DNA from: Zygnema circumcarinatum SAG 698-1b
Taxonomy: Eukaryota; Plantae; Zygnematophyceae
Assembly (NCBI GenBank): GCA_037447605.1
Contig: CM074804.1
Location: 3,759,909 to 3,823,908 of the forward strand
Direction: 5' to 3'
DNA length: 64,000 nucleotides
The position numbers were made by a program, and so were the translations under genes. The notes under the pieces are model-generated. The model was not told where the DNA came from. It did no database searches and saw nothing but the letters and a program-made list of their open reading frames with translations. Below are positions 1 to 64,000 of the stretch, piece after piece; the stretch's first letter is position 1; each line of letters opens with the position of its first letter.

Positions 1-447
1 TGCCACAAAAAAGAGTCAAACGCAGCAATACCTTCCGGTGAATCTGCCCAGTCACAGGAGACGTACTTGATACAACAGCAAAAAAAATGAAGACATGTGT
101 GGACAGATAAAATCAACGGCAATGGTGTGAGCTTTTAAAGTTATAAGAATTTATAACAATCGAATGATAATAATAAAGTTGGATAAATGAGAGTCGGGGA
201 CTACTTATTAAGGAGACAGACCGTCACAAAACGAAGCCTTCAGCTCAAGTACTTATCTATTCAGACGTCATAGTAGAGTCTCAGCATTTTCAGCTTTTCC
301 TCTTCTATGAACGTGACGACTTCACTAAAAATATATGTACACAGCCTAAGTGCTCTTCAATTCTGGAGCTAAACATGGTCTACTTGAACAAAGTCTGCTT
401 CCTTCACTGGACCAATGGCAAAGCACCACCCGAGAATTGAACCTGAC

Positions 448-3400
448 CTGAAAATTCTCCCATGATCTGCACAAGGTTGGGCCCCAAGCGCACAAAGCCT
501 GTGATGTCCGTAGGAATCTGCGGCCCCTTATCCTGAAGGCCACCCCAAACTGCTTCCAGAGTGAGAGCAGGAAGAACTCAGTACTGCAACGATGGAAGAA
601 ATAAAGAACTGAGAATCATGAGCAGTTTTCCACAGTAAAAGGTAAAACCACCTGCACAAATTAGACACATTGCTAGAAGATTCTCCTATATTGAGTTTCA
701 GCAACATGTAGCAGTTCTACAGCTGCATGACGTAGCAGCACTGTACTGTACGGGCATTGCTGGAAGTGCCGTCTCACCATGTTAAGGAGAGTTCGCCCAG
801 GCACGCCTTTACCATTGATTACGAAACTGCATAGACCGCCTCCTACAAAACCTCCCATATACTCAACCATTTGTCCAACATTTGGGAAGATCACACTCGC
901 ATGTTCGAGATATAGCAAAGACCAAAGATTAAAAGAAAAGCGAGAAGAGAGAAGGCGAGAAGGCTCACCTTGCATACTGAGGCGTGACCAGGCACATTGG
1001 CGTCGTTACATCATTTCTGCTGCTCGCAAATAACCGCTGCCCACCAAATTTCAGCCAGACTCCACCATCAGATGCCGTAAGAAACTGAAATAGCGTCGAT
1101 TAAAAACTTCTGAAACCACTGAAATGTCACAGGCTGGCCTCAGCGGCAGAAGAGCAGGATGGCACGCACCACTGTCTCTTCCCCTTGAAGGCGGCGAGCC
1201 ACGTGGAAATCCGAAACGTGGATTTGGTACCCATCCTGCACCTCCAGCCAAAATAGCAAACATTTGCATGTCGGGATTCTACGACTGGCAAGAAACCTAT
1301 TGATATTGTTTTGCTTTTGGGTACCACTCAGATTCAAAATCCAACGTCATAATCAACCTTTATTTGACTTCAGCAAGAACTGCATCCTAGGGGTCATGAG
1401 CCCTCTCCCACGATCCCGGTCCAACCGGGATCCGTTTCTCGAACCCTTTAACCTAACCTTTTTTTTCGAACAACAAACCCACGGTTCTTGTTCAAGACAA
1501 TCTCAATCTCAGTCATAGCTCTTATGATAGCTGCAATCAATCACAGTTCATGATACTCAACAAAGACATCTGGTTTCTAACTCTACCTCAATTTCGATCT
1601 CCAGAATCCTTTCCACAAGACGGAGACGAGGACAAAATCTGCGAGAAAAGGAACGTGCAGTACTTTGCCCCTCATTTACATCAAAGAGTCCAGAAACCGT
1701 CCTGTAGCATCAACGCTAGAAATGCCTGCACTGGCAGGTGCACCTCGTGCTTACACTGACGCCTTGAACATATGCACCATGTAATGAACAAGCAGGCAAA
1801 AAGTAGGCTCGTCTCAACCCACTTATAGAGAGCCATCGGCAGGAGACAATCGGCTCTACTCGAGTCTTTGGAAAGTGCGGTAGACTTGCCCAACTCATCT
1901 GTGGAAGACTTCTGCATGTATTGTTCAAGGAGCTGCATGCAAGGCATTCCCCAAACTGCATGAGATCGGGCTGTAAATGTACTGCGCCCACTTGCGGCAT
2001 CAACAACAATATGCAAAACTTGTGAGGCCTCATGACAGGAAATGCCAAAAAAGGCGAGCATCCTGACCGTGCTCAGAGTCTTCACAATCTCGTCTGTCTC
2101 TTCCTTAGTGAACCAGCCAGCACTGCATGCCCCCTGTACAAGGCAAGCCCTTGTAAGAAGTGCTGCCCTTTCGGGCAAAGCAGTGATTATTCAGCTACTA
2201 CTCTCATGTTACACATAAGCATGGTAATACAATAAATATGATGATATGGAGGACACAACAATAAAGCTTCACCAAAATGGAAGCCACGCTCTATGCTCCA
2301 GAATAACCTAAATCAACACACATACACTTTTGGTAATGAAAACGGCACATTCACGACGAGGTGTACGAGAAGAACACTGAGCGAGGAGCTACTTCGTAAA
2401 GGGTCAGAAGATCACCTTGGCTGAAAGTAGAAGGACAACGAGAGCAGGCCAGGCCCGAGGCTCCTTCAAATACAAGCCTGACACCTGCACCCCTTCCTCG
2501 AGTAAAATAGCCAAGTCAGATATGGCCCAATCTCCTTCCAGTAACGAATAGCACTTGCTAAAGAACGCATATGTAAACGTTTCCATTAGGAGCCTGGAGT
2601 GCCTAAAGGGAACACAAGATGCGAAGGTGATGCACTAGTAACGCCGTTCCACACGACAACAGCGGGAGTGCAGATACTGCAGGGATGTCAACATGAAGTA
2701 AAATTGCCCAAAGGGACGATGAGACGCGGGAATGTGGGTCCAATGGAAAAAGGTCTATGCGGAAACAAAGGTAGGACTGCAACAGAGAAGGACCAAGGAT
2801 CAAGGATAGATGAGGAAGGGCCCAAAGGAAGTTACTCCAGAGGAGATTCATTTTCGACAACAGCCAAAGTTGAGAAGCTGATGCCTTTCAAGAATCATGC
2901 AAGAGGGCCAAAAGGGAGGATAGCCGGCATTCTGAAGGAAAATCGACGTAGGGGCGAGGTGAACCATATGTCCAATATGATTTTCCTTGGATCATTATGC
3001 GAACGAAAATTAACTAATTCGTTATGAAGATCTGCTCTCTTTAAAAATGCAAGGAAAGCGAGTCAGGTGTGGGGGAAAAACGAGGTGGAGTACAACAGAA
3101 TTCATAACAAGAAAACAGCTGCCTTATACGTACCTGCTTAATAATACCATACACTTCACGAATCTGATCGTAGGTTTCCCGTGTGTTTACAAGCCAATCA
3201 ATTGTTCTACAATAAAAAGCATTATGGAACAATCACGATAAGTAAGCCTAATTCTGTTAAGACCATCCTTGGAAAGCATGATAGTCGGGCAGAGAAAAGA
3301 AAACACTTGATAAATTTCATCACTCAATTCGGACACTTCCAATACTTTTCCCTTGAGAGATTGAATGGAAAAAAGGCAAACCAAAAAGCCAAAAAAGCAA

Positions 3401-3756
3401 TAGTAAGAAAAAGAACGACAGGCTAAAATGCAGAACAAAGGAAAACATTCGACGAACTACCTCATATCAGCACCTGCTGCATCATGACAGGAAAAAAGAT
3501 CACCACGAGCAAAGAAAACAGCTCTAGGAGCAACCTTGAGTCTGCTGAAACGCCTCTCGACAAAGAAAGTAAGAGTGCAATGAGAAAGTGCACCCCTTTA
3601 CAGGAGGGGCAAGTAAAGCCACCTTGAGAGAATAAGCATTTTGGAATAGAGCTCCCGATCACACTCTCGCGTGCGCTGCATGCGGAGCTTGAGCTGCGCC
3701 ACAGCCTCCGTCAGGGAGCTCCGCGGGTTCTGCTTCTGAACGGCAGCCATGGCCAT
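448..3756 (-). CDS. PIAL: E4 SUMO-protein ligase PIAL1/2-like (SP-RING/MIZ family), multi-exon, 3' part unresolved and probably continuing beyond position 1
   Basis: Hand-spliced exons include 3756-3623, 3206-3134, 2484-2416, one starting at 2133, and 532-448. They give LTEAVAQLKLRMQ..ILSR|TIDWLVN, ALVVLLLSAK|GACSAGWF, FCPRLRLVERILEIEIE, DGYQIHVSDFHV, RLFASSRNDVTTPMCLVTPQYAS|FVINGKGVPGRTLLNM|DKGPQIPTDITGFVRLGPNLVQIMGEFSG. This matches the plant PIAL pattern (SFLxNGKG...MDxGPQxPTxVT...GxNLLQ). An alternative in-frame ATG lies at 3822. The SP-RING domain is not seen in the window. Confidence 0.75.
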
Positions 3757-3848
3757 CGCATGCCCCCTCCTCTCTCCCGAATTAGGGTTTGCGTGGTCGG
3801 GGTTAGGGTCAGGACTTGTCATGAAGTTCTGTTTCAGTCACCTGGGGC

Positions 3849-3948
3849 NNNNNNNNNNNNNNNNNNNNNNNNNNNNNNNNNNNNNNNNNNNNNNNNNNNN
3901 NNNNNNNNNNNNNNNNNNNNNNNNNNNNNNNNNNNNNNNNNNNNNNNN
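3849..3948. other. Assembly gap (100 N)
   Basis: Run of N. Confidence 1.
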
Positions 3949-4328
3949 GCACTTCTCCTGTGCAAGCTCTTTCGGCCTCCAAACAACCCCTCAAGCGCGC
4001 ACTTCACTCCAGTAGCGAAGCAACAAAGTCTTCGACTATCTCAACTCCACTCACTCTCTCACTCCTCCTGGCGCTCTGTCTCTCTCCGCCTCCCTCCCTC
4101 CCAGCAGAAGCACGAGAGACGAGCAGCAGGCGGCAGCCCCTATGCGGCCATGGCGGGCAGCGGGTCGTCCCAAGGCTTGCTTCGCATGCCGCAGGGCCCC
4201 GCCGCAACCCGCCCCTCCATGGCCTTCCGGCCTCGCCCCGCCCCGCCCGCCCGGGCCGCCGGGAAGCCCTCGCGGCCCGCCACGTGGCCCGCGCCCCCCG
4301 CAGGAGGTAGCCGTTGCCGTCTCCCTCC

Positions 4329-4719
4329 TAGGGATGGATTAGTTACGATTATATATTATATATTATATATTATATTATACAACTGTGACGAATAGATAAC
4401 GGCTGATATATATTAATTTACAACGCCTTTACAACATGTACGGTCGTACGGTCGTAAGACTGTACGGTATTATGCGGCCCGAGCACGAGCAGACAGAGAA
4501 AACCAGCGAACGCATTTCGCAACGCCAACGCCAAAACGACCTAATTTTGGTATGGTACGACCGTACGACCGTACTCGTACGGTCGTACGGTCGTTAGTTG
4601 TTCAAAACGAGTGGGTATAATATATGTAATAAAGTGTTTTAGTTTGTAATATATTACTAATTTTAAACCCGTTGTAAATTATATAATATATTCGGAATTT
4701 ATAACGCGGGCCATCCCTA
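4329..4719. mobile_element. hAT-type MITE (391 bp), copy 1
   Basis: TIR TAGGGATGG...CCATCCCTA resembles the Ac end TAGGGATG. The 8-bp flanks CTCCCTCC and CTCCGTGC match 6/8 (decayed TSD). AT-rich interior with direct and inverted GTACGGTC/GACCGTAC repeats. No ORF. Confidence 0.8.
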
Positions 4720-4737
4720 CTCCGTGCGGGAGGTCTC

Positions 4738-4780
4738 GTCACGTCATGTCACGTCATGCACGTTTTGTCACGTCACGTCA
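4738..4780. promoter_or_regulatory. Cluster of five ACGT cores (four CACGTCA = TGACGTG), bZIP-type sites; duplicate at 6706-6748
   Basis: gtcacgtcatgtcacgtcatgcacgttttgtcacgtcacgtca seen directly. A G-box CACGTG lies at 4281-4286 on the other side of the MITE. Function is inferred. Confidence 0.4.
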
Positions 4781-5020
4781 AGCCTGCCGCCGACCGCCTT
4801 CACTCAGCCCTGACGCTCGGCCATGCCGTACAGCGGCAGCGGCCAGGGCGGCCGTCCGATCACGCGGGCGGGGCCGCCTGCCCGCGGGGGGAGGACCGTT
4901 GGGCGCACCGACTGACGGAGGAGCGTCTTCGACCGTCCGATCGTCGGGTTTGGCCTTCGAGACACTGCGCGCTGAACCGTCGATTCATTCGCTTAGCTTC
5001 ACTCGCGGAGGTCGGTACGC

Positions 5021-5068
5021 GGTGGCCGTGTCGGTGGCCGTGTCGGTGGCCGTGTCGGTGGCCGTGTC
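5021..5068. repeat. 12-bp tandem repeat (GGTGGCCGTGTC)x4; duplicate at 6989-7036
   Basis: Seen directly. Confidence 0.95.
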
Positions 5069-5246
5069 GGTGGTGGCGGGCTCGCAAGTTGCGATGTTAC
5101 CTTAGAACGCAGTGTCGTGGACCGTTCTACCGTTAATTTGAACTACTGTATGGAACAATTGATGATTTTAGCCGGTCAAGTAAAAAACTATTCGTAATCG
5201 GAGTTCAATAAAAAATATTAGGGGGAGTCAGACCTTGACCAGCGCC

Positions 5247-5256
5247 NNNNNNNNNN
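5247..5256. other. Assembly gap (10 N) interrupting a MITE end
   Basis: Run of N directly after TAGGGGGAGTCAGACCTTGACCAGCGCC. Confidence 1.
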
Positions 5257-5912
5257 GTGTTATAAGAATCCAAAGCAGCGGGCAGCCGCGGACTGTATGC
5301 TGCAACTGACATGCCATTACCGCCCTTCGGCAAGGCTATCAGTCTTCTCAGACCAGTCATCCCACGCTGCTTACCGCAGCCCCCTCTTGTCCTTTTCATG
5401 GCTGCTATCACAAGACGCTCTTCTCCCATGCATCAGGGAGGTCCTGCTCACATTCACATAGACAGACGTTTGCACGAGGAGTGCATCAGCTACAACGGTG
5501 TCCAGGGAACAAGTTCAGCAAGGTGCTGCAAATTGCGCGGAGCGCACATATCGCGACAATGGCCTGTACCCTGCTGGTATTGTGCCTTCCTGAGGTAGCC
5601 AAGAAGTGTGTTTGCGGAACTGCATTACCTCTAGTACTGGGTAGCAAACGAAAGGAAGAGTCTTAGCAGATTAAGCGCAGAGGTCGTGCATTCTTCTCTA
5701 CATTGTTTTCCGAAAAAAATTTAGTCTGATGCAGCTCCCTCCCAAAACTATGCCCACGCGGCTGCCAACACCGAAAATTCGTCCACTCCTACAGCTATCC
5801 TCGACCCAGCATTGCATTCGAGGCCACCAGTCCTCTGCATTGACTAAACCTTGCAAGTCCAAGGAACCTGCAACAAATCGCCCACCTTATCAAGAACGAC
5901 GTGCGTTCTCCC

Positions 5913-7214
5913 GCACTTCTCCCTGTGCAAGCTCTTTCGGCCTCCAAACAACCCCTCAAGCGCGCACTTCACTCCAGTAGCGAAGCAACAAAGTCTTCGA
6001 CTATCTCAACTCCACTCACTCTCTCACTCCTCCTCCTGGCGCTCTGTCTCTCTCCGCCTCCCTCCCTCCCAGCAGAAGCACGAGAGACGAGCAGCAGGCG
6101 GCAGCCCCTATGCGGCCATGGCGGGCAGCGGGTCGTCCCAAGGCTTGCTTCGCATGCCGCAGGGCCCCGCCGCAACCCGCCCCTCCATGGCCTTCCGGCC
6201 TCGCCCCGCCCCGCCCGCCCGGGCCGCCGGGAAGCCCTCGCGGCCCGCCACGTGGCCCGCGCCCCCCGCAGGAGGTAGCCGTTGCCGTCTCCCTCCTAGG
6301 GATGGATTAGTTACGATTATATATTATATATTATATATTATATTATACAACTGTGACGAATAGATAACGGCTGATATATATTAATTTACAACGCCTTTAC
6401 AACATGTACGGTCGTACGGTCGTAAGACTGTACGGTATTATGCGGCCCGAGCACGAGCAGACAGAGAAAACCAGCGAACGCATTTCGCAACGCCAACGCC
6501 AAAACGACCTAATTTTGGTATGGTACGACCGTACGACCGTACTCGTACGGTCGTACGGTCGTTAGTTGTTCAAAACGAGTGGGTATAATATATGTAATAA
6601 AGTGTTTTAGTTTGTAATATATTACTAATTTTAAACCCGTTGTAAATTATATAATATATTCGGAATTTATAACGCGGGCCATCCCTACTCCGTGCGGGAG
6701 GTCTCGTCACGTCATGTCACGTCATGCACGTTTTGTCACGTCACGTCAAGCCTGCCGCCGACCGCCTTCACTCAGCCCTGACGCTCGGCCATGCCGTACA
6801 GCGGCAGCGGCCAGGGCGGCCGTCCGATCACGCGGGCGGGGCCGCCTGCCCGCGGGGGGAGGACCGTTGGGCGCACCGACTGACGGAGGAGCGTCTTCGA
6901 CCGTCCGATCGTCGGGTTTGGCCTTCGAGACACTGCGCGCTGAACCGTCGATTCATTCGCTTAGCTTCACTCGCGGAGGTCGGTACGCGGTGGCCGTGTC
7001 GGTGGCCGTGTCGGTGGCCGTGTCGGTGGCCGTGTCGGTGGTGGCGGGCTCGCAAGTTGCGATGTTACCTTAGAACGCAGTGTCGTGGACCGTTCTACCG
7101 TTAATTTGAACTACTGTATGGAACAATTGATGATTTTAGCCGGTCAAGTAAAAAACTATTCGTAATCGGAGTTCAATAAAAAATATTAGGGGGAGTCAGA
7201 CCTTGACCAGCGCC
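5913..7214. repeat. 1.3-kb segment, copy 2
   Basis: See copy 1. Confidence 0.95.
6297..6687. mobile_element. hAT-type MITE (391 bp), copy 2
   Basis: Same TIRs and flanks as 4329-4719. Confidence 0.8.
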
Positions 7215-7466
7215 AAACCAATTCCGCGAGCCCGTCGGGCCAATTCCGCGTTGTACGGCAGGCCTTTTTCGCCAAATGTGGACGTTCGGCAGGCTCGGGC
7301 GCCGAGCCTGTATCTCATTTTTGTAACCTATTTCGAGGTACGGACGGGACAGACAGGTTCGGGGGGAGCCGCGGTTTCCGACCGATTTCTGCAATCGAAA
7401 TCAATACCTTTCCGCCGGCGGAATCTTTCAATTCCGCGGGCGATGGTCAAGAGCTGACTCCCCCTA
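7187..7466. mobile_element. MITE family 2 (about 280 bp), superfamily unresolved
   Basis: Left end TAGGGGGAGTCAGACCTTGACCAGCGC. Right end GCGATGGTCAAGAGCTGACTCCCCCTA is an imperfect ~27-bp inverted repeat of it. No 8-bp TSD; only TA is shared at the two ends. Confidence 0.75.
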
Positions 7467-7843
7467 TTGTACTGTTTCCGCTGTAGGTTTCTGTTTTGTG
7501 AATGCTATTCGAAGCCAGTTGAATATTGAACATTTAATTTTCGGTCATGTTCAGTTTCAATTTACTTTGACATCCACCAATCAACAATGAGATCTTGACA
7601 ATCGCAAAGCGCAAAGCGCAAAGCGTTAAATTTTGCCCCGTTGCCGCTTTCGCAAATACGAATATCGTTGATCTGGCAAAAAGTCGTACGGCAAAAATTG
7701 GGCCGGAGTTGAGCAAATCTCGCAGATTGCCTGAATCATACGTGGCAAAAAGTGAAATCCACACGTGTCGCCGAGCAGATTGAGGCCGGGGTTTAGCGCG
7801 ATGGTTAACGTCCTGTGGAACCGCACACGGTTTCGGGTTCTAT

Positions 7844-8397
7844 TATGGGGAGTCAGACATTGACCATGGCCAAATCAATTAAGCAATACTGTCGGGCAAA
7901 CTAAGCATTAGGGGGAGTCAGACTTAGACCAGCGCCAAATCAATTCAGAAAGCCCCCGGCCCTAATTCCGCGTTGTACGGCAGCCCAATTCCGCGAAAAG
8001 TGGACGTTCGACAGGCTCGGGCGTCACGAATTCCAGAGAGCAATTATTTTGGGAGAACTATATACCGCCCCCCTTTTTTGGTTATCCCACCACTGTTTTT
8101 TTGAAATCCGACCCTCCCATTTCGGCTATTCTGCCCCCCTCCCCCATTTTGGATATTTCGGGAGGAGATCGCCCCCCTGTTTTGAATATTTCTTTCCCGC
8201 CCCTCCCGTCCTCTCCCCGCCCCTCCCCTGCCCTCCCCCTCCCCTTCCCTCCCCTCCCCTCCCCTCCCCTCCCCTGCCCACCCCTCCACTCCCCTCCCCT
8301 TCCGGATCCCGACCCGGAATTCGTACACGAAACTTTTACTTTTAGTATACTAAATTCGGGAATTTAATACGCGATGGCCAATGTCTGACTCCGCCTA
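7844..8397. mobile_element. MITE family 2 variant (about 550 bp) containing a second family-2 left end at 7909
   Basis: Left end TATGGGGAGTCAGACATTGACCAT pairs with right end ATGGCCAATGTCTGACTCCGCCTA. 7909-8023 is clearly homologous to 7187-7301. Confidence 0.65.
8200..8300. repeat. (CCCCT)n-like low-complexity tract inside the MITE
   Basis: Seen directly. The minus strand carries G-runs. Confidence 0.9.
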
Positions 8398-9685
8398 TTA
8401 GGGAGACGGCCGGCGCCCAAGTCAGGTTCGGGGTCAGGGTTCTGACCGAAAATGAAAATTGGTCCAATGTTGAGCAAGCACGAGGCGCCGAGCATTGACG
8501 GCCTCTATGGCAGGGAGATCAATGCCAACCCTTTCTCCTCGGTTGAAAGGGAGGGGTTAGGTCTAGGCTCAGAGAGGGAGAGAGGGAGGGAGGGAGGCAG
8601 AGGGGTTTTATGAGCGAGGTGTGTTTTCGGCTTGAGATGCCCCAGAAGCGACTTCGGTTGAAAGCATCCCGATAGTCATTTATGTTGTCAAGTAAAGTTC
8701 TGGCAGATGGGTGTCTTATGTGCGATGGCTCCGTTGATTTTGCGGGAATTATAGTGCTGATGACAAAGGCCAATTGGTTCCAAAACCACAGACAGCAAAT
8801 GTTGGACTACAAACCCCATTTTCATTTTCGACCTGTGAAAAGTTGTCGCACCGTGCCATGCGGCAATAATTCTATGTATGCACGCGGATGACGTAAGGAA
8901 ACGTTAACGAGGTTGAAAAAGCTTACGCATGAGAATGCGGCGTTAAGGGAAAACCAGGTTTTAAGAGGATTCATTCAGACATCTGACTACGCATTTTTTC
9001 TCAATTGTGTTTTCTGACTAAACTACAGTACTGCTTGCTATGACAATCTTTGGTACAAGGTCGCTGGCCCACGCTTTTTTTTGACGATTCAGACCTTCCC
9101 TCTGGCTCAATGTCACTTGACAACGTGGCAGGAATGCACAGATATGCAAATTGCCTCAGTTACAAGGGGTCACTGAAGTTTCGATAAAGACACTTTGTCA
9201 CTCATGTCACGGTTCATTGGTTGCCAATGCATTTTCTTGCCTCATGGCAAGAGCTGGGGGTTGGGTTGCCCCCACAAGAAAGGGGGCAATGTTAACCCCC
9301 ACTTCTGACACCTGCACCCATGCAGATGCATAAAACGGGGAAGGACTACGGTTTATGGAGTGCAAACCTTAAACCTTAAACCGTCCCTTTGTGTGCGTTA
9401 CGATCAGCAAAACGTCAGCACCTTTACATGCTTTCAAATATATAGGCAGCACCTGTAATGCCCAGTTGTCCCATCAATGAAAGCGGCTGCCATACGGCTT
9501 AGAAGTGACTTCGAATCTTTCGGGAACATCCCAACCAAAGCCATGCACACTTGCGCTCTACCCTTGCACTGGGAAAAAAGGGATATGTACATTCACAATC
9601 TCGTTCCTACTGGTCAACACATATCCACTGCACACCCAGTAAGACGAGAAAAATCCCAGTAAATATATGTTGCCCTGCACGTACA

Positions 9686-12600
9686 TCAGCCCACTTGGGA
9701 CTCCACCAATAGATTGGTCGCAAGCGTCACATCATTCCGTGATTGAGCCAAAGCCCGGAGGGCTGCATTTCTATCAAAGCCCATAGCTTCTAAGGTTGCC
9801 ACTGCTTCCTCAGGCGGGGGATTGATCTGAGGGGCCAGCGGTGGAGCGGAGGCAGCAAAGCGATTCTGCAGCAAGAAGAGGACGCAAATGCCCGAGTTAA
9901 ATTATCAGAACATAAAGTAAATGCCAAAGACAGATGAGGGATACATCGGGCTCTGAACATCGTCACTACTGTGGGGAGAGCTCAAACTCAATGGTCCAGT
10001 ATGATCGATGCAATTGTAATTTTCGCCCAAGCCCATTGACGTTACTCTCATGCGTCTCAGACTATATGGTCGAAAGGGTCAAGTAAGCAATCCATGGTCC
10101 ACATTCTCACTATTTCTCAATGCTTATGTTAGGAAAAGTTAGCACGAATCCCTTACTTGACCACCGAAAAAGGGGGGGTTCGGAGGAAGGCCTTCGCCTC
10201 CCAACAGATGGTCTTGAAAGCCCTGCGATGCACTCTGATTGCCAGAACCCCATACACCAAGTAAAATGCGTAAGCTTAATAACCCAATGGCAAAGTTGGA
10301 GAAAACCAAGCGTCAAGTTCGACTCGGCATAATCTCTAACTTAGCGAGATACAGCAGAGACACAACCCTTGAAACAAAGTTCACGCAGGCTATTGTCCAT
10401 AAACGTTGTTCCTGACACTAGTGTGGGGATCGACCGCTGTAAAAAAAAATTAAGAATCTATTGCACAGTTATGCAGGTACGATACAGAAAAAACAATCCC
10501 CATTCTGTTTACACAGTACCCCAGGACAAGACTTGCTATCACGACCATAAAGGCAAACGCGTCTGCTCCTCCAGCCTCACTCTGTCAGTCAACAAAGCAT
10601 CACAACTTGAAACGGCTGAATACTGGACAGCCTAAAGCTCCAGGCCGTCATGAAATTTATAAAGCTGCAGGTATGAAAAAATACAAACGGGAAAGTGGGA
10701 GGCATACAGGAGGACGTCCAGCAGCACTCCCCCCAGATCGCGCCCCAGCAGAACGCGCTGCTGAGGCATTAGGGCTCCTTGAAAGCAGTGGGGCAAACAG
10801 GCGTCCAGCAGTTGAAGCAACATATTCAGGAAACTGAAAGAGCTCCAACACATCCCGAAAGGCGTGAATAGTGTCAAAAGAGAAGCAGTTAGTTTCCTGC
10901 TTAAAAAAAAAGTGCTGCCAGAAGCCCTTTGCAGGTGAATATTGAGCGAATACGAGGAAGAAGTGATGGAACTCCTCCTCGATGTCTGGGGTGCTGGAAG
11001 CAATGAGTACGGCATTCTAAAGCGTACATTGTCAGGGTTAAAAGCTGTTCCTTACGGCTCGCTATATTTCGTTCAGAGGCTTTCTGAACGACAACTACTG
11101 CCAACCACGTAAGGGCTCTATGGGAGAAATTAAAGTGGATGGCATAACCCGCTGCATGCACCTTCACTACAGCTCCTCATAAGTGGGGCAGTTGTCACTT
11201 TCCAAATTTCAACACTGAAAGTACAACCTTACGACACTGACAGATGCGGCATCAATAACTGTCATAAGCGGAAATTTTTCATGCCTGCTTCATTGCAGTT
11301 CTTAAGCCCACCTTCAATCTTCGTACTTTGAGTACATTGGCTCGATACAAGACCCCCGCCAATATTCCAGCGATTCCAGGTACTATAGACTGCTTCCAAG
11401 ATGAGAGCAAGAGCTGGCTTGCGTTCCCGACATAAAAAAAAGCAATAAGGCTTGTCAGAAGAGAGACAGACTTTGCTGGCAGGTTGCAGTACACTGCCGA
11501 CTGCTCGACGTCGAGCTCAATACCACAGGCACGCTCATGAATCATGGAATGAAGAAAGAGGAGAGGGGGCTGATGAGAGGCGGAATTAACTCTAAATTAA
11601 TTGCGCACACAAAAGTGTGCGGCAAGCTTACCTGAAGGCCTGCCAGATACACAAAAGACTTGTCCGAAAGTTGAACTGTAAAGACTGTGAATCGTGTTGA
11701 TACAGGGATGTCGAAGTAGAATGGGACAAAGGAGGCAAAAATCAACCCATATGGTCCTGGTGCTAAGACTAACTTGTTGTCTACTTCTGCATCCGTCCAC
11801 AAACCATGAAGTTCCTTTAAATTTGAAACAACAAAGTAATGAGAAAAAAAACTTGTCTTATTTTAATTGATCAAACAATGGGCACTCAATATGCAGATCG
11901 GCAACCTAAAATACTATGTGCCCGTCCAATGCCCCTTGAATTTACTGAATGGCATGCCACGAAACACGAGAGCATCCGAGCAGTGCCGAGCTGTGACCAT
12001 CTTCATATGGAATCAAAATTGCCAGCCTTGCTGAATGTGTAGAACAGCACCTCGCAATAGGAGGAGGGCTCCAATTTGGAGAAGCGCTGAGATGAGCGTA
12101 GAAAATAGTGCAAACACCTGTCAGGTAGTTCAATGCCGAAATAGAATCAGTTCCAGACCTGTGTATTGAACAACTCATGTAAGCCGCCCCGATAAAAACC
12201 TTTCCCGCGAACTTTGACCAAGGTTCCTAAAACGTAATCAGCAAGTAACATGAGGGAGCTGTTGAGCTTACTGCATACTTGTTGGAGCCAACTTGTCGCT
12301 CAAACACTCGAAAGAAATAGACCAGATAAAGGCCAAAGATAACCTCTGGAGTTGACCTAAAGACAATGCTTGAGGATACCACTCGCCAGAACTCATGTCT
12401 GTCAACCAAGGCCTGCCCTCGTGAACTCGCTACAGTTAGTTTCAGAAATAGCTTGCGTCAACCGTGCGTTTGTCGGATGAGCCTCCATTAAATGAATATG
12501 GTAAAAGAACAATGCAAAGTTCACTTGCGAGGCCAGCAGACCAAGTGGTCAGACAGACGAACAGGATGCTTGTACGCACTTCGTATGAAAGGCTGCAAAG

Positions 12601-12922
12601 GTTGGCTGCTCCTCTTGATCCAGCAAGGAAAGAAAGCAGCGCAGAAGAGATAACAACTCCCTTTGTTACAGGAGCATTATCTGCAAAGGAGTGAAATATT
12701 GTGAAATGTGAAACTGTACTAGCTGTAAATGTGAGAAAAGAGTTGACAGCAGAAGTAGGACCTCAAAATGTATTGCAATTTGCAACTTCAGAATAAGTCG
12801 CGCAGAATCGCAGACCCTACTGTAACAACTTGACACGAACGAGCGAAACCAAAGAAGGTAGTCTCCGTCCTTTCAACCAGTGAGACAATCCACTTACAAA
12901 ATCCTGAGAGTCCAGAGTTCAT
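9686..12922 (-). CDS. RBL20: Rhomboid-like protein 20 (UBAC2-like, C-terminal UBA domain), 9 exons, 320 aa
   Basis: Exons 12922-12898, 12680-12580, 12412-12272, 12117-12051, 11786-11632, 11413-11312, 10833-10708, 10222-10157 and 9865-9686 splice in frame (963 nt). Motifs: [61 protein letters not shown], and [24 protein letters not shown]. Confidence 0.93.
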
Positions 12923-13548
12923 CTTTGGAAAGATGAAGTATCACAGCGCTCCGCCCAAGCCCGACAGCAGCCCGACAGACCCTTTCAAAAACCAAAGTCC
13001 GTCCGCCTGCGCAAGGTCTCTCCGCTCCTCTCCTCTTGCCAGCAAGGCCCTCCCTCCCCTTTCCCCCTCCCGCAGGCCGTGGCCACTTGCCTGCACTTCC
13101 CGGACCCAAAAGTTTGGGATCCACTCAACTTCAGTGACCCGTACAAGACAGTTAGGTTGACTTTTTGAATGCTCGGTGGATCCCTAGTTCAACTCATTTC
13201 CGTATCCTAACGGTGGACACCGCGCGCAACATCGGCCGTTTCATGTTGACTCTCTGCGCGCAGAAGTTGATCCTGGACCGCAAAAGTGGAGTCCGCCGAC
13301 TGCTGTGGAAGGGCCTCCCTCGCGCAGCCTCCCCTGCGTCCCCCCTCCCCTTCCCTCCCCTCGTCCCCCGCCCAGCGCTGGGGTCGAGTCGTTTCGAGCA
13401 GCAGCAGCAGTTCAGCAGAAGCAGCAGCAGCAGGTGTTGGGAAGGGCCTTCCTGGGCCTTCCTCGCCCGCAATGTGGGTCATCTCGCGGCTTTGAGATGG
13501 TCTTTCAACCCCTCTGCCTGAACAGGGGGGAGAGTGCCGCCGGGAGCC

Positions 13549-16189
13549 ATGGGGAGAGAAGTGGAGAGTGTGCATGAAGGAGAGACTGAGCCGCTATGGC
13601 TGAAGCTGCTAGGCGGTGCTTCTCAATTGTGCTCCTGTTGCCTTCCGCTGACGAGACTTCTGCCTTCTCGTTACCATGTACTGGAGCCTACTCAAGCAGA
13701 AGCGGAGCCTATTTACCTTCGGTTTGAGAATCAGGCAACTCATTGCCCCGTGCCAAAACTTATTATGTCCACTTGGCGCGTTGATTTTGTGCAGCTGCAT
13801 TTCCTCATCTTCATGATGTTTTGTAGGCGGAATATTCCATCCATAAGCAAGTTACAGTGTCCAAATTTCTGCATTTCTTGTTGATCATCAGGCCGGTTTC
13901 TATCCGATTGCCTTCATTGCCTGTTGCTTCGAGGCCTTCGTCCTCCACAGCAAAACATTGCGACAGGGGGCGGATGATCAGAGTCACGTCAGCTCAGAGC
14001 AGGCTTCCGGCGTCCTGTGTGCAGACGGACACAGCAATTTCAGTGTACTGGTTCAGCCATACAGGAGAGGAAGTATTTTACTTTCATTTGAACCCGGGAT
14101 GTTCCATTTCACAAGAGAGTTTCGCCGGTAATGTGTGGATGGTGAAGGACCAGGCCTCACAGAAGCTGCTTATCCGTACAAAAGTGTGCTCGCTAACCTA
14201 CAGAACCTTTTTCTCGGGGATAGAATGCGTTTTAACGATTATCTTGAAGCATTTTCTAGGATGTCATTCCCGGAAACCAAACAAATGCATATGGGAAAGC
14301 TGCCTGCCGGCATGATGCATATGTGCCTCGATGGCACTGCCAAGAAGCAGGTCTTCTTTGTTCTAAAGTTTCGGGGCGTGTGCTAGGAGCCTTATTTTCT
14401 TGACGGGCCTTTGGCAATATGCGCTTGACTCCCGTTTGTACTCCTGTCAGGACAAATGCTACATGTGGTCTACCTAGGCACTCTTTTGACATCAATCATC
14501 CCATGTCATGGGGGATCTATTCATCACCATTTTTTTTTAACTGGCAGAATTTTGCTTTCACCCTCTTTCTATTCGTGCCAGGTGGATGACCGGAAGCGTC
14601 AACTTTGCTGTGTACGCCAAGTAACTCTTTATTGTAATGCAGACCCCACCGTGGACGAGCCGACTGAATCAGATGTGAAATTGCCAGCCTGCTATGTACG
14701 GCGGGTGGACACTAAGCAGGGTATTCGAATCGTTGGATATGCTCAAGTATCAATGGAGGCGCTTCGTGCGGCGAAAGGGGTGGTGGAAAACATGTTGAAG
14801 GTGCCATTCTCTTGGCCTAGGCTCATTTGTATTGTAGTATCTCAATTTCTTAGCTCGTTCAATTTCTCTCGAGTTTGTTCAGTTGACATATCGCTTGAGG
14901 AACATAAAGAAACACCGCAATTATTGGCCCTCAGGCCCAGGAAAAAAAACTTTGTTCACATTAATCTTGAAAAGTATAAAAGGTATAGTGAAGGTACATT
15001 GTGATGATGGACAGATTTGTGGAATTGGTCTGTGCTTTTGCACATCATGGCGTAGTGTAGCTTGAGCAAGCTTGTCCGAAGTCAACTTTATGATAAACTT
15101 GATTTGTCTTTTGTTCTTCAGGGATGCCCAAAAAGAATCGTAGATGAGCTTTTGAATCATGACTGCAAAGTGGCCGTAATGGCTCGAGATCAGGTGACTA
15201 CCGATATTTTGGAGCATTCACATCTGCGTGGATCTTCAGTAGCAGATGGGAGAGATTGGGACAGCGAGGTCAGAGGCCTGGGGGGCACCAAGTCTATACC
15301 CACATGTTCAGTAGGAGAGGAAAATGTGTTGCGACGACCACATCCTGAAGATAAGTACTACCAAGAAAGTATATTGGTACACGAATTCGCGCATACAATA
15401 ATGGAGGTGAGCATAGGCTATGTTCTTTGGCAAATGATTACGGTTGGGCATCTCTGCTGCTATTCTTTTCCTGTGGGAGGATGTTTGATTCGGTGTAGAA
15501 AACTAGCTTGATGTCTTGATTGCAGGGAGAATCTGCTCATCCTTTAGGAAATTGTCTCTTGTCAGGTGACTTTTGACGACAAACTTAATCAAAGGATAAA
15601 CTCCATTTACCAGCGTTCCAAGGTGAGCGGTTATGATTGCGTTGACTCTGGTACGTTAATTGCGTCTATTTTGGTTTGGCTTGTGATCACTAGCTAAAAT
15701 GGCTCATGACAACAAGGCTGAGTCTATTCCTTCAGGACGGTATCCCAATTGTGATGCAATTGACTTTGTTATGCCTTCCAAATTTATTTTCATTCTCTGG
15801 TTTTCTTGTTTCTTGATCCTTCTGTTGTCTTGCGCCAGTCAGTGTATAAGATTTAACAACTGCATTAACGGATATTGTGTATTGAACCTTTCTGCACAAA
15901 AATAAGCTAATGTAGTTGAACTGTTGGTTTTTGCTTGTGACAGAACAAGTATACTCCCGGAATTTATATGGCTGTGGATGAGAAGGAGTACTGGGCTGAG
16001 GGAAGTGAGTCCTGGTTCAATGCCAGTCTTCGCGAGGATATAAACGATGGAATCAACACGAGGGAGAAATTGAAGGCGCACGATCCCGAGTTGGCTAGGC
16101 TTCTTCGTGAAGTCTATGGAGATGGGGAATGGAGGTATGACTTTACACCCCTTCCAATGCCACCCAAAAATGTAGACGTGCGGGTGTAA
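13549..16189 (+). CDS. Zinc metallopeptidase (ATLF/Pro-Pro endopeptidase-like zincin) with an N-terminal VHL beta-domain
   Basis: Exons 13549-13734, 14025-~14183, ~14581-14800, 15122-15406, 15566-15622, 15944-16189. VHL-beta-like segment: PIYLRFENQ|TDTAISVYWFSHTGEEVFYFHLNPGCSISQESFAGNVWMVKD. Zincin segment: RGLGGT..PTCSVGEENVL..ESILVHEFAH (HEXXH at 15380-15394), KEYWAEGSESWF (15986-16003), REKLKAHDPELARLLREVY. Splicing between 14140 and 14640 is not fully resolved. Confidence 0.85.
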
Positions 16190-18088
16190 CATAGACGATT
16201 ACTGGTCACCATTATTCTCGACATGATTTTTTTATGTTTTATGTAGCTGAGAAAATAATACTGAGCAAAGTGCTTATTCTGCTTTGTTCCTAAGACCGCA
16301 TCCTATTTTGCGGGGACAGCACAGGCCAGCAGTTGTTTGGCCCCCATCGTAGTGATTCTATTGAGACAATGAAGTTTGTGCATTGTCAAAATTCCACATC
16401 TGTAGAGGAAGCTCCCGCTTCTGAAGGATGAGGATTTAAGCCATATGCAGTCAAAATCGTCGGTCCAAACATAGGACCGGACTTTGACCACTATCGTCTA
16501 AAATACGTGGTTATGCTCATAGCTTGCGACTTTTGACATTTGCACACACTTTACCGATTTGTCCAGGTCCGACACTGCTCTTGTGCTCATGTTGGGATGT
16601 TTCGGAGCATTTGTTCATGTGTATGAATTCCCTGAACTTTTTCTGTTCATAGTTTGTCATCCTGGAGCGTACATCTCTGGACTAAAGATTTATGTTATGT
16701 TTGGCTTGTTTTGTGTGTGCTAATCGAGGATCCGTTGAACAAAGGCTCTCTTTCTTTACCTCCCTTAGTTGTCTTCTATACTCTCTTCCATTTTTCTCAC
16801 TATTTTACTCCCCCCTATGGCTCTCTTGGCTCACCCCCTTCTGCCCTTTGCTATCTCCAACAAGGTCCATTCCCTTGCCCACGCTCCCACGACTGGGAGC
16901 GAGCACGCTCCACATTTGAGCTCTGGTTGCAAAACTTCCACTCTTTCCGGACCCAGGGCAGCCCGTCCATGGGGGACATAGTGGGGGAGTCTTTAGAGTT
17001 CACATTTGTGCTGAGGCTATTCCTGCCGGAGTTTGGATGGCAGGCCTTGGAAAGCTTCCAGGGCTTTCCAAGGCCCTTCGAAACTTTCGCAGCCATTGCT
17101 TCCTAAGGTCAGGACCGCGTCCCACTGTCCACAATGGCTCAACCCTGGCCCTGCTAAAGGGACGCGGCTTTTTTATTGCCGCATTAGGAGGTGTCGTTCC
17201 TAAGAAAATAGCTACAGAAAGTCCTTTTTCAATGCGGTCAGAATCCGTACTGATCTCTACTTTACCAAAGTACACGTTTAACGTATATTTTTGCTTTCGA
17301 CTTAGGTTGACACCACTTATCAGGGCTTGTCAATCTTGAGGCAAGCGTGGGGATAGCGTAGGGAATGTTTTCGAAACAAGTACTCTCTACTTCCCTGTGA
17401 ATTATAACGCGGGAAACACGTACTAGTTTTGGAGTATACTTTACCCTATTTCCCTTTTCAAGATTGACTAGCCCTATTGAGAAGTGACTTGTAGTTTGTT
17501 TCGAATGACCGCTGCCCCTCCCCCCGCCGTAGCAGGCCCCACCTATGCACTGTTAAAATCTGCTGATCGAACTTCGAGCGAGGGGGACAGAACTGCAGAG
17601 TATTCTGTGCTGTGCCGTACGACGATGATGACTTGGCACTACATCAGATAAGCATTGCAGAGGCTGGAAACGGCCACCGGTTGGCCGCGGGACTGCGCAG
17701 TAGTGTGGGAACTCACATCACGCGTGCTTGCCATGGTCCACGCTAGTCTGGACAAAAGTAACAAGCTGAGACTTTGACTACTTTGCTCTCATTCTGGCTG
17801 ATTTTATTCCTGCCTGCGGTTGCCGCCTATGCCAACCGTACAAGGCCGAGGCAGAGATAATTTAAGAACACAAAAAAATGTGCGCATGACCAGCTTTGCG
17901 CCGCGGCCTGAACAAGTTTTTAATGTACAGAGTTTCCGAAACTAAAGACTGGAGAAAATAAGCCAATAAATAGGCATAGCCATCCACCCAACTGGGAGGC
18001 ACATCGGTCGGCGGCGACGTGCATTTCAGGGCTCGAAGTAGCTTCAATATAGAAATGAATGGAAGGCCTCAAAGTAGGGATTCAAGCT

Positions 18089-20413
18089 TTAATTATATCC
18101 CACGGTGTTCTTCTTTGCTTCGGAGGCGGGCGCAACAAACTGGCGTCCTCCGAGGTCACAGTGAGTGATGCCCTTGCTGAGGGGCCCCTTGTAGTACATG
18201 ATGTTCTTGATCTCCGTCTCCTGCTCTTTTTGCTGAAAGAACTTAACTGACTGCAGATCCCCAAGTACTCCCCTCCCTCTCTCGTCTTAGCATCACCATG
18301 TCATCCACACCTGCATGCTCTCTTTCTACTGCTGCAGAATAGGGCAGTCTTTCCATTTTCCGAGCTATTAGCTTTTTTTTCTGGCAGCTCATTATCGTCA
18401 GAATTTGGAAGTTAGGTCAGATCATCTAGTAGATACTAGCTACGAGCTATTGGCCAGATTTGTTTCTTCTTACCTTCTCTTGATTACTCGGCATTGCCAT
18501 GTGCTCTGTCTAGATTTTGAGAACATATAGTACAAACTTGCAGGATCAAATGGCGGACAGGATGGACAGTGCGCCTGAGTAGAAGTTCTGCCTAAGAGCC
18601 TAAACCTTTTTTATGTGTTTTTCCGGCGTCAACCCATTGACAATTCTCGCCTCACAACTCTCAACCAAAGTTGTAATGCACGTATGCACTGCTTAATCAT
18701 TCATGCAGCAGTTTGAAGCCACCGAGCGAGTTATAACCAAATGCAGGTTCTTGAAGGAACTCAAAAAAGCGCAGCAATAAGCACCCTCAGAAAACCAGGA
18801 GCATATAGATGTGGCGCGCTGGACTTACAGTCGATTTGAGCGCATGTGATGACCCCGCTTGAACACCCGTCCTTGTGTTCCCCAAGTCGTAATTTGCGCC
18901 ACCTGCCTTCCTCAGTGCGTCGTCGATCTCCTCCTCCAGCTTTTCCAAAGCTTCCATCTCATACAACTGCTTCTCAATATGATAACCCTGTAAACACCGG
19001 AACATTTCATTATTTAAAAAAAAAAAAAGGGGAAGGAACTGAGACTGACTTTAAAGTCACTGAGGAGCCTTGAAGGCGAGCTTATCCATGTGTAATTAAG
19101 GAAAGGAAGGCAATGAGGTCTATGCCATCAAGTGAGCCGAAGCCAGTTGAAATGGCTCAGCTTCTGAATTCCACGACAAGCTGTAATACAAAGTATACAA
19201 TTATTTTCTTTCCTTTTTTGCTGGTTACTCCGCCACATGGCTCTGGACGTTCCAAGCCAGCGCACTACGGTTTCATGCCATTTATCCTTCTATTTACCAA
19301 TAAAGGTAATCTTTGAAAACAAGTTCCACTATTGGAGGAGTAGTATCTCAAAGACCGAGGACGATAAATACATCCAGAAAATTAGAGGGGCGAGGGAGAA
19401 GCAGATTGAGAATCAAACAAGTGAAGAAGAAGTGAGGGAGGAGTGGAGATGCAGACTTCTTGAAGTCCTGATCCTTCTCAACAAGTGTCTGCGGACAGAA
19501 TGTCTCTCACCTTGAAAAGATCCGCGCAAGCTTGCTTATGTATAGACACTTTCCCCTTCTTTAAAGGCGACGACTGCTCGCCCACCCATGTGAGGAACAC
19601 AAACTTGACGCGCTTTGAATCGCCTCCGTCATCCATCTTGTTCAGTCGGAGGAAACCGTACAAGATGTTGTTCTCCGTGCACTGCATTACAGAGGTTCAT
19701 TCCCATCAGAAGATTCCAAGTTCAACGAAAGGCGAGGGCTTTCAAGGACCACGGTCAACATGCACCAAGATCGAGCAGTGACGTGGAAGGCAAAAGATTT
19801 AGGTGATCTGCATCACCATGTTGTTGCAGTTTTGACTTCTACAATCATAAACGTATCAAATACAAAAAGGAAAGGGAAGGAAAGGAAAGGAATGACATTT
19901 TCGAGTTTTTTGCGCTTCTCCTTGCGTGTGGCACGCCAAGGATGCCACTTCGTTTCGATTCAAAGAATATACTTATTCTTCTGATGTCACTTATACAATG
20001 CAGGGTTCCCCTGAAGTCTGAGATAGCTCAAATAAAAAAAAGAAGGAAAATGGAGGCAGCCAATAGCTGCAGATTCCAATCCTTCGCCAAAGGCAAGACA
20101 ACGGGTCGATGGTCCAGTTGATCCGATTCAGTGGATCAATAGAAATTCGCATGACAAAATGTATTTCTGATCCACTTCTGATCTGCCAAACATTCACCAA
20201 AACGTACTCCTCACTTTTCTGAAACATCATTCACTTCCCAGCCCCCCTTTTCCTTCCCACCTGCTTAACCATGTCCGCAATCCCAGTGGTTCCTGAAGTG
20301 ATTGGCTGCAACTTGGCCCCCTCATAGCCCAGCCAGCACCACGTGTCAGGACTGTCGTCCAAGAACACGCCCTTGTAAGCGGCCTCGCACCCGAGACCCA
20401 AAATGGCAGCCAT
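18089..20413 (-). CDS. COTL1: Coactosin-like ADF-H actin-binding protein with C-terminal extension, 4 coding exons, 214 aa
   Basis: Exons 20413-20261, 19681-19511, 18987-18829 and 18250-18089 are all phase 0. Motifs: LYGFLRL..DSKRVKFVFLTWVGE..KKGKVSIHK and LRKAGGANYD, the coactosin-class signature. The symbol is a family-level label only. Confidence 0.87.
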
Positions 20414-20780
20414 AACTGCTCTTGCTTCAGGGATCAGAAGCCTGTCCAAGCGGCACAATGCAGGCAATAAGCGGAGCAGATTCCCTTCTTTTGCCAAAAT
20501 ATAAACAATGTAGATGATGTCTCTATACAAAATAAGCTGCGGGAGAGCTGAAAACTCGTCTTTCTTGGCCTTCCACCTTGCGGGTAGGTGTGGAATGCAG
20601 GTCAGTCGTGACTTTTGAGAGGGAACAGGACCATCCTAACTTCGTAAGAGGACTTGGGGGGGGGGGGAGGGGGGATCGTTCGCGGAGCCGCATGGAATCG
20701 TGGAATACCACGGCCGCAGTTCCAATCGCCTCGAACGGTTCCATGAACGTTGGCTGGCACATGTGGAGCTTACTTGGGCT

Positions 20781-20857
20781 CGCAACCAGGATCAATCGCA
20801 ACCAGGATCAACCGCAACCGGATCAACTGCAGCCGGATCAATCGCAGCCGGATCAAC
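20781..20857. repeat. Five tandem 15-16-nt units (cgca a/g cc(a)ggatcaa c/t)
   Basis: Seen directly. Lies just upstream of a minus-strand donor (CCCAA|GTAAGC, ~20772), so probably in a 5'-UTR exon of the coactosin-like gene. Confidence 0.85.
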
Positions 20858-21080
20858 ACAACTGATCTGAACAATCTAAAGGAAACTTCGCATTGGCTCC
20901 AGGTTTCCTGGGCACCGTCTGATTCGTCAGCTTATGGCTTCAAATTTTTTATTAAGAAAATCTTTACAGATTGACCTAGATTCCTCCAAATCGGTCGAGA
21001 CGATCCGGTCTTGATCGGTCCGGAAATCGTTCACACTTGGGCGACCACGTCAACGACGGTTTTTCTCACGCGGGGCGACC

Positions 21081-24000
21081 ATGGCCAGGCCCAGGGCCAG
21101 GCCGTACCTGCAGGGGATAGGTGCTTCACTCCGCGAGGTTCCTTTCCTCGCCATGGTGCGCTCGCCCGTCCTTCCATCGCCCTCCTGCTTCCTGCAACAC
21201 GTCTGCGTTTCTGCGACGCATGGTCTCCCTGCAACTAAAGTCTCACCTCCTCTCACTTCCTTAAAATTCCTGGCACCTTCTTGGAAAGCGTCTGCCGCTT
21301 CCTTTTCGCGGGAGTGCTTTTTCGGCAGACTGCGCCTGCTTAAAGTGAGAGGATATCGATAGGGGATCGACGTAGCGATCTGTCGCTGCCTGATGCTTTC
21401 TTATGCAGTCTTAGTAGTACATTGTGACCACAACGGGCTGAGCGAACTTGTAAGTGATTGATCTGTATAGGCTGCGGGTATCTTCCTGATTCTTTGCACC
21501 ATTTCTGAGCCTTCCCATGCTACTCTCTGGAATGTGCTTTGCAGCAGCACCGTCATTACAGCCACGCGCCATCAAAGTCACCTCCAGGAGGTAACTTTCG
21601 CACGTCATTAGATGTGTTGCCTTACTCTTCCACGCGCATGAAGGGTACCTTCGTAGGTCGCACGGACATGAAACGTCTCGGACCAGATAGCTTCAAAGGA
21701 ATGAATCTTACGCTGTGGAAGGCTCACACCCTGGATTCAGTTATTCATTCAGTTTTAAAAATGGGCATTTGCCAGGGATGGCTCCAGTAGCGCTCGACGG
21801 GACGCCTGAGATCCCCAAAAAGACGTACAATTTTCGCATTGTTAAGGTAAGCTTGCATTCGCCGACAGGCCGTCTGAAGGCTCGCCATTTGAAAACCTAC
21901 ATTCAGCAAATCTTGATCTTGTTCGGTAGTTGAAAGCATCGGTGCAACCACTTGTACTTTCAAACTTTGTGAAGTTTTCTCAAGATTGAATAAAAAATTC
22001 GCTTGCCCTAAGGTTTAGCAGGAACTTATTTCTCCCTGTGATGGTTTCGTGCGAAATTCTGCCAAGTTTTTTGCTTTTGAATCTGCTACCAACTGTTGCT
22101 TTATGGTCATGGACAACATTGGGAACAGGAAGAACTGAAGTATTCCCGATATATTCAAGTGTTCAACCGTGTTGTGGAGGTTGGTGACGATCTTCTCTCC
22201 CCAAGCAAAAGCAAAATGATACGCAATCTCTGTTTAATGCATGCATTGTTCAAGGTTATTACTTGAATTGGAAAGTTGATGGCGCTATGTCACCACAACG
22301 CATCCTTTCTTGGGTGTCTTTCTGGAAGTAACATTTCTTCTAATTTTTCACATCTCTGGTGTCAGAAAGCTTGTTGGCTCCTTGACAAAGTCTGCACGGT
22401 GGGCTCACATTCATTTGCCAGCATCCTCCCCATTCCAGCAAACCAGACGCCAAGACAGCTGAACAGCGCACTGTGGAGTATGATGTGGCCGGAGCTCGCA
22501 CTCAGTCATGCCATTTTGTGGTCGTGGTGCCGTTCCACTCCTCAGACAAGACTGTGACCCTTTTGACAGAATTTGCACAGGTAGGCCTTGCCACGGAAGG
22601 TCTATAGTCTTTCCTGAGCTTAAGCATATTGCTCACTAGGTTATGCGCAAAGAGCAGTTCAGTTGGTTGAAAGAAAGGAGTTGCTTGCGCAAAGCTAGAA
22701 TGGTGTAACTTGCTCTATCACTTAGATGTAAAAGTCTGATTTGTTTCTGTACAGTTTTGAAGGCTTGGCACAGAGGCCTGAAATGGTCTGTAATTGCCTT
22801 CGAGGTGAGTTGTACAGGGGGCTAACGACCTTGCTTACACTGTGCCGTGCGGCGGAGTTTCTGCATACCATACCTCGCTGGAGGACAGTGCCACGAGAGA
22901 GCTGTCAGAAGAGGTAGGTGAAAAATTGGAGGCAGGTGAAAGGTTTTCTGCCATGAGTGTAGCACCGAATTATTGTCTGCATTCAACTCGTAGAAGAGTT
23001 TTCCTATATTGTCCATTTTACTGCTACATGGTTCTTGCGCGTTCTTTTAGGATGCAGCTTACAAGATTTCTTCTCGATATTCAATATTGAGCATGCTGCA
23101 CCATCCAATCTATACAATCTCAACATGTCAGATGATTCACGAACTTACACGTGTCTTTGCAGGCTTACCTTAAAGGAGGCCGCCTGATTCGACTCCTGCC
23201 TGATTCCCACCCTGGCCTCCTTGAGGTCAGATTATGTGAAGAGACGTAACTGTACAGACATCTGGATTTTAAGTTGAACGTTTTTAAACTTAATGTATGC
23301 CGACACTTTTGACACTTTCACCTCGATATTGTTTTGTGATGTCTAAGTTTCAAGACAGTTCCGTGTGGATATGAATTGGAAGATGTGGAATGAATAATGC
23401 AGAGTGTCAAAATGTAGTTCGTCTACATGGGGGAATGGTTTTATATGGAAAGCACTGTGCACATTGTACCGCATTGGTGTACTTCTTAGTCGTCTGGAAT
23501 GGATTCGAAAATTCAACGATATTGAAAATGGTTAGTGGACGGTAAGTTTGCTTCGGCAGAGATGCGAACTTATGAACTAAATCGAGTGTTTAAACTCGAC
23601 TAACCTCTTGAAGAACTTTTTGTCATACAGGTCAAGTGGTGCAAAAATCGCTTCACTCCTTTTCTTGTTATCGACCCCGAGGTAAGCTGAATCTATATTC
23701 CATGATTTTTTGTCGTTATGCGTGTTTTCGCCTCCGATTTGGGTGTACTTTGTACTTTCTCTCTCCACGAGAAAGGCCTCCAATTTCAAGGGGTGTTCTG
23801 ATCGGCTGCCCAAATTTCTTCATTGGGCTGTGTCAGATTCTATACTCTGGACGCACAGTCTACTCACAACACATAGCCCCAAAGATTAGCACACAGCTCA
23901 CTATTTACCTCGTGTTCCAGTTGCAAAATATCACAAATCGTATTACTGCGTATAAGTATCACACAACTGCATGAAGTTACCCTTTTGTAAGAGTTATGTG

Positions 24001-24295
24001 CTTCTTTTTTAAGAGATATGTGCTTCCTATTTACGATAATACGATGTGTGTGATATCTCACAATTGAAACCAGCCAAGCAGTGTTTCAATGGCTGATGCT
24101 TGGGTGAAGAGACTGCCTTCGCGGTGGCAGGAAGACACAAACCCTCATCCTCGAGACGTGGAGGAGTTCATTGACGTGCACAGAGTGGCCGTCCCTGCGC
24201 TGAAGAGGATGATGTACAACGGCGACATGATGCTTCCTTCCATAGTGTCATGCGGAATGGCCCTCGATTATTTGCAAGCTCATGACTATTTGTAG
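21081..24295 (+). CDS. Nudix-family hydrolase, possibly organelle-targeted; N-terminal exons uncertain
   Basis: Spliced core: YNFRIVK|EELKYSRYIQVFNRVVE|..VEYDVAG..HFVVVVPFHSSDKTVTLLTEFAQ|GANDLAYTVPCGGVSAYHTSLEDSATRELSEE|AYLKGG..|VKWCKNRFTPFLVIDPE|EDTNPHPRDVEEFIDV..DYL*. The Nudix-box exon is 22818-22913. The N-terminus is Ser/Arg/Ala/Pro-rich. Confidence 0.8.
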
Positions 24296-25475
24296 AACGC
24301 ATTGTAGTCATGAAGCATTTGTACAGTTCCAAAAGCAAAGCAAAGCAAAAGCAAACCCAAAGCATGGATCTGGTCTCGTCTTCTATCTTAGGAATCAGCA
24401 TCTCAGAGGGTTGTTTTGACCACCAACTTCTGCGGATAGATGCAGGCCCTCAGCCCTAAAAAAAAAGCGTTCAGTCGACTTTACGGAATTAGGAGGATAT
24501 GAAGGCAATCGTTGTAGCATGCCTAATTTTTAGCTATATAGGTGCTTGTTGTCCATTGGTGTAAAAACTCAAATTGGCTAAACGTGGTTCGAATAGAAGG
24601 TGTAACTGTTACTATTTGAAGAGCTCGTTCTTTGTGCAGCGTGCCGCTTGGGAACAGCACCATGTGCCGCGCCCTTGAAGTAGAGGATGAATGGTGTACC
24701 CCTCCTATAATGTATTCGTCCTTGGTCTCGGCGAATGTCAGAGTTGCGTACACCATCCCTCCTTTTACGTCGAAAGGGCAGCGAAATGACTACCCCCCTG
24801 CATCTATCTATCTGTTGGTGACACCACGCCGATGTGGGGCTGCACTCTGTACCGCCTCCATCATGCATGCATGCATGCATATATCCATGCATCCATCTAT
24901 CCATCCATCCATCCGTTGGGCGGAGCCTGCGGGCCGTACGAAAGCAGAGGTCATGCAACCGTTGTGTCGCAACGCAGTTCCCGGATAGCAGCGCTACCAC
25001 CTCGTAACATATCCAATCAGATTTTGCCACGTCATACAACAGCAGCAGCGCTGACAGACACGTCGTATCGCGCTCTGCCACGTGGCGCTGGGACCCGAAC
25101 CCCGGGAGCACGGTCCGCGCACCCCCGTGGCGGTGTCGCCCGCAGAGGGGCCGCCCGCAGGCGGATCCCTGGAGAGCACGTGTCTGGCCGCACGCTCGCC
25201 ACGTGGACCGCCCCTTACCCTGGTTCTGTGGGAGTAGGGAAGAGGTCTCGTCTCCCCCGCTCTCCCTCCCTGCCTGGCTGAGTGCCTGCCTGCCTCTCTC
25301 CCTCCCTCCCTCCCTCCCTCCCTCCCTCCCGCACATTTCCTTACTGTAGAGGGCAGGGACGCGCTGCAGGCGCCGTAGCGGAGTGGTTGCGGAGTGTGGC
25401 AGGGATTCGGACGTCTGCCTCAGCGTTGGTGGATCAGTTAGGAGACACTGACAGGGAGGTCTGTTGGAGCCGATC

Positions 25476-28400
25476 ATGGCGGCAGTGTCTCCTTTTAGGG
25501 TTTCGATATGCAGAGGGGCTTTCAGAAGGGAGGAGGGAAGGCAGGGATTCGTGGCGGAGCTGGCGCGGAAGGTGGAGCCGCAGCAGTTGACTGTAGCTGC
25601 ACGGCAGCAGCTATTCGGAAGTGACTTGGAGCAGGTCTCTGCTAAAGGGGGCTTGTCTCTTTCAGGCAGGCGGAGGAGGGAGCATGTGCTGAATGGGCGA
25701 GAGGCGTGGGAAGTGCATTGCTCAAACTCGGAGGTTTTGGAACCATGTTGGCAATACCTGAAGCCAGCTTGCAGGCAGAGTACAAGGGCAAAGGCATCAA
25801 CCAGCTACTCTCCTTACGTCATGGCGGAGCCAGACAGCAACCTTCCTCCGGTACGACCTCTGCAAAGTTTCCTTCTGTTTGGTTCTTTCCACACCTGTCT
25901 CGGAAGTACATTTTGGAGATAAAGGTCTCTTTTCTGGATGTTTTCAAAGCGGAATCTTCCGTGATTGGTCGGATTTTCTATTGTAGAACATCCTTTCCAA
26001 GAAGCAATTTAAGTCGGTTGTTTGCGGCTTCTGGCCTTGATGGCTGCCTTGAAATTGCTGGCTTCAATGAAGTCGCCGTCTTTCTATACCAAGCGGCACG
26101 TTTAATTTCTTGGGTGTTGATTTCCTGTGATGCACAGTTTGCAGAGTCAGCCGAGTTCGAATCTGATCACAACGGTGCGACTTTCCGAGAGGAGGATGAC
26201 GGTGCAGAGGTGTTGATCGAATGCCGCAATATCTACAAGTCATTTGGAGACAAGCACATCCTTAGAGGTGCGAGTTTTAAGGTCAGTTTGACACACTTCA
26301 TTTTTTGTTCGCTGGGTCGTTTGAAAAGAAGTCTTGTAGAAGACATGTTTGCTGAACTACGCGGGAATTCCAGGGTTGTGTCAACAAATTCTGAAGAAGC
26401 ATTTGTCCCAACAGCTTCACATAACTTGCTAAGGCGTGATGGCAACCTGAAGAGTGTTAAGGCTGTTTTTTGACTTTTTGAATGCCAAACGGGGATGTTC
26501 GCCAGATCTACTATGACAGAGGCGAAAAACTCGAGTGCCTATCCACCAATAGCAGAGCATCCTGTACTTGCAGTTTGCATATTGATGTTGCAACTAGGAG
26601 GTGAACTAGGAGGCAGTGGTCCAAGACAGTCTGATTCTGATTAGTCTTGTGCTGTTCCCTCTCACCGGACCTGTTTTGAAGATACGAGTAGGGGAGGCGG
26701 TTGGAATAATTGGCCCGTCTGGTACGGGGAAGTCAACAGTTCTTCGAATCATGGCGGGCCTCCTTGCCCCGGACTCGGTAAGTCCATTGATCCCGGTTTA
26801 CTTGTCTGAACGAGCAATTAATAAAGACAGACATGGCTAGTGGATGTGATTTACAACATAAAGGAAAGAATGTGCGATGTATAATGGTCCAGCGGCATTT
26901 TTTAAGCGCGGTCTTACGTTGGGATTAGCATTTGTCATCAGCGAAGCATTGCTACACTTGTATGAGGGCGAAAAGAATACCCATGCACATCAAGATAAAA
27001 CAAATCTCGCAAATGTCTTCCCTTGGAATAGGAAAAGAGTGAATTGTGACAGCCCAATGTTGTACACAGAATTCCGTGTGACTGAAGTTTTTAGCTTTAG
27101 CTTTTGTTTTTAGCTTTTTAGCTTTTTAGTTTTTATATTTTAGTTTTTAGTTTTTAGCGTTGTAACTGTGGATAATTTATAATCAGTTTATGGCAAGTTT
27201 GTCGAGATCGAGCTCCAAATTCTGAAGTCTGTCTTGTTATAGGCTCCTTCTAAAGTACCTCCTTTGTGTCAGAAGCTACTTCGTCGTATGATTCCTAAAA
27301 GAATTGAAGCTGTGAGGAGATGTTCTGAAGTTGAAGTTTATCCGCTCAATTTCCTTGCCCAATAGCATCCATGGAACAGATAGATGACTTTGATTGCTAG
27401 GCGATCCTTTGGTCTTTGGACATTAGCTATAATACATGCCTCGTCATGTTGCTGGCCTTGGGTTCAGGGTGAAGTGATTGTGTGCGGGGAAACTAGGCAA
27501 GGACTTATAAGTGATGAAGACCATCCGAGATTGAGGATTGGACTGGTAAGCAGTTCGCTAATTCTTTATGCAAGCCTAAGGCCAGCCTTACAAGTATGGG
27601 AAAAAGTGTTGCTTTACAAAATTTCCTAGGTAACTTTTTGTGGATGCATTCTTGCGCAATGATCTCTAAGCTCATTAATTCCTGCATTAGTGTGCCTGCT
27701 GTCTTTCTTGGACGGGGACTAATATTGACTTGTTTAAGTTACATGCCTGCTGTCTTTCTTGGACGGGGACTAATATTGACTTGTTTAAGTTACATTCTTT
27801 ATCTCCAGGTATTTCAGAGTGCAGCTTTGTTTGACTCATTGACCGTCCGGGAAAATGTTGGCTTCATGCTGTGAGTGGGCTTTCTCCATAACTTTCTCGC
27901 TGCTTGAGAGCCCTGATTTCCTGACAACTTCTTCCCATTGTATGTGCCGTAAATTCGATCGTTCCATGATGACGAAGGATTCTTCTTGCTAGGCATAATT
28001 TCTTTAGCAACATTGGTCCTACTGTGAAATTTACCGGCTAATTTTTCTCGCAACATTTTGCAATAGGCTGTACGAGAAATTTGCTCCTAAGCATCTACGG
28101 TGGCTGCTATGCAGGTACGAGCATTCTGACTTGTCTGAGGTTGAGATCAGACATCAGGTCAGCGAGAGCTTGGCGGCTGTGGGTTTAAAGGTGATGATGC
28201 TGTGAGACCCATATTTCTTTGGATTGGAGCCAATTTGCTTTCTCAAGGTCTTGTAGCTTTGGAGCTTGGAAGTGTAGACGAAACTAAAAAACTGAAGCAG
28301 GGAATGTTTTGGAGCAGGGAGTGGAGGAGCGATTGCCTTCAGAGTTGTCGGGGGGCATGAAGAAGCGTGTGGCGCTGGCCAGAGCGATCATCAGTGATGG

Positions 28401-28489
28401 CAGAAATCTTCCACGAGAGAGAGAGGTATATCATACAGATGTGGAATCCCTGCCTGCACCCTCTGCCCCGCCGCCTCCCNNNNNNNNNN

Positions 28490-28521
<32 letters not shown>

Positions 28522-29975
28522 ACCCGCCAACCTTTCCTGTTTTTTAGATCTCCTTGTATAACAAATAGAGCTTTTTAAGCAACTTTTAAGCAAGCTTTTT
28601 AACTGTGGTTGTTTTATTTTTTTGTAGCAAATGAATATACCAAGCTAGGAAGTTAAGGACGATAGGTAGGTTAGTAAGTAGCGTATGCTTTTGTGAGCAA
28701 ATGCTTGCAAGTTTGAGTAGGTATGGATGCTTGATGCTTCTGTATTTAGGCGGCTGCATCTTCCCTCATGTGCGCAGATGTATAGGATGCAATGCATACA
28801 ACACGATGAGTGTGCCCCAGATTTGCTGTAAGGCTGAAACTTGCAGGTGTGGTAATCGTACAGGTAGTTATGTATGATGAACCTACGGCAGGCCTCGACC
28901 CCATTGCCTCCACCGTTGTGGAAGACCTCATTCGCTCGCTCCATATTCGCAACCTCCCCGACGGAGCTCAGGCCGGAAAGATTGCGTCTTATATTGTTGT
29001 GACACATCAGCATAGCACGATCAGGAGGGCAGTTGATAGGTGAGCCCACTGACAGTTTACAAGCTCACTTCTGCCTTGTCCCCTTGCCCAAACTGTTGAA
29101 AGCCTATAACGTTCATAATTTGGGACGCTAAGATGTGTTGTCTCGAATTGCATGTTCCTTTGGACTCCAGTTCACTTTTAACTGGTCCGCTGAACTTTGA
29201 TCCTGGTGTTTGTTTTAATATTTTTTAGTAGGACAAGACACTATATGTTAAAAACTTTCAGCTCTTTCATTCAGTGTCTCATCAGTATCATCGGAAACGA
29301 AGTCATGAAGTCAGCGTTGGTAATCTTGCCAAGGGGCATGGAATTGAAGACATAGTGGATGATTGCTTATGTTAGAAGCATGCTTTCTGACAGCTTAGAG
29401 CCCCTCTGACTAATGAACTGCTTAGCCATCCATCCTTCATTTTGAGGACCGCCTCAAATGTAATGAACGCTGCCACTCAGTAGCGTATCAACTCATTTTT
29501 TTTGCACAATTTACTTGGGGTTGTGGTGCTTGCCAGACTTCTCTTTCTCCACGAAGGGAAGGTGGTGTGGCAAGGCCCAACTTCGGAATTTGACACAACA
29601 GACAACCCCATTGTCCGCCAGGTGAGTTTCAAGCGGCTTCAGTGGTGGGTCTCTGCAGAACGGCCATTTTGCAGTACGTTAACTGCAGGCTGAATTCGAA
29701 GTTAGGTGCGGATTGGAGCAGCAGCGGACAGAGCAGAAATATTAATCAATTAGTTGGCTATTGTATGTGCTTCACAAGGAACGCCAGCGGCATTTTTCTG
29801 ACCTCTGCTTTTCATGTGTAACTCGTTTTGTGGGAAAATGGATTATTATTAGTCTTCTTCCCTTTTTGGCAATGGGGAAGGAGAGGGAAGGATGGACACG
29901 TTGCTGACTTGTGTCTGCATCTTTTTGCGGCTGCAGTTTGCAGATGGAAGTCTAAATGGGCCCATCCGGTATTGA
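25476..29975 (+). CDS. TGD3: Plastid ABC transporter ATPase TRIGALACTOSYLDIACYLGLYCEROL 3 (MlaF-like)
   Basis: Transit-peptide-like exon 1, then LIECRNIYKSFG, Walker A GPSGTGKS, VFQSAALFDSLTVRENVGF, signature LSGGMKKRVALARAI, Walker B/D-loop YDEPTAGLDPIASTVVEDLIRS, VVTHQHSTIRRAVDR, and NPIVRQ|FADGSLNGPIRY*. All introns are GT-AG. Confidence 0.95.
27693..27794. repeat. Perfect 51-bp tandem duplication in a TGD3 intron
   Basis: tgcctgctgtctttcttggacggggactaatattgacttgtttaagttaca x2, ending 14 nt before the acceptor at 27808. Confidence 0.95.
28480..28519. other. 10-N gap followed by a poly-C run in a TGD3 intron
   Basis: N at 28480-28489, then about 30 C. Confidence 0.95.
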
Positions 29976-31151
29976 GGCGCCCTTCCAAGTTCTTTCCTTA
30001 CAATTGGAGAAAATCTGTACCATATTGTGGATGGACGTGGAGCAAAGTTTTTTACGTATGCTGCCATTTATTATAAACGGGCTTCTTAACACCTTTCGAG
30101 CAAAAAAAAAATCGTTGCCTGCGGACCACGGACGGCTTCATTCTCATTTCATACCTGTGATGAAGATTATGTAGCGCTTTCATTTGCTGCAGACTAGACT
30201 CTTAGTAACCATTTGAGAAAAGATGGTATGAGTGTTTGAGGTTTCATTTATTGAGTACGAAGCGATTTCTTTTTGGAATGCTTTTGGAGTATTGGACGAA
30301 GTATGCGGGAGCCTCTATTGCCTCATGATGTATGGCTGCACTGCTTCTCAAAGTGAGCATTTGCCAGTTTCTTCATATGTTGTCAGAGAGCTTTTGGAAC
30401 CGTCCACCGTCCTGGGTGCTCTCCAGCCTAAACTTTGTACCGGAGGAAATGCGTCCCTCCTCTCCCGTCCTGCAGCTCCTCCTGCCCCAGCGCGTGAGTT
30501 AGGGGCTCCATCACACTCTGCTCCAACACGCCGCCTGCCACGCCCTCGGGGAATCAGGCGGCGCCCTGCGATTGGCGGGCGTGGGATTTGGGGCGTGGCT
30601 CGACACGAGCGCGTCCCCTCGCTGGTAGCCAGCTCGGGCCGACCGGTGTGCGCACACCACGTGACGGGAGCCAGTTCCAGTCGGCGCCCACCGTAACTGA
30701 CACTGGCACTGACCGCTGGCAAGGGAAGGCAAATGTGGTGGTTTGTACGACACGCCACGTCAGCTTATGGATGACGTCATGCGATAGACCGGGCCAGGCC
30801 AGCCCTGTGTAGAGTGCAGCAGTGCTGCAGCGCAGAGAGGGAGTGAGGGAGGGAGCAGATAGAAGAGAGATTACCGGTAGTTAATTACTGAGACAGACAT
30901 CTTGTACTGCGTAAACTGGAAAACCATTCTTCAGAAGAATGCAGTTGAAGGTATCGACTGGAGTGCTATATCCCCATTCCTTGCATTCGTAATGTGAGCA
31001 ATTTTTCTTTATCGTTTTCCAAAATTAATCGGCGAAGACAACTCAATGCAACCCGGCATTTGGCTGCGATATTGAGAGCAGGTGTTGCTGTCAATGGCTG
31101 GCTCGCAGCCTGCGTGGAGAAGTACTTGATTGCCCATGCTTTTGGTAAACC

Positions 31152-34100
31152 ATGGGTCGCTTCGCTGACTCCCTAAGGACCCTTTCAGCCGCGTCTGAAG
31201 ACTCTCCAGGCAGTTTGGCCCTCGATGTCATCCGCGCCCTTATCTCCTGCTCGTCCGGAGCCTCGAACGAGCTTCTGGACGAGCTCCTGGACGCTGCGAA
31301 GGTAAGGAACCCGGCCGAGAGCTAATAAAGGGAGAGCTGGAGCAAAAGGCAGTTAGTGTCAACCTTTAGTTTTCTCATATGAAGTAGTAAGTGATTAATG
31401 GCATCCTTCGGTAGGACGGCGTTTTGGAAAGGAGGTATTTCTTCAGAGTAAGATTAATTTATAGGAGGATTAAATGATTCGGCCAGCAGACGGAGTAGGC
31501 GAAATAAAAAAGAGTTTTTTTCTCGTGAATGATTTCTAGAGCTGGACCTTATGATATGTTTATCGTACTTACTTGCCTCATACTGTAGGCATAGAGTTGA
31601 AGGTGAGGTATTTACTGGAAATCAACGGCTTCTTCTAGCAAGTTTAAAATAACATGGATGACAAATCTAAGAGAACTCCTAAGAGCAATGAAGAGAGCAA
31701 TTGCCTGCCCTATATCAGCTTCTGTTTCATGTCTAGCAACTTTAATACGTTTTAAAGAAACTCTGACATCCTAATTTTTGTAAGTAACCACCAAAGTTAC
31801 TAAACATGAAACGGTGATTCGTGACTGAAAGTTGTATAAGTAACGACTTTTTCAAACGGTATTTAGGTACTTTTGAGGATTGAGTTATTTAGGGACGGAG
31901 AAGATTATGCTATTGGAAGCAAGCTCATCTTCATGCGTTTGAAGCTGGATGCGCTCACTTTCTTTGCACTCTTCTTTATTTTTGTACTTTACAATGGCTC
32001 TTCCAATTTGTGGAGAGATTTGCTATTAAAAGTTCTACATGGTTACGATATTTCTCTGCTGCGGTGCTGCAGATTACTGTCCCTACTCTAAATACAGATG
32101 CAAACCTCAGTTTTCACATCAACATCCTCCGCACAACAGCACTACTGCTGGAGCAGAGCGGTTAGCCGCACTCCTTGCATTGGGCCACGGCTTTTGACAC
32201 ACTGATCAAACCATGATGTTTAAGATGATATGATTTTTATGCTGTGATGTTTCCATAGCGCATAACTTGCTTGTGGCTTTTAAAAGTAAAGGAAGCACTA
32301 ATCTCATCCAGAGATAATTCTCCTAATCTGAAGGAGAACTCTTAGCACTACAATATCTGAGCGGAATCTGGTTCAATGGACATCTAAGCGCTGCCCTTGC
32401 TGTGTTTTTTTACTCCATGAAGCCAATGAGCAAACTCATTTAGCTGTTCTTGGGGCCTTAGTTAAACTTCTGTAGAAACAACACCTGTGATGCACCTCCA
32501 TTCCTGTGCCTATAACTCTCGTCAGAAACTGCGGCCTGTTGCAGGAACGAGCCTTGATCGATTGGAGGAAGTAGTCAAAAGGTGTTGTTTGCCATTGTTG
32601 GCTCCAACTGTTCCGAGTTCTGTGCAAGCCAAGGTTCGAATGCAGCTGACTTGTGGGTCCTTTAGATTTGAGTGCATGGACAGCCTGCATTTCCTAGGAT
32701 TATGTAGTGACAGTCTTAAATAACCTTTTACACAAAGCATTGTTGGTCTCGCCTCCCGGCCGCAACAACCCTTTTAGTTTAAGAAAAGAGTGGAGATGCT
32801 TGATTGTAGTAAAGTTGTCTCGGCATTTAGGAGCGGTTGTCCCTTGTTCAGGTAGGAAGGTTCTGCACTTTCTATGTTTACCAGAACGGGGTTTGCCATT
32901 CCCTGGTGCGCACTTGATGCAGGTTTCAGCTACTTGTGCCAATGTTATTGCCTCTCATTCAGCCTGGCACTTTGCTATAAGCCTGCTCTTGCCCTCTTCC
33001 CTGGAGGCCCTTGGGATTCCACATCTCGCGACATATCAGTACCGATTGAAGGGTGCGGCGCAACTAGATACTGCCATGAACCAGCAATCAGAAATTACAA
33101 CATCTGCGGATGCAATTGCTACAGATAGAGAGGCAACAAGTTGTGACAGTGTCGAAGAAAGTGGGAAGTTTGGAAGCTTGGGTTCTATTGCACCAGGAGC
33201 AGCTTGCCACCTTCTGGGCTGCCTTTTGAAAGTAGCGAAGAATTTCATACTGGATGCATTGGAGCTGGAGGAGGGCCCTAGTGGCAGGCATTCCAGTTCA
33301 GAAGTGGTCCACTGTGGAGCAAAGCTGGGTATTGATTCAACACCTGATAAAGCCTCGCGGGGTGGAAAGCGGCTTGGGGTTTCCGCCCTTGACTTCCTTG
33401 AAGAAGTTGTGGATCGAGCTCTCTTGCCATCGTTAGGGCTCCTTGAACGACCAGTAGATGAGCTGATCCGCCGCCAAGTTATGCAATTTCTCATGCCGCC
33501 TACCTTTGAAGCTGCAGTTGTCATTGGCTGGACCGGAGAGGGAGCAAGTCGAGGATCTGAAGAGGAAGTGAGGTGAAATGTGGATTCTCCATAAATATAG
33601 CGTATGTGCCTCAGAGGGGAAAGACGTGCTGCCGAAAACGAGCTGCATCCATTGCAGGATCAGAAACATCTATCTTTTTTCTGTTCCTGTTCTTTCTTTA
33701 ACCCTCACATACACAGTCGGACTGGGCTCCTGTTTGGGCCTCGCCCTTGTTTCCTTATCTTTTTGTTCCTGCTTTGTGTTTTCTCACGATTGCCTGAAAT
33801 CTTGATAATCACGAAAATCTAGGCAGGTTATTTCGTCGCTGACTTTAATAGGGAAGTTTTTCTGCCAGGTCAGCGATTGGGGCTTCCATCTGGCAGTGCT
33901 GCCAATCTCTTATGAAAATGGGAGGAACGAAACATCAAGAAGCGTACACGATTTTTTCTTCATTTGCAAGGCTGCTCCTCCCTGCTGTCACTGTTTGGGG
34001 ATTGGGAGGAGTACCGGAGGCAGGTGGGACTGGGCTTCCGTTTGACCTTAGAACACATGAAGAGTTTTGGAGCTTCGTAAAATCTGGCCTGGTGAGCCCG

Positions 34101-37100
34101 GAAAACCTTCTGGAAAACGAAGTGATTTGGCTTGTTTCATTCCTTTGGTGCTAGTTTAAGCAGTTGCAGAGCAAGCCGAGTCTCTGGATCCAAAAAGCAT
34201 ACGCAGACATTGAGAATGCACCCTTTTTTGACGTTTAAGTCTGTCTGCAATTTTTAACGGGGCGATGTTCTTGAGTTTTGAAGGAGTGTTAGAGAGGCTG
34301 GCTTGTGAAAATTGGTGGTGGCTTGGTTTCTGTGAGACGGGAAACTCGTGCTCCTATTTGCTTGTAACAAGCCAGCTTGCTTTGTCTTTTTTGCCTGTTA
34401 CTGCATATATTTGCAGTAAAAGTATAAGTCGCCAACCAGAGCTGAAAGGTATTGCCAAGTCTCTTTCCCTTCTGCCTTCGGCGTTTGGTTACTACTGATA
34501 ACTGCTGAGGATACGGAGAATCTGACCCTTTTTCTTATGACAATCCTCTTCTTTTGCAGGCTGGAAATGACTCATTGACACGGAAGCGCGCGTTGCACAT
34601 TCTGAGGTGCTCCTTGCCTGAACCAGAGGATGAAACCTTCGCTTCTTTCAATAGAGAGAAGGGATTTGAAAAACGTAAACAATCTGTAAATGAATGTGAA
34701 AGTTGGGCCGAGCAAGGAACTCAGTGCTTAAATGGTAGAAGCAAGCCAGCCATGGATTCAACCCAAGCAAGGACGTGGCACGCTCGATGGGAGGCTTTCA
34801 TTCTGTTGCTGGAGACTCTGGATGAATATGCTCTGCATTTGGCGGAAGCTGGGTGGCAACCACAGGTAATTTGTTTGGACACTAACGCCTCTTCAAATTG
34901 GAGACGGATGGCAGGAAAAATGATGTTCAATGTTAAGGACCTACCCTCAAATAATCGCCATTTTGCTGATTTTGTCACTCCTTTATCTGCTATTATTTCT
35001 TGTGAAGGAAAGTTGCGCTGAAATATTTTCGTCAAGGAACAGACAGCAGGAAGGAATAGGAACTGAATTTAAGTCAGACCTTAAATTATAGTGCGAATAA
35101 TGAATTCATGTAGTGGCATAATAACCCTCCATGGATATGCATCACCACACCGCACTTCGAGACAGTCTCAGCCCTAATGTGGATTCTGGCGATTTTCTTT
35201 CACTGGGCCTGCATAGATGGACATCCTTGTCCCCCCCATGGTTTCTGTACCGCCAGCAGGTTCTGTTCCATCTACAGGATGGGCAGCAGGAGATTCTTCT
35301 AAGCCGGGGTCACACATGTTGAACCTTGACTTCTCATGGATGGCGGTTTTGTGGGCCCGAGGATTCCGCCACACAAATCCGCAAGGTCAGCCCTCTCATT
35401 CTGAAACCAACTTCACCTGCACCTTCACCCTTTTCACCTGCTGGTCCCTTTGCTTTACTTTCGATTCCTTTCAAAATCACTCTTTCCCATTGCCACTCCT
35501 GTCAAATTTCCACTTGTTTGATGCTTTTCGTTCCCACTCTCTCTAATGTCATCCTTCTCATTCTCCGTATTCTGTGGCATTACTCTTTTCATGACGAGAG
35601 TAACGCCACAGACGAGAAAGCCCTTTGATTCAATCTCATTGGATTCGTTTTCTTTGGCACGACAGTGCGCCGCTTGGTGCTGCGTTCCTTCCTGCAGTGC
35701 AGTTGGGACTATCGGCCGTATGCGTCCAACGTTCCAGAACATTTTGTGTGCGGACCTCTCCTCTTGGCACTGGATGACCCCGCACATCATCGAGACTTTG
35801 GTATTTTTCCTTACCACCGCATCTCCGTCACAGATAGTTTGGAGTATGTTGGATTTCTTGACACAGGAAACCGATGTTGCAACGTCAAATGGAGTGAAGA
35901 TTCAGTGGATTTTGTCTCTTACTATTTGCTCTGATGGTCGAATTGAATTGTTCTGCACTGACGTTCTTCTAAACACTTTCATTTCCCGGAAGTCCAGTCG
36001 TAGCTTTTATGCTTTTCTATAAAGTGCACTTCTATTGAGGACAACGAAAGCTAAGAATCCTGTGAGCTCATGTACTGGTCGGGATTGCAGGTCTTGAAGG
36101 GAATTACACAACGGCCACTACCCGAGCTGCAGTAAGCTTCTTTAAAGCATACTCAAGAGAGCTTCCTCCAGAGTACGATCATCCATCAACTTTCGCTTAT
36201 TGCCAAAAAAGGAGGCTCTGCTACTACAACATCCAATTTGCTACGAATAGAGTTTCCTCATTAGTTGCGTACCAGAGACTTAACTGACAACAGCCTTTGC
36301 TATCTTTTCATTTTGCAGTCGCAAGTTACGTTTCCTTCAACAGCTTGCAGCACATCTTGCATTCGCAATGAGCCCTTGCAGGAGTGGCCTTATGGCCGGA
36401 GCAATGTGTCTGGAAACTGCTGCTGTCACCTCCGCAGAAACTGATTCACTTCATTCTCAGTCTGTAGAGATCTTGGCGGAGTCCACTTATTGGAACAGCG
36501 CTGCCAATGGTCAGATCAATGTTGCAAAGGAGAGCCCCAGTGATGACCTTCCAAGCAGTGAGCATGCCAATCTACTGAACTCGTTGGGGGGGCTCGTAGA
36601 GCACACAAAGCGACATTTCAACACCTCCTATAGAGCCACAGGTGCGCCCCATCACAGAATGAAGCAGGCATGCATGTGTAAATTGCTGTCATTATATAGG
36701 AATTAAGTGTAAAGCAACAGCAATTTGCGCCAGTCCACTGATAACCTGCTTGACAACAGCGATAGTACCGGTTTGTAGAAGCAAATAGCACAGAAGTGAA
36801 GTGACGAGCGTGGGCTAGTGAAGTTTCGGATGTGCAACAAGAATTATCGAGTTAAGTCTTGATGAGGCAAGGCAGAGTCATTTCACGTTTTCCACCCAAT
36901 ACTTCCCATATCAGATAGGTCAAACTGGTGTAACCCTGATTCTCTGAGAGAATGGAATTTTCCAGTACTTTCCATGGCATTGCTGTTCTTGCCTTTGGGG
37001 ATGTCCAAAAGGAGTTCAAGGTCTCGTCTTATGCAGGTCTGATGTCAAGGGACAGAGCTTGTCTATTGGATGGGAGGCAGTTTACGGCCATGTCCTCCGT

Positions 37101-40100
37101 ACAGCGGCTGCTGCCATCCCAGTAGCAACTATGTCTGTGTCATCCATCTCCCATTTTCTGGAGGGTATTCCTACAGAGCTGCTGCAATCTGAAGGTTGAA
37201 TCCTGCACCAGCTTAGCAATTTGTTTTTGGTTATTTTCCTCTCTGAGACTGCCTCGCTAGTGAATACTTGCAAAATGCCCAATTGGTCCTGTTTTTGTGA
37301 CATTGTCTTTTGAAGTAATCAGTTGAAGTTTTGATATGTCTTACGTGGAACAATTCTATCGAGCAAAGTTGGACGATCAGCTTTTGGGTTGATATTTGAA
37401 ATTGCGTTGCTGATTTCGCATTTGCTCATGCTTGCTCTTGTTGTATGTTTGGGACCTTTGGGATATCCTGTCGATTTGAAGTTTTAAGTGCGACAACTTT
37501 AGCGATGATTTCGTATAAACAGGGTGTGGAATAAAGACGCCTTTGCAGACACTTGCTCCGGAAGCCCTTTCACGATTTTACTCTGTATGGTTTTTAGGGT
37601 TTTTAGGGACTTCTAGTCGGAAAATATTCCAAATTACTGAAACTGTTTGCTGGCTAATATTTGTACAGGGGCTTTGCATGCCACATTTCTGGATTGGCTT
37701 CGACTGGCTGTCAGTCAGAGGCAGCTTTCCGCCAGAAGCCTACCAACAGCCACTGATCACTTGCCAGCTGGATGGCTCACATCTGGACTAGAAGAAATGC
37801 TGGACGGCTTCCTCGGTGCAAGGAACAACCAGGGCTCACACGTGTCAGATGAGGAGCTGGAGGCTTGGGGGGCGGAGGCCCGGAGATGGGCCAAAATGCT
37901 GCGCTTGGGGGGACTTGCCGGCGCAAATGTGGAAATGCTGCTCGAGGTCGTTCCATCATTAATCAAATACTTAGATAATTCAAATGTAGTGTATAACGTA
38001 ATTATAAGTGGGAAGAACTGTCGTTACGTTAGTCTATTTCAAGGAAACAAATTGAATTTCCAAAGGAAGTTGGGCATATCTTTATCTTTATTTATTTTCG
38101 ATGGCCAACGCAGGAATCCGAATCCTGCTAGCGTTGTTTTTATAAATACCTGCGCTCTTTAAAATGACATATGTCGTTATCTGGTACTTTGTTCTTAAAC
38201 CTGACGAGAGAGCAATGCTGTTCCCACTGCCAGTGGATGGCATTGGAGTATACTGCTAATTCCTGTCTGTCTGTGCTTCTGCAGGAAGTAGCCACCAGAG
38301 TTGCTGGTTTGCTGCGGTCGATGGAAGTGCCAAGCAGTGCAGCTCAGAAAGCCCTTCTCCTGCTCCGCAGTCTACTGGAGGAGTGCCGCATGCAGATGGA
38401 CCTGAAAGGATGCAGTTCGTCGCAACGAAATTACGAAGCGCAACATGAGCAAGCGGCATCAGCAGATACATTGTCCACTGCAGCGAGCATGGAGTTGTCA
38501 GTCAGTGCCTATGGGAATCGAGGACAATTGTTTGGCAATGGGGAGGTGGAGGAGCTGCAGCAGAGTTTCCTTGAAAAAGTAACTGTGTTGCTCAACCGGC
38601 ATTTGGTGAGTCAATTTTTTGTACTTCATTGTCTGATGAATGAAAGAGCTCCTTTCAGTCCAAAGACAGAGAGCGTAAAGGGGAGATTTCAATTGTCCAA
38701 CTTTGACGTTGGTGCTTGGCTAAATCTCCTTACAAGACGCAGCTTGCTCCTTGCAGGCAAGGGCAGGTACCCACTTATCTTTCCTGTGTATCTCTTAGCA
38801 TTACTAATAAGGTCGCCATTGATCAGGGCATTGAGGCCAAGGAGGAGCTTGTAAAGCAGTGCAAGCTGATAGGAGGTCTTATTGCGCAGATACTTCTCGT
38901 AACGTATGCTCGGCAGCAGGCACAAATATTCAGCATGGATGTGAGGGCGTTCCTTGGGCTGCCATTGCCTGCCAGTATCACCGGAAGACTTGGTGGTGGA
39001 AGTCAGCGTCGACTGCCAGCAGCTGTAACCTCGCCGGTGGTTTCTGCAGTATGTTGGTTTCTTCCGAAACATCATTCCTCCCTTGTTTTCTAAGTCATGC
39101 TGAAGTGTCTCTATTTTTTCCTGACGATTGAGGTCTAAGCCACCTGACTAATGGAGCTTGTTCGCTAAGTCGCCTTTGTCATCTCACAACTCCTCAGTCC
39201 TTGACATTCCGGTTATAATTCTCCAGACTATCCCAGTTAGTGCTTCACTTTCTTTTTTTGTAGTTCAGCTGCGTTAGGGTTTGTTTTGGCCGTACAGGTT
39301 TTGGCCGTGCAAGTGACGGCTGAGGCTGCCCAATGGCTGTTGGACGCGGCCCCCTTCCTTCCTTCAGAGAACTCGGCAGCTGCTCGCACTTTCTTGTGGG
39401 ACTCTATTTGGGATGTTGTCGGCCCATCTAGTTTTTTGGCATCAACCTTTGCCACGGAGGTTAGCTCATTACTCCATTTTGGCTTTGCATTTGTATCGCG
39501 AGGAAAGATCATATTGCTGCAGCAATCGCTTATCTTCATCATGGGCGAAACTGTCAGAATGATGCTTTCAGAATCGTACATTTGTGAATTGGAGGCTTGT
39601 GAGAAATCATATGTGGCAGAGTAGTAATAAGCTACCAAAACCCTACCATGACGATGTGGGCTGCTGATGAGTCCGATGGCGAGGCGCAGGGCAGATCGAA
39701 GCGGAGCTTGCACTCGCAGCTTTACAAGCTTTGAGTCCTGTCTGCAAAACATTCGCAGCCTTTTTCCCGTTGACTACTTGGAGAGGAGTGGAGTGGAAGT
39801 CATCAAACTCCAATGAAGGGATCAAAGTGGAGGAGATGATGGATCAGTTTGCTCAGGCACTGTTACGCGCTGTTGAAGCTGTACTAGGCGGGGGAGCTCT
39901 GGCTCGAAGTAGAAGAGCCATACTCGAGTACTACCAGGTTAGTAATCAGCAACACTAACCAGCTTCTTTGGGAGGCTGGGGGGATTTGGAGTGGAAGTGA
40001 AGGGCAACATTTGCTAATCAGAATAGAAAATTAACGGCTTCAGTCCTTAGGGGCGCTCTCGACGTATGCTAGAAATTATTTTGACTGCGAATCTCCGCAT

Positions 40101-43100
40101 CGAAGTGGTTGGATGGACAGCTCAGTGAATGCTTGTGCAATGCATGATTTCTAGTAAAAGGTCGTAGTTCATCACATAGTTTTGTTAGAAAAGTTTCAGT
40201 GAAAGCTTGTGGTTCCACTTCCGGATGGCTCACGAGCCCTGGATATCTGTGCAGTAGTTGCAGCATGCAATGACAATGTGATTCGTCACTTCAAAAGACT
40301 GCAACCAGATGCCACGAGTCCTTGACTTGTCTCCAGACGACAAGTTTGCTAGCTGACTTGAGCCAGTAGGCTATCGTTTCCTGTTATGAGCATTTCTTTT
40401 AAGCTTGGTAACTCTGCTCCTGTACGATCAACTTTTTCACATTCCATTGGGTCGGGGTGGTTCTGGGCTTCTGCCATCAAGAGTGTGCATTCTTAAAGTT
40501 CTTCTGTCACCTCCTCCAGTCAAAGAAAGCAACAAGGCTTGTAAATAAGATTTCAAGAGGTTTTTATGGGTACATTGCAGAAGCGAAAGCTTTGCAAACA
40601 TGCATCCCTTTGCTAAGTTCTCCTGGAGTATGTGCATGCAGTGGTGCTGCTTGGATTCGCTCATTTCACCTACAGAACATGCAGCTCCGAAACTCGAGAA
40701 AGAAATTATCCCCCAGACTGAGCTGATGAAGCCTGCAGTCAGTGACGGAACCGTGAAGATTATCCTGAAGAACGCAATTGAAAGGTACATTACCGTACAC
40801 CTTCAAGAAATAGTCGCTGGCTGACGAACATCATGTCTCAGGCTGCGTTTCCTACAAGTTCAGCGGTGGTGGTATTCCTGTTCTATGAACCTCGTCAACC
40901 AATCTGCAGTGTGTGCATCAAGAACTGGGCTAAGTACAAAGTTGAAATCTTTGACCTTGACCTTGGTAAAAGTTGGAAAGTCACAAGAAACTGGAGGCAT
41001 GTCCATTGGTTTGGCTTCTCTGTATCGCGAAACTGACACATGTTTATGCGAGGAGGGCAGCTTGGAGACAGTGGGCGAGAGCTTTATGATTCCGCTGCTT
41101 CGCTGCATTAGGTCTCTTATCGCCTGTGGAGCTGTCCATCTGGCGGGCCTGGATGTTACAGGAGGGGAAGTGCAGGTCAGGGCTTGAGACTCTCGTTAAT
41201 GGTATTAGAACGGGAAGTTGTTTATTGCACTTTCTTGATAAACTTGTGCTTTTGACGAGTCAGTTGTCTTGAAGGTAGTGTGCGATGATCGATTGTTTGT
41301 ATTTTTGCGCACATTGGACGGCTTTGAATAATGTGAAGATTGAAGATAGCGATGTTCTCCATTCCTGTGATTGGCTGGGCAGGTAATGAGGGCAGTTGTT
41401 AGAGCTGGTTGGTCAGCGATGGTGGATGCAAACAGCGGAAAGGTCGCACCCATCGCAGCATTCCTCTCTTCAATGCTGCATCCGGCTGTGTTCGGGGATC
41501 CCAGAATGCACGCAGACCGCAGTGAGGGCGAAGAGAGTGAGGGGCCCCTCAAGTGGGTAAGTTTCTCTCCTTAATTTCTTTCTACTCGGCTGATCGAAGT
41601 TGGGATGCCCAGGTCCATTTGTCTCACTTCGTTACATCGATATTAGTATCCATTGTTTCTAGATCACAAGTGGCAGCTCACGACTCCTAGAGGGTGCTCC
41701 GTCGTTAGATTCAAACCTTGGATGTCTTGCAGAGGTCCCATGCTTCCATAGAATGCAGAAAATCTATGTCTCAAGGAAGAAATGAACTGACTTTTGTCAA
41801 CTGTGTATGCCAATTTAGATACTGGGGCAGCTGATCGACCACGGAACCCGCAGTCCACGGATTATGAGACTCACAGCCCTCCACCTCTCGGGCCTTTTGT
41901 TGCGCCATCCCGAGATTGCAGGACTCTACATCGCTCAACTCAAAGTGTTTGCTTTACATGGAACAGGTGAGACCATGGAGGACCTCATTTGCGATCTTCT
42001 GAGCTAAGTGCTAATGACCTCAAGTAGCAGCTACCCGCAGTTGTTTCAACTTGCACAAGTGTGATATCCAGTTCGATATTTCATAGTTACAACCTTAACC
42101 GCTGGTTCTGCACGAACAGCTGGAAATGCTCAGGCTGTGATATGATGATGAAGGCATTTTCCTGCGTTTGTCCTGTAAAATTGAGAGTTCATTGTGTAGC
42201 GTGCCCACTGTTGTGCTCGTCCAAAGTCCTGAGCAGCGAGTCCCCTCGCGTGCAGATGTGGTCGATGAGGAGGTCATAGCAGAAATCGGAGCGAGTGAGG
42301 CGGACTACCTCATGCTCGCGCGCAGCGCTGATCCTGAACTCGTGGAGGTGAGAGCTGACTCATGCTTCCGCTCCCCTGCACTCCGTGTGTGTGCTCTTGC
42401 CGTCCAGTCCCAGTGCCGTGGGTGTACTCAAAAGGCACTCTCGTCTTCATTGCATTTTTGCTTCGTACATTTTTTGTGAGCTTAAGGGGCGGGGAGAAAC
42501 TGCTGTTGTGATTCAGCTCGTCGATATGATGATGCTTTGAAGAATCAGCTTACCCTTTGCTGCTTGACTATATCGAGATGTATATTCCAGCATTTTGCTT
42601 AGGGGTCTACTTTGACTGACAGGTTTTAGTAATTTGGCAACTGAAAAAGAAGCAGCTTTTGTTGATGGTCGTTTGTTTCCCAGATATTCAGTAATTCAGA
42701 AATGTATGCGCGAGTCTCCATTGCCATCCTCATGTTCCAACTCTCCATTGAGTACGTAAAGAATTGTGAGTCGGAAGAGCCCCTGAAAAGGGGAAGAGCA
42801 CAATCGGCAAGAGACTGCGGTCAGGCGTTCCTGTCTGCACTACTTCGAGCATCAGTAGGTTTTATGGACCTTCTTATTTTTCCAATAAATATCAAATTGT
42901 ACTAGTCCCAGTGCTTTTCGACGCCTTTTCCCACTAGCCGTTTTGATGTAGTTCACGTGGGATTACACCATTTCACGTCTTTTCGGAACGGCGTAAGTGG
43001 AAGTGCTGCAAATCGGACGCATGTCCGTTGACTGACAGACCGCGGTGAGTCCTGGCAGGTGACGGAGGCAGGCCTCTCCAAGGAGCTCTACAAGAAGAAA

Positions 43101-46100
43101 AGCGCGGTGAGGGCAAAATTCAACCGTGCCATAATCACTGGGTTTGAATGGACTTACTTGACACACTTGCCCTGCTGTTTGTTCATTTTATGATGGTATA
43201 GTCAATGTGTCGATTGTGTCTCTTCTTGAGATAATTTTACGCTTTCCTTATAATTACAGAAGTGATTGACTATTACGCGGTTTTTGTCGAGGGGGTCCCC
43301 TGCAGGTTCACCGGAAGAAAGTGCGTGCCTGGCAGATGTTGGTCATTCTGTCGCGCTTCCTCGAGAGACACATGCTTGAAGAAGTGATTCTCTCCTTAGA
43401 CACGGCTATCGAGGTGAGAGTGAAAGCAAGCTCCAAGCGGCCACATCCAAACGCAGCGAGCATAGCCTACCTGTCTCTTGAACTCTCATGTTGCGACTCC
43501 TTTGCCAAAGTTGTTGTTTGTCGAGCCAGCAATTCATGATATTGCATTTGCAGCTCATTTGTGCTTGCTTTGATTCTGTCGTCGAGGTTAAAAGAATGGC
43601 CTTCTGTGGGACTTTGCAGCGGAACAACATGCCTTCTGTCCGACAGTTTCTGGAGATCTTTGCAGTGCAGGTTTACCTGCGGTTTCCCCATCTGGTGATT
43701 TTACGCTCTTATTCCTAATCGAAGCCCAGTCGTTTGAAAGACCTAGGATGAGACTTTATCGAAAATATCACTTAGATAGAAGGGCCTATGGGCTCTTTCA
43801 CTGCTATGCACAATACACGATGATTGTAGAGTCTGGCATCGAACTCTGATTGATGGCAGACAGTTTTCTTGCCCTTCATTAATGAATCTCGTGAAGATAA
43901 GGCTACTTTCAAAATCGTTTTTTCCAATGCGAGACATAGGAAGCATACGAACCTCCTCCATAGCTTCCTTCATAATATCGCTCCTTCTGTGACTGATTTA
44001 TGAGGCATTTCTCCTTGATACTGCATGAAGGTGGAGGAGCATTTAGTACCTATGCTTCAGCAGCACAACATGAAAGCACAGGTATGATAAAAGCTGTTGA
44101 AATCAATCCCCATCTGTTTGGTCGTCATTTACAGGATACATAACTCAACGCTTGCCACTCGTGCCGTTTTCAGAATGTGCTTATACTTTCTCATTTAACT
44201 AATCTTTTCACATTATTTAAGCAGATTCTATATTTCCTAGTGTTTTGTTGCGACATATTCCAGCCCTACGAATATCGCTCTGGTCGATCCCACCAGCACG
44301 TACTATCTATCATGCAGCACAGCCAAGAAGGTGTCTGAATGTCGGACTCCCTCTCTCACGTGCGGGGCAGGCCCAGGCGTCGTACGTGCTGATCGCCGCC
44401 CACGTCATCCTCCACGTGGCGCCCTCTCTGCGGGCGGGCGTGGCTTCCCTCGTGGTTCCCGCCGCGCTGCCCTCTCTGACCACGCACCACCACAGTCTAA
44501 GGAGCTTCGCGCAGGTCGGCCCGCCGCTGCCTCCTTGCCTTCTTGCCTGCGAATGCGGATGGATGAGATTGAGAGCTCGATTATTTGAGGCGAGGACTTT
44601 GGCAAGATTGACGAGATTTCCTTGTTGTTACGTGAGGGCTGAGATTTCAGGGCCTAGGAGACGGAAGAGTGTTCCTATTCGGTTTCCTCAGAATGGTGCT
44701 CTTACATGTGGTGTTCGTTTTGCCATCAGGTGCTGCTTTTCCGTGTTCTGTCGCAGTTTACTTCCCATGAGGTTATGCCCAATAGCCTGATCGATTCCAG
44801 GTGTCTCCAATCCATACGAGAATTCTTGGAGAAGAACGAGCAGTGTGTAAAGTAAGTGCGATATCCGAAGTTTTCTTTATGTTCACCATTCCGGTGGCCA
44901 TTTTTCCGTCAAAATATCCGTCCATGGGCTTAATGAGCAATATCAGATAAATCAAATTACCCATTTGAATCTGAAGAGTATTTCAAGTTGCTTGCTCGCC
45001 TTGTCTCCCCCGAATTGCTCGCAGGCTGCGAGTTGCGGTGGAAAGTTATCTCGATGCCTTCGATCCAGTTTCTGTGACGACTCCACGGGGGATCTTTGTG
45101 ATGCATGACGATGGGGAGGAGGACCAATCGAAGGTGACAATTCACACAACCAGTCTCTTACGTCTCTACAGTCAAATCCTAAAGTCTCCGGCGACCCCAG
45201 CATCTGAACCATTTGAATGTTGAGCTCTACTGTATAAAAATTGAGCTTTGAATTGCAAGCATAGCTCCATATTTTATGGATCAAAGGCAGAAATCTGTCC
45301 CTCCTCTGTTTCCGATGGAAAGTAACAGTAGATTCTCAGAACTTTCTCTTGCTGAATAAATGAACACTGAAAGAGGGCAAGGTGTCAAGCAACATGCCGT
45401 GCTGGGGGGAGAGGTGCAGACTATGGATGATGTAATTGAGTGCGTCCCTATTGCTGTATACGACCATGTGGCGTTCTTCCTTAAGGCAAGCTCTTCATGC
45501 ATCACTGGGGTTGTGCATCACAGTATGTTACAGTACTGAATAAGTCTGTGATCTTCCTATTCGTCAAATTGTACTCGATGCTGACATGTAACCAGGAGTT
45601 GGGCACAGACAGGAGGGATCACTTGTGTTTGCCGAATTCTATGATCTCAATCTTGCTCTGCCTCCGCTGTCTGTTTGACATATGAAATGAGCTTTTGAAC
45701 AGGTCGTTAGAGAGGAACTTCGAGAGTCGGTGGCCGCGGACATGGCACATCTTCACCTTGAAGCTGCGGAGGAGAGAGATAAGCGTGAGAAGTGGAGCAG
45801 TAAAGACAGCATTCCTTCAAATCATGGGGACAAAAGTGCAAAATCAAGTTCCGTATTTGAAGAATCGCCCAACAGCAGCCTCAATTGGGACTTTCAGAGA
45901 AAGTTCCTCAGTACAGAAGCGAGAGCCAACCTTCCAGCAGGTGCATTTTTCGTTGCTCCATTTCATGCCTCTAGTTCATCATGCATGTGGATGTGATGCT
46001 CATGACTGGTCTCTTCTTGAAGAGTTTAATTTAGTTCCGGAGGTGGCTAGATTGTCAGAGGCTTGCTAGCTGGACGGTGCGCAAAGCGGCAGTCCAAGAC

Positions 46101-47558
46101 TGGAGTTTTCTAAAGCCTGGAAAACCTGGAAATCTATTACTTTGTAAAGTTTCCTACTATTTTTCGTGTGTGTTTTTCGTATGGATTGACTGGGACTGTA
46201 ATCGTAAACTGGACGTTTAATCGTAAAGTAGTGTGGTTCCAATGTCCCCGTACGGCCGGAGCAACAAGCGTATGGTGTTAATAGCATCTTTAGTCTTTAG
46301 TTGTCGTGGGTGTGAAGTCAGTTGGGTGGTCATATGGGAAAACCAACTGAATTTGATCGTGCGCAGCATTCCCAACTGCTTTTCTTACATTAGACTTTTC
46401 CATTGCAATACATTCATCGTTTTTTTCGCTCAAATGTGTGATCCATGGCAGAGGATGAGCTGGACGAGGAGCTCCTGTTGGGAGCCGCAGAGTCCCGAAT
46501 GAACCACGTCGCTGCAATTCGCGGAAATCGTCAAAACCTCATTGTTGTTGCTTCCCTCATTAATCGTATCCCAAATTTGGCAGGATTGGCTCGCACGTGC
46601 GAGGTAGGTCAACCTTAGAATTGGTATCGGAGGACTAACTGGGCAAAGCAGCTTAGAGAAGATTTGGAGTGGTTTTGAGCTTGACAACTGATGTGGTGAG
46701 AACCTATTTTTCCATGAATTTTTAACATGAACTTTTGGTGGTGTTGCAGGTCTTCAAGGCAGCATCATTGGTGGTCGCAGACGCTTCGGTGGCCGATGAC
46801 CGACAGTTTCAGCTTATCAGGTGCAAATGGTTTATGCTTAGGTTCATGAATTTGCCGTCCTATGAAGTGATTGGTTCTGTGGAGAATTTTGAGGCAGTAA
46901 TCAAGTGAAGACCGTGTGTTCTATCCATGTCACTTCATGCACATTGAAGCCAGCCCCGTGCATCAAGAGAGCCTATTGGGCAGCTTGAGCTTCTCACTCT
47001 TTGTGGTGTTGTTCGCTGCAGTGTGACAGCCGAGCAATGGATTCCTCTCATTGAGGTCCCAGAGTCGGGCCTCTCCTCCTTTTTGCAACGGCGGCAGCAA
47101 GATGGCTACACCCTCCTCGGCCTGGAGCAGACCGCCAACAGCATTCCCATCCATTCTTACGATTTCCCCACAAAAACGGTACATGCCATGCCATGCCATG
47201 CCCCTTGCCAGAGCCAGACGCCTGTGATGCATGTGATGCTGGTAGTGGTAACGAAGCTTTAAAAGTAGAAGGATTCATGTCGCATTCGATGCGCATGTTA
47301 TAAATACAAAATGTAAACCCCATTCCTTATTTTCTTCACTGACCCACTTCTGAACGGTGTTTTGTATTTTTTATGTCTGGCGGCTCCCAGGTGTTGGTCC
47401 TTGGAAGGGAGAAGGAGGGCATCCCTGTCCCCATCCTCCACATGTTGGACGCATGCGTTGAGATCCCGCAGCTGGGTGTCATCCGCTCCCTCAATGTCCA
47501 CGTCAGCGGGGCCATCGCCGCCTGGGAGTACACCAAGCAGCATGGCGGCAAACACTAG
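31152..47558 (+). CDS. TRM3: tRNA (guanosine(18)-2'-O)-methyltransferase TRM3/TARBP1, large multi-exon gene with long helical N-terminal region and C-terminal SpoU domain
   Basis: Probable start [10 protein letters not shown] at 31152. Internal conserved blocks: [65 protein letters not shown] domain: [23 protein letters not shown]|VFKA..|[16 protein letters not shown]..|[41 protein letters not shown]. Not all internal exon boundaries were resolved. Confidence 0.9.
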
Positions 47559-48825
47559 TCTTTTTTGTGGTGGTGGGGCTTAGTCAGTTAAGACCCGTGA
47601 CGTTTCCTTGTGGCGCTTCATTTTTTATGGCGGTCCTCGCTTTCTTCCGCTAAGTTCTAGAAGGGAGTAATGTGCTTCGGGCTTCGATGGATAGGTCTGT
47701 CGAGTTTTGGAAGGTCTCAGGATTGCCTGGGTTGCATTGTCTTTGCTGAATCAATGCCCGTTTAGGTTCTGGTTGTTAGTTCAATGAGATCAAAAACAAA
47801 CATAGAACTTTTTTCCTCTCTCTTTCCTTCAAAACTGCACTCTTGATGATTTTCTTCAATTGCACATTAGATCTCCAATCCATTCCGTCTACGAGGTGAC
47901 CTGCTTATTTTTCTACAAAGAGTCTTGCTTGCACCTACTGCAATAACCCTTCTGCACATCGCACATCACGTCGCTTACCAACTTCTGGGACCAAACTGCC
48001 AACTCGAAACAAAGCAGAAGCTCTAAATTTGGCCACCAAACAAGCCGAGACTGCAGTGCGGGTCTCCTAATGTAATGTACAGCGGAAGCATGCAGGCAGA
48101 CCACTCAGAAAAAAGTTGGTCGCCCTTCCATCCTGCATGTACGTGCCTGCTGCGGCTCGAGAACATGGTCGCGGATGGCATGAAGGGTCATGACGGTATT
48201 CAGCACATGCAGGTTCTGCTGCATCTGCACTCCAAACCTTTTTAGGCGGAGGATGTATCCGGCACTAACGCCGTTGAGCCTACGTTGAATGGTACGCCAC
48301 ATGGTAGGAGAGGTTCCTATGCTCGACCTCACTATCTGTACTGCGATACGAGCTTCTACATTATTTGTCTTTTTCTACAAAGGAAACAAAGACCAAAAAG
48401 CCAAAAAGGGACTGGAAAAGTCTACCAGCCTGTCCTTTACAAAGGTAAAAAGACGCGCCATACATACACAGGCGACAAGAATGGTAACCGTTGAAACCAA
48501 AAAGATCTGCGCAAAGAGCAAGCAACACACAAACCGCAAAAGAAAGAAGTTAGAACTTGCGTGCACCAGAAAACCAAGAAGTTATAAACAGAAGCTTCCT
48601 CAAGACTCAAAGCAGCGCTGTAAAGTGTACCTGCCAAGCCTTCTCCTTCTCGCTGTGCCTCTGCAAGGGTTGGCGTTGGCAGGTTGCGGTAGGCAGAGCG
48701 TCCCTCACTCCTCCATGGCGAACGGAAGCGATGCAATGTGAGCTGCTGCATCGAGGCGGCCCCAGCCAGGGCTGCCCCTTCAACCTGCCGCCATGGCTGC
48801 TCCTTCTATTCCCTCCACCTCCGCT

Positions 48826-51442
48826 CTACGAGCCTGTTGACTTCCCGCCCCCCCTTGGACGCGGAGATCGCGCCTTCTGTCCCCCTCCACCTTTGTGCGA
48901 CTTGTGCGATGCACCTGTCCGTCCTGTCTTTTTCCCTCCTACCTTCCTCTTTTCCTCCTTCAAACCGCTGCTCTCCTGCTCATCCTTACTCCCTGCTTCA
49001 ACCAATGATGTTCCCTCTGTTCCGCCGTCTATTGCAGTTCTCGCAAAAACTGAAGCTGACTCCGAACCACCGGAGCCTGACGGCCGCGGAACCCCACTGG
49101 AAGATGAAGGATCAGCTGCTCTCTCTGCTGTGTCCATGTCTATCAAACTTTCCGCAAACACGACCTCTTCATCAAACCCAACATTCTCTCCCACACCCCT
49201 CTCTTCAGTTTCCTCTTTCCCCTCGTCCACTTTCAGAGCCACTCCTGCAACAGCACCTCCACATTCCGCCGACTCTCCCGATCCCACAGCTACAGAGAGA
49301 GGCTTCCTGACTGCTGCTGCTGCTGGTCGTGCATGTGCACTGGAGGGCACTGCAGGCACCTTATACCCACCCCCTCCCTTTGCCAAATCCCCAGACTGTA
49401 GGGAGCTTCCTGCCGGCCTCCCTCCCATATTGCTACTGCCTCCTTTTCCTTGCGGGGCTCCTCTTGCTGCGGGAGAGGCAGCCATTTTGGATGGCAGAGG
49501 CAGCGCTGCCATGCGCGAGGCCGCCATGGGGGACCCGGGAAGGAACGGATGGAGAGCCCCTCCGGGACCCATCTCCACTTTTGCGTTTCCGCCTACCGCC
49601 GTTCCAAGCCAGCCATTAGGGGGGACTCTCCCAGAAGGCCACATGGGCCATGGAGCCATTGCTCCTGACTGGGGGAAGCCCTGCACCATCACTCCCTGCT
49701 GGGGAGGGAGAGGTCCGTTTGGAGTCATGGGGGTCTGGAAAAATGGGGAAGGAGAAGCAGGAAGCGGAGCTGAGGGAGGGGTGGCGGGAGAGGGAGGAGC
49801 TTGGCGCTGCGGTCGGTGGAAGAGGAGGTTGGCAATGTTGCGGTCGATTGGGTTGGTTTCCGTCTCAAGTAATGCAGGCAATCTGTACAAGAAATAAGCC
49901 ATCGACGAATTCGTGTAAGTTCAATTCTGGAGCGGTTTTTCTTTACATGCAAACAGGAGCCACCGATTCAGAGGAAAATTTTCCGAGTGCATGATTGTGA
50001 CGCATTCTAACCTTGGCGAGTTCGGGCCACCCGATACGCCTCCTGCCTCTGAATCAAGTCCCTTGGCTCCCGCCGCTTCTCCACCTGCTCTCTCACTCGC
50101 TGCTTTTCTCTGAATGGCGCTCCTGGCCAATCGAAAGAGAGCATCGCGAATACAGAGGCGAGTACCAATGTCCAACTGCATCAGGCCACCCCCCCACAAT
50201 TCTCCACTCAATTCACAAACCCTAACACGGCCAGATTGATCCCCTGTTGCAAAGTCTCCTGCAACACCCCACGAAGCAGCCTCTCAAAGCCTAGCTGAAC
50301 CCTCACCGCCCTCACCTTGTTCAAGGTCGTCTCCAGCTGGTGTAGCACTACTCCTTCCACTCCCTCCTCCCCTTCCTCTCCCTCTGATGGCCCTGCTCCC
50401 TCCGACGGTTCTCCCTCCCCCCCTGAACTGCCCGCCGAAGCCACGTGCTGCTGCTCCGCTGCCAAGTGTTGCTGAACGAGCAGACGCTGCCGCATTTGCT
50501 GCCTCCACTTCAACTTCTCAATCTTCTCCTGCGGAGTCATAGGGGTCGTCGACACATGAGGGAGGAAGCGGCCGCCGTAGGGCGAGTGGCCGTGGGGGAT
50601 GTGCATCTGCGCGCCCATGGAGGGCTGCTGCAGGGGGGGGGGCATCATCGGCGGCTGCTGAAACACGGGGGGGGGCTGCTGCGGCATGAAGAGAGTGTGG
50701 GGAGGAGGAGCCATGGCCGTCTGATTCGCAACAGAGAGAGGGACCTGCTGAGAGGGAGAGGAGGAGTTGGTAGCCGCCATGGGAATGTGGTGCATGGCAG
50801 GGAGGTAGGCGCTCTGCATGTAGGGGCGGGGGCGGTGGGCATGGGAGTAGGGAGGCACAGGGAAGACAGTTTGCTGCGGAGAGGAGGGAGTGCCTGGGCG
50901 CATGGAGAGGGCTGCGGGAGAGGGAGGGCCGGGCGAGGCGGAGACTGAGACAGAGCCCTGCAGGGAGGGGCTGGAGACAGTGGGAGAGCTCATCGGCGAT
51001 GTGAGGCGGCTCACGCTACCAGTGCGACTCCCTCGCTTCTTTGACGGCCTTCGAGTGGACTGCGCCTGTGAAGCCAAGAATCGACTCTTCAGAGGTCGCA
51101 CTGAAACAGGAACGAAACAAAACTCCCGCCTTGCTGATTGGAAGCAGCAACTTTCTCCCCAAGTCTTCCAAGACTTGGGGGACAAGCTGCTGCCAATTGC
51201 AGACATGTAAGAGGACATGCAGCACGGAGGCATAATGGAAGCAAGAAAATACAATGGGTTAGAGGGCGGGTTCACCCACCTGAGACGGCTGCGACTTGTC
51301 TGTAGTTCCTGTTGCTGCGCTGGAGAGCACTCCATCATCGTCGAACGATATCGCTTCCCCGTCTGCAGAAGGCTGCAGCATTGTCTCCGAGCCCTGCATA
51401 TAACACATCCGACCTGGCTCAGCTCAAAAGTAAGAGAGAGAG

Positions 51443-51535
<93 letters not shown>

Positions 51536-53273
51536 AAGAGGGGAACTGCACTTCACTTCAAATTAAATCTGCAGTTGCTGCATTGCACAGTGAGCCCACT
51601 CCCTTACCGTGACAGTGGGTTCCGGGTCTCCGTGGCTCCTATGCTTCAGCTGCCGCCTCTGCAGGTTGCGCTGCTCCTCCTCGTGCTTCTGCCTGAGCTC
51701 GTGCTGCTCCTGCTCCTGCTGCTGCTTCAGCAGAGCCGTCTCCAAAAGCTCGTCCTTCTTCAAGTGCCTCTCCTCTCTCACCTCCCACACCATGCCCTCC
51801 TTTCCGCTCCCGTCCACATCCATCTCGATCTTTACCAACCCTGACTGCCCTCCAGGAGGAGAACTTCCAAGAATGGCCTGCGAGGCAGAAGACGCCAACC
51901 ACTGCTCCGTCTCTGCAGAGATGCTGCTGTTGAGCTGGGAGCTGCTGTTGAGCTGCGAGCTGCTGCTGAAGAATGGGGACAGAGAAGGAGAGAGATAGAA
52001 CAAGAGACCCCCTGAGCAACTGACGAGCAGATAGAAAGTCCCAAATAGAGTAGTCCTCCCGAGTTCTCTTGCACGCGATCAAGCAAACTTTGAGCAAGTT
52101 TTTTTCACGGAGGTAAGTGGAGCCTGCAGTAGTACCTGAGCAGCTTCTCCATGTCCTCTGCATGGTTGACGTTCCCCCAGCCGTACTCCAGCAGGTTGCT
52201 CCGATTGGCCTCCTCCTCGTCTCCCTCGAAGAGCTCCACATCTCCGTCCGCAGGCCCCACATCGTTGAGAGAAAAGTGGCAGGAAGTAGAAACCACTGCA
52301 GGGTCCTCCTCCTCAAACATTCCTTTTCCGCTCATGTAGACCCCCATGTGTCCCAACTCCTCCGCCTCCACTTTCACTTCCCGTGCTGTGGCTTCTTGCT
52401 CTCCTCCCTCCATCGCATGCGGAAGCAGCGATACATCCTCTCCTCCTAGCCCACCTCCCTCTCTAACCCCATTGGAGGACCTGAACTCTCCACCCTCCCC
52501 AATAGCTTCCTCCGTTTCCGCCAGCATAGAGCCATTTTTCGACCCCCTGACGAGCACCTCCGCTACCTCCACCCCCTTTTGGGAACCCCCCGTCCTCTCC
52601 CCTTTGGACTGCTCCCTGTGCAGTTGTTTCCGTCGGTCCGTCCCGGGACCCCATACCCCGCCCATCTCCTCCTCCACTCCCGGAACGATGTGGTCGTCAG
52701 TTTCTCCGAACTCCTCCCACACCATGTCGTCAAACTGCAGGGCAGACACCCTCTATAATTTGATATTATTATCACACAAACACATGACTTTTGCGAGGGA
52801 TACAGTTGCTCCAAATGAATATATAAACGATGGGTAGGTGGCTGCCGGAAAGGGTACAGAGGGAGAAACTATTGGACTTCCACATTAGCATGTAGTCATT
52901 TGACTTTTTTACGCGTTACGTTATAGAAATCATTGACCTCGATAAGTCGGCAGGATTTAGACCTTTTAATTAGGGAAAACGAAAGGCTTCATACATAGGA
53001 TTTCAAACAATTAAGTATTGGAACGATTGTAGCAGGATATAATTACTGCCAGAAAAGGGAGAGAGGGAGGGGGGGGAGGAGGAGAGAGAGCAGAAAGCGC
53101 CTGGATCATGGGTAATATCACAGGTGAAAAAGGGCAGCATGCTATCACGTAGTGCAGTTCCCCCCCCCCTCCCAGCAACATAAGGACATGCTTTACAGGG
53201 CTAGGGAGCGGCATCTTACTGAGGACCAGCTCGTGATGGGATTCTCCGACTCATTGAATCCCCAAGATGACAT
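48826..53273 (-). CDS. LNK: LNK (night light-inducible and clock-regulated) family transcriptional co-regulator
   Basis: Exon 53273-53220 (MSSWGFNE..) then 52734-52136. All LNK blocks appear in order: FDDMVWEEFGETDDHIVP, LLEYGWGNVNHAEDMEKLLR, MTPQEKIEKLKWRQQM, LHQLETTLNK|LDIGTRLCIRDALFRLARSAIQR, ETETNPIDRNIANLLFHRP. Last exon 49882-48826. Confidence 0.88.
51433..51530. repeat. (AG)n microsatellite in an LNK intron
   Basis: Seen directly; lies within intron 51607-51363. Confidence 0.98.
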
Positions 53274-53989
53274 CGAGCCTCTGCTATGATTTCACCAATG
53301 AGAAGTGCGAACGCACCCCTTTCACCGCCCCTCCCTCACTGCCTTGCGAAACTAGAGTAGCTGCATATGAATCTGCTATGAGAGGCTATGCGCCAACGAC
53401 AGGCCTATCTTCGACGAGAAAGTTGGGCAGCCTGTTTCCTAAATTTATCCGACTGCAGAGCGCCTGCGATGCGTTCACCTTATCCTCCAAAAATAAGCAT
53501 ATCTCCTTTCTAGCATGCTACGGAGGGCCTCCGCTGCAGGAGAGCAGCAGCTGCATGCGCCGCTTGCAGTGTCTGCATGAAGGTGTCCGCCGCCACATAT
53601 CCAGCGAAGGAAAGGAAGCGCAAAAAAGACCGTCCAAATCTTGTCCTTTTCTTCACTCCGCCCGGAGGCTCCTCCTCGCGCCGGCTCCTCTAACCCTAGC
53701 CGTGCCAAGCGGTCCCAGAACACGCCTCCCGGACCAACAGCCCCTGTCACGCCGCTCCTGCCTCGCTCGGTTTGCCTCTGCCCTATCCCTATCCCTATCC
53801 CTACCCCACTTCGCTCCCTCTCCCTCTCCCTCTCCCTCTCCCTCTCCCCCTCCCCTCTCCCTCGGCCTCTCCCCCGCCCGCCCGCCCGCCCGCCCCCGAA
53901 CGGCCGTGCCCGGCCCGGCCCGACTCGTAACGTGGGGCGGAGGGCTCGCCCGGATCCGCACGGCCAATGGCGCGCGCGCAATAGATCCG

Positions 53990-54660
53990 CCGCAAAGATA
54001 TCCGCCACGTGGCCGCGCGCCCGCCGCAGCCCTTCCCGACCTGGCGCCAGGTGGACTTGAACTGCCACGTGGCGCGCGCCCCGGGCAGTGCGGCGCCGGA
54101 TCATCGACGGTGGCGGAGGCGGACGGACGGACGGACGGACGGACGGACGGACGGGACCTGCCGCGCAATCGAGCCGCGGGCGGACGGCCCGGGAACGGCC
54201 CGGGGACGGCCCAGGGACGAGCCGGGGACGGCCCGGGGACGGCCTGGGGACGAGCTGGGGACGAGCTGGGACGAGCTGGGGACGAGAGCTGGGGACGAGC
54301 CGGGGACGGCCAGGGGACGATACCGGTATTCAGTGACCGGCAGCGCACGGCGGGGGGGAGGGGGGTGCGCGCAGCGGATCGAATCGGATCGACGGCGGTC
54401 AGAGGCCGTCAGCGCTGCGAGCGAACGAACGGCCGTACGGCGGGCAGGGCAGGGTAGGGTAGGGTAGGGCTGACGTGGCGCTAACTGCAGGTCGCAGCAC
54501 GGGACCGCAGGCTTGTTGGCGTGCCGGTCGCGACGGGAAACGGAACGGCGGCGCATGGAGCGGCGCGCAGGCTGCGCGGAAAGTGCCCCCTCCACCAGAA
54601 GGCGCTGGCGCGGTCCCGACGCCTTCGGGGGGTGGGGGGCGGATTATAAGGCGGGAGGGC
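53990..54660. promoter_or_regulatory. Divergent promoter region between LNK and SAP12-like genes
   Basis: GCCACGTGGC G-boxes (cores at 54006-54011 and 54066-54071), TGACGTGG at 54471, and TATA-like TTATAA at ~54645 about 50 nt before the SAP ATG. Confidence 0.55.
54188..54320. repeat. Degenerate 11-12-bp tandem array (GGGGACG g/a c/g C c/t), about 11 units, preceded by (GGAC)n
   Basis: Seen directly. Confidence 0.85.
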
Positions 54661-54696
54661 GGCCATGGCGAAGGTGCGGGGAGCGCCGAGGGAGGC

Positions 54697-55732
54697 ATGG
54701 GAGGGACAGAGGCCTTTCCCCGCCTTGGGAGACACTGCGCAGAGGAGTCCTGTGGGCAGCTGGACTTTTTACCGTTCAAGTGCGATGCCTGCTCGCAGGT
54801 ACGACAGGAAAACCCTACCAATTGGGAGCTTTCTGGAACTGTTGCTTCATTGAAAAGGAGAAAATATAATGGTCCCCGCATGCTATTCAGTTTGTTGTTG
54901 AGTGTTGGGTTCTTGACGAGAATTGGTCAGGTATGGGGGATGATATCCTATGTTGTACAAGTGCCATGGTGGTTCTTGTGAACAGGTAATTATGGGTGGT
55001 CAGGCAGATAAATTGTACCTAAATTTTCCTGTTCTGGTTCGCAGATGTTCTGTTTGGAGCATCGGAATTACAAGGCACATGGATGTTCTAAACGGATTAG
55101 CAAGGATTCAGTGGTCTACCTGTGTCCCTTTTGTGGCAAATCTGTGAAGAGTATTTTGGGACAGACGTCGGATGATACCCTGCAGCAGCACAGATTGAAC
55201 CAATGTGAAGAGAAAGTCGTGCAGAAGCCAAAGTGTCCGGTCAAGGGCTGCAGTCAGACTCTGACGTTCTCCAACCGCGTACAGTGCAGGTGAGCGTTGC
55301 TCTACAGGAGGCGAGGATAGATGAGGGAATTTGCATGCAGTGCCCATACGACGCCTCTAGACAGGCGATTTAAAGATTGAACAGGAAGTTGGAAAGTTCA
55401 GAAATTCAAATGGTGTATAAGCAGAGCACCGGACCTCAGCGTATTGAGATAGATTTGAAGCTGCGGTGGTTCTCATTTACCCGTTGCATCCATGCAGGGA
55501 TTGTGGGAAAGATGTATGTTTGAAGCATCGGTTTGGCAGTGACCACCGATGTGCCTCTGCAGCTTCTAGCGCCGCCGAGGCAGGAGCGAGAAAGCCTACC
55601 AGTGCGGGCGCGAAATTCCTAGAGGCTCTTAGCAGGCGCACTGGAGCCGACTGTTCTTCAAACGTTGACAGCAAGTCTTATGGGTCTAGCCAATCTAAGC
55701 GAGATGGTGGAAAGAGCGTTCAGGCACATTAA
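54697..55732 (+). CDS. SAP12: AN1 zinc-finger stress-associated protein (SAP12/ZFAND1-like, two AN1 fingers), 3 exons
   Basis: Exons 54697-54798, 55045-55289 and 55498-55732 give [30 protein letters not shown]|[33 protein letters not shown]|[18 protein letters not shown]. Confidence 0.92.
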
Positions 55733-56675
55733 CGTTAGGCGGATGCAGTAGGACACCTAGGGATTGTACAGGTCTTTCAAGCTGGCAGTAGTTGGGCGCT
55801 CATTTGTAGTTTGGAGGAAATGGCAGTGCCGTTGCAGGATGACCTCGCGGACTAGAGGCGACAGAGTCTGTAGTTCAGTGGTATTTTAGCTCCAAGGCTT
55901 TGATTGTAAATATGTGATTGGAGGAGTCCGACGGATTTTCTGATTTGTCAAGTTTCTTTTTCCTGTCCTTGTCAATAAAGTGTTCCTCGGGCAACAGGTG
56001 AATATTCTGTCTAAATTTTTAGGTTGTGCGGAATCATCACATGTTTATGATGTGAATGGCGCCCATTCCATGGAGGACTGCAATTGACACATGTAAAAGG
56101 TTGGCAGGATAGCATGATTTTGGCCGTCCAATTTCTTTGGGTTCAAAGCCAATCTTGCTGGTCCAAGAGGGTGAGAGGAAAGGGATTGCCAGTCCTCCAA
56201 TCTTGTACGCAGGCCAACAGTTCATACACCTACGTCCAAATATATGCAAACTATTACATGAAGGGCAGCCCCAAAACTGCTTCATAGAAAAGGATAGGAT
56301 CATAAGCACGACTGGCGATGGCTATGGCTGATTGATTCCTGAGGAACACTCGTATATACACAAGGTGGTACAGAGGTAGTAAGGCAGACGAGGGCGAGGA
56401 AGCGATTTCCTCAGAACTAGAACAAACCGAGCTGACCACATGCATGTTTGCATCTGAAACCACCGCTTGACTCTTCCACACATCTACAACTGCAGTTGCA
56501 CCTCCCATACACCTCGTCCCAGCAGGTTGGAGCCCCACCTAAACACTCATTCCTTACCTCCGGAGTCTTGTGAGCATCTACGTTCCCTAGCCTGATGATG
56601 ACACCTCCAAACCTGAGGGCTGCATTATCCCCGCCCATTGCAGACTACGCAATGTGCGAGCAGTCAGAAGAGTAA

Positions 56676-59600
56676 CTAATTATGCCGAATGCCGTCCATG
56701 CGCAGCCATCTTTCCCCCACACGTTTGGCACGTTCTCTTGCCTGCGACTCGGTCAGTCCCCTCCGTACTTGCCGAATATCGTCCTCTGCAAGGAAGGACC
56801 TTGAACGGCGTGCACGGACTATTGCTGCTTTTGCCTGCCCCACACAGTATGATTCAAAAATGTTGGCTCTCTTGTGATAGAGACCCTTCTCTTCTGGTCG
56901 TCATTACTATCCCGCCCCATCTGCTGCAGGCGAAAGCAGCAAAACACTTACCAGAACATGAAGCCATCGTTTGCGCATAGCAGCTTCTTTGGCGCCTTCC
57001 TCTCCTACATCCACTGGACCACTCGCACTGAACGTGAGAGACACTACTTCCTTGGCTGTCGGAGATGCAAAAAGCACTTGGACATGAGCGGACCCCCCTC
57101 CTTTGCTCGCCATTCGGCTGGGACTTCGGCGAGCCTCGGTTTCAGAAAACAATGAACTATCTGCATACAAAAATATAAAAAGATGAACCGATGTTCAAAT
57201 GAAATCCAGCATTAAGTCTATACATTACTTTGTAAACCGACCGCATTGGTGTTAAATAGACCGGGAATCGGTAGCACCGACCTAACAAGTTAAACTACTG
57301 GCTCCCAACATATCCAACATTAAGGTTCAAAAAGTAAAACGCTAATCTTGATCACAGGGAAGGAACGTGCAAAGGAATGGGTCATCAGGCAGCTCATGAA
57401 TGGATGGATAAAGTCCCTCACTACGATCACTGAGGAAAAGGGGTGACATTCAGACTATTCCTCATCATCCGAGACAATTCAACCACATGTCTTGTCAATG
57501 CTGCAAACTTAGTCCTCTAAATATAAGACTCCTTGCAACAGCAAATCAAAGACAAAGATCGCACCTTCCAGTGTAGCGGCAGTGAAACTCGCAACGACAT
57601 CATGCATTGTCTCAAACTCCTCTCCAGCCGTGCCCGTGGTTTCCTCGCCTGCGCGACTTGATTCAAGGTCCTCCTTCCTTGCAGTGCCGCTCTCGTTCCT
57701 GTCTGTCTGTTTCAGTCCGTCCCCGGGCGGCGGCCCTCTCAGGCCGAGCACGAGCTTCGCGGTAGCCATGAAGCTGTGCTCCCTTTGACTGCCGTTGACC
57801 GCCGGTCGAGCTGCGCCTGCCATGGCGGCTGGATGGCCGGCCGGGAGAAGGCTCACCCTCAGAGAGGGGCCCCGCACTCGCGACTCTGCACCGACCACTT
57901 CCGGTCAGGATGCGAGGCACAGCTAAAGAGGGACGTCCAAGATGTGAAGCAAGCAAGAATATGTGTTGACGAGGAGTTTCTCGCCAGCCTTTCCCTTTCC
58001 CGCACCACTACTGAAGCGAGAACTTCTAGGGTAAGACAGCCACAGAATGCCGTAGGGAATGATGTAGTGGGCAAGATGCAAACATGCTGCTTGGCAGAGA
58101 TCGTGTGTGAGCAGGAGTCACGTGAGATATAAAACACAAGGACGACTATTGTCTCACCTTCTGCACTGAGCTGCACCCAGAGTGCTTGCAGTGGTCGAAA
58201 GTTGTGCAGAGCTGTACCAGATGGCAGGTCCTGCCGGCCACACTCATCCGCTCCCTCCTCAAATCAGCACATGGACACCCGTGTAACACTATGAAGGAAA
58301 ATACTTCCGTCAGCCTGCCGGCTCTATGCCCTTAAAGCAGTACTGGACTTCTGCGAGCATTTCCAGAATTGTCCATGAAGGTTCTAGATGCAACATGCAA
58401 CTCTGAATCAAATTTCTAACGGCAGAAAACCATCTCGCCTAGTTTTTCGCTGCTTGAACTGCTAGCAGGGTTCAACCGTCGGCAGACAGCAGAAGGCCTT
58501 TGCTTTGACTTCTTTCTAGCCATAGCACACTAGTTACTTTTCGTCAGGTCAAGCCACGAACCCCAGACATGTACTTGATTTCGGTCCGGCCAATCTCTTG
58601 CATGTGTCCAAATGAAGCGCACTGCAGAACTGATAAACTGACGGGCGTGGGGCGGAAGGTACCTTGGCGAACAGCATGCCTTGCAGGTCATAGTTCGGAA
58701 TAAACAGGAGCAGACCGTTGGCTTGAACCTTCTTCACCTGTGCAGCGACAACAAAAACAATGTCACACCTATTCTGTCCTTAGAGAGCCTTAAGACTGCT
58801 CCCCTCCCCGTGGTTTCTGAGAGGTTGCCCCGCCCACCACAGCGCGGTCCGTGTGCACGTGGCGGGTGAGGTAGAGCAGGAGGGCCCGCCGGCTGCAGGT
58901 TTTCTGCGCGGCCTTGCTCGCACGCTGCCGCGCGTTCATGTGCGCGCCCGCCTGCAACTCCAAGGGCAAGGGCAAGGAACCGCTCAGACTTAGCTACCAC
59001 ACTTATCTGCTTCGAAACGAGGTGAGTTTGAGCTTCATTGTTACGGATGCCCCGCACACTTTGCATTAATTTCTTCTAAATGGGAGAGGATGCTCGTCAA
59101 CCCGCCAAACACAATAGATTCAGCTATGCAAAGTTGCGGGCGAAATGCAACACCAGACAACGTGTACAGGCTCGTTTGGTAGACAGGAAGTGAACGCACC
59201 TTATGCAGTTCCTCAGTTGGCAGCAAGCCTGTCTTTCTGCTGTCACCCAACGGCGCAGGCAAAAGGCGTCGAGAAACTCCCTCCCTCCTCCCTTCCACTC
59301 TCTCACTCTCCTCTCTAAGTGATGACGAACGCATATCCTCTTGCTGTAAGCTCGCCATGAGGATACGGTGGACAACCACATCAGCATATCGTCGGATGGG
59401 AGAAGTGAAATGCGTGTAGAATCTGCAGACACTTCAATATGAGGACACTTAGTCCTGCAGCACTCTCGGAAGGCCCGCTTCAGGGCATTCACTATGCTAT
59501 GCGTGGTTATTCGACACAGCACCACCTGCCTTGTAAGTTTGACTCAGACATCTGAAAGTTTTGATTGTTCAATCCTCTAAATACGACGCAACCCCCTCGG

Positions 59601-62600
59601 CAATGTCATGCTTGAAAACTGAAAACCTTCTACGATCCTGCAATTCGTGAAGTAGTTCCAAGAAGCATTTGCTTAGCAATAGGATAGTCGGGAAGCCAGC
59701 TCTGAAGCAGACATCGCCTTCTTGAATTCCTTGCCTCACGCCCCTATGATTGCACAACTGGCAAAGTATACCCAGCTTCTGGATAAGTGCGTAACATTAT
59801 CATTCAAAAGGGCTAAGGTCAGAGGCGCTTATCGACCTTTGGTATTCGGTTCTCATACTCGAACCAAAACAGTAGCAATCGCCATGGCCAGGCATTCAAC
59901 CCTTGTTTTGAATTCCATACATATGATGCATGAAGCATAATCCGCACTGTGAGTGGAAGTGCTGAAGCTTCGGAATGGTGGCGATACAACAGCGACAAAA
60001 GCAATTTCATCGATCCCTGTTTTACTGAAGAGGCAGCACCCACTCACTTGAGCCCGAGGCCGTAGTGACGGATGGAGTCGGAATCGGCGACGAGCCCTGT
60101 GCAGAAATACTCCGCCTGCCACGCATTGAAAAAGGAAAGGAAAGGAAAGGGAGGAGTCAATCCCGGAATGTTTCTCGCCTCAGCTCTGCTACTATCGTCA
60201 GGCAAACCAAAGTGGTTCTCAGGCTTATCTTGGAGCTTCACCGTCATTAATGGAATTCACAGACCTGAGAATATGACCACTGCAGGAAACATGAAGTAAA
60301 AGGAGCAGCAAAAAGCAGCCCGATGAACCAAACAAAACAATATTACATCTTGCAGGCAAGAAAAAGCAGCAATGTGAAGCTGTGATTGCGAGGCATAGCA
60401 CGCTTGGGAGAGGCATCTTAAGTTGCTTTTGCCGAAAGGAGGAAAAGTTGCACCTCGGACATAGCTCGGGTCGCCATGGCCTTCACAGCCGCCTGCGGGC
60501 CCAAGCAGCCCGAGCACAATTGTGCAGTACTCAGTACCCAAAACTTGCAATTTGCCCACTTCGATTAAATGCTGAAACAATTGAGAAGTCCGCTCTTTTT
60601 GGAGGGTTTTTCGTAACTCGTGAACCCTCCCTCATACACAAAGCAAAAAGCCTCTGGTTGCCTTTCCAGACACTCACCTCAACAGTGCCTTCAACTTTGC
60701 CATGCAATCGCTCCAACGATTCTGCCAGTGCCTGCGTCATTCACACCTCTGCTCCCAGCTGAGCTATCCCTCCTTAAATGCGAATACTTTGCGCCTTGAA
60801 GCAACTATTGCGCCATTCAGTCCATCCCTCCGCCCAGAAAAGCATAGAATGTCACAAGGAACCTTATTGCTTGACGTGTCCAGTTCAATGGACTGCTCCA
60901 TGCAATACTGCATCCCCCCACCATTGTCCCCAGCGTGAGACCCACCTCCCATAGCATGCCTTACAAGCGGGCAGAACAATCATATATAATGTATCAGCAC
61001 CAATATCAAAAAAAAAAATATAGATATATTTGAATCGCCTCCTTAAGTTAGCCAATCCTTCCGAATCTCTGACTCTGCAGGTTCGAGCTCTTCCCCTCCC
61101 TCTGGCAACGAATAGAAGCACCTGCGCGAGATGGCGGAAGGAATCCTCTCGCGGTGCAGGATGTCGGCGGAGCAGCGCTGCGGAAGGGAACGCTCTGCAC
61201 ACGTGGGAGGCACAAGCATCACAAATGCAGCAAATAGATACAAGCGTGAAAACATTTGGAACCAACTTTTGCAGTGGAGGCACTGCGAAAAGTGGAAAGG
61301 GGACTTGCTGAAGGCGTTCGGGGAAAGTGGTAGAGGAATGCGATGGGAAATGAGTGCGTAAGGGGAAGTTGACGACTCTTAGCGCGTAATGGGCTCAACG
61401 CCAGTGCTAATGCAAAAACAATAGCTCTGCTTAGAAAACTGCTTAGTATGCTGTCAACATGATGCAACAAATGATACCAAATGTAGCGGGCTGAGAGAGA
61501 GAGTCATCTCGCTGGGAAATGCTGGTTTCCAGATTCATTGGTCTCCCAATCAATCCACGCCCCTATACGCTCCCCCCGTCGAACCCCCTACCAGCATGAG
61601 GGACCGGAAGCAGGGCTAGCCAATGGCGAGGCACCACGTGGCCATTCTGCTGACCAATGTCAGTGGGTCTGACAGTATGTCAGTGCGCTACCGCATGCCT
61701 TTGCTGACTTCAGTAGAATAAGCCAAAACAGCAAAATCCTGGCCCGGTAACCTCGTGTCTAGAGCTACTGTGGCATGTAAATCTTACTCATAGATTTGCT
61801 GCGCCACCGAGGCATTCGCAGCAATCATGAACTCGGCCACCACTCTGTTCATCTGCAAACCCCAGAGTTCTATATGAAGAACAAATGATGAATCTTTCTG
61901 CCACATAGAGCTCAAAACGATATGCAGATATCATCAATGGGTTTGGCCACTCTGCCATAAGGAAATCCAATCCATGGCAGCTTTCAGGTTGTGAATGCAA
62001 AATGCATCGGTCAACGTACGAGAATCTCCTTCTTGCTCTGCACCCGCACTGGCTCCCGCTTCTCGTTCAGTTCAAACCGCAGCTCCGCACTGCTCAACTG
62101 CAGGCCTCCGCTCTCCTCCCTTCTCTCTCGCAACTCCTGCTCATTAGAGCCACCCCCCTTCCATGCATTTCAGTCAGATGAGTCAGATTTTGAGGGCAGG
62201 GGTGGCAGCCTGCAGCAAAGGGCAAAGGCTAAGTACATACCACAGTGACATAACATTATAGCGCGCAGCAAAAAAAATCTTTCTACTTTATGAACCGTCC
62301 TGCTTAAGCAGCATTTGAGAACCATGATAGGAGACCACTGTACCTCAACTATATCACAGTCACGAGGTATAAACTTATATTCACCTGTCTTCCTAGGACA
62401 GAGTAGATAAGGATCTTTCTTCAACACCAATCCCTATCTGCAAAAGTTAGTAACTTTGGAGTAATAATCGAACAATGGGCGACCGTGAGCATTAGGGGGA
62501 TAGCGATACCTGGGCAAATGCAGCGAGCACAGTCAAATTGTTTTTTACAAACAGCACTTCAGAATCACCTCCCGGCAGCTGCCATTCAGCGGGCAGTTTC

Positions 62601-64000
62601 TGGTTGTCCAGAATCATTTGAGCTTGCTCATAGACCATCTGCAAAACAGCTAGCGAACAGGGAGTGCAAACGTACCGGACTGTGAATGAGAGGATTTCAG
62701 TATGCCACTTTTTGCTGAGCTCATCTGCTAAAAGGACGAGGTGCTAAAAAGTACTAACAGCTTGCCATCACAGACCACATATGCTGACCAATCTTCAGAA
62801 TCTAGGATCATTCTGCGAGGTTTCAGTTTCAAAGCCTGTCTACATTCTGATCACAGCACTGCTCTACGCGTTTTCCCAAGCGACAACAGCTCTATATGTG
62901 TACAAGCAATAAAGCGACGAGTGACATCTGCACGTTCCCCTGCACCTGGCCAGAGGAGCAGTATGAAAGCTGTGCCCCTATCCCCCTGTGCTCTCTCTAT
63001 GCACCTGATAGCGCGAGAGGATGACCGTGCGGCCGAAGCAGGTCGAAGCGACGCGGAAGCTTCGTTCCGGGTCCACCGTCCAGAGCACGCTGACCGCGAG
63101 GCGCTCTTCGCCGCCGCGCAGAGAACAGAGGTCCTCGCTGCACGGCCCGCCGGACCATTCAGGGGGGGGGGGCAGCTCACTACGGGAGAGAGGAAAGTAT
63201 TTGAGGAGTATTTGAGGTCACATGTGCAGCTTTTTTGGACATGATGATGCATGATGACTTGGCATCATCATCACCTGAGAAGTTCTGGAAGCATGTTCAG
63301 GCGTCGATCCACGAGGTACACAGTTGTGGATCTAGACCGAGCCTCCAAGTCCAGCAGACTGTCGGCCTTTACAAAGTACGATACGTCTGCTATGTGCACG
63401 CCCACCTGACTCAACCCACGCCGCATTTCAGACAAATAACAAAACAAGAAAAGCAACTTTCCATTCTAAACGTGCATCCGTAGGCCGTAAATCCTCCATC
63501 GTAGCAAACGTTGGAGAAGAAGGTAAGCACCTCTATCAGGCCGTTTGGAAGAAAGTGCAGGGAAAGGGCATCGTCCACATCTTTGCTGCCTGGAGGATCA
63601 ATACTGCAAGCCCATCCCAAAGCAAGTCGCAAATCAGTCCAAAAAAGTTGTTAAAGGTCAATTGTCCTTTGGGATGCCTTGCGGCATTGCCTCACTCTCT
63701 GTGAAATTCCATATCCCCACTTAATTGAAAGGCTGCTGTTGGACAACCTGCACGTAAAAAGAAGTTTGCGTAGATCACGGCGTGCTCGCAGTTCTTCCTG
63801 CGGAATTCTCCATGGGGCCTCCGTGGGAAGCTCATTCAGAGCTCTGCCCCCAAACAACAACCCATGTTCAAACCAGCTCTCAAGAATGTCCGTTGATTTT
63901 CAAAACTGGCCAAAGAACAGAGTCCGAAATTGCAGAAGTACGCTTCAAAAAACTCCCGTCTGTTTGTTTGTTTCCCTTTCAGTAAATTCCTCAACTGCTC
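56676..64000 (-). CDS. DIS3L: RNase II/RNB-family 3'-5' exoribonuclease, most similar by motif to DIS3L (DIS3L1); 5' part beyond the window
   Basis: Spliced motifs: [12 protein letters not shown]|[14 protein letters not shown] (catalytic Asp motif at 63570-63599), [62 protein letters not shown]|[18 protein letters not shown]|[15 protein letters not shown]|[27 protein letters not shown], and S1 ANGLLLFIP. Probable stop at 56676. Family is secure; paralog assignment is tentative. Confidence 0.88.

Follow-up and report, generated by a model that had tools for sequence, protein, structure and literature searches.

A VHL-like beta domain joined to a zinc protease domain of the lethal-factor/Pro-Pro-endopeptidase type in a six-exon gene of Zygnema circumcarinatum

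The window, i.e., the whole stretch of 64,000 nucleotides of Zygnema circumcarinatum DNA that was analysed, contained a six-exon gene on the forward strand (13549 - 16189; Table 1), encoding a protein of about 383 residues. The exon set was read from the translation and from alignment to natural orthologs. The start ATG (13549) is preceded by an in-frame TGA, located ten codons upstream, and the stop codon TAA ends at 16189. Four of the five spliceosomal introns follow the GT-AG rule, the exception being intron 1; exon 5, the shortest one, is flanked by canonical AG and GT splice sites. A non-canonical GC donor was assigned to intron 1, because the orthologs P0001, P0151, and P0003 all read RFENQT without any insert and require the junction ENQ/TDT. 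A GT donor at 13750 was rejected, as it would add five residues that are present in no ortholog. Similarly, an extra exon at 14260 - 14350, which is frame-compatible and resembles the LFVPS strand of the human VHL protein (pVHL), and a mini-exon at 14582 - 14621 followed by an intron were both discarded, since the orthologs proceed directly from RTK to VDDRKRQLCC. The GC donor of intron 1 and the start of exon 3 at 14582 are details that were not part of the initial annotation, which had proposed an intron-containing gene. The latter proposal is borne out by alignment to three orthologs and to a transcript contig of a relative that contains no introns. The fusion gene is real.

Table 1. Features of the fusion gene in the window of Zygnema circumcarinatum
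Feature	Position	Strand	Remarks
Exon 1	13549..13734	+	62 codons; start Met, CSCC, first VHL-like strand IYLRFENQ; aligns to P0001 residues 1-64
CSCC motif	13630-13641	+	exon 1; from the translation
Intron 1	13735..14024	+	GC donor (CAG/GCAACT), AG acceptor
Exon 2	14025..14183	+	53 codons; core of the VHL beta-like domain
Equivalent of W88 of human pVHL: W	14049-51	+	phmmer alignment to pVHL chains
Equivalent of Y98 of human pVHL: Y	14079-81	+	phmmer alignment to pVHL chains
Equivalent of S111 of human pVHL: S	14118-20	+	phmmer alignment to pVHL chains
Equivalent of H115 of human pVHL: N	14130-32	+	phmmer alignment to pVHL chains
Equivalent of W117 of human pVHL: W	14136-38	+	phmmer alignment to pVHL chains
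Exon 3	14582..14800	+	73 codons; last VHL-like strand, RKRQLCC linker, start of the protease N-terminal subdomain
Exon 4	15122..15406	+	95 codons; S-loop, edge strand with EEN, active-site helix with HEFAH
GRDWD...RGLGG, S-loop	15248-15286	+	exon 4; profile alignment to PPEP-1
EEN, edge strand	15317-15325	+	exon 4
HEFAH, active-site helix	15380-15394	+	exon 4
Exon 5	15566..15622	+	19 codons; helix after the active-site helix; aligns to P0001 residues 286-304
Exon 6	15944..16189	+	81 codons and TAA; family-invariant Tyr, EYWAE, C-terminal helices; aligns to P0001 residues 304-378
Family-invariant Tyr	15965-67	+	exon 6
EYWAE, with the predicted third zinc ligand	15986-16000	+	exon 6

A HMMER search with exon 4 over 1.84 billion representatives (cut-off E ≤ 1e-3) retrieved 834 cluster representatives, and therefore the observation is not due to chance. 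The best match was P0001 (379 amino acids), which is 93% identical to the window protein over exon 4 (P0001 residues 191-285), 85% over exon 6, about 65-75% over exons 2 and 3 (70% for exon 3, P0001 residues 117-190), and 43% over exon 1. P0001 is encoded without introns on contigs of 2.5-2.9 kb from seven runs (SRR8128902-08), and an in-frame stop codon occurs 14 codons upstream of its ATG, indicating that it represents an mRNA of a related alga. This implies that the ortholog is expressed and that its N-terminus is complete, and it allowed the exon joins to be located; indeed, the nucleotide alignment of the P0001 contig to the window is interrupted at the modelled introns. For structure prediction, P0001 was folded as a natural ortholog (43-93% identical to the window protein, depending on the exon), and the exons of the window were searched singly. 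The AlphaFold model of P0001 had a pLDDT of 88.2 and a pTM of 0.84, the latter value pointing to a predicted fixed arrangement of the VHL-like and protease domains. Residues 1-46 of the model were disordered (pLDDT < 50), and the corresponding N-terminal stretch of exon 1, CSCC motif included, is predicted to be unstructured.

The N-terminal beta-sandwich of 80 residues is a true relative of the beta domain of pVHL. Exon 2 alone passed the Pfam VHL profile (PF01847; 22.7 bits, E 9.9e-5, cut-off 21), as did P0001 (24.8 bits), and residues 53-135 of the P0001 model superpose on residues 68-156 of pVHL (Z 11.6; 1.7 Å over 80 residues), so that the VHL beta domain recognized earlier from the letters alone is confirmed by both profile and fold. 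Four of the five residues of the hydroxyproline pocket are kept in the window protein, together with the equivalent of N78, and Asn takes the place of His115; in the phmmer alignment to pVHL, the assignments were the same as those first made by eye. In pVHL, His115 is one of the two residues hydrogen-bonding the hydroxyl group of hydroxyproline (Hyp). The alpha domain and the BC-box are absent from the fusion protein, as the structural match ends at residue 156 of pVHL and the model continues as protease past residue 135. Therefore, docking of Elongin C/Cullin-2 is not expected, and the protein is not an adaptor of a VHL-type ligase. To our knowledge, VHL-type reading of hydroxyproline has been seen only in animals, where it provides the input of a ubiquitin ligase. 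VHL beta domains also occur outside animals, namely in a partner of a type X retron and in a hypothetical protein of Litorilituus, both of unknown function (PMC7736814, PMC9002001). These proteins have the VHL beta domain in common with the fusion protein, but a fusion to a zincin has been described for neither.

The C-terminal 220 residues are a catalytic domain of the lethal-factor/Pro-Pro-endopeptidase (PPEP) superfamily (MEROPS M34, Pfam ATLF). Searches with single exons of the protease part against Pfam, NCBIfam, and the PDB gave no true match; TRF2, the sole PDB match of exon 6 (E 0.08), was dismissed as a chance hit, and a feature search of the ESM Atlas with exon 4 gave weak leads only (0.82). 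A family profile of 80 protease family members, searched against the PDB, retrieved PPEP-3 (4.6e-6), PPEP-1 (3e-5), PPEP-2 (2.7e-3), and lethal factor (0.02), with nearly the entire catalytic domain aligned. Similarly, residues 154-364 of the P0001 model matched PPEP-2 (Z 16.6; 3.0 Å over 179 residues), PPEP-3 (Z 16.5), PPEP-1 (Z 15.4), and the catalytic domain of lethal factor (residues 558-772; Z 12.7). An ATLF/PPEP-type zincin, as had been proposed from its motifs, is hence supported at the level of both the family profile and the fold. The Pfam ATLF profile (PF07737), which had been suggested as a check, was matched by 34 of the 80 family members at E ≤ 0.01 (best value, 6.9e-8); its threshold was reached neither by single exons of the window nor by P0001.

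Ten residues were invariant among the 80 family sequences, namely R and G of RGLGG, the second E of EEN, the two His and the Glu of HExxH, the Tyr, and the two Glu and the Ala of EYWAE, and all ten are present in exons 4 and 6 of the window. The profile alignment places HEFAH on H142, E143, and H146 of PPEP-1, the Tyr on Y178, and the Glu on E185; as with Y178 and E185, the Tyr of the window protein lies seven residues before the Glu. The same alignment places R-D-W of the window protein on K101-T-W103 of PPEP-1, in which K101 and W103 are residues of the S-loop that closes over the substrate (PMC12828418). The likeness to PPEP-1 (Zmp1 of C. difficile), PPEP-2, and PPEP-3 (MEROPS M34) extends over the whole superposed catalytic domain (Z 15-17, about 3 Å, 176-186 residues) and includes HExxH, the zinc-binding Glu with the oxyanion Tyr seven residues ahead of it, the E-x-x-A-E helix, and an S-loop with a basic residue, a Trp two positions on, and then GLGG. 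However, sequence identity to the PPEPs is only 17-22%, and the window protein has a Lys in place of E184, the leading residue of the Glu tandem in PPEP-1. Furthermore, the present protease family has invariant residues that are missing from the PPEPs, namely an R preceding GLGG, the EEN of the edge strand, and Y..E ahead of the active-site helix. The PPEPs are small secreted enzymes of Firmicutes without a VHL-like domain, whereas the window protein has no signal peptide. Anthrax lethal factor shares the catalytic fold and zinc ligands of the same type, although the match is weaker than that to the PPEPs; the window protein contains no PA-binding or substrate-recognition domain of the lethal-factor type and gives no hint of a toxin function. 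Within the M34/ATLF superfamily, the protease is classed as a distant subfamily and not as a PPEP. In the PPEPs (EC 3.4.24.89), which cleave between two prolines, Pro at P1 and P1' is imposed by a diverting loop and the S1/S1' pockets; for the window protein, a Pro-Pro specificity is to be taken as a lead only.

The fusion of the two domains is not confined to algae. When one genome per bacterial or archaeal species was scanned, at least 518 loci of the protease family were found, belonging to the Verrucomicrobiota, Planctomycetota, Candidatus Poribacteria, Bacteroidota, Myxococcota, Acidobacteriota, Gemmatimonadota, Armatimonadota, and Pseudomonadota, which agrees with the initial impression of a mainly bacterial protease block. 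Most bacterial members start with a signal or lipoprotein leader, as judged by eye. A hidden Markov model built from the VHL-like parts was run on 339 sampled family proteins and detected the VHL-like domain in 93 of these, about a quarter. The domain is located before the protease in 45 proteins (algal proteins, some Planctomycetota and Opitutia) and after it in another 45 (Poribacteria, Verrucomicrobiales, Planctomycetia, and Myxococcales). Ranked by conservation over the 93 domains, the top five columns correspond to N78, W88, S/T111, W117, and H115, and Y98 comes ninth. Indeed, Ser or Thr occupies position 111 in all 93 domains and His occupies position 115 in 82 of them; the equivalent of His115 is Asn in the zygnematophycean clade of the window, Gln in Mesotaenium, and His in most other members. 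The equivalent of Tyr98 varies, being Arg in Poribacteria and Asn in some Planctomycetota. The two independent fusion orders and the conserved polar pocket suggest that the domain acts jointly with the protease and that its ligand is a defined one, with hydroxyproline as the obvious candidate. Among 40 genes flanking bacterial VHL-protease fusions, neither a recurrent partner nor a prolyl hydroxylase was found.

Eukaryotic relatives of the window protein were retrieved from Mesotaenium endlicherianum (56% identity), Spirogloea muscicola (49%), and Closterium (about 48%), and further from the five chlorophyte genera Parachlorella, Micractinium, Trebouxia, Apatococcus, and Edaphochlamys, from Acetabularia, and from the alveolate Chromera velia; no land-plant protein was found among the 120 best matches. 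Unrooted trees of the protease domain were calculated with FastTree (240 rows) and with IQ-TREE under quick PMSF (95 rows). Five sequences of the zygnematophycean type formed one clade (support 100), and all 41 eukaryote-like rows formed one weakly supported clade (SH-aLRT 77). Together with a six-member Acidobacteriota-like group (99), the latter made up a 47-row clade (95), apart from the 48 other bacterial rows. The VHL-like domain comes first in two members of this bacterial sister group as well. In addition, introns 2 and 3, both of phase 0 and flanking exon 3, are identical in position and phase in the Closterium gene L086; an Edaphochlamys intron after the VHL-like domain was not counted as shared, being one nucleotide off and of a different phase.

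These data bear on the horizontal acquisition that had been proposed for the gene. A recent transfer from bacteria, or bacterial contamination of the assembly, would agree with the far greater diversity of the protease block in bacteria. Such an origin is nevertheless extremely improbable, given the five spliceosomal introns, the orthologs in three other zygnematophycean genera, the two intron positions identical in Closterium, the mere 35-40% identity (approximately) of the nearest bacterial sequences, and the separate, albeit weakly supported, clade of the eukaryote-like rows. The broad eukaryotic spread, which had been named beforehand as evidence against horizontal transfer, argues against an acquisition specific to this lineage. 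The fusion gene is old in algae, and the pattern agrees with vertical descent from a time before streptophytes and chlorophytes split. What stands of the proposal is an ancient exchange: it is plausible that a single one took place with bacteria, in either direction on the unrooted tree, and the gene may by then have been fused.

As to the cellular location, no signal peptide was found in the fusion protein, and the highest Kyte-Doolittle mean over 19 residues (1.24) lies below transmembrane hydrophobicity. With in-frame stops upstream of the ATG both in the window and in the ortholog mRNA, the lack of a signal peptide noted at first sight holds, suggesting that the fusion protein is not secreted.

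The gene probably encodes a non-secreted, two-domain zinc endopeptidase with a Pro/Hyp-docking VHL-like domain, from a large and mostly bacterial family of secreted proteases; its catalytic activity, docking role, ligand, and location in the cell are predictions from sequence and fold comparison. The VHL-like domain would dock the substrate at a stretch containing proline or hydroxyproline, whereupon a nearby bond would be presented to the PPEP-like cleft of the protease. Cleavage would involve HEFAH and the oxyanion Tyr, with the EYWAE Glu as putative third zinc ligand, and a closing S-loop of the PPEP type (Arg-x-Trp...GLGG). A protein that reads hydroxyproline and cuts proline-rich motifs, as suggested in the initial annotation, seems more plausible given the pocket conservation in the 93 domains. 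The replacement of His115 by Asn, the Lys in place of E184, the missed ATLF threshold, and the lack of a hydroxylase beside the bacterial genes speak against the overall reading. Moreover, we know of few hydroxyproline-bearing targets in the cytosol, which counts against it too.

Alternatively, the VHL-like domain may not be a hydroxyproline reader but a general peptide-binding, glycan-binding, or regulatory beta-sandwich with a pocket for another ligand; it could, for example, bind unmodified proline-rich or other extended peptides, or hold the protease in a complex. This explanation is possible, if rather doubtful. It would account for the Asn or Gln in place of His115 throughout the zygnematophycean clade, for the variable Tyr98, and for the lack of hydroxylase genes adjoining the bacterial ones, and it fits a published statement that no function is known for the VHL beta domains of prokaryotes (PMC7736814). 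However, a purely structural role would not need polar residues at positions 111 and 115 among the five most conserved columns, and Asn or Gln may still form a hydrogen bond, as donor or acceptor. That the fusion protein is an inactive relative of the proteases, or one that serves only as a scaffold, is very unlikely. Lethal factor does contain an inactive duplicate of its own catalytic fold, and the P0001 model also matches lethal-factor residues 35-251, with 9% identity; yet, the complete set of family-invariant residues in the window exons, including HExxH, Tyr, and Glu, and the strong constraint indicated by the 93% identity of exon 4 to its ortholog both argue against such a role.

The evidence for the fusion enzyme is purely computational and makes up a well-founded, testable hypothesis. 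No description of a fusion of a VHL-like domain to a protease was found in the literature searched, consistent with the protease having been called undescribed; in public records, a few algal members have their N-terminal domain labelled automatically as VHL-beta-containing, and the protease part is without annotation. The recurrent pairing of a VHL-like domain with a protease, seen in two domains of life and with either partner leading, together with a pocket that is the best-conserved part of the VHL-like domain, leads to a concrete and testable hypothesis on what this domain does. It also marks out, within the PPEP/lethal-factor superfamily, a branch that has gone unstudied and whose members number in the hundreds.

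It is only tentatively considered that the VHL-like domain truly reads hydroxyproline, which would make the family one of hydroxyproline-directed endopeptidases. If so, the secreted forms of bacteria such as the Poribacteria of sponges, marine Verrucomicrobiota, and Planctomycetota would find and cut hydroxyproline-rich matrix proteins of hosts or algae. The non-secreted forms of algae would couple the oxygen-dependent prolyl hydroxylation of a cytosolic protein directly to its cleavage, in analogy to the PHD-VHL logic of animals but independently of ubiquitin. Hydroxyproline as ligand would also bear on the breakdown of hydroxyproline-rich matrices by marine bacteria and on signalling that depends on oxygen or hydroxylation in the algae most closely related to land plants, and it might provide tool enzymes for cutting hydroxyproline-bearing proteins. 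Lastly, the N-terminus of the algal protein is rich in cysteine, with CSCC in the window and FSCC in P0001, and could, judging from this motif, carry a lipid.

In the chlorophyte Parachlorella kessleri (BAAHLN010000023.1, 1-5957), the relative of the window's VHL-protease gene is adjoined by a family-2 glycosyltransferase and also, on the opposite strand, by a PhyH-type 2-oxoglutarate oxygenase. An oxygenase beside a putative hydroxyproline reader is of interest, though this is a single case and the adjacency may be due to chance. Among the 40 inspected neighbours of the bacterial VHL-protease genes (loci L001-L080), a DHDPS-family enzyme and an enolase-superfamily (MR_MLE) enzyme were each retrieved once, prolyl-oligopeptidase-family proteins twice, and amino-acid-binding SBP_bac_3 proteins three times; these numbers are too few to indicate a cluster for hydroxyproline use.

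Other members of the protease family differed in architecture. One sub-clade of eukaryote-like proteins (P0012, P0015, P0018, P0020, P0034 from Chromera velia, and P0102) lacked the VHL-like domain and carried N-terminal regions of other kinds. In several eukaryote-like members the protein begins with MG or MGC, which may be sites of N-terminal lipidation. The proteins of gut- or rumen-type Bacteroidales (P0004 and P0154-P0191; approximately 540 amino acids) contained two protease domains in tandem, preceded by a lipoprotein signal, and the VHL-like domain was absent from them. Some single-domain members bear the JGI label 'alpha-glucosidase', which looks like a mis-annotation.

Elsewhere in the window, a direct tandem duplication was found, of which both copies contained a hexamer repeat translating as AVAVSV and the first a run of N; the assembly may be gapped here, with a repeat that has been collapsed or duplicated. 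Further downstream, an ORF contains the stretch VLIECRNIYKSFGDKHILRGASFKV, which looks like the beginning of an ABC-transporter ATPase; the ORF probably belongs to a neighbouring gene as one of its exons.

Additional features of the window
Feature	Position	Detail
Direct tandem duplication	3760-7104	~1.97 kb
Duplicated ORFs, copy 1	3960-4310, 4746-5136	
Duplicated ORFs, copy 2	5901-6278, 6714-7104	
ORF	25706-26473	contains VLIECRNIYKSFGDKHILRGASFKV
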